Of a DNA stretch of 64,000 nt, positions 1 to 64,000 are shown piece by piece. Source of the stretch: Owenia fusiformis. Its lineage: Eukaryota. Under the pieces are notes generated by a model that was not told where the DNA came from, did not search any database, and saw only the letters and a program-made list of their open reading frames with translations. How positions within the stretch are numbered: the first letter of the stretch is position 1; each line of letters starts with the position of its first letter. A program made the translations under genes and the position numbers. Location of the stretch: contig CAIIXF020000001.1 of the NCBI GenBank assembly GCA_903813345.2, positions 372,001 to 436,000 on the forward strand. Direction: 5' to 3'.

Positions 1-448
1 ATGATCAAATTTAAATATAAAATGTTCTGTAAAGCTTTAGGAAGTGAAACTCGGTACATCTTTATTTCATATCACTATCGTTATTTCAACCACAGGACAA
101 CATCGTTCTTCACCAATAACGTATAGAAATATATAGATAAAGATTCAAAAAGATACTTTCTCTCTTCAATTGACAAATAACGAACCACAGAACGACCGCT
201 CGTGATACATTTTTTCCAGCAGTTGCTTTTTTAGTCTCAATACCATGTAATCATTGGGAAAAATTAAAAGAAAACGTTTTGCAAATCATACAATTCAAGA
301 ACACAAAAAAGAACCCATGACTTATTTTTATTCCTCGCGATTTCAGCGGGAACTTGCTCGCGATTTTTAAATCATAGCGGGGCTTTAGATACTACCCGTG
401 ATATCAGTACTCGTTCATGTTCAAGTTCTCACACAAGTGTTTTACACA

Positions 449-646
449 GTCCGTAGCCAGCTTTTACCAAGGGGTAGGAGCAGTTTTACCAAGGGCAAAG
501 CTTTTGCCTAGGGATGAACTTTTTGACAGTTTTGGCTAAAAAATCATGCTAAGTGCTCAGATTGGTGAGAAACTGCATCATTTTGAAAGAATCTCTTGGG
601 GGAGCAGCAGCTCCCTTTATCTCTCCCTCTACCTGCCTACGAGCCT
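449..646. repeat. Short interspersed MITE-like repeat; related inverted copies at ~1135-1260 and ~19128-19400
   Basis: Shared core AAAATCATG..AAGTGCTCAGA.TGGTGA.AAACTGCA; CCGTAG / CTACG.GCCTG ends. Confidence 0.45.
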
Positions 647-2507
647 GTGTACTTAACCTCTCTAATGTTCATGATCAATACTAAATGTAAAATTTTCACA
701 TTTTTCATATTTCTACTATTCATATTGACCAATCCCCATTCATGTCATTTTAACAGGTCCTCAATCCCTTGTTTTCTAGTCGTATGTGCTTTTATTATTC
801 AGTTTCACAATCTATTGTTTTGCCATGCCAGTTTTACATGTTTGCATGCTGAGTTTGTTTTATGTAATGTTTTTTTTGTCCCTTATATGGTTTACACATT
901 CACTCAGTTGAGTTGGGGTGTTGCCCAATTACTAGTTAATGTTGCCTAGAGTTTGTGACTGTACATACACAAAGTATTTCAAATAAATATTTTAGAAAAC
1001 ATTTTATATTTGATTCCCACCCAAGGGTCTTCAACTCACCCATTAACATAAACAAAACATGAACTCTAATAAAAATGCCAACAAGACTGCAAGGGAAACT
1101 TAATCTATGAATTGGACTTTGCCATATCACATGTATTAGTCCCACGACCAGGGAGGGGGAGGAGGGGGGTTGAGAGACGACCCTCTTCCCTAGGCACATT
1201 TTCTGTCAACATCCTGCAATTTTTCACCACTTTAGTACTTTTCAAGTGATGTTCGGATGATGCTTTCATTTAATTGCTTGCACTGATGGTTTCTCTTGAA
1301 AATTCATGCACATAAGGTGATCTTGTATTTCAACACAGGACCCTGAAAGCGCTATTTGAGCTTGAAGTAGAAGTATTCATAGTATTACCGTTTGTATTAT
1401 TAATCTCTATGATTTTTCAATAGGCTAACTCAGTCAGTGAATGCAGGATTAAAACACAACACACATGAGTAATTCACCCACCTATGCATGTTATTATTGA
1501 AAAACATTGCCATCTTTTACATCACTCCTAAATCATTTTTGTAAACATGCATTTTAAGAGGTTCATTTTTTCAAAAAAAAAACTCAAAAACAAACTTCAT
1601 GGAGTTCCTTACATATTTTACTTGAAGAAACATGTGTTCAAGTACAATGTAACTTTGCATGAAAAATTGTAAAAAAATGAGGGACGATGGTGAAAATGAC
1701 GAATGTATTTTGAAAAAGCTTGTTGATGGGTGGATTAAACATGGATTATAAGATAATCCAATTGATCTGGAAACTATTCTTTGAACTTTTCTTGAAGATT
1801 ATAGATTCGCCTTTCCCAAGCATTTACTTTTTACAGCCAGAAACTACTCACAAAAAAATTATCAACTGTCAAAATTATCAAAAGTCTGTTGCGATACTTT
1901 CCCTGCTCCTTTGGAAGATTTATTTTTTTCAAGAGAAAAGGACGGGTGTCATTAAGGGCCCTTTTCAGCCCCCAAAGATATCTGATAATAATGCATATCA
2001 TATTGAAGAAAAATCATTTGTGCTTTATAAAAATACAATTTCAGCGAATTTTGACCTTTGATGTTCACACAACAGTCATTTAAAGATCATATACCATTTT
2101 TGGTGTTTTTACAAAAAATTCTTTATTTATTGTTGTCTAAGTAAATAGTATATAAATATTAACCAATATAAATACATTAAAATGTAATATATGAAATACT
2201 GAAGAAAAGATACGATTAAAATTATTTTCATGGAAAAGCACATAGGGCAATATTGACAAAATGCAAATGCTATTTTGGTAGGTTCTGGGCTAGCAATGGG
2301 TACATTTCAACTGTGATTGTAATGGATTACTATTGACTTTTATCAGCATCGTAGGGCAACATTTAAGCAACTTAAGCACAAGGAAAATCAAAGATTTCCT
2401 CTCATTTCTAAAACGAGGAACAAAAGCATGAATTCAAGGAAAATAAATGATGGCCTGTGCCAAAATATATAACATAGGAGAAAGTTGTGGCACAGTAAAG
2501 GATATGT

Positions 2508-2918
2508 ATAGGATATCATATGATTTTAAATGATTTTATCTTTATCTCCGAGTTGATATCAATATCTTGCCAAGTGAGCATAGCGAATTAGCGCAGATAT
2601 TGATATCAATGAGTTGGATTAACACAATATCACGAAAATTCATAGGATGTTCTACTTTTCCCATAGTTCACCTCTAAAACTAAACAAAGCATATCAAAAC
2701 AACATCCATTCATTCATTCATCCCTGTGATGTCATGAAATCACTATGTAACAAAACACATCATATTGGTGGTAGTTTTCAAATCCCTGCCAAAAGGTGAT
2801 ATCTGTGAAATATTTTCAGTATTCCACAGATATCACTTTTTCCACGCATTTGCAAAATATCATAAATATGTTTTCATGTTACCTAACAGAGCGGAACAGA
2901 GTTCAACTATGGGATAAA
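2508..2918 (+). mobile_element. Hairpin + IR-cassette non-autonomous element, related to 6997-7616
   Basis: Imperfect hairpin with GTGAGCATAGCGAA loop, then TTTCCCATAGTT...AACTATGGGATAAA. Confidence 0.55.
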
Positions 2919-5058
2919 GAATAAAAAATAGGTACATAATTGAATTACCACTCCAAAAATATTAATAAATATGAGGGTTTAAAGAAAGAATATTGAATAT
3001 GAGATTCAAAAAGACAAGTGGCCTCATGTCTCACATTACCCAAACCCCAGATCCTCGATGTCATATATACTTGTACACTGTATATCAATGTTATTTACTG
3101 GGAGGATTAAATATGGAGTGTATAGCAATGGTCAATACGATATTTCCAGATGGATATTTTTTCCCTAGAAGCGGAACCCAAACTCAGTCATGACATAGAA
3201 GCTAACTTTTGCAATTAATAGAAACTTGTTTTTTATTATATTTTTGTGTTTTATATTTGAGATGAAATAATATGAGATTCATTTCTACAAGAGAATGGAA
3301 CGAATGTGAACTTGTATATTGAGCTATACTCCTTTTCTGAATAAACAGAACAACATTTTATCCAAGCCAATGAAGAAAACCAAGGCCAATGAGTGTAATT
3401 TATGTCCAGTTAAACTAACACAATAACAACTTTTTGTCTGGACTCACTTATTATGTAAGAATGAATTGTATTACTGTTTACTGCATTAAATGTCAAGTAT
3501 ACTATCTGTATTTAATTTCAAATGCCTATCTCACTTATTGAAAGTATACAAGAAATGTTATTTTGAAACAAATTCAGCACAACCAAAACCATGTCCACAT
3601 AATATGACAAATCCAAGATGGCTGCCACAATTTTAGATCCATGCACATGTGAAGAAGTTAGAAATACACATGGTCCACAAGTCCCATCCCCAATAAAATG
3701 GGAAGTTTAAGGTTTTCACACATATCAACTCTATTCCTATATACTTTATATTTGTGGTAAGGCTTGTGATCTAGGTAAACTTAACATGTTCATGTACCTC
3801 CTATCCTCTGAAGCTAAAACCAGAAATAGTGACTTCAATTGAGAAAAATGAATCTTATGGGCTCCATATACATTTTGAGTGGCTGTCCGGCTACAGTTAG
3901 ATACTACTGATAATCTGAGATTGAAAATTATGTCAAGTTTAGTCCTCAGCCTCTCATAATGGATAACTTCGAGGTAATTGTGTTGTTACTGCAAAAACCT
4001 CTATTTCTTCATCACAAATCTACCATCTTTTGCATCTGTCAAAACCCTTCATTTCATGTTAATTTTCAGACTTTTGCTTGTGCCATCATTAAATATATAT
4101 ATTCAACTTGTTATTCAGAATATTTTAAGAACTTTTCATGAATTTTTTTATTTTCACACTTTTGAAAAAATGACTAAGTCAGAGAATGGCCTCTTAATGG
4201 CATGTCCCCTTTACAACTGAATTGCCAAATGAATAGGCGCAGTGCATGGCAAAATATGTTAGGTCATCTAGTGTTTTTTTTGAACTGATACCCTTCTAAG
4301 ATATGAGATCTATTAAGAAAGGCGCATCATCACCAACGTGCAAAAGTCAATGTTTTTGCTATAAATCGGGCAACAATGGTCTATACACGACCTGTAATAA
4401 ATAGGTATAAGGGACGTTATTATCACAATACTAATGACATTGCTCACTTTTAAAGTTAGTTTCTAAGCGTTATACAAAAAATAATCGTAATAAATTAATA
4501 TCGGGTGGAGGGGGGGGGGGGGGTCGGATGGAGGGGGATCACGTGTACATAAGACATGATAAGACATGCTACTTGAATTTATTCTTATAACTCCAAATTT
4601 TCCCATTTTTCATTCTCCAGAGATATAATATCCAGTTTCTTACTGGGGTACTGAGTTTTGTTTTTTAAAATACACGAGTTCTTGTGAATTTGTTCCATCG
4701 TAAAGACATATAAATCCCCCTTTATTTATCTTTTAGCATTTATTCGGAGGTTTGTACTGAAATCAACATTTATCAACATGGCGTAAACTCAACATAATAT
4801 TTTTAATACGTTTTCGCCAATTACCAAGACGCCTTGGAATGTCACGTGTAGTGTAAATAGGGCTAATATGAATTTATTCGAAAAATTAAATATCCTGCAG
4901 ACATCCTGCATTCCGACAGATGTATAACATTTTACCACATAATATTGCTGTATCTAAGATGATCCCAATACAGATTTAATTTGTAATTATTTGAAATTCA
5001 TGCCTCGGCGTTTTGCTTAGTCTAAAAATATAAAAAAAGTCTTGGTAAACGTGCTGCA

Positions 5059-5230
5059 CGGTAAAACCTGTATCAATGAACATCTTTCTCTAGTGAACAC
5101 CTCTTCTTATCACACATTACTCTGACATCTATATCACACATTATTGGATTTCCTCTATGTAGTGAACATCTACTAACTGGTAACACATTTGGGGCTCCAT
5201 ATGTGTTCACTGTGCACATGTTTTACTGTA
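5059..5230. mobile_element. Small Tc1/pogo-like MITE
   Basis: CGGTAAAACCTGT...CATGTTTTACTGTA ends; internal GTGAACA repeats. Confidence 0.5.
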
Positions 5231-6383
5231 GTTGCATCAGATAACCATAACTCTTATTCAGATAAAGAACAATCTTAAAATCTAATTTTGCCTTTTCGTA
5301 TTTCAAGATGCACTCCACTTACCTTTTGGAACAACTATAGAAGGTAGAACAATCCACAGTTCATACCATCATATGTATTTAGCTTCATCTTCATCAAATA
5401 ATTTTACTTCATATAATCAAGTTACCGTAAAAATGACCATGTCAGGTGATGGATCCAAAGAAGGCAATATGAAATGAAGTTGACTATCATTTTGATGAGT
5501 TACCGTGCATAAGTTGGATAAAAGAGATAAAAGCTTAAAGAGTGGTCGTATATACATCCCAGAATTTGAATTGTGTACTTTTATAACGTTTCATTTTTCA
5601 TAATACTTTACGAAAGAGATTTGACACGTTCGCTCCTCTAAAGTGAAGTTGTAAAAGATATATTATATATCTAAAACGTATTTTAGATTAGAAACTGCTC
5701 CGTCACAGCGGACAATAAATTTAAACATTATTTTTTATAACAAAATTAAAAATACCCAATACATAAAGATCCCAGTAATACCTTCAGAGTTATGCTGAAA
5801 ACATATGTAAATATTATCTTGTCACTATATTGTACCATTAAAAAGAAATAAAAATGGTACATTTTGGAGTATGATACTCCGGCGCCGTTTTCAATAGCTT
5901 TTACTCTTAGCGTTGTTGGACAGAAGTTAAAGTTAAACGCAAATGATATATCCATTGCATGGAGTAGGTAATTTTCTTTGATATAGCGAAACACATGAGT
6001 AAAAATATATTGTGTGGATTTCCTAGTGTTTCTATGCAAAATAGCACGGTCCGTCACAGCGGACAAATGTTTCGATACCAGCCTGTGATAAATTCATAAT
6101 TAGCCATCCAAAAGATTTAAACGAATCTCTTGATCACTTCTTGTGTGATAAAATATGTACTGAGTGACATCTATAATTAGATCTAAAGAATATTTTGGTG
6201 AATATTCCAAATTCGATTTTTTTGTTAGTATGTTGTGTATTTTAATTTGTGTGGAATAAAAGATAAGTTCATTGCTCCACTGTGAAAGTGTTTCAGGACT
6301 TTTTTGTCTCATAATTTCCTTTGTTTATATTCAAAGCAAGGAATAAAAGTTAAACGTTTTACGACAATAAAACCCCAGCGGGA

Positions 6384-8111
6384 GATATATAGAGATTATC
6401 CTATATGAGGTTCAGGATATTGGGATTATCCCGAGGCCAATATAATATATTTGCCCGAGGGCCGCAGGTCCCGAGGGAAAATATATTATATTGACCAAGG
6501 GATAATCCCAATATCCTGAACCGACTATAGGATAATATGTTTATCCCATACCAATCTTGGTCATCTGGTTCACATTGTTCAATCGTGGAAATATTTTAGA
6601 ATATTCATGTCCAGTTTGTTTTCTTGGCCGTGGGTGGATTTTTCTGTTCTCTCAAATATTCCCACATCTATTTTCTCGAATTTTTTAAGTGGATGCTCCT
6701 TCCCTTTTTTAATCCATCAAACAGATCCCGATTGTCTGTGTTTTCTCCATTGTCGTTTACAGTCATTACGCGAACGCTACAAATTATGAACAAATATGCG
6801 AGCGGCGATTATGACGTAGCGGGCAGATATACTATATCTGCCCGCTCGGAGCGGGACGTAAAGCTATATCTGCCCGCTGATGAAAATATAAGTTTTTACA
6901 AACCGGCTTTATGTACCTGTAACACGTCCAAGTATGGGATAAACGAATTTATCCCATACTTGGACGTGTTACAGGTACATAAAGCCGGTTTGTAAATACA
7001 GAATATCACATCATTTTGAGTGATATCATTTTTATCGCGGAGTTGATATCAAATATCAACACGAGTGAGCGAAGCGAATGAGTGTTGATATTTGATATCT
7101 ACGAGGCGATAAAATGATATCACGAGAAATTATGTGATATTGGGTTTATCCCGTGATTACAATCACCTTGTGATGTTCTGATCCAATTTCCAGGACATTG
7201 GCAGACAATGTAAACTAGAAATTAGAATATCAATTGAATATTTGAAACACTTTATTTTAACAATTAAAAGTAAATAACATGATATAGTTCGTCATAAATA
7301 CCATTTTTTAATCGTTAGTTAGGAGCCTTCTAATCAGATTATGTACACAATCGTAATTCAATGCACCAATGAAACTTAAAGAGAATAAATTAACGGACCT
7401 ATTTTCTCAAAAGATAATAAATTATCTGAACTAATTTCCAACAATATTGTGGCGCGAAATGCAAATGTGATATCACACGGATATGCGTGAGATAAACGAT
7501 ATCACACGCATATGAGTTTGATAAACGATTTTCTGGAAAATATCACACGGATTTCAATAATATCAGAAATATCAATAGCTGTTATTGCACAGATAACACA
7601 TTAATCGTGGGATAAAACCTTATATTTTCATCAGCGGGCAGATATAGCTTTACGTCCCGCTCCGAGCGTGCAGATATAGTATATCTGCCCGCTACGTCAT
7701 AATCGCTGTTCCCGTATTGGTTCGTTGTTGTAACGTTCGCATATTGTAAACGACAATGGAGAAAAACGCAGACAATCGCGATCTGTTTGATGCTTTTAAG
7801 AAGAGAAGGAGCAGTATGCCCCGTTAATATTCAAATATTTGAACAGGAAAATCCGGCTACGGATAAGAATACAAAACTGGACATAAATATTTTAAAATAA
7901 TTCCAAGGTTGGTTACAAAGTCTCTTAACTGTGGCCAATTGAATTGGACAATGTGATTTGTATGGGATAAACAGATCATCCTATAGTCGGTTCAGGATAT
8001 GGGGATTATCCCTTGGCCAATATAATATATCTACCCTCGTGCAGATATATTATATTGGCCTCGGGATAATCCCAATATCCTGAACCTCATATAGGATAAT
8101 CTCTATATATC
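6384..8111. mobile_element. Two tail-to-tail copies of a hairpin + IR-cassette element, with a related element (6997-7616) inserted in the second copy
   Basis: Inverted homology between 6384-6943 and 6948-6996 + 7617-8111; perfect 49-bp palindrome at 6895-6996. Confidence 0.8.
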
Positions 8112-8185
8112 AACCGCTCACCTCAGATATCAATTATATTCCCGCATGTTATTTACCTATAACACTACTAAGTATGAAATAAATA

Positions 8186-8680
8186 AGGGTTATGTACTGG
8201 GAGGTTTTGGATACAGGGTTTATCCCAAGAGAAATATGTGTATCTCACGAGGGACCGAGGGAGATACACATATTTCCCGCGGGATAAACACTGTATCCAA
8301 AACCGACCGTACATAACTGGTGTATCTCATACTTGAGTGGGTTTGGGGTAGATATAACCTTTACCACCTTTTTCAAATGACAAGATAGGCCTATACTGTA
8401 AAAGTACAATTTATATTTAACATTTTCATAATATTCCTTCAGTTCAATACAATAGAATTGTAACATTTAAACTTTTTGAAAAATTTTGAACTTCTGAAAT
8501 TTAAATTTTTAAAATTTTTAAAACTTTTGAAAAAATTCCCGGGAGCGGGATGGATATATTATATCTGACCGCATTTGGCTTAGAGCGGGACATATACAAT
8601 ATATCCTGCCCGCTCCTCAGATATGATATATATTCCCGGGTGATATCTACCCCAAACCCACTCAAGTATGAAATACACCT
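8186..8680 (+). mobile_element. Hairpin + IR-cassette element
   Basis: Hairpin at 8190-8317; IR GGTGTATCTCATACTTGAGTGGGTTTGGGGTAGATAT at ~8319 with its reverse complement at ~8643-8680. Confidence 0.65.
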
Positions 8681-9203
8681 CAATATCTACATATAGGTTT
8701 ATATTTTATATCTGAAAGGGAAAATGTATTCATGCGTGAAAACATCTTTAATCCTGAGATAGATAAGTACATTGACGTATGTGTAAGGTAGACTTTCTCA
8801 GTCTGATGATGGTCTGTTCAGTAGGACTTTATTATTCAGCTGGTGTTCCCTAAGAAACGCGACACTGTATTGGCTTGGATTTCACGAGAAACAAGAGGAT
8901 GACAATATCGTGACCATATAAACTCAATACTTTCAACAGTCCGAACCTCTGCACAGCTTGATGTGGTTTGAATGTGAGGTAAGCGACCTCCGTCATACGT
9001 AAAGATCCAAAAAGTCCAATCGCTGAAAGGGCATGCGCAAATGATCAGGAGCCAAATCCAATGACATGCGAATAGGCAGAGAAAGACATAAGGTTTACGG
9101 ATTTAATAGCCCTCTTTAATTTCTCGCTCGTATAAGAGCGCAAGACATGGCAAATTAATGATATCCTTAGAAGGCCGCTGTTTCTGCGGCAAGTCGAGAA
9201 TAA

Positions 9204-9270
9204 ATGGCCGTTTTTACTTTATGCATCTTTGCATTGGCATCACTCAGTGGAAACTTCGAATTAACAAGCG
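9204..9270 (+). CDS. GRL101: Exon 1 (putative): signal peptide [22 protein letters not shown]
   Basis: ATG directly after an in-frame TAA; hydrophobic core; G|GTATGT donor in phase 1 matches exon 2. Confidence 0.6.
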
Positions 9271-12200
9271 GTATGTATTCATATTTATAATATCTAAAAA
9301 TTGAGCATGAGAATCGTTTAGTTTATTTGCGATAATTTGAGATTACTATTATTATTCAATGTAGCCTCAAAACTTGTAGTCGAGCGTTATTACTTAAAGA
9401 TAACATTCCACGTTGACTTAAGGTCTCATTCCATAATTGCAGATTGTTTTTATTTGATTTGTTTTACAGGCACATTTATCGTACTTTATTGTATAAATGA
9501 TACTTTATTGTATGAACGTGACGACGTACGTATATTTACAAAGTTATTTATGATATGTCACACGCTCTTTTCTCATAGAGTGAATTGTGCTTTGGATTAA
9601 ATCAAGACAAGTTTTCGATAGGGCAATCGCGTAATAGTTTAACTTATGTTTACTACCATTTGTCAGACGTCATTAAACTTAATGACCATGAAATTAAGTT
9701 TCTGTCCAGTTATCTTCAACAAATGGTATTTAGATATTGTTCAAAATATGTCAAACTATGGGTTCATGGTTATAATGCTTGTCAGCTAGATTTTAACAAC
9801 ATACGGTAGTTCCATGATCTTAAAAGCTCTTGAAACAGATTGAGTTATTTACGCATTTGATTCTTGCACGACGCAAATTGAAACGTCCAGCACACATTTA
9901 TTTTAAACCCAATTATTGTTTAAATGATCGCTAAATAATAATTGATCGGAAAGTTTAAATCATTTCATTTATCTAACTTAATCTAGTTTTATATAAACGG
10001 GGGTTATGTGATCACCAATATTTGTGATATAATCATTTTGTGGTATACAACTCCATGACCATATCAATATCCATGACCATATCAATATCCATGACCATAT
10101 CAATATCCATGACCATATCAATATCCACGAACACAACCAAGCGAAAATCTAAAATGACGACAACAGCGGGATTGGTCTGTAATTTTGGAAAGTAGCATTA
10201 AATAAAAGCTATCAATTCAAATGGGAACGTCCAAACATAATCAAGCGAATATGGTTATGACATTAAAGGTATCCCCAAGGTCTCAAAATGCCATTCCAGT
10301 TAAACTGTATAGTAAGTTAAGCTACATGCAAATCATTGCAATTTCTGTTGATAGACTAACAACTCGTAAGAATCAACGTGTCATTACATACCACATTGGT
10401 CATTTATTCAGTAACAGTTTATCGATGAATAACACTTTGATTTGTCAAGGGATTTACATTTTAGCATTTCTAGATTGCAAGGGTTGTTAACAAATTGAGG
10501 GATCACACGAAGAAATTTCTTTGTTTACGAACCAAATAAATAAAATAAATAATATCACCCGTTTTTGATCGATCGAATATTCGATACCTCGCGTATGATA
10601 TATTCAGAAAAACTTGAATTTTAGTAGAACTATCCGATTTCGAAAAGCACACTGGTTCGTTAAAGAATAAACTTTGTGATCAAATCTTTTCCTTAAGGAT
10701 TTGATTGAAATAAATGGGTTTCTAAATGGATGGAGCTGTTTCAAAGAAAGGATGTACACTCCATTCGTAAGTTTGGAAACCCAGATTTCAAAACTGCATG
10801 TTAAGGAAGTTGTCGTACAGTGTTGTATATTGTATTGTTATATTCGTACAGTAGATGTCCACCTAGAATCGAAGCATTATGACCTAAATATTATGTTTAC
10901 GCAGCCGAAATGCGGCTTAAACTAGGAGGGCATTCTATCGTCTTGACAGGGAAAGATACGATTAGATTAAATCATTCGAATAAGACTCTCACTGAGATAA
11001 CACAGGAGGCGAAAGAGTAATATCTAAATGACCTTAGTGCTCTCAAACCTTATAATTTGCTCAAGCTATCAATTATGAATTATTAAGATGAGTTGAAAAT
11101 TTGAATTAACTTCACTGCTTGATTTTATCAATATATGTGAATCAATATTCCTGTATATTCATCTTTGCTAAGAGAAAAATAGATTCTGTATTTAAGTTCA
11201 AATATAATGTTTCAAGAATTAAGATTGTTCTCATACCACATCTGTTTTGTTTTCCGCCAAAGTTGTTTATTTAACAATGGCATATGTATGTACATTGTAT
11301 GAATATTTAGGAAATATTAAATTCGAAATTTCGAAAGAAATTACACATGATCATCTTAGCCGCTGCTTATATTTATGGAACATTTTCCATTTACACTGTT
11401 GCTCATATACAGGGTGTCCCGAAAGTACGGCCCCCTAGGCAGACATATTCCAATGTCCTCATAGTATGTGTCATATATCATTTTAAAGCTTATCCAAAGA
11501 TACATTGATTTGCCAAGTATCATTTCCAAATGGGAAAAAGTTACAGTCATTTTAAAAGTTAATGTTTTGTCAAAATAAAGTTCAATTTTACACCACATTA
11601 CTAGTCAATGTGTCCCCCTTGGCCATGTAAACAGCAGCAATTATTTTCAGATATGACTTTAAAAGCCCTTCAAATAGGGGTGTGGAATTTTATAACCCTC
11701 TAAAAAACTGTTAAGGGACTTTAGAAGAGTTTCCTTAGAGTTTCTACCCTCACCGTTCTCTTTTCTAACTCAATATCCATCCGACCCGAAAAGCATTACT
11801 GCTGTCAAGATGGCCCAGGAGGACACATTGACTAGCGATTTGGTGTAAAATTGAACTTAATTTAGACCAAACACTAAATTGTGAAATGCCTGTAATTTTT
11901 TCACGTTTGAGAGTTGAACCATGATACTTGGCGAATCAATGTAACTTTGAATGAGCTTTAAAATGATATACGAGTATGACACATACTATGATGACACTGG
12001 TATATATGTCTGCCTGGGGGGGGCATACTTTCGGGACACCCTGTATATGGAACATTTTCCATTTACACCACTGCTCATATATATGAAACGTTTTCCATTT
12101 ACACCGCTGTCCATATATGTGGAATATTTTCCATTTTCACCGCTGCTCATATTTATGGAACATTTTCCATTTACACCGCTGCTCATATTTATGGAACATT

Positions 12201-15200
12201 TTCCATTTACACCGCTGCTCATATATATGGAACATTTTCCATTTACACCGCTGTCCATATATATGGAACATTTTCCATTTAAAACGCTGTCCATATTTAT
12301 GGAATATTTTCCATTTATACCGCTTCTCATATTTATGGAACATTCCCCATTTATACCACTGCTCATATTTATGGAACATTTTCCATTTATACCACTGCTC
12401 ATATTTATGGAAAATTCCCCATTTATACCACTGCTCATATTTATGGAACATTTTCCATTTATACCACTGGTCATATTTATGGAACATTCCCCATTTATAC
12501 CACTGCTCATATTTATGGAACATTTTCCATTTACACCGCTGCTCATATCTATGGAACATTTCTATTTACACTGTTGCTTATTTATATGGAACATTTTCCA
12601 TTTGCCATTGATCCGCTCTCAAATAAATGAATCATGATTATGTACTGATTCTGTTAAGTGATCAAAAGGCTAATAGCTATAAATCTCATTTAATTAATCT
12701 TAAAATTAATAATGACACGTAACTTACACAATCAAAATATTTGAGCCTTAGACCTTTCTGTCTCACCTGTAGTGGCTTGCCCTTTTGGCTAAAGTGGTAT
12801 TAAAGTGGTATTATTATATTATATAGCGTCAGCCTCGTGAGCGAGTGGTCCTGGGCTCGATGGCTGGCTGCAATATCATTTAGTTTGTTTCCCTTACTTT
12901 GCCTTAGGTTTATGGGGAATGAGGGTTACGCCCATTGAACCTGTAATGTTCCAGAAACATGAGCAACAGTGTGTTCGTGAAAGGAGCCATAGAATTGATT
13001 ATAGAACATAGCAAGAAATCAGTTTTATAAAATTAATCAAAAATTAGACAGTTAATTTAGTTAATTGGTATTTCCAAGCTATTAGTATTAACTAGACCGA
13101 AATACATACGTGCATGTATCTGCTAATAAATGTTCTTTCTTTTTCCCAAACCCTTGTTGAATACTAAATCGCTAGAGAGTAGAGCTCAGAAACAATCAAT
13201 TCCCTGTCGGTAATTTCGACTTTGGGTATGGTCCAGTGAATGTTATCAATATTCAAGCTTTAGCTAAGAATGAACAAAAATGAAATATCCCAAGTTTTGA
13301 TTATTTATGTTACAACATTATAACTCAGATCAGTGTGACTTATTAAATAAGAGAGTGGTAGGAATAGTGGTAGAGACATGGTTGCCGGGACAACCTTTTA
13401 CCATATACATGTACCATTGAAGCGTGATATGTATGCATGTATGTATTTCATCTTGTCATCGATTTGAAAAGTACCCGCTTTCCGGAAAATATCAGATTCA
13501 GGAAGTTGAGGCGAAGTTATAGACAAAGGGCACTAAGATGAGGCGACTTATATCCAAAGGGCATGAAGATAAGGCAACTTATATCCAAAGGGCATGAAGA
13601 TAAGGCGACTTATATCCAAAGGGTATGACAATGAGGCGACTCATATCCAAAGGGCATGACGATAAGGCGACTTATATCCAAAGGGTATGAAAACGAGGCG
13701 ACTTCTATCCAAAGGGCATGAAGAGGAGGCAAAATGTAACGGTGGTACAACACATATAAATAAACACCGATTTGTTTTTCAAATGAAATATAAATGTCAT
13801 TCAAGAGCATTATGAGTTCATTTTTCTATGAATTGCAGTTTTAGAACAACACAATTGCAACTAGAGTAAGAGTAAAAGCTACTATTTTACCATTATAGTG
13901 GTAACTTTGCAAGATATCAGGCTTGCGCAAAAAGCATTTTGACATCAGTCTTAATTTCAAAGCTTTATAGTTAAGTGTTTTTTAATTTCGGATGTGTGTT
14001 TACCTCTATATGGAAGCATGTAACATCTGCCACAGAATTCCTTAAGAACCATAGTGATGCATCGACCGATTTCAATTTAATAAAGTCATTTAACATCTTA
14101 TGTTTGTTCTGGTATGGCAACACATTTTACCAATTCTGCAGTTGAACAATCAAGCACAACTTATAAGGATTAACTTAAAAACATAACTGTATAATTAATG
14201 ATCTTGCTAAGTCATTAAAGGTTTTGTGTATAAAAACGATACCTGGCAAACTCAGAAAAACTCCGAGACGGCAAATATAAAGTCTCAAAATGCTGCCAAT
14301 GGAACTTATATCACATTTAATCAAATTTGAAACAAACATATAGTAAGACGGTTTAAACCAATTCAGGACACGAGCATCAATGGCCTGAATATATATGGAG
14401 ACTGAGGAACAAAATGTAAAGGGATAACCTTTTCTTCTGATTAACTCCACAGTTCAAGCACAGTTCCTTTAGATACAAGTATCACATGTTGAAAAGGCGG
14501 AAATCGCCAGGCCCATTCATATAATTTGTAATATAAGTTGGACATTCGACAATTATTGAAAAATAGATCAATCAATTAAAATCTAATCAAGAATTATTTT
14601 GGGAAAACGATTCAAAATCAATATGAGGCTTATGAAATGAAGTACGAAGGGTTATCATAAAGTTCTCCTATAGTATATCTGTAAAACAAACAAATTAAAA
14701 CGATTTTCATTCATTTTTGCACAAATGTTGTATAATACACCACTTACCTATCTAGCGTACAAATAACATTAAGATAGAACAAAAAAGGAGTGGGTTTTAA
14801 CCAACATTCAATCTGCACTTCTATGCAAGTTTTACCTAAATTTTGACTTCAGAATTGTTGATTCACAAATTAAGGATTCAGCTGGAAAACCAGTTTCCCT
14901 TAGCTAGTATACATTTGTGACACCACATGACACGTGATATTTAAACTTATTCTATAAGGTACATGTATGTGAGCATAGTAAGGTGATAAAAGGAGGTATT
15001 ATGAGAGAAGTGTTATTTAATTGTACTTTGCCCCGGGTCACATCATTACTGGTTACTATAGCAACCATATATTATTTAATCCTCATGTTGATATAGATGT
15101 TTCATGATGAATCAATACACTATTGCATTTTACACATCCTCAAAAATATCAAAAGATAAAGATAATAGAGAGGTAATGTGAGAACTTTATGATCACCCCT

Positions 15201-18200
15201 CGTATATGTGAACAATTATTTTGTAGAATTTATTTATAAGATAAATATTTCACATGACTTTCCAAAAAGGAAACGTATTAAGAATTTCGTAGAGAGAATC
15301 TTAAATTTAAATGCTGTGAACAATTGATGCCTTTCAAGTTTCAGATAGGATTACAAATTCGATTAACAATATAGGGATTTATGCAATAAATCGGTTTTAA
15401 TGATTTATGTATGTATGTTTGTGCATTTGCTTTGGTCGCCATCGAATTTTGAATCGATTCAAAATTCCAAATCACATTCCCCGTCTGGGAAAGTCCATAA
15501 ACAGACCGTAGAACGTTGTAGCTACGTTCATTCAATTCGCACACAGTTTAACCGATCGAATCGGCAACGTTTTGAAGAACGCAATGACAACTGGTTCTGG
15601 TGTGATAGCTATTTTTGTTAATTCGTTCATAAGCAGTTTTTAATACGTTCATCTTGTCTTTATTTCGTCTGTGTTACGTTGGTATCAAGTTTAGATCGGG
15701 TTAAATTGTGCGTTCGTAAGCCCGTTTTCGAGATCGTAGTGAGAACTACGGTAGTTTGGTGTGATAGTAGGGTTAACTGTTGGAGGCACATGTTCCAATT
15801 TCTTAAAATTCCTACCAGTTATTCACAATATCTACACCATATTAAAAATTAAAAAAGTTAGCAATGGTTAAAAACGTTGTGTCACAAACTCACTAATGTG
15901 ACTTTTCCTTTAAATTGCGTCATAAATTATAATTTGCTATTATACAGTGTTATTCATCATTTTGCTCAATAAACATATTAATATATGAGCCAGGCCACTG
16001 GAAAAGGGGTCTTATCCCAGATTTTTTCAATATTCTGATTTTTTGTTTATCTTAAAAAGCACAAAGATACCTTTCAAATGAGCCATGGCTTATGTCCTAA
16101 CAATTTTTCCTTGCATATATAGACCAAAAAGTTGGATCTGAATTTAGCACATTTACTCTTAATCGTGGGCACAATTTTAATTTTTGTGATAAAACCGGTT
16201 TTCCTATGGCCAGGCTCATATTACATCTGACATAAACACTGGCATGCATTAGGTAAGTATGGGATGTATAACATGTATGGGTCATTGAGAAAGATTAAGG
16301 GTTATAATTACCTTACAATTTAAGTTTATTGTAATATATGTTACCCCTACCCCTAATTTTGAACTGAGAATAGAACTATGACTCTGAAGGATATTACCTC
16401 AAATTCTATCACAAAATGGTTGTAATTAATAAAACTTTCATTCTATAACTGATATTTCACAAAGTTATATTGGCACGAGGGGAAAGTCTACCCGCGTATA
16501 TACAACCTACCGCCGAGTAAGACACGCATATACCGCCAATCCAATGTTTGGTAAACTACATCTCATAGGAAAATAGACAATAAAGGTAATATTGAACCTA
16601 TATCAATTCCCTTGGATGGTTAGAATCGTTACTAAGATGTTCTCACAGGCGGAATTGGCCTAGAATTATAGTTGAAATATATTTTTATGTACAAATTAAG
16701 AGATAAGTAAAACGTATAATGGTTTTCGGTTTGTTTTCTCATTCATATTCGCTTTAATTGATAACGAGACATACAGAAGACATGCCTGGGTCGGTGAATG
16801 CATGTCATATGCATAATGTATTAAATGTCAAACTATTAGGTCAAAATAGCACTTTTGAACAGCAAAATCTGCACATAAACTTTGTCCTAAAAGATCCGAT
16901 GTTATCGAACATCGGACCCGATGTGATCGATGAGTAATATAATAAAGATCCGAAAATATCTTGAGTAAAGGATCTCAGAATCCGAATATTACTTGAGTAA
17001 AATCTGTTGAGATCCGATGACATCGTCGAGTTTATGACGTGCTGATGATGAAATAGTGTTAGGGTTACTTTTGGGAGTTTTCGAACCTTGGTTTAATTGC
17101 CTTTATAAGAAGGGTTCCTCGTTATTAGTACTATTGTAACATTTTGACTAGGAGTTCCACGATTAATCGAATTAATCTATAAATCGGCTCGTTTTGTAGC
17201 GACCCGAGCGAATCGATCTCGTGGCTATAATATCGCTGATATCGATAATCGTTCTGAAAGAGATTTAAGTCTATTATTGCCTTATTTTGGTCTAAATATG
17301 AAGAAAATCTCCGCCGTCGAACAATTTGTTTACTTTTTTTCTGGATCGATGACATGCCATGACCCGCTGCATATCAAAATACGAGCGTCGCCTTAATTTA
17401 GAATTGTGGTCAATTTTCAAATTACCGCAATTGAGTTGGTTGAGTTGTGTATATTTCAGTCAAATTCGTGCACAGTATTATTTTAATATTGACTTCCTTG
17501 CTTTATGAATCGAATCGTTAGGTAAATATCGAGATTCGAATCGGATCGGTGAAAAATGAATCGTGGGACCCCTAATTTTGACCCAGACTGACACAACAGA
17601 AACTAGGCTATCCACACTGGAGGATAGGAATAGCGCGAAATTGCATTTAAATCAATTATTATCCATATTTATGGATTAAAATGAATATGTTTAAAGTTCC
17701 TAATCTCTACTGGTCAATCTTTTTTCATTTTAGTAGCCGTTCTACTGATATCTTATCTTATTCAAAACTGAGAGCGAATGAGCAAAACGGGTCTTTTAAC
17801 TTTGCATATTTTAGATCATTCAAAATATATAACTTTTTTCATATGTTTACCGTCTTGGTAGATACAAAATAACACGTACCAAAGTCATTGGATTATGGGC
17901 ATAGTCAAATAGAAGTGATGATATTATCAACAATGAAAATTATGGTCATTCGAGTGAAAGCATGAATTCAATGTTTTAAAGAACTTTGCGGGACACAGAC
18001 GTTGACGTATACACCCCGGGTGATCAATATCCTGTGTTCCGAATTTCGTTCCAGCAAGTCAGTGACCCGAGTTGTGTTTTACTGAATCCCGACAAATATG
18101 GCGGCTAATTTGACAACAGACGATGTTGATGTCGACAATTATTCAAAACTTTCTGACAGCATAAGGTAAGACTGAATATAGAGTGGCGCATTCGGTGCCT

Positions 18201-21200
18201 AAATATGTTTGCAACATTTTCTTAGTTGTTTATCCATATGCGTTGGGCATTACTGCTAATCGAAGCATAAGTAAACGTGACCTCATTTTCAACGCTCGCT
18301 GGAAAGTATGTCACCGAGCAGTTTTTGACCTTCTGTTAGTTAATGAGATAAACTGTTATCATGGTATAATTGCTTGGTAGACGTTCAAAGTATGTACCAA
18401 CTCGTGCTTCCAGTGAATGTAAACCATTTCTTTGCATAAGCGTCCTAGAAGGCATAATAAGATATATTCCATAGTACCGAGTAGGAATCGCCAGTGTTCC
18501 GACGCACTTCATGGATAAATGCTTATAGACTATTGAATCATAATGAACAGAAGCAGTGTATACTCACGTGTGATATCTTAATTTATCAAAAATAAGAATT
18601 GAATGCATTTGATAATATTGATACTTTGCCAACTTGACTGATTTTTTTCTAGTCTGAGTAATTAATAAATGAGTAGTGGATTTGATTAATTGAGGATTTC
18701 CCATGTTAAAATATGTGAAAATTGTCAAGAGGCCACACACATCAGAGGATGAGAGTACAATACAACATGTGTAAATTATGAGACTATGTTGCAACACCTT
18801 CAAACAATGGTCATTTCACAATCCACATTGCACATACTGTAGCAGGCATTTTTATGATATATTTTAACATTGTCACAAAAACCAGGGATTGACAAAAAAT
18901 ATAGCATATCATATAGCAGGTATATGCCAGGTATTGTAAGATATTTCAACGTTGTCACTGTTAGAGTAGGCATTACAATTTACCCATAAAAATATAATAA
19001 TATTGACAACAGGCTAAAAAGTCTTCACTTAGTAAGCCATAAATGTCACATAAAGGCGACGGTCACACCAGGCTTTCACGATAGCATTGCTAAGGTAATG
19101 GCAGGATCCATGCATAATTTATTAAATCAGGCCCGCAGATAGGAGGGGGGGGGGGGCCCTGGTCAGAAATTCTCTCAAAAACTTGCAGTTTTTCACCATT
19201 CTGAGCACTTTTCACATGATTTTTTTGCCAAAACAACAGATGCCAGCCAGATCATAGTTATAGTAGAAGGCTAGGCTCAAATAAACCTCAAATTGAGGTA
19301 TTATCATTGAGATACTGATACTATACATACGATCGTGCTATCAAAACTGTCAAAAAGCCCCCCCCCTTGGCAAAAACTCCACCCTTGGTAAAACCGCTAA
19401 TCATGTGAAAAGTTCAATTTTTTTTAATAGTTATATTCCTTCTATAAAGTGGGTACACTTTTTGGGACACCCTGTATTTGCAGTTCAATGCCAATGTGGA
19501 AATCAATATACAGGGAAATTCGATCTTGAATTTGTAAAATAATAACAAGAAAGGTAGCACCAAATTAGCTTGATGTATTCATGAATGGATTCTCAAAAGT
19601 ATACAAAATATATATAATCTTATTCTGTAGCTTCGGGACAATGACTATTCCTATTCGGTAGAATGGAATATATCTTTCAACGACTTCCAAGACGCTTATG
19701 AAAGATAATAGCTTGGATTCAAACATAGCACAAGTTGAGACATACTAATAAGGTATACTTTACAGTTATACAATGCTCAGAGTATCCATCATTACTTACA
19801 GAAGGCAAAGAACGACTCGCTGGTATCGTTTTCTGCGAGCTTTTCGAACTGGGTCATGTTGGTTTTATGCTTCGATTTGCATTAATAGCCTACATATATG
19901 GATAATCGTTTAGGAACATGTTGAAAACATATTCCAGCACCGAATGCATTACTCCATATTCATTCTTACCTTATGCTATCTGATTTGTTTGACACATTTT
20001 CGTCACCTGGCTCGTCCAGTGGCGAACGAGACGCCATATTTATCGGGATTCAGTAAAAACACAACTCGGGTCACTGACTTGCTGGAACGAAATTCGGAAC
20101 ACAGGATATTGGTCACCCGGGGTGGTATAGTGCTGCGGGAATTATATCATATTAACAGGACACTCTTAAAAATGAATTACTTGAGTATTTCCCAAGTATT
20201 TCCCAAGTATAAATATTACTTAAAGTTAAATACATAGTTTTACTTCATTTTACTTAGGTTTAACTTATATTGTCATTTTGAGTTTTTTAATTGCTTAATT
20301 ATGTAAATGAGTATTACAATTACTACAGTAAGTATTTCAATTTCTCTCCTTGCATTAGTAAATTCACCATAAATGAATTACTTAAAAATTATTCAGTAGT
20401 TCAAGATTATTACTTAAAGTGCTAATTCGGTAATTTCTGTTTACTTTTTCTCACTACAATAGATTAAACAGATATTGGTAAGTAAAAAATAGTATTCCAA
20501 CAGACTCTCAACTCATTCCGTTTGTTCATTAGAGGCAAAATAAGATTTCCCGGGAAAAAACATGACGTCACGAACAGGCCGGGCGCGGTACTGAAAATCG
20601 GAGCAAAGGTACTGAAAATCGGAGCAAATGTGACCACGGCATTATGCAACTATGGTGCCAAGTTAATAATATTGTGTTCTGATTGGCCAGAAAGGAGTAA
20701 CGCTTACCGAAATCACCTCATGGTTAAATGCCTGGCCAGAACGTAATTCTACATGACTAGCTTTGTGAAAACGCATCACAGGGTCGGGAGATCTAATTGA
20801 GGTATTCTATTTTTCGCTCATCGGAGGAAAAATCGTGGCTCCAAAGTATTCAAAGTTGAATCATTTCCGCACTGCATTGAATGCAGTTGCAATCAATTAC
20901 ACTAACACTTTATAAGCACGTTTGGAGATTATGAACTCCAACAACATATTCAAAACCCGTTCTGTTCGTGATGTCATGATTGGCATTTGACATTGTGTTC
21001 CCGATTTTGAACATCAAATTTCACATTTATAAAAATATTTACAAGAACGGTACCTGGTTTGACATGTTGGTGGTATTTACTTCATTTAGAACGTGTATAA
21101 ACTGTATTTTGGCCCCATGAGCATCGCACAGACACTTTAAAATGAGTAGTACAATTTCTCAATATAAGGAAATCCAAGTAATAATTTTTAAGAGTGGAAT

Positions 21201-24200
21201 TTTTGTGATATACTTCATGTTATTATATGATCATCAACATAAATGTATAAATGATGTAAATTACTACCACTTTTGTAAAAAGCAACAAAACAAACTTCGA
21301 TTGAAATTTTTATACAACTTGTTAACATGTAATTACGCTATAAAATGCTCCATGAATAATGGGAAAATAACGATATAATAATGATAATCATTTTCAACTT
21401 TCACCGGTGATTTCAATGATATGCAACGTATGACAGTAAAACAAATGTAATATATTTGCACCTATGGTATATTTGAATCAAATGGAGTAAATAAAGCCAT
21501 GATTCTTACTTATTTAAGATGTAAAACATCATATTTAGAAGTTGAATTTAGCGATTTGATAGTAAATATTGCATAAAGTACTCATTATTCTGCAAACATG
21601 AGTGCATGGAACAACAACTATATCTGTTACAAATTATTCTGTGTTTTATCTATTTCACATATTGAGAAATTCAATATATAAACAGGAGTTTATTAACCTA
21701 ACCCCTACATTTTCAGGCATCTTCGAGTGTTTGCTCGGCGGTAGGTTGTATATACGCGGGTAGACTTTCCCCTCGTGATTGGATTGAAGACTTTTTAAAA
21801 TGGTGTATTCCTGTATATGTAACTAACAATTTAACTTCATGTCTCAGAAGGGCCCCTTCTTGAGCACATTGCTGGGTATAGGATTTCTAAAAATGACGTC
21901 AATTTATGGTAAAAAGTCACACTCACGATTTTGGGAGTTGTTATATTCAATCCTTTCTAACTTTTACCATTTTTATGAAATTCTTTGGAATTTACTCCAT
22001 TTTGGTCAAAGTATTCATACATTATACCTCTGAAAGTTTGGTGTGATAATAACGCAAAATAAAAAAGATATGATTGGTAAAGGACAGCGTACCTTTTTTT
22101 CTTTACAGACGGTACCTGTATTGAATTGTATAAATAAACTGTCCCTTTTAGCCCAACATCAGAATCTTGTTTTTACGTATGTCAACATGTCCCAATGTCA
22201 AGAAATAAGATATTAATTTATGTACATGTCACGTTTGAAAGAACCCATGCTACCTCTGTAGCAGTGAGCGACAAGCGAAACAAATTGGAAAAGATAACCA
22301 ATATGTTTATTTCATTATTTTGACAAAAGCAATTCTTTAATCGCCATACTTTATTACAAGATTATAAGAAGTATGGTTTGGAGTGAAGACCATTGGGTGA
22401 ATTATATTAAAAAAATACCTTAATTACCTTTGTCATAGGTGTGTTTTCAATGTGTCGTGTATATGGATTCCGTAATATATCAAAGGCAGTCAGTTATGAC
22501 ACTAGCGACATCATTATATTTTCATTAATTAATCACGTTGCGATGACACCTTATACCATGTACATGCTCACTGGTTCGGATCAGTTGTATTTCATTACAC
22601 TTATGTTTCATTGAGAAACTTGTGAATTTGCTCAATATGAAAATGGTATTTTCTATTGTGGCCAAGGTCAAAAATGAAATTGCCGTACCGTGTGAATCTT
22701 TTCTTAAACATTTAGATCGCATTGGCCCAGCGAAACCATTTTTGTGATAATTTATAGGAACCAAATCAAATTGTGAAAAGTGATTATTTCAATCTAGTTT
22801 ATGAGGAGATTAAATTAAACATGAACATTTTCTGTTCCTCACCTTGTAAGCTGTTGTAAATAGTTACACCAGTTCTTGGTGGCGACATAAAAATGAGAAA
22901 CTATGAGGGCAGCGTGAAAACAGGATTGCGAGACAGAAAATAAATCAATTATTACGACGTCTTTGTAACAGTATAGCGTTGTGATATTGTTTCATGCTCC
23001 ATATTTGCAACAGTTGCATTTCAGGTGGTCACTAATAATAAGTTGAACAATCTTTGAGGAAGCTTTTGTTCAACAACATTCATTATTTCCTCAATTGTAT
23101 GAAAACAATTCCCTTGCAAAATTACAATAATACAATTTTATTGTTTCGTATAATTCGACAGAGATAATAAACAGTAAATAAGCGACTGAAATAAAAGTTT
23201 TACATTTCAGAATTTTCAGCTTGCTGCTTTCGAGAAACAACAAAATTGACGATGTCGTGTTACAAAAATCTTCAATCTGAATTTCTCTCATTTTAATCTA
23301 AATGTTCTCTTATAGATTTAAATGCACCCTGGATGATAAAAGAGAAATCCCAATTGAGTTGAAATCGGCTACTGTTCACGAGTGCCATTCCTAATGAAGG
23401 AAATGTCATTTGCGATGTTCCTTTTCTGCTTCCTTTAGTTAGGCTTTGACTAATTGTCTCTACTGGTCTAAATCGAAAATGCTCTGGTATTGACAGTTTC
23501 TAATTTGTGACTATTCGAATTTCAGACACGTGATTTATCCTAATTAAGTAATATATTAAGAAACAGTAATTAGGATAGAAACCCCAGAAGTTGAATAACA
23601 TATAAGGTGTTCATTGGCAGTAATTGGCTGTAATATCAACCATTTTGGCAAAATTGTTGGTTTCATATAACATTTTTGTTGTCTATATTGTTACAGGCTC
23701 CTCTAATGAAACTAATTACGTCGAAACGCTGATTAGCGGAGAGGACACGGTGTGTAAAAGCGAAGAGTTGGAATGTGACGATCTATGTCTTGGTCCCTCA
23801 AAGATATGCAATGGTGTTAGCGAATGTTTTAGTGGAGTCGACGAGAACTGTGGTGAGTGAGAATTGGGCATAAATGGACTTCATGATTATCAGTTTTATC
23901 CACCCAAAATATTAAAATTGGTAGAGCGTGCAATTTTTCTAAAAAGGGCTCATACTAGAAGAATAACTTGTCATACGTTGGCAATCTTTGAAGTTAATCG
24001 CTAAAATTTTTTAACGTTTTTGCATTTATTTATGCATTGATCCAAATAGTATCATCACATATACACGTACAAGTAGACACGTCAAGAAGAAATGTCTGTG
24101 GTACCGAAACACCATGATTTCACAGTAAGCAGATGATACTACCTTATTTAAAAACCAATCTTTCTGTTGAAATTGTTCTTAAGATTTTAGATGGTTTGGG

Positions 24201-27200
24201 TAAAGTCGCTGGATTAGTTATGAATAAAACAAAAACTGAAACAATTTACAAAGGAAATAACACACAAAACAGAGATATGAATTTTGCTGGCCTTAACTGG
24301 GAAAAATGATCCATTCAAAGTCCTGGAAGCATTCGGAAAAAATGGAAAGATCATATTCATGGAAAGATCACAATTGTAAAAACGTATGCCTTTCCACAAC
24401 TACTTATTTAGCTACCATGCCACATATAATAAATATACTCTTAGATTTAGAGAAACTAACGTACAACTTTATATTGGATAAAAAACCTGATAAGGTTAAA
24501 AGGAAAACATTAATTGGAAATTATTTTCAAAGAGATTACAAAATGACTTGAAAGCAAATCACTAGCCTCTTATGTAATTAGTTCAAACGCTCATAGAAAT
24601 GGAGAGTGGATATTAACATTTTCAAAACCCTTCTTGGACTGTAATAACAATATGCAAAATAATGAATTTTATTGAACATTTGCATATCAATCGACAAAAG
24701 AAACAAAGCTGATTATAGTTGAGTGGAAGAATATAGATGAAAGTATATATATATTTTTTCAAATTATATTGTTACCATTCAAAAGATGACCATCGATGTG
24801 TTGAATTTTAAGATTTTTTATGACTGGTTTAAGAGAAACGTGTGTTTCAAAAAGTTCACCATATCGATACCACTCCTTTGAAATAACGCCTAATGGAATT
24901 ATTCTCGAGAAACTCGGGGCAGCCACCTACGTTTACGTTAACAGAGAAGACCGCACACATTTCACTCTGTATAGATCAAAATCAAAAAAAGATTTTAGGT
25001 TTATCAGACCAAATTCCGCATTTTGAAACACACCCATGAATCTGGCACTCATATGCACGCGTACATATACCGTTTTCAAATTAAAGCATCTGGTAGTGCA
25101 TAATGAAGTTCTCAATAAAAATTAAATGTTTTTTTTCCAAAAAACCCTATGTTCAAAGTTAGAAACAAATAAGAAGGGTTGCAAATATTCCCAAAATCTG
25201 CAAGTGAATATAGGTATGCTAGGATCATAAATGAAATTAATCTTCGGCTCACACTGAAAACAGTAGATGATGACTCACAGATGACTTATAGGGTTAGAGG
25301 CGTAAACAAGGAAAGTGGATGTGTTATTCTTTAAAGGTTTGACTAGCTGGGGAACACTCCATTTCCATTTCTCCATTTCCGATAAGGTGAGGTCACCATC
25401 TTTACTGAAATGATCAATTTTATTCTGTAGCAATGTAAACAAATCCAGCGCGACGGAATGATCACATGGAAGAGGTATATATGCATTGAACAATGATTAA
25501 CGTGATAACTTGGCCTGATGGTATTGGATTATGACTGAATAATCGTAATACTTGTGAACTGATTTTCGAAACACATTTTAAGACAGTGATGCATTTGGAC
25601 AACCCCTTTACACCTGCTAATATGGACGTTTTTAAGAGAAGGTGAATGTCTAAAATTATGATTCTCCTGAGATTTTTGTAGTTTAACGGTGTAAGAAAAA
25701 TAGTTATAAGTAGGTCCATTAAAAACAAATGAGAAAGGGTGGGGAATTGAGGGGGAGGGGGGGGGGTTAATTCCAAAGGGGTCATGATATCAGGAACATA
25801 CTGAACCGTTGTTAGTTATACCTGATTTCTGAAACGCACTAAAATGCCATATAAACAACGAAATTGTAATTTCCTTTAATACGTAGATCACTGGGGATGA
25901 ACTGGAAACGAGGGAGGTTTTGCCTCGTATCAAAATGGCGGCGCGTGAAAAAATTTCATTCTGTAAGATTTTTGTTTTTTACAATTTTCGTGCTTTTATC
26001 CTTCAAATTAAAACTTAATATTTGGCAAGTAAATAGTTTATAAGTTCCGGTTTTATAATATGATTGCAAATTAGAAATCAATACAGACATTGCTGAGATA
26101 TTTACATTTCAATTCTCTCACTTAGGAAACGAGGCACCTGTCTACATTTTGTAACAATGAAACGAGGCAATGTTTGACTTGCAACGAGGCAACTATTATT
26201 TCTGTGATAGTGTCTACATTTAATGATCTTATTTCCACCGTTCTGGTCACATACGACCGATTACGTTTTACACGATATACTTAGGTGGTTCAAAAAGTTT
26301 TGCATTTGATGTCATAACTTCAAGGACAATAGTATTATTGCAATGAAACTTGGTACACATATGTGTTATATATTTATACATTATATGGTAAAATTTTGGA
26401 CCTCAATTTTGATTGGTTCTTGAGATATGGTTGCTATGGTAACCAGAGTGGTGGGTACCATGTTCAACCCGAAATTACGTTTTTCCAAACAGTTTTCTTG
26501 CTTGAATAAACTCTTTGTAAAATGGCAATTAGCAGGTGTAAGTGTCTTTGGGTGGCTATTTTTCTTCAAATTCTTCAATTTTTCTAATTGTCTCTATGCC
26601 ATCACAATAGACAAGTGACACGATAAGTTCCTTTGTGATGTATACTGTCCAAAACGCCGAAAAAAACGTACGCATTTCGTTCGGACTTTTCACGCGAATT
26701 TCGTACCTAAATATTTCGAAAACGTTAAATAGCATTGTTTTGAGTGTCAATTCCAATAAACGAGCCAGCTATCCGAGCTATCAATGGTAGCGCATATATC
26801 GTCAAAATGTTCTCTCAAATAAGAAAAATCTCGTTCAAAGAAGTGCTATTTTAATAGGGAGCTTAAGCTACACGTATTTTAGAAATGGCGAACGTAAACG
26901 TGAAATGACCCCTGGGAACTATAGTTCCGTTCTGGATTGACTTATACAAAGACCCAATTAAAACAGTTTAACTGATACCTTTGTAATCATTCATGCAAAT
27001 AAAGACGTTGAAGACAAGAACTAGTTCTCTGAAGATTGCAATTTTACACGTTTACGTACACTTCTCTTTAAAACATGTGTCGTTAAACCTCCCTACTAAT
27101 CGTACGCAAATGGGGCATTGTTGTTGCTCGAGATGGCTATATTTGATAGAATATAATTCCAGATACGATAAAAAAATATGACCATGGTAATAATTAAATG

Positions 27201-30200
27201 ACTCGCCTATATTCGCCTGATATTACAAAAATAGCAGAGTCAAGGAGCACACTGGCATTGTCTCATTGGTGTACATTGGATTTTACTGTTTGTATTCTTT
27301 AATGTCTGTATGTTCCTTATTATGTCACTATCAATTATGTTATTCTGCATATAGTCCAACGAAATGTGGAAATGTTCGGCGTCTGACGTCTGGAGTTCGG
27401 CGTCTGGCGTTTTGCGTCAATAGCAAATTCTTTAGCAATTTTAGCAACTTTCAAAAACTGGACAAATGCGTACCGCTTAGACTGACATCATATTTTACTG
27501 TGAACATTATTATAAACTTATTATGACTTTCAAGTATTTCTTAGAACATATGTAACCATGGTAGCAGATAAATGGACTTATTTGTTATTACTAAGTTACA
27601 ACACGTGTCATATGTTAATGCCTTGTATTTTCTTAAATGCTAGAAATGGTAATGCATTTGTAAATGAAATATTCATAAATTTTCTAGATTATAAGACATA
27701 TGAAAAATGTTAATGGTCGATGGCATAAATATTATGATGTCGCTATCGTGAATTAAAATAAATGATGTTTCAAGGTAGAATAAAAGCAAGCTTTGTTCAC
27801 AACTGTCTATATCTGCTTCCCTATTCAACATAACATTTTTGCTTTTTAGGAAGCTTCAACATAACAATATCAGCAACGTTGTCGTTTCCTGTTACAGAAA
27901 TAGCATTTGAACAGGGATGCTTCTTTTTGTAGGCCCCGTTCTGTAATAAAAAAAAACATTTTTAATTAAATATGGTTGCCTCGTTTCATTCTTAAGAATG
28001 CTATATAGCTGCCTCGTTTCCTTGAGAAACATGCCTCGTTTCCTAAGTGAGAGAATTGATATGTAAATATCTCAGCAATGCCAGTATTGATTTCTAATTT
28101 GTAATCATATTATAAAACCGGAACTTATGAACTATTTACTTGCCAAATATTAAGTTTTAATTTGAAGGATAAAAGCACGAAAATTGTAAAAAACAAAAAT
28201 CTTACCGAATGAAATTTTTTCACGCGCCGCCATTTTGATACGAGGCAAAACCTCCCTCGTTTCCAGTTCATCCCCAGTGTAGATGTTCCCATTAAATTGC
28301 TAAGACCTCAACATAAACAATAGACACACGTATTACTGATCACAATGATGTATTGCAAGAGTAACGTGAACAGAACCGGCAAAGGGAGATAAATCTTAAT
28401 GTTATTGGGGAGTTCTATAAAACTTGACAGACACAATTAAAGGGAAAACATAACATCCTTCTAGTTAGTACAATGTGCTACTTATCGTTTAGTTATAACT
28501 CATAATTAAACGCCACTGAGTTGAAGATCTTAATACCAAATGGATCATTTGCTTTTATTACATTTTAACAACGTTGTATATATCCGACAATAATAAAAAG
28601 ACAGTGTTTTATAACAAAAATAAACCAATGTATTGAATTCATGGTCATTTTGATCTTATTGTTTAGTTAAAGCAAGGGCTCATTTAATACCCGGGGCTTA
28701 GTTGTGTACCAAACAAAACTAGAAACGGCACGACATCCGGGGCTTTGTTTGCAGGTCTTCATTAGACAATGGTGTATAGAGGGGTAGGTTTTCTCAGACC
28801 TAAGTACCTTTTTCTGTACCGTTTTGCGGTTATTTTACTCTATTTAGCATTGGAATCTGTTCCCATCATGAGCTACATAATTGATTAACTTAAATATATG
28901 ACATGTAAAAACGGCTTGATACGAACAGAATAAACAGGGAAATGTAATTTAAGTGGCGATTGTGTTTTCTGTTAATGTGTGTCACCCTGCTTCGGAAATC
29001 CCCCATAACAGTCTATGGCTCACGTGATTATGCAAGTGAGAAAACCCCATTGGTTTCCAGGTGGTACAATCATATCTGAAGCGGACAATCTTCGTTTTAA
29101 CTGTTGTTTCTGAATGGTTCGTGACCGAAATTCACTTAACTATAGAAAATATGTTACGTTGTAAGGAAATAGATAGTTTTTACTTACCAATCATCAACAT
29201 GTGCTGACATATTCAGCTCTGGACTTTATGTCCAGGGGGTAACACACATAGTTAGAAAATATTTTAAGTTCTCACACGCTTATGTTTAATCCACGCCTAA
29301 CCACCGTCTCAATACAGCGTCAAAAAATAGCGGAGTACAGTTTTCTGTACGGTTACGCAAATTGACTGCTTTGAAGCAAAAACTATGGCAAAGGTTTTAA
29401 AAAATTAATTTGATGAAAACAAATACGATTTCATGTGAAATAAAAACAGGATTCTCTTAGAAATGGTTTTAACTTTCTAAACATAATAAAAGTTTTACGA
29501 GCACTGTCAGGATTTTTTCTGAGTGAATCGGCCCACATAATCGACCAAGGTGAAAAAAGTTGATTTTTCCTACCGTCTGAGAGTATGGATTATTTTTATG
29601 AGAATATGTATTTGTTACTTACACATTTTAGAACGGGCGAAGATTCAGCAAATAACCATTCAATGAGTGTATTCAAAAATGATCAGATTTGTGCGGCGAC
29701 GCATCAGCTGTACGGTGACGCTTAACGGAAGGTTAATGGAAATGTATGATATGGTAAGGATCATGAAACCCAAAACTCAGTATATTTGTTGCTATGTTAT
29801 TGATGTTTTTCAACAAGTGATGTCACAACTAAATCTCATCTTGCACGTGTGACTTTTTAGGACCCCAAGTCAAGTCAACTTGACTAGGGGTTGACTTGAC
29901 TTGGGCTGAGTTGACTTGGGGTTGAGTTGACCAGGAAGCACTTTTTAGGATGAAAGATGCAATATCTTGCATGGGGTGAAGATGGCTCTAGGCTACCTTT
30001 GTTAGTCATATGAGAAAAGCTTGGTTTAGTTCAAATGATATCAAAAGCATTACGTCAACTTTCAAATAATTAATTCCATGAAAACTGAAAATATCGAAAT
30101 AAATACTTCCTGTCCGCCATCTTAAATGCGAAGGTGACGGCCGTAACCTTCGCTTGATACTTACCAGTGATAATGTACATGTAGATCTGACACTTCTTTA

Positions 30201-33200
30201 CCTCTTGTTCGAACAGTAAGCTTCGAGTTGAATGTGTTTCAGTATTTAATCCTTGTTATCCGGAATGAATGGAAACATAAGAATTGATATTTTTCATTGT
30301 TGAATGGGATACAACATTTGAATTTCCACACAAAAACTTATGGAATCTTACGTTAATTAGCTCATATATTACACTTCATAAATTCTAAGGAATTGTCACC
30401 GTACAGCAGATGCGTCACCGTACAGATCTGATCTTTTTTAAATATATACAGTGAATGAATCTTCATCTGTTTTAAAATGTGTAGATAACAAATACATATT
30501 CTCATAAAAATTATCCATACTCTCAGACGACAGGGAAAATAATAACCAAACAAAAAGTGAGACAACATTTTTCTTTCGAGTCGACTATGTGGGCCGATCC
30601 AGTCAGAAAAAATCCGAGCAGTGCTCGAAAAACTTTTATCATAATTAGAAAGTTGAAACCATTTCTAAGAGAATGTTGTTTTTATTACACCCGAAATCGT
30701 ATTTATTTTCATCTAATTAATTTTTCAAACCCTCATTACTCTGTTAATTATCGTCAGCGTACAAAAATTTGTACTACTGTATTTTTTGACGCTGTACGGT
30801 GACGCTTGCTTACGCAATGGTTAGGTGTGTAATCACGGTCCTGAAGTCCGTGGTTTTATTGGCTAATTCAAATCGGATGCGGTAAAAAACCGGACGCCAA
30901 TTTGCGAACGTTCCTGGTATTACGTTCGCCCTTGGTTAAAGCAGTAGATTTATGTTTACTGAGAATAAATAAGTAGATGCTTTAGTGCATAAATATAAAA
31001 CAAAAATGTCAAATATTTAACTTGAGAAAGTGAAACACTATTTACCGTAAATACACGTAAATACTCTCCATTGGGCCACCTTTAAATGTAGTGAGCTATA
31101 TGAATAGAGATGCAAACCAACAACAAACAATAATAAAAGAACACCAGTCCTGTTATTTTGGGACACCCTGTATGAATAACTGTCGATTTGAAAATATCAT
31201 TAATTTCCGTTGCTTTCATTCAAGCCTCTTCTTATTCTATTGTCAATCCCAAATTTATTTAGTATCCGGTCACTATCAAAACGGCATTATAAACCCCAAC
31301 TTATTATACTACTGTTTTCCCTGTGAAATATGAAGGAATAAAAATCGTATTGAATCGTATTACATGAAAAAATCGTATTGTCCCCGGAAAAATCGTATTG
31401 GAGCGTATTACATGAGAAATTGTATTGTCCCCGGGGAGAAATCATATGGGTTTTATTCCTCGGAAAATATTATATGTGCATAATGTTTGCATTATCCAAA
31501 TGTAACATTTTAGAGGGATGCATTATGGAATAAATAGGTTATTTCTGGTTGGGATTGTCCTCCGTACCAATGTTCTCTGTATTGCTACGGAGATGAACAA
31601 TGGGGACAATCTCAGAAGCAATACAGATTGGTACATCACAAGAACTGCCAAATCAGAGGGCTTCATTTGACAGATCATACGATAATATTTTGTATTATAC
31701 TGAATAATATTGTATTATAGTTTATTCCATAATACTACTGTTTTCCCAGGGAAATATGAAGGAATAAAAATCGAATTGAATCGTATTACATGAAAAAATC
31801 GTATTGTCCCCGGAAAAAATCGTATTGGAGCGTATTACATAAGAAATCGTATTGACCCCGGGGAAAAAATCATATGGGTTTTATTCCTCGGAAAATATTA
31901 TATTGGCCTTAGGCAATATGATATTTACCGAGGGAGCACAAACAATGTGCACAATGTTTGCATTATCCAAAGAGGGATGTCTTATGGAATAAATAGGTTA
32001 TTTCTGGTTGGGATTGAAAATGGGTTTTATTCCTAGAAAAATATGATATGGACCTTGGGCAATATGATATTGACACTCGGTCGCTGCGGTCCCTCGGTCA
32101 ATATTATATTACCCTTCGGTCAATATCATATTGTCCCTCGGAATAAAACCCATATTCAATCCCTCCCAGTAAATAACCTTTATATATGATATTCAGGGCC
32201 GTCACCAGGATCAACATTTTAGAGAGGCAAGTTTTGAAACGAAATGAACAATCTGTTCCCCTCTATCAACCTCTCTGACCTACCAATAAGAAAGAATATT
32301 GGCCGAACAAAAAATGAAATGAGCCGAAATTATTTTTAAGATGGGTAATAGGCCGCGAGTTGTATTGTTCAAAGTTTATATGCTGATCCCTACGGACAAA
32401 GGAGAGGAGCTCTGCTTGAGAAGACATTTTTAGGACAGCTGAATTTCAAAATGGCAGCCATTTTTGTGAAAACGTAATAGCTTATTTGATTACTCAAATA
32501 CAAGCGGACGGTTTTGGTTCAAATTTTATTTTATGATGCCTATATAGAGGAAAAAGGGTTCTGCCCAAGAAAATTTCAAGATGGCCGCTTTTTATCAAAA
32601 TGACCGGCATTTGTCGAAATTTTCAAGATGGCATCTGAATTTCAAAATGGCCACTTTTTTAATAGATAACTCAAAAAAGTGTGGATATATGCTACAAAGG
32701 AGCTCTGAATCACTGCTACTTATTAAAACATATATTGTTTGATGGGTGGGATTTGCTACTCCGTAGAGTTGTTTTTCTAGTTTATTCTAGTTTATTTCAT
32801 TATATTATATCATATTATATTATACAACATTACAATAAATTACAAATTCCAGAAATGTGTCCCTGTGGCATTTCACTAAACGAGTCATGTAAAACGTCTT
32901 AAAAGAACCACATATGGTAAATGGACATCGTCGATTGATTAGTTTTCAATGACCATGGACATTTATGGTTAAAATGAAGTGAGTGAACATGGACATGTAT
33001 TTGTAATCCAATTCACATTGATTTAGTAGTAGATTTACTATGAATTTATTCGTAAAGAAATAATCTCGATGAGAACTTTTCAAATATAGCGTTCACCCAA
33101 AGTCAACTGAAGCAGAGATATGTACACATCAGCGATGCCAATGTCAATGAAGTTAAAGAATACCCATAAACTCCGAACAAGACATATGTTTTTTATAATT

Positions 33201-36200
33201 TAGTCAGAAAACATATTTGTTACTTCCAGGATTTAGTCAAACATGCCTATACTGTCTGATTAATTCGAGTTTTATATAAATTCAAATGCGTTGCTCCTTG
33301 ACCCGAAATGCAAATGTCATAATTCAACTACGTCATCAATCACCCAAACTCTACTAAGGGCATTAATCTCAGTGCCGACATATCCACTATAGCTGAACTG
33401 AAATGAAAACAGAGTCTATCTGACATATTAGCTAAAAATGGGGCAAACAAGGGAATTATCTTCTATGCAACTTGAGATCGATGGCCAACCATTCTTCGGT
33501 ACATGCATACTACTAATGACCTTTTTCTATTATTTGCAACTTGGTAATAGTTCGATTTATGAATGTAACTCAGTTATAACTCAAAAATCTAAATGAATCA
33601 ACCAGGTGGTATCGTATTGAAAATACCATCTGGAGTATGGTAAGTGATTTTAGACGGTCATATATTTCACCATGAGTATTTTCTGGGCATAAATACAGTG
33701 GTTTTGATTAAAACAATATGTTTTCTTTCAAGTGAAGTCCCCATGAAAAGATCATTCTACAAGAGGTTTAAACAGAATGGTATTGGAAGTCTAGTTTTGA
33801 AGATATCAATTTTTGATGACCAAATTTATGCTGAAAACAATGGATAGCACGAGTTTTCCCTATGGGAAAATAACATGGGGTATGTGCTTTTTAACTTTAA
33901 CGCATTTCAATATCTATCTTCTTTTCAGAAATTGTTAATATACAGGGTGTCCCGAGAGTATTGGGCCCCACCTAGGCAGACATATACCAGTGTTGTCATA
34001 GTAAGTGTCATATATCATTTTAAAGGTTATCCAAAGTTACATTGATTTGCCTGGTTCAACTCTCAAATGTGAAAAAATTACAGGCATTTCAAAATTTAGT
34101 GTTTGGTCAAAATTAGGTTCAATTTTACACCAAATCACTAGTTAATGTGTCCTCCCAGGCCATCTTAACAGCAGCATTTCTTTTTGGGTCGGATGGATAT
34201 TGAGTTGGAAAAAGAGAATGGTGAGGGTAGATACTCCATGGAAACTATTCTAAAAGGTTCTAAGAGGATTATAAAATTCCACACCCCTATTTGAAGGGCT
34301 TTTAAGGCCATCTCTGAAAATAATTGCTGCTGTTAACATGGCCAAGTGGGGACACATTGACTAGTAATGTGGTGTAAAATTGAACTTAATTTTGACAAAA
34401 CACTAAATTTTGAAATGCCTGTAATTTTTTCAAATTTGAGAGTTGAACCATGATACTTGGCAAATCAATGTAACTTTGGATGAACTTTAAAATGATATAT
34501 GACACATACTATGACGACACTGGTATGTGTCTGCCTAGGTGGGGCCTCATACTTTCGGGACACCCTGTAGTGTAGATGAGACTTTCGATATGTTTAAATT
34601 GAGAAAAACAAGATCCTCTTTTAAGAAAATGAGCCTAACATTTTTTTAAAGTGCCAAGGTGGGGCCCTAATCAGAGAGTTGAATTGATATTTTACTATCA
34701 TGGGGACTTCACTGGAAAGAAAACATATTGTTTTTATAAAAAACACTGTATTTATGGCCAGAAAGTAATCCCGGTGAAAGATACGACTTTCTAAAATCAT
34801 TTGCTATATAATAATAATACTGCACATGGACCTTTGAGGTAGATGAGTTAGTTACACAGAAGATGAACAACATGGTGTGGTTATGTTGTTGTTTTAGGAT
34901 GCCTCTCCAATGAATTTGCTTGCAACGAAACATACAGCGCCACTCAGTGTATTGATGTTATTAGAAGATGTGATCGGAAAGAGGACTGCAACAACGGAGC
35001 TGACGAACTTGAATGCGGTAATGTCATGATAAAGTGATGATGATAGATTGGTTTCAGGCCCGTGAGACACTTTTCTCCAAGGGGGTGCGGTTTTTACTAA
35101 AGAGAATATAAAATTGTCAATTTTTTGCAGCGTAAATCAAATCACATAAGTCAGAGGGGGGGGGGGGTCGGTTACTCCCTATATCGGTTTGGCATTAACA
35201 AATGCAACTTAAAAACGTTCCAATTGTTTTGTGGGGGGTGGCCCACTCCCCCTAGAAATTTTTACAATTTTAAGATGCTATTTGGTGCATTCTGGGCACT
35301 TTCAAAGTGTATGAGTCTATAAGAAAAATGTGATTTTTTTTCAAATTCTTTTGGGGGTGTCAAAAAGGATGAGAGGGTGAAGTGGGGTGGGGTGCCAGAG
35401 GGGAAGCAAGTGTTTGTCCCCCAGAAACATTGACCATATCAAGGTGCTATTTGATGATGTCTGGGCACTTAAAAATGTCTGAGACAATACATGAAATTCA
35501 GAATATTTTCTTTTGTTTTGTGGGGGATGTGAGGGGTGACTCTCCTAGAAAGTTTTACAATTTAAAGATGATATTAGGTGCTTCTGGGCACTTTTAAAGT
35601 GTATTAGTCAATAGAAACATTGAAAAACAATCATAATTTTTTTTTCAAATTTTGAGGGTGTCAAATGTGAGGGAGGGGTGCTAGAGGGGGAGGTTGGGTT
35701 GGGGTGCCAGAGGGGGAGCAAGTCTTTGTCCCACATATCTGTCCCCCAGAAACATTTACAACATCAAGGTGCTAGTCGATGAAGTCTGGGCACTTTAAAA
35801 GTGTCTGTGCCTAAAAGTGCCTATTTCCCAAGAAAATTTTACAATTTTAAGATGCTATTTGGTGCTTTCTGGGCACTTTCAAAGTGTATGAGTCAATAAA
35901 AAATTTGAAAAATCTTAATTTCTTTTTCAATTTTTTTTTTGGGGGGGGGGGGTGTCAGAGGGGGAGGTGGAGTGGGGATGCCAGAGAGCGAGTAAGTGTT
36001 AGTCTCCCAGAATCATTAACTATATCAAGGAGCTATTTGATGATGTCTGGGCAATTAAAAAGTGTCTGAGACAATACATAAAACAAATTCAGAGTTTTTC
36101 CATTGTTTTGTTTGGGGTGTGAGGGGTGGCCCACTCCCCCTAGAAATTTTTTCAATTTTAAGACGCTATTTGGTGCTTTCTGGGCACTTTCAAAGTGTAT

Positions 36201-39200
36201 GAGTCAATTAAAGAATTTGAGAAAATCACAACTTTTATCCATTTTTTGGGGGGGGGGTCAAGGGGGGGGGGCGCCAGAGGGCAGAGGGGGAGGTGGTGTG
36301 GGGATGCAAGTGCAAGATACAAGAGGGGGAGCAAGTATTAGTCCCCTATAAACACTAACCGTATCAAGGAGCTATTTGATGATGTCTGTGCACTTTAAAA
36401 GTGTCTGAGACAAAACACAAAAATAAATTTAGAACTTTTCCATTGTTTTGTGGGGGGTGTGAGGGGTGGCCAATACCCCTAGAAAATTTCACAATTTTAA
36501 GATGCTATTTAGTGCTTTCTGGGTACTTTCAAAGTGTATGAGTCAATGAAAATAAATTACAAAAAAATATTTTTCCAAAAAAAACTTTTTTCAAATTTTT
36601 TTTTTTTTTTAATTTTTTTGGGGTGTGCCAAAGGGGGTAGCGGTCGCACCCATCGCACCCCCCCCATCTGATCCCCCATTTAAAGATATGAAATGAATAT
36701 TTTTCAAGGAAACCTTTTGTAAGGGTCAAGTACACTTCTGTTTATGTCTGTCCAGATCATGGATTGTCAACTTCACAACCATTCAATACTTAGCATCAAC
36801 ATGTGTATTGTTATTTCCTTTGATATATTTATAGATTTTTATTCTTTGAACTATGGACTTGATCAGCTTATCGGTTCCATTAGTTTTGCTAGAATTTAAG
36901 AAACCTTCGGCAGTTTCTTGGTTGTATAATGCAATGCAATTATATGACATGCGATGACAGTGGTGAACTTACATAGAATCTGAGACTAACATAATTATGA
37001 TGGTCTCAGATAGAATGCAATGACTTACAGAATCTCGTTTTCCGCGAAAATGGCCTTTTCACGTTCCTCGCATGGTTTCTCCTTCACGTGTATTATCTCA
37101 TGGAAATGGTAAACAAAATCAAACATTGCCTGAAGAGCAGTTTTAGCTATGGCCAAACTGCCACATTATCTATCTGCCTTAAAACCTCTGTCGATACGAT
37201 TCCTGTTTTAAGTTATTTTTGTTAAATATCAACTTCTGGTTCAAAAGCTTGCCTATTTTAAAAATGGTCACTGTAAAGAGTAGGGTTTCAAAAAATCCGC
37301 AAAAATCATATCCGTTTTTTTTTATTTTCAGCCATTTTAGGTAACATTGATTTGTCTATCTGTCTCGCGAAGTCCACTTTTGACCATTTGCCTTAAAATC
37401 TCTGTCGATACGGTTCCTGTTTTGAGTTATTTTTGTTCAACGTTAATATAGAAAACTTCCCTATGACTCCTGGTTCAAAGGTCGCCTTTGTTTCGCGAAA
37501 TTCACTCTTGGCCCATTTCCTAGCTTTACAAATAGTTTCAGGTGTCCTGCATTGTAAAAAGTCATGTCACTGTATAGAGTAGTAACATGGAATAATTTTG
37601 TTACAAAAAATCGGCAAAAAGTTATATCCATTTTTTTCAGCCATTTTAGTTAACATTGATTTGTCCATCTGTCCCGAGAAATCCACTTTTGAACCATTTG
37701 CCTTAAAACCTCTGTCGATAGGCTTCCCGTTTTATGTTATTTTTGTTCAACATCAATACAGAAAACTCTCCTATGACTCCTGGTTCAAAAGCTTGCCCAT
37801 TTTCAAAATGGTCGCCATTGTTGTCTCGTGAAATTCACTTTTGGCCCATTTCCTAGCTTTACAAATAATTCCAAGTGTCTTGCATTGTAAAAAGTCATGT
37901 CTCTGTAAAGAGTAGTTGGATGAAATAATTTTGTTACAAAAAATGGCAAAAAATATATCAATTGCAACACCATACACCATGTGAGCCTAGTACCCACGGT
38001 ACAATTTATTCTGGCGCTATAGCGAAAAATTGTTGTTGCAAACAGTAGAAATATACATTTGTTTCACATTCGCACGCATTCCAATTGCCAAATGAATTTT
38101 TTTAATTGATTGAACTTCAGAAAAAGGAATTCTTATGGGAATAGCACTATAACATTATTCATTACATATACAAGGAATTAATTGAAATGCATTTGTTAGA
38201 CCATATATCAATAAATGAAAATGTTAATCCAATAATTATATTTCGGCCTTACAGCATTACATTCGGGTTAAAAAGTTTTAATCCCCAAATGCTGGCAATG
38301 TTTGCTGTTATATAATGCCTTGGTCACATATGCTCCGATCCATCGGCCGGCGCCCGGCCGATTGAGTGTTTTGTTCAATATTGTATTCAATTTTGAAGAA
38401 AATACTCAATCGGCCGGGCGCCGTAGTGAAAATCGGAGCAAATGTGACCAAGGCATAACCTACATGCTTTCAAAAGCGTTTCAGCTCGATTGATTCCGCA
38501 CTCAATTGCAAGACGTGATATTATACCCTTCGCAAAATTGTTGAGAATAGCCCCAATCATGCAATAATTGGCTTATCATAACAGCGAATAACTCGCAAAC
38601 TGTTTCAACCGCACACGTCATGTCACGTGGCGTAAAATTTTTGCCACGAAAACAGACTCGTGCTGACTTTATATCTCCGATAACATGATAAAATGAACTT
38701 TTGGAATTGTTAATGGTTCACCATCTTTAAGTGTGGCCTTCATACAGTAAGATAGCATAAATATATCTAAATCGAGTAAAATGGTGAGTGCAACTTTAAG
38801 TCTTTGGCTTAAATTCTTTTCACACATTGCAAAATATTTTCTACGAAATCACCTAAAAGATACGAAATCCCTAAAAGACCATACTTTCAGTGAAACCTTT
38901 TGCAAGGGTAGAGTTGGCCAAGGATCAATTTTAAGCTGTCACTTTTGAAACAATTCAACGAATGTTCTTTGGTGCTTTAATGGTGATATAATGCACTGCA
39001 GTTATATGAAATATGATATTAAATATAAGTCCGAAGGCTGGAATCGGTCACACCTTGCCTAGCTACATGTATGTGTGAATTCTTATATTAAAGATACCTA
39101 CACATGTCCAACCACTCACAGCAAATGTGGAAACCACTTCTGTATTCCAAGGGAGGCCTGGTGCAATTTCATCGATGATTGTGGAGACTTCTCTGATGAA

Positions 39201-42200
39201 TCCAAATGCGGTAAGCAAAGGATTGGGCGTGTTATGTAGAATGTTTTTAAGATAAGCAAAGGATTGGGCGTGTTATGTAGAATGTTTTCAAGATAAGCAA
39301 AGGATTGAGCGTGTTATGTAGAATGTTTTTAAGATAAGCAAAGGATTGGGCGTGTTATGTAGAATGTTTTCAAGATAAGCAAAGGATTGGGCGTGTTATG
39401 TAGAATGTTTTCAAGATAAGCAAAGGATTGGGCGTGTTATGTAGATTGTTTTCAAGATAAGCAAAGGATTGAGCGTGTTATGTAGACTGTTTTCAAGAAA
39501 AGCAAAGGGTTGGGCGTGTTATGTAGAATGTTTTCAAGATAAGCAAAGGATTGACCGTGTTATGTAGAATGTTTTCAAGACAAGCAAAGGATTGGGCGTG
39601 TTATGAAGATTGTTTTTAAGATAAGCAAAGGATTGGGCGTGTTATGTAGAATGTTTTCAAGATAAGCAAAGGATTGAGCGTGTTATGTAGACTGTTTTCA
39701 AGAAAAGCAAAGGGTTGGCCGTGTTATGTAGAATGTTTTCAAGATAAGCAAAGGATTGACCGTGTTATGTAGAATGTTTTCAAGACAAGCAAAGGATTGG
39801 GCGTGTTATGTAGAATGTTTTTAAGATAAGCAAAGGATTGGGCGTGTTATGTAGAATGTTTTCAAGATAAGCAAAGGATTGGGCGTGTTATGTAGAATGT
39901 TTTCAAGATAAGCAAAGGATTGGGCGTGTTATGTAGATTGTTTTCAAGATAAGCAAAGGATTGAGCGTGTTATGTAGACTGTTTTCAAGAAAAGCAAAGG
40001 GTTGGGCGTGTTATGTAGAATGTTTTCAAGATAAGCAAAGGATTGACCGTGTTATGTAGAATGTTTTCAAGACAAGCAAAGGATTGGGCGTGTTATGAAG
40101 AATGCTTTCAAGATAAGCAAAGGATTGGGCGTGTTATGTAGAATGTTTTCAAGATAAGCAAAGGATTGAGCGTGTTATGTAGACTGTTTTCAAGAAAAGC
40201 AAAGGGTTGAGCGTGTTATGTAGACTGTTTTCAAGATAAACAAAGGATTGGGCGTGTTATGTAGAATGCTTTCAAGATGCAACATCGCGTGCTTTACAAA
40301 ATATATGTTGACATTTTAAAACTTTCAACATAATACCATATGCGTCTTTTGATATTTTGGAAGACACAATTTATCTTAACGTTTTGATTTTTGATGCAAG
40401 TATAATATATATGATAAAGGTTGAAAAAGCTCTGAAGATCTGAATTGTTAAGAAAATATAAAAACATGGGATGTCATCAAAAAATTTGTCCACGATGGGC
40501 GAATTACCCACCCCATTTAATGAGTATACCATTATGGGGGTAACATTTAGTTCTGTTTGAAGTCCAATAACGCCAGGAGTAAAAGCCATTGGAAACAGCG
40601 AAAGAGTATCATGCTCTAATGGTGACATGATAATATTTATGTGGTTTCAGTACCCTTATAAAAAATTCAACCTTGAAAGTCCGAATTTAAATCGTTTCTA
40701 TCAATCATTGAATACTGATTGTTTCAACTACTAAGATCAAAGGAAAAACCATCGTACAATGATAAGCAATCATTGTGCAACCATTGGGTTCAACCAAGTG
40801 AAGTCAACTCTTTTTCAATGACTGTGCAACCGTTTCTATACAATAATTTTATCTGCAACCATTGTAAACTGCAACCATTTCACATTAAAATGCAAATGGT
40901 TGCAATATGTTTTGTTCGATGAATACATATTTCAACCCCTGCAACCATCCTGAATTAGTATTGTTCCAAAAAATTATCATCTTACCTGAATCTACCTCTA
41001 TTCAACAACAGTATATTAGGATATTTTTTCTGCATACATACATGTATGTTTATCATAGTATATTCAGATATTAAGTATGTTTGTTTTTGCAGTATGGATT
41101 TAGGAATGCGATACATACCAGACTAGTTTTTCACTCAATGGCATTTGATAATGATGTATCTTTAATGTTAATAATTATGAAAAGAATTGAGCAAAATTCC
41201 AATTTGGTAAGAAATTGACCAAGAAAAATCTTAAGATTTCCTTTAAACTTAACAAAATCACAAGATGAGACAATGGTTTTTGTTCATGATCAGACTGATG
41301 ATCAAGAGAAGCAGGATTTGTTGTACAAAATAATGCAATCATATGTAATCACAAGTTGATTGCTTTATTTAGTGAGAATGATTTTTCAAATGTATCCATA
41401 TATCAGTCAAGCCATGTAAGTAAGTCAACATTCGAAAATAAAAATCTCAAAAATCGTACATCTTTGATTTCCAAAATAATTTGTGAGGTGGTTATTTAGA
41501 TGATAATACACATTTTAACGCACTAATTTTGAGTAAACCTCGAATCCATTCTCAACAAAGCGTTCTCGAAATAAGTATTCGAAATGTTTAAGTTCGGGAT
41601 GATAAAAGTACGTTAAGATATACCGCTCCTTAACAAACTCCTTTGGGAACAAGATATAGAATCAAATGCATGTTCTTCCTATTTACTCCCTGACACATGC
41701 CAATGAATGTTGCATAAGTAAATATCTCCGTTTTAAAAGATTTTGAAAACTTTGTTCTCTACAGGTGCCATGTTTTATAATTGAAAAACAAAATTGAACA
41801 TTTTGCATTTCTAGATTAACTGTAAACGATTTAAGTCATTAATAATATTTCCCTTAGTGAACCCATGCTGAATAGACAGTAACTGGGTCAATTATTTGTG
41901 TTCAACCTTGTTTTCATGACTTTTAAACATGAGTCGACGATTATGTTGGAAATTTCATTTCCAAATGTAAGCGTGTCAACTCCTGTTTTTACACAATATT
42001 CAGCCCTTTATAATGATAGATCGCCAAAATATGCATGTACCTCTCAATTAGGCGATATGTTTTTCAATTTATAGATGTAAACTATAAACTCAAACAAAAA
42101 TTCAAACCACTCGCTCTATTATTTTGATTACACAAGACGAAATTTCACCTCTGGGGAGCACTTTGGTATCACTTTGAAGGAGGATTCTTGAAAAATCGTT

Positions 42201-45200
42201 CGAATTTTCACAAAAGGTTTCACGTAATTTTATTGCTTTGTTTAAGCCTCGACTTATATCATACTCAAATCCGATACCATAATCATGAATCAAAATGAAA
42301 CATTCAATTCACCAGGTTAAATAATAAACCGTTTCGAGAATTGATGATTTGAGTTAATTGTGGATATTTATAATAAATGTAAGTTAGCATGTATTCGACA
42401 GTTAATGTACACACATGATGTATGCATCAACGTGTGACTTAAATATCAATTCGTGACTATCACATTTGGCTTCCAAAAATTAAGTTGGAAATTACAGTGG
42501 TAGGAGATTAACGAAAACGTCAATCACATCCAAATATCCGTACGACGTCAAGTATTAACAAAACACTTTTCGTGCATCTCCAACATGGCAAGGTTCTGTT
42601 ATCCAGCAATGTGCATTTCGAAAGAAAAAATTCACAAATATCAACAAATTTCATTGAGTAGGATATTACATTCGAAATCACAACTTTCAAATTATTTTCT
42701 TTTAACCAAGAATTGTAAGAACTTGAAACATGTTGTGGGTTTTTCAAACGGCATATCCTCATTCACGTTCTTTGACAAGGATGAATCCATTTGAAAACAT
42801 GGATTTTCTTGATTATTCTTCAAAACTACCCTTGAAATATAAGTATGTAGGATATTACAGTGTAAATTGACACGCATTCGTTTGCTCGATATCCTGAACA
42901 AATAAATGCAATACCGTCTTGCAATATTTGATAACCGAAAGTTCATTCTGTATGTAAACAAGTAAATATTGATGAACATACGAATATCGATTGTTGACTA
43001 AGTTACTTGTCTTGACCGATATGTGTATTTAACACCTAATATCAAGAGTATGACTCACTAAAATTTAAAAAATACAAACAAGAGAACTATTTTGATATTG
43101 ACTGTATATTATAAGTGAAACACATTATTCACAACAGATTTAATTACCATGTTCTTTCTTGGCAAATATCTTTTATGATAATGCTCAACACAACATTACC
43201 TACTACACATTAATATTCTCATGGGTTTAGACAAATCAAAATGCTTGAACAGCCAATTAAAACGGTTGAACAGTTAATTAAAACGGTTGAACAGCTAATT
43301 AGAACGGTTGAATGGCTAATTAAAATGCTTGACCAGAAATAGGGTTCATAGTCCTAGTTTCTGTTATATTTATTTTTAGCTTGTGTTATACTATATATTT
43401 ATTTATATTCTCTATTTCATGCAGGGGGATAAACATTTAAAAAGTGTTTTCAGAATTTTGAGGGTTCATTTCTTTATTCTATTACTTTAATAAGTGCCAA
43501 GAAATCTCAAATAGCAAGTATATGAAAATGCAAATAATATTTTCAAAATTTTTTATTTAATTTTTATTTAGTTTGTTTTACCAAGGGCATGCAATAGATT
43601 GAATGGTTTTACTGTATTCACTAGGGCAGAGCATTTGTACTGAAAGGAAAAATAAAAAAACTGGGCTTATTTTTCAAAACTCTAAACTTGAAAAAATCTG
43701 GAGGAAAATAAAGGAGATTTTCGTTTTCTGTTTATGGATTAAGTTATTGTTCTTTGGCAAATTATTTATCAAGTTCTGTGTATGGAATAATTAAATTACA
43801 TAGGATGGACTCTAATCAAACTGAAAGTCTTTCTGTAATAAGCTTTGTTTTGCCTTGCCAAATTATTTTTGTTTTGTTTATGGATTAATGGATTAATAAA
43901 GTTTCTTCAGACACATCCTTTAAAGCAGACTCTAATCAAACTAAAGAGACTGAGTCTTACTGTAATCAGAGTTTTTTTAAGTTATGCTTATCGACTTAAT
44001 TATTTAAAACACATCTTGTAATGTCTGATTGCATTCTATCAAACCAAATATATCAAATCAATAAACAGATTATTTTCTAATTGAAGGATTTCAATTTGTA
44101 AAATTCATGACTTGACCCAATCAAAATTATTTCAAATGTTTTTGCAACAACTTAAAAAGTAGTGGAGGGATTTTGTAAAAATGATAGTCATGTCAGCGAC
44201 GGGATTTGCTATGCCTAAGCATTGCTGTAATCTAGATACTTTACATGTGAGACACCACTATCCTTCAAGGTTAGATGGAAATTGGTTCAATATATTTTCA
44301 TTCACAAGACAAGTTTACTAAACTATTTCAACACTCAATATCTTTTTGATCAAACCATTTAAATTCTGACATGTATGCATGAAATACATACATTTGAAAT
44401 ATATATTTTAAAGAGCAATATAATTATTTCATGTTGTATTGAGATAATATTGCCATATTGTTAAAGGGTTGCATTTGATTGAAACGGTTGTAAGAAATGC
44501 AATCAAAATTGTCAAGCGTCTACAATGGTTACATATGATTGAAACATTTTCAATGAGTTTACAACCAAACTTGTAATGGTTGCATCGTAACGGTTGGCAT
44601 GGTTGCATAAATGATCGGATCAATGATTGTGCAATGATTGTGCAACGGTTTAAATTTTTTGTAATGAAAATTAATGTTTACATTTTCAGTTCACCGTGGG
44701 CGAGCAGTTACAAATTAGAAAAACTAAAGAATCCTAATATTTTTTTTACAACTGATATAAACTATAACGTGTCAAACCACTTTCCAAAATTGTTCGTGGC
44801 GTTCGTATGAGAAATTGTTCAAGGTGGCCAGATCTTTCGATTTCTAATATTTAATTTTAAGTAATATTTAAAACAAAAAGTTTAATCTATCGCATTTTGT
44901 TAATATCGGGTAAATTAAAGAGTAAAATAAAAACGAAAATGATTTGATTTTTACACAGGGCCTTTAAACATCAAATAAATTCATCTATAAACGGCTAACA
45001 ACGTTCTCTATTGGACTGTCCCGCAACAAATGTACTTGAAGGGATCGGAGGTACTTGGAGCTGTTTAATATACATGTACATGACATTGTTCTCTGGAACT
45101 ATTTTTAGATCATCGTAAGTGTTATTCTCAGGAGTTTACATGTAGCAATGGGGAGTGCATCAAGAGCGCCTTTATGTGCGACAACAATACTGACTGTATT

Positions 45201-48200
45201 GACGGCAGCGACGAAATAAATTGTGGTAAGAAGAAACAATTTAGATTTAGACTGAAACCTGGATGACATTAACATCACTGGGCAAGATTAACTGGATTGG
45301 CCTACTGTATTTATTATTTGTCGAACTGATGAATCATTTGGCATTTTATTGTTTAGCCATATTTAGAATACTCGAAGTGATTTATATGCTTTGGTTTATA
45401 ATAAATACTTGTGCACAAATGCAAAATGAATGACCAAAAAAAAGGAAACATAAAAGAGTACACCAGTCATAAGGAAAACAAACCCCAACTATCACAAACC
45501 ATAATCTGACGTGAAAAGAAACAATGGATAATATCACCTTCCCTCACCATTTAGGTACCATTATCACAACCCAAGACCACAGCACCGAGGGGCATTCCAT
45601 TGGTACTAAAGTCATTACAATATTGAAAAACAAATCTCAAATAAATTCATATATACTATCCTATCCATCCTATCTTATCCTATCCTATCCTATACCATCC
45701 CATCCCATCCCATACCATACCATACCATACCATACCATACCATACCATACCATACCATACCATACACCATACCATACTATACTATAGTACTCTCGACATC
45801 ATGGTAGTTGTAATTAGCATTCATACATGTTATAGAATTCAGTCTCAAATGACGTTGGAAAGATAATGGAATCCAGTCCCAACACCCATAAGCGTATCAA
45901 AGGGTCAACATCCATCCGCAAAGCCGACACTATAATCCATAAAACAATGATTCACATTTAGTCATTAAGAGAAAACTATGGCTTGTTTACTGGATTTTAA
46001 AAACATGCTTTACATGCTTTTTTTACGGCCAGTGGCAAATGCCTCACTTGCAATCCTATTCGATCAGCACAATGAAATTCTTGATCATAAAATCGAAGAA
46101 CATTACTCCTTACTCCCTGCGCAAATAAAATAGTGAAAAGGTCCATTTAAATAGTTTTGTATCTGACTATAAATTCATTTGTTTTAGAAAATCACTTTTA
46201 TTGCGACAACGGGTTATACATTCCACGTTCTTCGCTTATATGTGACAAATGGGTGGATTGCAAATGGACGCAGTTAGATGAACTGAATTGTAAGTTGTCT
46301 TACCAACATACAATGGACGAGTAAATTATTGTTAATTTTGACATGTTAAACGAATCTAGCTCTTTAGCTGAGACATTCTAATAGTTATGAACATGAATAA
46401 GACAGATTTATTATAAAGACACATTAGCCCGAACATGAAACAATGAACTTCGAATAATGGTTTTGCTTTATTAAAATTATGAATTTCCAAGGTGATGCAT
46501 GCAGTGGGCCCGAGGACTTTCAATGTAATAACGGACGTTGTATCAGGGCATCCAACGTTTGCGATGGAGTGTGCGATTGTGCCACCTCTTGTGATGATGA
46601 AAATGAATGTGGTGAGATTTGATTTATAATTATGTAGTAGTGAGGTGTTCACAGGGCATATTCTGTAGGGAATTGTTCATATGACATGTTCTAAATTGAA
46701 ATGTTCAAAGAGCATGTTCTGTAGTGAAGTGTTACAGGGCATGTTGTGGAGTGAATTTTTAATATAGCATATTCCGAAGTCACATGTTCATAGGCCACGT
46801 TCTGTAGTGAATTGTTCAGGAGCATGTTCTGTTGTGGAGTTTTCACAGGGCATATTCTGTAGGGAATTGTTCAAAGAGCATGATCTGTAGTGGAGTTTTC
46901 TTAGGGCATGTTCTGCAGTGAATTGTTCAGAAGCATGTTCTGTAGTGAAGTGTTCATGGGGCATATTCTGTAAGGAATTGTTCAAAGAGTATGTTCTGTA
47001 GTGGGGTTTTCATAGGGCATGTTCTGCAGTGAATTGTTCAGGAGCATGTTCTGTAGTGGAGTTTTCACAGGGCATATTGTTCAGAAGCATGTTCTGTAGT
47101 GAAGTGTTCATAGGTCATATTCTGTAGTTCTGTAGTGAAGTGTTAACAGGGCATGTTCTAAAGTGGCGTTCAAAGGGCATGTTCTGCAGTGAATTGTTCA
47201 GGAGCATGTTCTGCAGTGTAGTTTTCATAGGGCATGTTCTGCAGTGAATTGTTCAAAGAGCATGTTCTGCAGTGAAGTGTTCATGGGGCATATTCTATAT
47301 ATAATAAATTGTTCAAAGGGTATGTTCTGCAGTGGATTGTTCATAGGTCATGATATATAGTGGTGTTCAAAGGGTATGTTCTGTAGTGAATTGTTCATAT
47401 AGCATACTATGTAGTGAATTGATCATAGGTCATGTTCTATAGTGGTGTTCAAAGGGTATGTTCTGTAGTTAAGTGTTCATAGGCCATGTTCTATAGTGGT
47501 GGTTATTACGTATGTTCTATAGTGAATTTTTCATAGGTCATGTTGCATAGTTTTATTCAAAGGGTATGTTCTGTAGTGAAGTGTTCATAGGCGATGTTCT
47601 ATAGTGGTGTTTATTACGTATGTAATGTAGTGAATTCTTGTCATGTTGTAAAGAGGTGTTCAAAAGGTATGTTCTGCAATGAATTGTTCATAGGTCATGA
47701 TATATAGTGGTGTTAAAAGGGTATGTTCTGTAGTGAGTGAAGTGCATAGGACATGTTCTATATTGGTGTTCAAAGGGCGTGTTCTGTAGTGAAGTGTTAA
47801 TAGGGCATGTTCTGCAGTGAATTGTTCAAAGTGCATGTTCTGTAGTGAATTGTTCATGGGGCATATTCTATAGTAAATTGTTCAAAGAGTCTGTTCTGTA
47901 GTGAAGTGTTCATAGGGTATGTTCTGCAGTTAATTAATTGCTCAGGAGCATGTTCTAAAGAGAAGTGTTCATAGGTCATGTTATATAGTGGTGTTCAAAG
48001 GGCATGTTATATAGTGGTGTTCAAAGGGCATGTTCCGTAGTGAAGTGTTCAAATGGAATATTCTGTAGTGAAGTGTTCATGTGGCATATTATATAGTGAA
48101 ATGCGTGTTTATAGGGTATATTCTGTAGTTCTATAGTGAAGTGTACTCAAAGTGCATGTTCTGAAGTGGTATTCAAAGGACATGTTTTGTAATGAAGTTT

Positions 48201-51200
48201 TTATATGACATATTCTGTGGTGAAGTGTTCAAAGGGCATGTTCTGTAGTGAAGTTTTCATATGGTATGTTCTGTAGTGAAATGTTCAAACGACATGTTCT
48301 GTAGTGAGGTGTTCATAGGTAATATTTTGTAGTTCTATTGTGCAGTGTTCAAAGGGCATACTCTGTAATGAAGTTTTCATATGACATGTTCTGTAGTGAA
48401 GTATTGAAAGGGCATTTTCTATCGTGAAGTTTTCGAAGGGCATGTTCTGCAGTGAAGTGTTCAAAGGACATATTTTTTAATGAAGTGTTCATAGGGCATA
48501 CTCTGTAGTGAAGTGTTCAAAGGGCATTTTCTGTAGTGAAGTGTTCAAAGTGCATTTTCTGTAGTGAATTGTTCATAAGACATTTTCTGCAGTGAATTGT
48601 TCATAGGGCATGTTCTGTAGTGAAGTGTTCATATGTCATGTTTTTAGTTAAGTTTTAATATGACACGTTATGCAATGAAGCGTTCAAAGAGCATGTTCTG
48701 TAGTGAGGTGTTCATAAGGCAAGTTCTGCAGTGAAGTGTTCAAATGGAATAGTCTGTAGTGAAGTGTTCATGTGGCATGTTCTATAGTGAAATGCGTGTT
48801 TATAGGGTATATTATGTAGTTCTATAGTGACGTGTTCATAGTGCATGTTCTGAAATGGTATTCAAAGGACATGTTTTGTAGTGAAGTTTTCATATGACAT
48901 ATTCTATAGTGAAGTGTTCAAAGGGCATGTTCTGTAGTGAAGTTTTCACATGGCATGTTCTGTAGTGAAGTTTTCATATGACATATTCTATAGTGAAGTG
49001 TTCAAAGGGCATATTCTGTAGTGAAGTGGTCAAATGGCATATTCTGTAGTGAAGTGTTCATATGGCATATTCTGTAGTAAAGTGTTCACATGGCATGTTT
49101 TTATGTAAGTTTTCATATGACATGTTCTGTGGTGAAATTTTCGAAGGGCATGTTCTAGTGAAATGTAGTGAAATGTAGTGAAGTGTTCAAAGGGCATATA
49201 TTGTAGTGGTGTTCAAATGGCATGCTCTGATGTAGAGCCATATAAAATATTACACAGTTGTCGAGCTGAGATAAAACAAAGGACATATATATAAGTGTTT
49301 CAAGTTGTAAGCATTTTAGTTTGCCAAAAGTGCTTTCGTGAAATTAAGAAATATGTGTATGGGCCATAAAATTGAACCTTGTGTTACTCCATAATTTATT
49401 GAGATGTAAAGAAGATAATATCCGACCAGGAAAATGTACTTCACACTAAAATAAGGCATGTATAATGGGTTTTGATTTTTAGAGTTTACATGCGTTGGAA
49501 AGTTTGACTGTAGCAGTCGTCAACACGGGAATATAGCAGACTGGAGAGGGGGTAGGTGCATTGACTGGAAGTTCGTTTGTGATGGTGTGAACGATTGTTG
49601 GGACAGCGGTAGAGGGCGCGACGAGTCATATTGCAGTAAGCTGATAATATGAACATGTAGCCTATATTTCATTTGGAGCTTATTTTAATTGATTTGGGTA
49701 TCAAAAATTTAGAATTGACCATGATGCAGAAAATGAATATGACAGTCCTTAGTATATGTGATATTCAATCTGAGTGGTTAATTTGCCGAATGGTCAAATT
49801 TTATCATTTTTCTAATTTTAATGACAAGGAACTTCACATTGAATATCACTATGAAGATGATATTTCCGACGTTTTATTTTCCGAAATTAGGCAATGGGTA
49901 AATTAAATGATTGGGCAAAATTACCACATCTATTTATCCATACGCCACGCAATGATTCTAGCACACACCTGGTTTAAGTTCTTATCTTGCGCCAGAGCCT
50001 TGTAGACATGTGTACATCATACGCATATCTGATGGTGGAGTGGATACAACAGGTCAATTCTTATGTTATCTGACTCACCTCACTTTATACTTTTTATTTT
50101 GACAAAAGAAAGGCATATTTGAGACTCTACACCATGTAATTATAAATCGTATGTATTCATATATAAACTTGGTGTTGAATATATTGCATAGATACAGGGT
50201 GGTCCATATTTTTTATATCGATATAACTTCTTAAAAAATGTATGGATTTTCATAAAAGTTTGGCAGGCTATAGCAGGAATCAATTTCACAAATGTTCCAA
50301 AAGTGGGATAAATAAATCTTAAAGGGGTTTCTGAATAATAAAGGTAAACAGACACTAAGGGTCTATATGAAAGCTGAGTCAAGGATGGTTGTATACGCTG
50401 TTGAAATTTTTACTTCTGATAGGAATAAAAGCATCGAGAGTGTATCGAGACCGATAAGGAAGATGAGATGGACTGGTTAATCTTTAATCGTCAAGAAAAA
50501 CGAAACTGGCAGGCGAATGTTTGGATGAAAAATGATGTTATTTTATTGACTTGTAATTTATATTTATAGTATTCATCTGAGTCTTAGAGGATAATGAAGA
50601 AACAGGTTCTTTACTGTGTGGGCTCAATCGAGCACCATACTGATCTTTCTCTCCACAACTAGGATCTCAGAATAGCTTCACTGAGGACAGATTTTCCCAA
50701 ATTACTGTTATCTCTTGATGCTGAATTAGTTTTTTTCCATCTTACTTATTTATCTGAGATACTTCTAATGTTATCCCATTTTTTCTGGAAATCAGTCCAG
50801 AATATACGGAACACCCTACCCCATGCTTTTTTCGGACAGACTGTCTAATATGGCAATTTAGTACTTTGATTTGAGGCATGACGGATATCAGTGGACAATT
50901 GTTACTTTGATTAACATTCTGATACATGTAATCGAATAGACCGAGTGTCTGTTTATGTACCTTTATTACTCAAAAACACATAGAGATTTATCCCATTTTT
51001 GAACATTTGTAAAATTGATTCCTGCATATTCTGCCAACATTTTATTGAAATCGATGCATTAACAAAAAATTGATATCGAAAAAAAAATAAGGACGTTTTT
51101 TGGCTTACCCTGTATATATACACACAGCCTTCTCGGACAAACACATTATGCACTATTGCAAAGACCCCAGTTGTATAAAGTGTTTATGGGACACCCTGTA

Positions 51201-54200
51201 TACGACTATGACTACTTCTTTCAGAGACTCCCGGTGACGATTTTTGCAGAAACTCAAATGCCTACAACAATGATCTGAGGTGCATAGGGAATTGCTTGAG
51301 ATCCAACCTTGTATGCAACTATGTCAAGGACTGTCGGGATGGCAGGGACGAGGTCGGATGTGGTAAATAATACCATATAATTGGAATATATTGTTTCAAA
51401 TAAGATTTTGAGGGATTATTAACACACTATTTCTATTCTAAAGTAATACATTGGACATTTAATATGTCACAAATGGCCTTCTGTTATTCATTATTGTAAT
51501 AATAATAGCGCCTCAATTTATTTCTCTAACATTTCTACTTAACTTGATCCAAGTCAACAACTCAGATGAGATATTCTGTTAATAAACAAGTGCACTCGAC
51601 CCAAATATGGAAAATGAAAGTGTATTAACACAAATTGTAGGTTACCTCGACATCCCTTGTAGCAAATCTGAGTTTATGTGTCATAGTGGACAGTGCGTTG
51701 ACGAGTCCTTACGATGTGATGGAGTCAGTCATTGCTTGGATCACTCAGATGAAACTAACTGTGGTACGTGTATTGTATATCATCCCATGCAGACAGATCG
51801 CCTAAAATTACATTCGTATGATGCTAGATGACAGCATGGGGTTTCTAGTTGAAAGACCATGATGACAGTCACATTGAGTTCTATGAGTATGAGAATAGCA
51901 TGCCGTCATGATGACAGTCACATTGAGTTCTATGAGTATGAGAATAGCATGCCGTCATGATGACAGTCACATTGAGTTCTATGAGTATGAGAATAGCATG
52001 CCGTCATTATGACAGTCACATTGAGTTCTATGAGTATGAGAATAGCATGCCGTCATGATGACAGTCACATTGAGTTCTATGAGTATGAGAATAGCATGCC
52101 GTCATGATGACAGTCACATTGAGTTCTATGAGTATGAGAATAGCATGCCGTCATTATGACAGTCACATTGAGTTCTATGAGTATGAGAATAGCATGCCGT
52201 CATGATGACAGTCACATTGAGTTCTATGAGTATGAGAATAGCATGCCGTCATGATGACAGTCACATTGAGTTCTATGAGTATGAGAATAGCATGCCGTCA
52301 TGATGACAGTCACATTGAGTTCTATGAGTATGAGAATAGCATGCCGTCATGATGAAGGTAACACATTCGAAAAGTGATGACTGTGATTGAAATGGTGATG
52401 TAAAGATAAAACCGTAATGAAATATTTGTAGATTTCTTTGAAAAACTAAGAAATACACATGAATAAAAACATGTATAAAAAGTAAGGCATGTAGGTCCGA
52501 TTCCCCCTGGTAGCATAACATTGGTCTCATACATGTCATACAATTAATATTTGAAATACAAATTCAACTTTCATTCGAACTTATGATCGCACATAAGCAT
52601 GATCTTTCTTTATTAATGTTACATTGAAATACACATCATACTTATGTCCGATCATAAGTTTGAATAATAGTTGGGTTTCAAATATTAATTGTATGACCTA
52701 TACGAGACCAAGGTTAATGCTACCAAGGGGCATCGGACCTACATGCCTTACTATTTATACAAGTCATGTTTTTTTCTGTTTTGAAAGAGTTCTAATTTTT
52801 TCAAAGAAATCTACAAATATTTCGCTACGGTTTTATCTTTACAGCGTCATTTCAATCACCGTCATCATTTTTAGGTGATCTGTCTGCATGGGGTGTATAT
52901 TTACGTCTATATAGTCGCTAAAATAGGTTTTCAGGAAGTTCGTGTTCGAATCGATTCCCCTTGATCACTGCCCTCTATCGAGATACACTAAGTTAAGTGC
53001 CTATAGGCTTGCGTAATGCAGTGCTTTTTTGAGATTCTTTCAGATAAATCTTATTGGATTATGGCGAATAGCTAGTTAAAGATCCTGTCCATATCCAAAT
53101 CGATTTTCGAAGAGAAAGTTAATCTCAATTTCATGTCTTTCGAACTTGTTACTACAACATTTACGTATAATCGAATTTACTATACCTTTAGGTGATCACG
53201 TGTGCAGGGATGACCAATGGCAATGTGCTAATGGTCAGTGTCTGATTGGATCACAAGTGTGTGACTATACACGAGATTGCTTTGACAACAGTGATGAAAA
53301 TAATTGTAGTGAGTAATTCAATATTTTGAATTTACGATTTGCTATATAGCTGGATAAATAGTTGGCAGCAGGTTTGTAATAAGACCAAGTTTCAAAAGTC
53401 ACTCAACCCTTTCCTGACAAGAATATAAGAGGAAAATGAGGAGTGAGAGCGTTGACAAGAATTATTACAAATTTGATGTAACAATACTGAATAGAACAGA
53501 AGATATCGTCATTCTATTTAAGGAATAAAAACCGAGATTTTATGATTTATGGCGTGATATATGACCGAAAATTTTATTCTGTTCATTGTTAAAAGACTGA
53601 AATCACGTAGCGATTGAATAAAATTTGAGGTCATATATTTGACATAAATCATAAAATCGAGGTCTTTGTTACGATTCTAATATGATAAACCGTCAAGAAA
53701 CAAAACTATTTGCTTTCATGAATTTTAGCGGTCATACATACTCCAATAAAGACCAGAATTCAATTGTTGTAGCTATTGTGACGTCACGTATCATATTAGA
53801 ATGATGTATATAAATAAAATAAGTATTGGGTAATATGGCTCCATATGGAGCCTATCGTCGTAGAAGGGTATATTTCTTGATGTATCAAGTATTTCCGTTT
53901 GTGTCAAAGGTAATATAATGAAGTCCAACCATTTTTTTTAGAAAACTTGAAAACAATTGGAAATTGAATAAAGGAAAATAACCAAGCGAATCAATTTAAA
54001 AAAAATAAATAACACATATTGAATTCAAATATGACCTAACTTAGCAGGGATTTAGGACTTTCCAGGGAATTAGTTCATCTATTTTATATCATGTGACCAT
54101 GAATAAGCCAATGAGCATCTAGAATACCTATGGGTTATATAATAGTGCATTTTGTAATGTGGCACCAAATTTAAATTAAATTTAAATTAGTAAAATAGTA

Positions 54201-57200
54201 AATAATTAATCTAAAAGAAAACATCGATGATTCCAGACCACAAGAACTGCACCTCTGTCGAATTCCGATGCAGAAGTGGTCAATGCATCCCAAATGAAAA
54301 CGTTTGCCACCAGTCCAATAACGGATGCATCGACCATTCACATCTCCTGAACTGTAGTAAGTAATATTTAAACCCCTCACCAACTCATTAAGTCACAAAC
54401 CCCTCATTGTATACCCTTTTCTAGATATGTAAAAGTCTTGTTGCACTCGCGTTTTGAAAATTATTTCAAGAGTGGATGTTTTCCATTGATGACACTCCAA
54501 ATTTGGATGAGTAGATACAATTCGATAAAATATATTTTTACACGCTGATCCTTTTTTCAAAAACAGGAGAATATGTGTGTGATAGCGGCTACTTTAAATG
54601 CACAAACAGTTATTGCATTCCCGAGTCGAAGAAATGTGATGACGTAGTCGATTGTGAGTTGTCGCTTAATGACGAAGCTCAAGAAGTATGCAAAAAACGT
54701 AAGGCATATTGCTAGAAATGTTATATACCAAAGTCTAGTAATTCTAATACCAATTACAAATTCTGAATATAAATTCTGATGCATTCTTTTGACAACAAGT
54801 AACGAGTAAAAGTCTATTTCTTGAAATGTCTGTATCTTAGCATTTGAATTCGGCCTACCACCCTCACAATGCATGCATTCTTAAAATCTGCCACTATTCA
54901 CTAAGCATTGGGCTTAAATCATTTAACATTCATGATTTAAGATTATACAATGGGAACACCAGTGACATCTTGATCCTTCTGGTTTTCTCATCAAATGATC
55001 ATCGTGACAGAGCACATCCTTCTTTCCATGTGTTCGAGAAGACATAACGATAGTTTGAAAACAGGCCCATTAATTCAGTAGACATTCATTCACCATTTTC
55101 AACTGTGAAAACGTTTTTGCTTTTTATGAGTTTGTGTTTATTTCTCTCGACAATGTTTTGAAATCTTTCAGCATACGCCTGTCCATACCCCAGTGAGGAA
55201 TGCACGTGTCACTGGAAGGAATTGAACTGTTCTTTTCAAGGCCTCGTCATGCTACCAGTTGGACTGAAAGAAGAAATAAAAGTCTCAGAATTGTAGGTGT
55301 TTAATCACATGTCGAATGCTCATCGTAATAACTACTATTGCGCATGCACATAAATGGCGAAAATCACAAATGAATTATCGCAAACAATTCAAAATTTGAA
55401 CTAGAATTATGAATTTTATGATTCATTATCTCCAAAAAGTATAAATAATGATAAGTAGGTTAATCAGACTAAATTATATTAAAGGGGCAATTGACCAATC
55501 AACATACTTTTTCAAAAATGACCTAATTTTCTGAAAATGCAACCTTTTATAAAAATGTTGAATGCATCAGATATGTTCCATTTTCTAAAAGGAAAGTGGA
55601 TTCCTCCAGTGACTTTAAAGACATCGAATTTGGATGATCAAAATGAGCTGAAACCAATGGAAAACATAAGTTTTTCAATGGAAAAAACAACATTGGGAAC
55701 ACTAGATGAATTCAGTTTTCTTTTCAAGAATTTATTGATCAAAATAGAATAGTAATGCATTAAGATTTAAAAAATGATTGCATTTTTGGTGAAATTGAGG
55801 TCAGCATCTTTGAATTATACTGATGGGTTGTAACTAAATATCTCTGAGTCCGATTGACTATACTATTGTATAACCTTTCTTTTGGATAATGAATGGACCT
55901 CTGTTGAAACAGTAGTGCCTACGAGCCTTCTCAGTGATCTTGCAAACATATCCTGATTTATTCAAAGTACCGAAAATGCCAGGGTTTATAAGAAAGGTCT
56001 ATTGATTATGTTTTCTTTCCAGCCATTTATCTGGTAATAACCTTATATTGAACAACGAGACATTCGAAAAGTGGGGGAAGCTGACATATCTGTAAGAATT
56101 ATATTTCATTATTTTAACCTGACTTACGATCTTCCAAAAACTAAATAATAGACAATTATAATACTAAATAGTCTAAAGGACGATTTTCAGAAATATGCAG
56201 ATGAATTTGATTTTCCAAACCGAAATCGTCTTTGGTTCTCCAAACCGAAAATCGTCCTTTTAAAAAGTATGAGGTCTAAATGCAAACGTAATACGGAATA
56301 GTAATTGTTTTTGTTTATGCATTCAAAAGTTTGCGTGAGACCCCCACGTGGATAGGGTAAGGAATTTGATCCACAATATTTCCCCCATGGGTCGGAATTT
56401 GACGAAGATTGTCGTCCCGGGAGTGAGGAATTTGATTTACATGTGCCCGGGAATGAGGATTTTTGACTGAAATTTCGGAATTTGCAAATGATCGGTATAT
56501 TCAGTGAACTAAAGATCCCTCCTATCGGGAACAGAAGAAAATAACTCATGTACAGTCTATACGTTAGGTATAGTTTCAGGGGTGGAATTGCCGAGAATAA
56601 CCGCTGGAGAGAGGAACTCTAGAATAATACTGAGTAGTGTCTTAATTATTTGTTTGTCAAGCTTGTTTCGTCCTCCCTTCGAAAAATGCATTTTGCGTCC
56701 AGACTACTTATGTTTATAAGCGTGTCATAATTTAATTGATTTAACATAGATGATTAATTTAATTTGAAATTAAATTTTGAAAAATTATCTTAAAATCAAA
56801 AATACGTCATTGCATAAATTACAAGTGACCTTTTGAAAATTACTACGATGTGGATTTGTTCCCGATTCGCACCAATCAAACGCAACAATCCGCCCGCCCA
56901 TTCGACAAAAATGATCGTTCATACAAGCATATTCTCCACTTTTGTTGAACAGATACAAAACCAATAGTAAAACCATGTCCCTTTTGGCTCATTTTTGTCA
57001 AAAATTTTAGGCAATTTGCGAAAAGTCATAAAATGGAATGTGTTCTCATCGGCTTTCGCCGGTAATTGCGTCATTTAAAAAACTGCTTCTGTATTGGTCA
57101 TATGTAAATCGTAAGCGAACTTTTCAATCATAAATTAATATTGTAGCACGTGTAGTGGACTTTCTGCGAAGAATCTTATGACCATATATGGTGTCTCTAA

Positions 57201-60200
57201 TTAAAATATTGACCTAAAAAGTACTGCACGTGTATCCCTTAACATTTACGAGCATTAGCCTACTAACAAGAAAATCTGATATTTGAAAATATATTTCAAA
57301 TGGTGGAAGGACCCAGGGCCCGCGAATATTTGACCAGATTATTACTCCAAGGGTAGGGGAATTTACACATTTATTTGGCCCCGGGGTAAGGAATTAGACA
57401 GGTTAACTTTTTTTGTCAAATTCCCCATCCATTCCTGCTTGGGGGGGGGGGGGTGGTCTCACGCTAACTTTTGAATGCTGCATTACTTCATAAAATTGAT
57501 GTTTTATTTTCTTTTATCAATGAACAGTTTTGAAGACTTAAAAATAATTAACAAGATATTTGATTTCAGTGATTTGAGTAGAAATAACTTATCTTACATT
57601 CCGGCGGGTGTCTTTAAACAACTATGGCGGCTACAAGAATTGTAAGTAGTACCCAGATGCGAGTAAGTAGTTACCATTTTCACCACCAGGTGGCTGATTC
57701 GGGGTAAATAACATGGTAGGGTATTAGAGAATTCCTTGAATATTCATCAGTTTTAGTGGTTCCATTTTCATATTACCCTTATGTATCTGATAGTTATATA
57801 CACATTAAAATATGTCCAGTAAAGTAAAATATTATCTGTTCAATAAAGGAAAAATTCACTTTCTGTGACTTTATAACAAGGGGTTATTGGGTTTCCCCGA
57901 CATAGAAGTTACATTTTCAAAGAAAATAACATTTTCAAAGTTCAATTGGGTTATTTTGGATTGGATTTATTTCCTATTCAAGTGCTGTTTTTCTGACTGT
58001 TACGAACGAAGAGTTTTATTCTGTAAGGTTGGAATTCTATTTCTTTGCAAATACTATTGGATAGCACTTTATTGCAATTTTGAATTGTTATCATGTTTTT
58101 AGGAATCTTGGCGACAACTACATAAGCAGCATCACACAGGGGTCGTTCACAGGGCTATCCAGCCTTAGTAAATTGTAAGTTATCTGTAGCATGCATGGTG
58201 GATGACAACCTCATGTTGTCCAACATTCGTCTGACAATTATGAGGCTTTGTTTTTTAAACATATGTTCAGTTGGAGCAATATTATATCCATGGCACCTTT
58301 TATATAATTATACACTTCATTAGACAACTTAACAAATTACGAATGTACTTTGACATCTATACGACTTTGAATCAATTGATGTCAAAACCGCTAGTTGATA
58401 TCCAGTGATTTGAGGGTTTTGGTGAAATTTGAATTCATTTGCTTGACCCAGAACCGGAGAAAACCACAGGAAGGGGTTTTGCGATAAAAACTCGCCGTGC
58501 ATGGGAAAAGCTTAAATGATCTTTGACTTTTGATTATCTATTTCAGAACACTTGGAGGAAATTCAATAAGTTCAATCCAGCGATCTGGATTTAGTGGACT
58601 ATCGTCCCTTGGGATTCTGTAAGTTAATTTCCTCTTTAGACTAATATAAGGTCATTGATGACAAGGTAAACGTTTTGAATTTTGATTCGCTTTGATTTTG
58701 AAAGAATTTGTATAAGAAATCACCATGTTTTTATTTCAGTGATTTAAGGCACCAGAATTTGACAGCAGTTCACGCAGACTCGTTTCAGGGACTCAGGCAA
58801 CTTCGTAATCTGTAAGTTTGGAGAAATATTAGAAGAGTTAGAGATACGATTTCCGAATTATTTTGCTCTCATCATTCCACGTCATGCTTATTTATATTTA
58901 TAAAAGGTTGATCAATTCTGACTTTACTTCGGAATAATGAAAACAAAATAATGACTCTTACGAAAAAAATCACACGATTTTTAAAAAGATTGCATCCAAC
59001 ATTTTACAATCTCTATCCTTAGATTTTTTCTACAGGGATCTATCTTACAACAGAATTACACATATCAGTGACGGGGCCTTCAATGGACTTCAAGATCTTT
59101 TAAAGTTGTGAGTATCTATTAGATATGTAAGGACATTAATGTTCAAACATGACCATGTTTTATTAGAATCATCCAATCAGAATGCAGGCATATCCGTTCT
59201 ATAATTCTCAATAGATGAACGATCTATGTGCAATCATATATCCGGTGATAAATAATAAATTTGACTATTTGTAGAACCATTTCACACAACGTCATTGTTA
59301 CCATAGGAGAAAACGCTTTTAATGGACTAGGAAAACTGAATATGCTGTGAGTAACGATTACTTTAATAATACGATGTCTTGTAGTGTCTTATATACAGTA
59401 TAATACAATGTATAGTATAATTAGATGATAAGAATGTTGAATTTTAAAAACGGCGTTTTACTGCTTCATATGCGCTGTCATACACTCACCAACACAAATT
59501 AGAATGGGCGGTTGACAATCTCAAATTGCATTCAAGAATACAAGCCAATCATTATAGTTTGTGAAATGACCACAAAACAAATTGAAAATTATGAAAAATC
59601 AGCATTTTCGCAATTACTTACGATCTGTACTTTTTGAATTCTAGGACCACGGACGAATTTAAATTTTGTTGTCTAGCAAAACACGTAGAGAATTGTAATC
59701 CAAAGCCGGATGAATTTTCCTCTTGTGAAGACCTGATGTCCAACTTCGTTCTAAGGGCAAGTATATGGATCCTTGGTACAGTGGCATGCCTTGGAAACTT
59801 GGTAGTCGTTATATGGCGACTGAAAGAGTTCAGAGGATCAAAGGTAAGCATAACTCAAATATAGACTAAAGAGTAATGCATGGAGTTTAGAAAATTGAAC
59901 AGTAGTTGTTGGTGCAAGGGCGAACGTAATACTCGTAATGTGCTTCGATTCGTATGATACACAAACGTACTAAGCCCCGGGTATTAAATAAACCCTTGAT
60001 CGGTGTTGCCCACCGTTTAGTATAAAATGCGCGATCTTGGAAAAATACTCGGGGTAAACAGGTTGAGGACAATGTGTAAAGCCGTTTGTGTGTTGTGGCT
60101 CTTTATGTAGCAATACGCATTTGTAAAAGGAACATTTTTATTTTGATAAATCAATTTTACCTTTTATCGGTGAACTTTTAGGATTTTCGAAGTGAGAAAC

Positions 60201-63200
60201 ATTTATATTATAATATACCATTCAATTTTGTGATGATATATGTGTAATGGGAAACATTTTTAATTTACCAATCGATATTGTGATAATATGTGTTTAATGG
60301 AAAACATTTATATTTTAATTTACCAATCAATATTGTGATGATATTTGTTTATTGGAAAACATTCATATTTTGATTTACCAATCATATGTGTTTAATGGAA
60401 ACATTTATATTCTAATTTACCAATCGATATTGTGATAATATGTGTTTAATGGGAAACATTTATATTCTAATTTACCAATCAATATTGTGATAATATGTGT
60501 TTAATGTAAAACATTTATATTTTAATTTACCAATCAATATTGTGATAACATGTGTTTAATGGAAAACATCTATGTTTTGATTTACCGATCAATATTGTGA
60601 AAATATGTGTTTAATGTAAAACATTTATATTTTAATTTACCAATCAATATTGTGATAACATGTGTTTAATGGAAAACATTTATCTTTTAATTTACCAATC
60701 AATATTGTGATAATATGTGTTTAATGGAAAACATTTATGTTTTGATTTACCAATCAATATTGTGATAATATGTGTTTAAGTGGAAAACATTTATGTTTTG
60801 ATTTACCAATCAATATTGTGATAATATGTGTTTAATGGAAAACATTTATATTTTGATTTACCGCTCAATATTGTGAAAATATGTGTTTAATGGAAAACAT
60901 TTATATTTTAATTTACCAATCAATATTGTGATGATATGTGTTTAATGGAAAACATTTATCTTTTAATTTACCAATCAATATTGTGATAATATGAGTTTAA
61001 TGGAAAACATTTATGTTTTGATTTACCAATCAATATTGTGATAATATGTGTTTAATGGAAAACATTTATATTTTGATTTACCGCTCAATATTGTGAAAAT
61101 ATGTGTTTAATGGAAAACATTTATGTTTTGATTTACCAATCAATATTGTGATAAAATGTGTTTAATGGAAAACATTTATATTTTGATTTACCGCTTAATA
61201 TTGTGAAAATATGTGTTTAATGGGAAACCTTTATATTTTTATTTACCAATCAATATTGTGATAATATGTGTTTAATGGAAAACATTTATGTTTTGATTTA
61301 CCAATCAATATTGTGATGATATGTGTTTAATGGGAAATATTTATATTTTAATTTACCAATAAATATTGTGATAATATGTGTTTAATGGGAAACCTTTATA
61401 TTTTAATTTACCAATCAATATTGTGATAATATGTGTTTAATGGAAAACATTTATGTTTTGATTTACCAGTCAATATTGTGATAATATGTGTTTAATGGAA
61501 AACATTTATATTTTAATTTATCAATCAATATAGTGATAATATGTGTTTAATGGGAAACATTTAAAATTATTATTATCTTATTTCCAGATCCATTCATTCC
61601 TGATAACTAACCTTGCCATCGGCGACTTTCTGATGGGGCTCTATCTTCTCATAATTGCATCTGTGGACGCCTTCTATAGAGGGCACTACATAGTCTACCA
61701 CGACACTTGGAGAAAGAGCAGCATGTGTAACTTTGCTGGGTTCTTATCTACGTTCTCGTGTGAAATATCAGTATTTACCTTAACGGTGATTACCCTGGAC
61801 AGACTCATTGTAATCATATTCCCATTCAAGGCAAAGCGGATGTCTATAAGACAAGCCCGGGGTGTTATGCTGACAGCTTGGTTAGTCGTGTCCTTCCTGG
61901 CTGGACTACCCTTATCCAACGCACCTTACTTTAAAGACTTCTACGGTAGATCGGGTGTCTGCCTCGCACTTCATATCACACACGATAAACCCAATGGTTG
62001 GGAATATTCAGTATTTATATTTCTAGCGCTCAATATGGTATCATTTCTCTTTATTGCATCTTCTTATATATCAATGTTCATCGTTGCCAAGCGGACCCAA
62101 GGCGCCGTGCGAAGCCAGGAGGTAAAGAATGATACTAAGTTAGCGAGGAGGATGACGTTGATTGTTATGACGGACTTCTGCTGTTGGGTACCCATCATAT
62201 TACTGGGCATTATCTCCTTGATGGGGTTCAACATTCACTCCCAGGTACGTATTATTCTAAAAACTAATTGAATGTCGTTCATATTATCACTCATAGAAAA
62301 TTAATAAAATAAGTATTTATGTTGGGAATGCATTTATGTCACAACTTTCGCCTGGGAGACCATACATTTCTACCTCATTATGTTTTCAGATATACAATCC
62401 TGTGTGGATGTAATAGAGTTTATTTAATTATGGGATTAAATATGGTTATAATTCCAAGGAACAATATGATTTTTCCCAAGTGAATAAAATCTACATACGA
62501 TCCCTCCCAGTAAAACCTTTCTTCCATTTCATAATCTTTACAGATATACACCCTTTTATATGACTGCATTTTTTCTTTCCCTATCATTGCTTTCAGAAAA
62601 ATTCCTGCCTGGCTACATCATTCTCCCTCATTTTGCTTTCAGATATGTTCCTCGTTGACTATATCGTTCTCCCTCATTTTGCTTTCAGTTATGTTCCTGG
62701 CTGGCTATATCTTCTTCCTCATTTTGATTTCAGATATACGCCTGCCTGGCTATATCATTCTCCCTCATTTTGCTTTCAGATATATTCCTGGTTGGCTATA
62801 TCGTTCTCCCTCATTTTAATTTCAGATATACGCCTGCGTGGCTATATCGTTCTCCCTCATTTTGCTTTCAGATATATTCCTGGCTTGTTATATCATTCTC
62901 CTTCATTTTGCTTTCAGATATATTCCTGGGTGGCTATATCATTCTCCATCATTTTGCTTTCAGATATATTCCTGCGTGGCTATATCGTTCTCCCTCATTT
63001 TGCTTTCAGATATGGTCCTGGTTGGCTATATCGTTCTCCCTCATTTTGCTTTCAGATATATTCCTGGCTGGCTATATCATGCTCCTTCATTTTGCTTTCA
63101 GATATATTCCTGGGTGGCTATATCATTCTCAATCATTTTGCTTTCAGATATATTCCTGCGTGGCTATATCGTTCTCTCTCATTTTGCTTTCAGATATGGT

Positions 63201-63694
63201 CCTGGTTGGCTATATCGTTCTCCCTCATTTTGCTTTCAGATATATTCCTGGCTGGCTATATCATTCTCCTTCATTTTGCTTTCAGATATATTCCTGGGTG
63301 ACTATATCGTTCTCCCTCATTTTGCTTTCAGATATGGTCCTGGCTGGCTATAGCGTTATCCCTCATTTTGATTTCAGATATGTTCCTGGTTGGCATCCCT
63401 CATTTTGCTTTCAGATATATTCCTGGTTGGGAATATCGTTCGCCCTCATTTTGTGTTAATATATATTCCTGGTTGACTATTTTATTCTCCCTCATTTTGC
63501 TTTAAGATATGTTCCTTGTTGGCTATATTTTTCTCCCTCATTTTGCTTTCAGATATACGCCTGGGTGGCTGTATTCGTTCTCCCTCTAAATTCAGCGCTG
63601 AACCCTGTAATATACACGATCTCAACAGCTCCGTTTCTCAAGCGTGCTCGTCTCTTAAGAAGATCATTCATGACTAAGGACACCAGTAGTACAG
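9204..63694 (+). CDS. GRL101: GRL101-like G protein-coupled receptor (12 LDLa + LRR + 7TM; LGR type C2), spliced over 24 exons, 3' end probably beyond the window
   Basis: Exons join in frame through GT-AG introns (phase 1 for LDLa, phase 2 for LRR, phase 0 in the 7TM). Motifs [53 protein letters not shown] and [19 protein letters not shown] match my recollection of Lymnaea GRL101; no database search was run. Confidence 0.93.
10053..10128. repeat. 18-bp tandem repeat x4 (CCATGACCATATCAATAT)
   Basis: Exact copies at 10053, 10071, 10089 and 10107. Confidence 0.9.
11360..12603. repeat. 36-bp minisatellite (ATGGAACATTTTCCATTTACACCGCTGCTCATATTT), interrupted by the MITE
   Basis: About 1 unit to the left of the MITE and ~15 to the right; source of the 12-aa repeat ORFs. 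Confidence 0.9.
11410..12043. mobile_element. Tc1/mariner-type MITE (CAGGGTGTCCCG TIR, TA TSD)
   Basis: Long TIRs with TA on both sides; second copy at 33943-34567. Confidence 0.85.
13508..13732. repeat. 31-bp minisatellite, ~7 copies (GAGGCGACTTATATCCAAAGGGCATGAAGAT)
   Basis: Unit starts at 13540, 13571, 13602, 13633, 13664 and 13695. Confidence 0.85.
15987..16217. mobile_element. MITE with GAG termini and 4-bp ATAT TSD (Sola2-like)
   Basis: ATAT|GAGCCAGGCCA...TGGCCAGGCTC|ATAT. Confidence 0.65.
17149..17574. mobile_element. hAT-type MITE, 8-bp TSD ATTTTGAC
   Basis: TAGGAGTTCCACGATT...AATCGTGGGACCCCTA flanked by ATTTTGAC; internal AATCG motifs. Confidence 0.75.
18012..20124. mobile_element. 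2.1-kb element, CAC...GTG ends, ~490-bp inverted arms, 5-bp TSD GTATA
   Basis: GTATA|CACCCCGGGTGA...TCACCCGGGGTG|GTATA; arm homology fades inward to ~18505 and ~19630. Confidence 0.85.
20161..21196. mobile_element. Animal EnSpm/CACTA-like non-autonomous element, 2-bp TSD GA
   Basis: GA|CACTCTTAAAAAT...ATTTTTAAGAGTG|GA; subterminal TACTT/AAGTA repeats. Confidence 0.65.
23697..23852 (+). CDS. GRL101: Exon 2: LDLa1 ([33 protein letters not shown])
   Basis: TTACAG acceptor, GTGAGT donor, 6 Cys. Confidence 0.88.
24115..24600 (+). pseudogene. Decayed L1/Tx1-clade LINE reverse transcriptase fragment
   Basis: Collinear SQ*ADDTTLF (YADD with a stop), [28 protein letters not shown] and [18 protein letters not shown], separated by frameshifts. 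Confidence 0.8.
25889..28279. mobile_element. 2.4-kb element, CAC...GTG ends, ~250-bp near-perfect TIRs, 5-bp TSD TAGAT
   Basis: TAGAT|CACTGGGGATGAAC...GTTCATCCCCAGTG|TAGAT; repeated AACGAGGCA subterminal motifs. Confidence 0.9.
26855..27095. mobile_element. MITE nested in the 25889-28279 element
   Basis: TAGGGAGCTTAAGC...GTTAAACCTCCCTA imperfect TIRs. Confidence 0.55.
29292..30829. mobile_element. 1.5-kb element, CAC...GTG ends, ~430-bp diverged TIRs, 5-bp TSD TAATC
   Basis: TAATC|CACGCCTAACCA...TGGTTAGGTGTG|TAATC; arms 29292-29720 and 30395-30829. Confidence 0.8.
31305..32182 (-). mobile_element. Hairpin-type element with an internal tandem duplication and AATCGTATT repeats
   Basis: Duplicated blocks ~31305-31555 and ~31730-32015; terminal hairpin ~31993-32182; related fragments at ~3090 and ~62430-62520. 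Confidence 0.6.
33943..34567. mobile_element. Tc1/mariner-type MITE, second copy (inverted relative to 11410-12043)
   Basis: TA|CAGGGTGTCCCG...CGGGACACCCTG|TA. Confidence 0.85.
34898..35017 (+). CDS. GRL101: Exon 3: LDLa2 ([39 protein letters not shown])
   Basis: TTTTAG / GTAATG, phase 1-1, 120 nt. Confidence 0.9.
35056..36680. repeat. Element with an internal ~300-bp two-subunit tandem repeat and G-tracts
   Basis: Alternating subunits CCCTAGAAA.TTTTACAATTTTAAGATGCTATTTGGTG (x5) and CCCCAGAAACATT..C.ATATCAAGG.GCTATTTGATG (x4). Confidence 0.7.
37060..37960. repeat. Diverged tandem triplication of a ~210-330-bp unit
   Basis: GCCTTAAAA.CTCTGTCGATA recurs at ~37177, ~37390 and ~37700. Confidence 0.7.
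38316..38455. mobile_element. PIF/Harbinger-like (Tourist-type) MITE, TAA TSD
   Basis: TAA|TGCCTTGGTCACAT...ATGTGACCAAGGCA|TAA; partial relative at ~20577-20643. Confidence 0.75.
39094..39210 (+). CDS. GRL101: Exon 4: LDLa3 ([35 protein letters not shown])
   Basis: Weak AAG acceptor, GTAAGC donor, canonical DxSDE. Confidence 0.9.
39211..40277. repeat. 41-bp minisatellite, ~26 copies, starting at the exon 4 donor
   Basis: Unit ATAAGCAAAGGATTGGGCGTGTTATGTAGAATGTTTTCAAG; the first copy begins GTAAGC. Confidence 0.95.
40653..44665. mobile_element. Possible degraded EnSpm-like element
   Basis: Clusters of TGCAACC (40770-40950) and GGTTGCA (44460-44650) in opposite orientation; ends match only imperfectly. 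Confidence 0.35.
43245..43335. repeat. 21-bp tandem repeat, ~4 copies (TTGAACAGCTAATTAAAACGG)
   Basis: Direct inspection. Confidence 0.75.
45109..45225 (+). CDS. GRL101: Exon 5: LDLa4 ([35 protein letters not shown])
   Basis: TTTTAG / GTAAGA, canonical LDLa. Confidence 0.92.
45655..45786. repeat. Pentanucleotide microsatellite (CCTAT)n-(CCCAT)n-(CCATA)n
   Basis: Direct inspection. Confidence 0.95.
46188..46289 (+). CDS. GRL101: Exon 6: LDLa5, atypical 4-Cys module ([32 protein letters not shown])
   Basis: TTTTAG / GTAAGT; final Cys codon is split across the intron. Confidence 0.85.
46492..46611 (+). CDS. GRL101: Exon 7: LDLa6, 8-Cys module ([37 protein letters not shown])
   Basis: CCAAG / GTGAGA, 120 nt. 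Confidence 0.9.
46632..49228. repeat. 28-bp minisatellite, ~90 diverged copies (GGGCATGTTCTGTAGTGAAGTGTTCAAA)
   Basis: 28-bp period measured at 48524, 48552, 48580 and 48608. Confidence 0.9.
49483..49635 (+). CDS. GRL101: Exon 8: LDLa7 with loop insertions ([48 protein letters not shown])
   Basis: TTTTAG / GTAAGC, 153 nt. Confidence 0.9.
50195..51112. mobile_element. Old Tc1/mariner-type MITE (CAGGGT ends, TA TSD)
   Basis: ~130-bp diverged inverted ends. Confidence 0.6.
51225..51362 (+). CDS. GRL101: Exon 9: LDLa8 ([39 protein letters not shown])
   Basis: TTTCAG / GTAAAT, 138 nt. Confidence 0.88.
51641..51763 (+). CDS. GRL101: Exon 10: LDLa9 ([35 protein letters not shown])
   Basis: TTGTAG / GTACGT; visible in ORF 51607..51831. 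Confidence 0.92.
51781..52895. mobile_element. Foldback element, CA(C/T)...GTG ends, 5-bp TSD TATAT, with a minisatellite inside its left arm
   Basis: TATAT|CATCCCATGCAGACAGATC...GATCTGTCTGCATGGGGTG|TATAT; arms 52370-52603 and 52636-52870. Confidence 0.75.
51858..52354. repeat. 49-bp minisatellite, ~10 near-identical copies
   Basis: CATGATGACAGTCACATTGAGTTCTATGAGTATGAGAATAGCATGCCGT. Confidence 0.95.
53192..53308 (+). CDS. GRL101: Exon 11: LDLa10 ([35 protein letters not shown])
   Basis: CTTTAG / GTGAGT, 117 nt. Confidence 0.92.
53520..53803 (+). mobile_element. Hairpin + IR-cassette element
   Basis: Hairpin ~53525-53668; TTCTAATATGATA...TATCATATTAGAA. Confidence 0.55.
54237..54356 (+). CDS. 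GRL101: Exon 12: LDLa11 lacking SDE ([36 protein letters not shown])
   Basis: TTCCAG / GTAAGT, 120 nt. Confidence 0.9.
54567..54698 (+). CDS. GRL101: Exon 13: LDLa12 ([38 protein letters not shown])
   Basis: AAACAG / GTAAGG, 132 nt. Confidence 0.88.
55172..55292 (+). CDS. GRL101: Exon 14: LRR N-terminal cap ([26 protein letters not shown])
   Basis: TTTCAG / GTAGGT, switch from phase 1 to phase 2. Confidence 0.9.
56023..56091 (+). CDS. GRL101: Exon 15: LRR ([23 protein letters not shown])
   Basis: TTCCAG / GTAAGA, 69 nt, phase 2-2. Confidence 0.88.
56318..57482. mobile_element. Non-autonomous DNA transposon with TTA TSD
   Basis: GCATTCAAAAGTTTGCGTGAGACC / GGTCTCACGCTAACTTTTGAATGC; internal GGAATTTGA repeats. 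Confidence 0.6.
57570..57641 (+). CDS. GRL101: Exon 16: LRR ([24 protein letters not shown])
   Basis: 72-nt phase 2-2 exon, TTTCAG / GTAAGT. Confidence 0.92.
58103..58174 (+). CDS. GRL101: Exon 17: LRR ([24 protein letters not shown])
   Basis: 72 nt, TTTTAG / GTAAGT. Confidence 0.92.
58547..58618 (+). CDS. GRL101: Exon 18: LRR ([24 protein letters not shown])
   Basis: 72 nt, TTTCAG / GTAAGT. Confidence 0.92.
58740..58811 (+). CDS. GRL101: Exon 19: LRR ([24 protein letters not shown])
   Basis: 72 nt, TTTCAG / GTAAGT. Confidence 0.92.
59036..59107 (+). CDS. GRL101: Exon 20: LRR ([24 protein letters not shown])
   Basis: 72 nt, CTACAG / GTGAGT. Confidence 0.92.
59275..59346 (+). CDS. GRL101: Exon 21: LRR ([24 protein letters not shown])
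   Basis: 72 nt, TTGTAG / GTGAGT. Confidence 0.92.
59645..59843 (+). CDS. GRL101: Exon 22: hinge (TDEFKFCC...[10 protein letters not shown]) and TM1
   Basis: ORF 59634..59864; TTCTAG / GTAAGC, phase 2 to phase 0. Confidence 0.95.
60225..61562. repeat. 55-bp AT-rich minisatellite, ~24 copies, ending ~25 nt before the exon 23 acceptor
   Basis: Unit AATATTGTGATAATATGTGTTTAATGGAAAACATTTATATTTTAATTTACCAATC. Confidence 0.92.
61588..62244 (+). CDS. GRL101: Exon 23: TM2-TM6
   Basis: ORF 61543..62271; TTCCAG / GTACGT; 657 nt. Confidence 0.97.
62583..63585 (+). repeat. 46-bp minisatellite made of the splice acceptor plus the start of the TM7 exon, ~22 units
   Basis: Unit CATTTTGCTTTCAG|ATATATTCCTGGCTGGCTATATCGTTCTCCCT; the last unit is the real exon 24 junction. 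Confidence 0.95.
63553..63694 (+). CDS. GRL101: Exon 24: TM7 and proximal C-tail ([39 protein letters not shown]...)
   Basis: TTTCAG acceptor at 63551-63552; NPxxY motif; CAG|GTGAGA donor at 63695 (read-through would stop at 63741). Confidence 0.92.
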
Positions 63695-64000
63695 GTGAGA
63701 AGAGAAAGATGGCAGTATTTATTTGTATAGTTATACCTTGAAATTCCATCTTCTGTCACCCAGTCACGACCCCAGGGTCCCAAATGGGGAAGATACTTCA
63801 CATTTATCAATTGCAACAAGTATGACATTCGGTTCATCGGTGGGTTCGACCGCCCTGGAAAGGGGAGGCTCTTAGAAGTGTACTTTTGTAAAGATGGTTC
63901 TCATAAAATCTCAAGGCATAATAAATCGCGAAGACCCATTATGCATTTGTGTTACCTTGTTTATCATTTACAAACATCCTCCGACACAGAGGTCCGACAT

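Follow-up and report, generated by a model that had tools for sequence, protein, structure and literature searches.

At NAGNAG acceptors, two AGs lie 3 nt apart, share a branch point and a pyrimidine tract, keep the message in frame and are both used. The reiteration of a splice site by a minisatellite is known from human genes. In intron 7 of F7, the first unit of a 37-bp VNTR spans the exon 7/intron 7 donor boundary (PMC1557585). This VNTR has 5-9 copies and creates 4-8 identical pseudo-donors, which are functional by mutagenesis and silent, with the most upstream, exon-attached site always winning (PMC1557585). Minisatellites at exon/intron borders, with a splice site reiterated in 10-26 units, were also described in human IFI6 (6-16), CBS, LMNB2 and PDGF (PMC1557585). 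In IFI6/6-16 there are 25 pseudo-donors, and the two nearest are used as well, likewise in CBS; in LMNB2 and PDGF the authentic site alone is used (PMC1557585). Engineered tandem duplications of globin splice sites, with two copies in mammalian cells, gave conflicting outcomes between groups (PMC1557585). In human ABCA7, the length of a 25-bp VNTR in intron 18 correlates with exon skipping and with expression (PMC5954066). The donor-reiterating minisatellites (F7, IFI6, CBS) are natural test beds for 5' splice-site choice. In a search of the literature outside subscription journals, which is no proof of absence, we found no acceptor-side junction minisatellite described as such, the exception being a single line on a FAM20C VNTR (PMC5941971).

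The window analysed here is a 64,000-nt stretch of the genome of the annelid Owenia fusiformis, and the host gene of the array encodes a GRL101-like LGR. Using tblastn with P0001, a public O. fusiformis protein of 1144 residues, we observed 24 coding exons between 9204 and 63696, and the earlier exon numbering stands. The precomputed domains of P0001 are LDLa (PF00057), leucine-rich repeats (PF13855/PF12799/PF00560) and a rhodopsin-type 7TM domain (7tm_1, PF00001), the combination that defines a GRL101-like (type C-like) LRR GPCR. The best named relatives of P0001 were GRL101-like receptors from many phyla (235 proteins at E<=1e-20 among 1193 candidates).

Exon 23 (61588..62244, + strand, 657 nt) encodes TM2-TM6 of the 7TM domain and ends in phase 0 (...CAC TCC CAG). 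Its match to Pfam 7tm_1 (E=3.2e-25) covered profile positions 20-228 of 260, and its translation was 100% identical to P0001, with tblastn locating it at 61585-62247. Exon 24 (63553..63694, + strand, 142 nt, phase 1 end) codes for TM7, with its NPxxY, and for the beginning of the C-tail, and corresponds to P0001 residues 1021-1068. The initial annotation had ended this exon at 63697; we corrected the end to 63694, the donor of intron 24 (GTGAGA, 63695..63700, + strand) having its GT at 63695-63696. P0001 has 76 further residues after exon 24 that are absent from the window, so the last coding exon lies beyond it. The gene model behind P0001 employs the junction 62244|63553. TM7, including NPxxY, was conserved in 15 of the 15 aligned homologues (picked from 120 listed), which indicates that the exon sequence is ancestral and that the repeat was copied from the exon and not the reverse.

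Intron 23 (62245..63552, + strand) is a GT..AG intron of 1308 nt, placed by an RNA joint that skips 1308 nt (cut +3) and by reading of the sequence, and about three quarters of it is a tandem array. Tandem Repeats Finder reported this array at 62587-63586 with a period of 46, 21.9 copies, 85% matches, 2% indels and a score of 1347. When the array was printed in register, we observed 21 decoy units of 46 bp (62585..63538, + strand) and a 22nd, authentic unit (63539..63585, + strand). The unit consists of CATTTTGCTTTCAG, followed by a copy of the initial 32-33 nt of exon 24. Taken with the preceding ...CT, every unit has a branch-point-like CTCAT 12 nt upstream of its own AG, a pyrimidine tract and a CAG. 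In the authentic unit, the CTCAT-like branch candidate has its A at 63540, also 12 nt from the true AG, and the pyrimidine tract and the CAG ending at 63552 are followed by the first 33 nt of exon 24. An intact (T/A)TTTCAG was present in 19 decoys, with AGs ending at 62596, 62642, 62688 and 62733, at 46-nt intervals from 62779 through 63377, and at 63414. The two impaired decoys are the units closest to the true site: unit 20 (63447-63492) has TTAAT and no AG, and unit 21 (63493-63538) has TTTAAG, ending at 63506. The exact exon start, ATATACGCCTG, is retained in the units after 62733 and 62825. This anatomy bears out what the initial annotation had proposed, namely some 21 decoys in 46-bp units taken from the junction of the TM7 exon (pyrimidine tract, CAG and about 32 nt of exon 24), with all the acceptor ends that it listed, two exact exon starts, and weakening of the two units nearest the true site.

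An array of this kind cannot have arisen by chance. It is a head-to-tail array whose 46-bp unit falls in the range of about 10-100 bp that characterizes a junction-spanning minisatellite, and its terminal unit carries the real boundary 63552|63553, so the splice site is reiterated within the intron. Upstream of it are two older, decayed copies of the junction (62376..62566, + strand), whose likeness to the 46-bp unit was judged by eye only; their acceptor-like AGs end at 62389 and 62543, and each is followed by ATATAC.... The array also contains open frames of 245, 243 and 177 codons (62564-63459), which may mislead gene predictors. A comparison of the 243-codon frame with public proteins of near and longer lengths gave nothing at E<=0.001, and a Pfam search with the 245-codon frame gave no match.

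To compare the strength of the sites, we used an acceptor matrix (-20 to +3) built from 22 other acceptors of the same gene, whose leave-one-out scores had a mean of 5.0 bits (sd 3.1). The true site scored 7.6 bits. Scores of 5.7-9.8 were obtained for the 19 intact decoys, and one of 4.5 for the AAG decoy of unit 21. Eight decoys were identical to the true site across all 23 nt (-20..+3). The decayed upstream AGs at 62389 and 62543 scored 7.2 and 6.2 bits. The decoys are thus equal or nearly equal to the authentic acceptor, as the pseudo-sites of a junction-spanning minisatellite are, and since they score like the true site, the local acceptor sequence cannot explain site choice.

The coding consequences of decoy use are uniform. 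For all 31 non-authentic AGs of intron 23, the reading frame meets a stop before exon 24 is complete, and the frames that had been named earlier do close at 63301, 63353 and 63459. As P0001 continues past exon 24, the stop of an extended exon 24 would be followed by another exon junction. A stop in such a position is the usual configuration for NMD, and by this general rule a decoy-spliced mRNA would be an NMD target. The decoys would define exons of 280-1098 nt. Recursive re-splicing after use of a decoy was also considered; the joint of exon 23 with a decoy reads CAG|ATAT, with no GT, which makes this unlikely.

We further examined site choice in RNA. Three raw-read RNA-seq runs with the same species label (X12, X13 and X14) were mapped on 59500-64000, together with the contigs of run X1; the sample comprised about 6% of the reads in X12 and in X13 and about 12% in X14, and joints in fewer than 3 reads were not listed. 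The sole joint listed was 62244|63553 (1308 nt, GT..AG), with 3 reads at 3 starts in X12, 2 reads at 2 starts in X13 and 0 in X14, which had zero reads on the gene. Exon 23 was covered to a depth of up to 4.2 in X12 and about 3 in X13 (about 19 reads altogether), and exon 24 was also covered. At this very low depth, and with NMD uninhibited, RNA depth was 0 in all 7 bins of 62369-63425 in 3 of the 3 runs. Since X1 contigs did map within the array, the missing RNA reads are not due to a failure to map it. Were every mRNA spliced to a decoy picked at random, some 12 reads should have fallen in the array, and 0 were observed. This puts a rough 95% ceiling of about 25% on decoy use at steady state; the counts behind it are small (5 junction reads and approximately 19 exon-23 reads), and NMD-degraded products are hidden from it. 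The sparse RNA data thus favour the last, exon-attached copy.

The reads of X12 and X13 also share with an X1 contig the other allele at exon-23 sites 61878, 62004 and 62227. The animals of the RNA runs therefore have three exon-23 alleles in common with X1, a run with contigs that reach into the array from either side. These sites could mark alleles for splicing counts.

The reading that we consider rather likely is that the array is a tolerated, locus-specific minisatellite in which the exon-attached copy wins, likely via exon definition or proximity, and that it is not a regulatory device. A segment of about 46-47 bp astride the intron-23/exon-24 boundary of the GRL101-like LGR gene would have been duplicated in tandem, and would have grown into a minisatellite confined to this locus, partly via unequal exchange of 4-unit blocks. 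The outcome would be 19 full-strength acceptor copies in intron 23, each with its branch-like CTCAT, pyrimidine tract and CAG. Exon 23 would still be joined to the last copy, the sole one that runs on into the remainder of exon 24 and that stands 142 nt upstream of the GTGAGA donor. The most likely cause would be exon definition, or else the short distance to the downstream donor, presumably aided by the exon sequence past the duplicated 33 nt. Any use of a decoy would place a premature stop ahead of the final exon junction, and NMD would remove the product. A counterpoint to exon definition is that exon 23 itself has 657 nt, so that length alone does not exclude the nearer decoys (280-370 nt).

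The initial annotation had left two interpretations side by side: either the spliceosome skips some 19 strong acceptors, or the array yields a series of altered-TM7 isoforms and NMD substrates through which copy number tunes receptor output. The first fits the data, as the decoys score like the true site and the only listed joint goes to 63553. The second found no support, as there were no array reads beside the approximately 19 exon-23 reads and no public protein resembled an array frame. A form of it has nevertheless to be weighed, in which splicing is regulated and unproductive: the decoys would be used appreciably, their products would be removed by NMD, and array length or decoy integrity would set the amount of productive receptor mRNA. 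That the decoys match the true site in strength, and that every one of them leads to a stop upstream of a further exon junction, is in keeping with such regulation, as is the correlation of VNTR length with splicing and expression in human ABCA7 (PMC5954066). The acceptor core is also unusually well kept. Among the 19 distal decoys we observed 4 variant states in the 14-nt acceptor part, while the 32 columns copied from the exon held 36 (binomial P=0.002). Against this, 5 of the 5 listed junction reads were at the true site, no joint to any decoy was listed in the three low-depth RNA runs, so that a stop-introducing splice variant was not seen in them, and no protein model contains array sequence. 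We therefore regard regulated unproductive splicing as unlikely.

A different role for the array would be one in cis, in the unspliced transcript, with the pyrimidine tracts loading U2AF/PTB-type factors and thereby helping or timing the recognition of the true acceptor. It would explain why tract and AG are retained together: across the 19 distal decoys, no 6-column window other than TTTCAG (19/19) was free of variation, and the CA of CTCAT was invariant in 21 of the 21 units. However, the 14-nt acceptor part ranked 2nd of 46 circular windows, an empirical P of only about 0.04. The invariance of TTTCAG could reflect the low mutability of a CpG-free, T-rich stretch or preferential homogenisation, and these would serve as well as selection keeping the decoys. 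Moreover, the orthologous exon is spliced in other phyla, where we know of no comparable array. Such loading in cis seems to us very improbable. It has to be said that plain neutral decay does not predict the conservation of TTTCAG, and this is the main unexplained point of the tolerated-minisatellite reading. In a more general proposal, which we hold to be quite doubtful, the decoys are kept by selection, as suggested by a TTTCAG that is constant amid variable columns in the 19 distal units and by the disabling of just the two units beside the true site. The array would then be a graded sink, sending a set share of the transcripts to NMD, or a multivalent platform for 3' splice-site factors; if so, array length would be a heritable dial for receptor dosage.

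The units retain traces of how the array may have grown. Units 7-18 showed a higher-order periodicity of 4 units (184 bp), with an identity of 0.921 at lag 4 vs 0.86-0.89 at lags 1-3, and this peak points to amplification of 184-bp blocks, probably through unequal exchange. The exon's ATATAC start persists in units 4 and 6 and in the pair of decayed copies upstream, whereas units in the centre read ATATAT. Divergence was higher at the two edges of the array than in its middle. The chance that both AG-impaired units would be those nearest the true site is 1/210, a P value calculated post hoc, and in unit 20, 4 of 8 differences fell inside the 8-nt core (P=0.035). The impairment of units 20 and 21 fits selection against close competitors, which has probably disabled the decoys closest to the true site, although the array edges also diverge more generally.

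The presence of the array was also seen in the contigs of run X1. These enter it from both sides, one at 61529-62638 (exon 23 into the first unit) and one at 63400-63990 (unit 19 to past exon 24), and at the inner array pieces 62900-63000 and 63222-63297 the contigs had 0 differences. The flanks of the X1 contigs differ from the window by SNPs; as these contigs enter the array, a second haplotype or individual must carry an array. The X1 word depth was 12-41 in the array and about 20-25 in its flanks, and this similarity indicates that the 46-bp unit is not a dispersed element. Tandem arrays are error-prone in assemblies, and no single X1 contig spans this one (short-read contigs break inside), but the unit-specific variants, the 4-unit pattern, the SNP-distinct contigs at both ends and the flank-like depth leave it hardly credible that the assembler collapsed, expanded or invented the array.

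A different pattern was observed at 59953-60103 (core about 59969-59999, about 31 nt), where the X1 word depth was about 980 vs 15-25 nearby. This stretch occurs, each time between different flanks, in many transcripts of all 3 RNA runs and on both strands, and probably belongs to a dispersed element.

Other large minisatellites, at least five, also lie in introns of the window (36 bp x 15.5, 41 bp x 26, 28 bp x 90, 49 bp x 10 and 55 bp x 21.5), which indicates that arrays arise readily in this genome. The 41-bp minisatellite (39212-40278, 26 copies, 93% matches) begins at +2 of intron 4. The true donor of this intron is G|GTAAGC, and the 41-bp units repeat TAAGC... after GA, giving pseudo-donors without the G of GT; this array is on the donor side and narrowly fails to copy a working site. 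The 55-bp minisatellite (60384-61563, 21.5 copies) accounts for the greater part of intron 22 and stops 24 nt short of the acceptor of exon 23. When we evaluated an origin of this array from the exon-23 junction, the local alignment score was 17 vs 14.6 +/- 2.4 for dinucleotide shuffles; a score as high came from 180 of 1000 shuffles and from 485 of 2000 genomic windows, so this origin was rejected. The degenerate 28-bp array (46637-49156, 90 copies, 69% matches, higher-order periods of 111 and 160) starts 27 nt past the exon-7 donor. Its derivation from the exon-7 junction was likewise rejected, the score being 11, with 784 of 2000 genomic windows as high. The 49-bp array (51858-52355, 10.2 copies) lies 93 nt past exon 10; its units are 99% identical, with 1 variant state in 49 columns, and the array is evidently of very recent origin.

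For the animal, the array in intron 23 is probably harmless ballast, lying within an essential, TM7-encoding junction. For the study of splicing, the locus offers a series of about 20 acceptors of equal strength, every one with a tract and a branch-like motif of its own, and it could separate models of 3' splice-site choice such as first-come-first-served, branch-point scanning and exon definition.

When compared with the systems described at the outset, the Owenia array resembles NAGNAG acceptors in that several AGs compete for one exon. The AGs of the array are 46 nt apart, however, and have their own tracts, their use would bring a frameshift or a stop, and only one AG was seen to be used; the locus is thus not of the NAGNAG kind. 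In the engineered globin duplications (PMC1557585), identical acceptors compete as they do here, and the Owenia locus is a natural, 20-fold version of these. The ABCA7 VNTR is also an intronic repeat whose unit carries a splice motif, and there the retention of one unit gives a frameshift and a premature stop (PMC5954066). In ABCA7, however, the motif is a donor and the next exon is skipped (PMC5954066), whereas in Owenia no effect on splicing was detected at low depth. IFI6, CBS, LMNB2 and PDGF are all donor-side, while the Owenia array is acceptor-side; and the two nearest pseudo-sites are used in IFI6 and CBS (PMC1557585), whereas the two nearest decoys are mutated in Owenia. The likeness to F7 extends to several features. 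In both, the terminal unit lies on the splice junction, so that identical pseudo-sites repeat the authentic one, and the use of a pseudo-site would mostly shift the frame. The exon-attached site is the only one used physiologically in F7 (PMC1557585), and it was the only one seen in use in the few RNA reads of Owenia. They differ in that a donor is repeated in F7 and the most upstream copy wins (PMC1557585), whereas in Owenia it is an acceptor with 19 intact copies and the most downstream appears to win. The pseudo-sites of the human gene were functional by mutagenesis (PMC1557585), while the decoys of the annelid are predicted to be functional from their sequence scores. Together, these comparisons have led us to conclude that the Owenia array is the acceptor-side mirror of the donor-side minisatellites, with unusually many intact copies and an annelid host.
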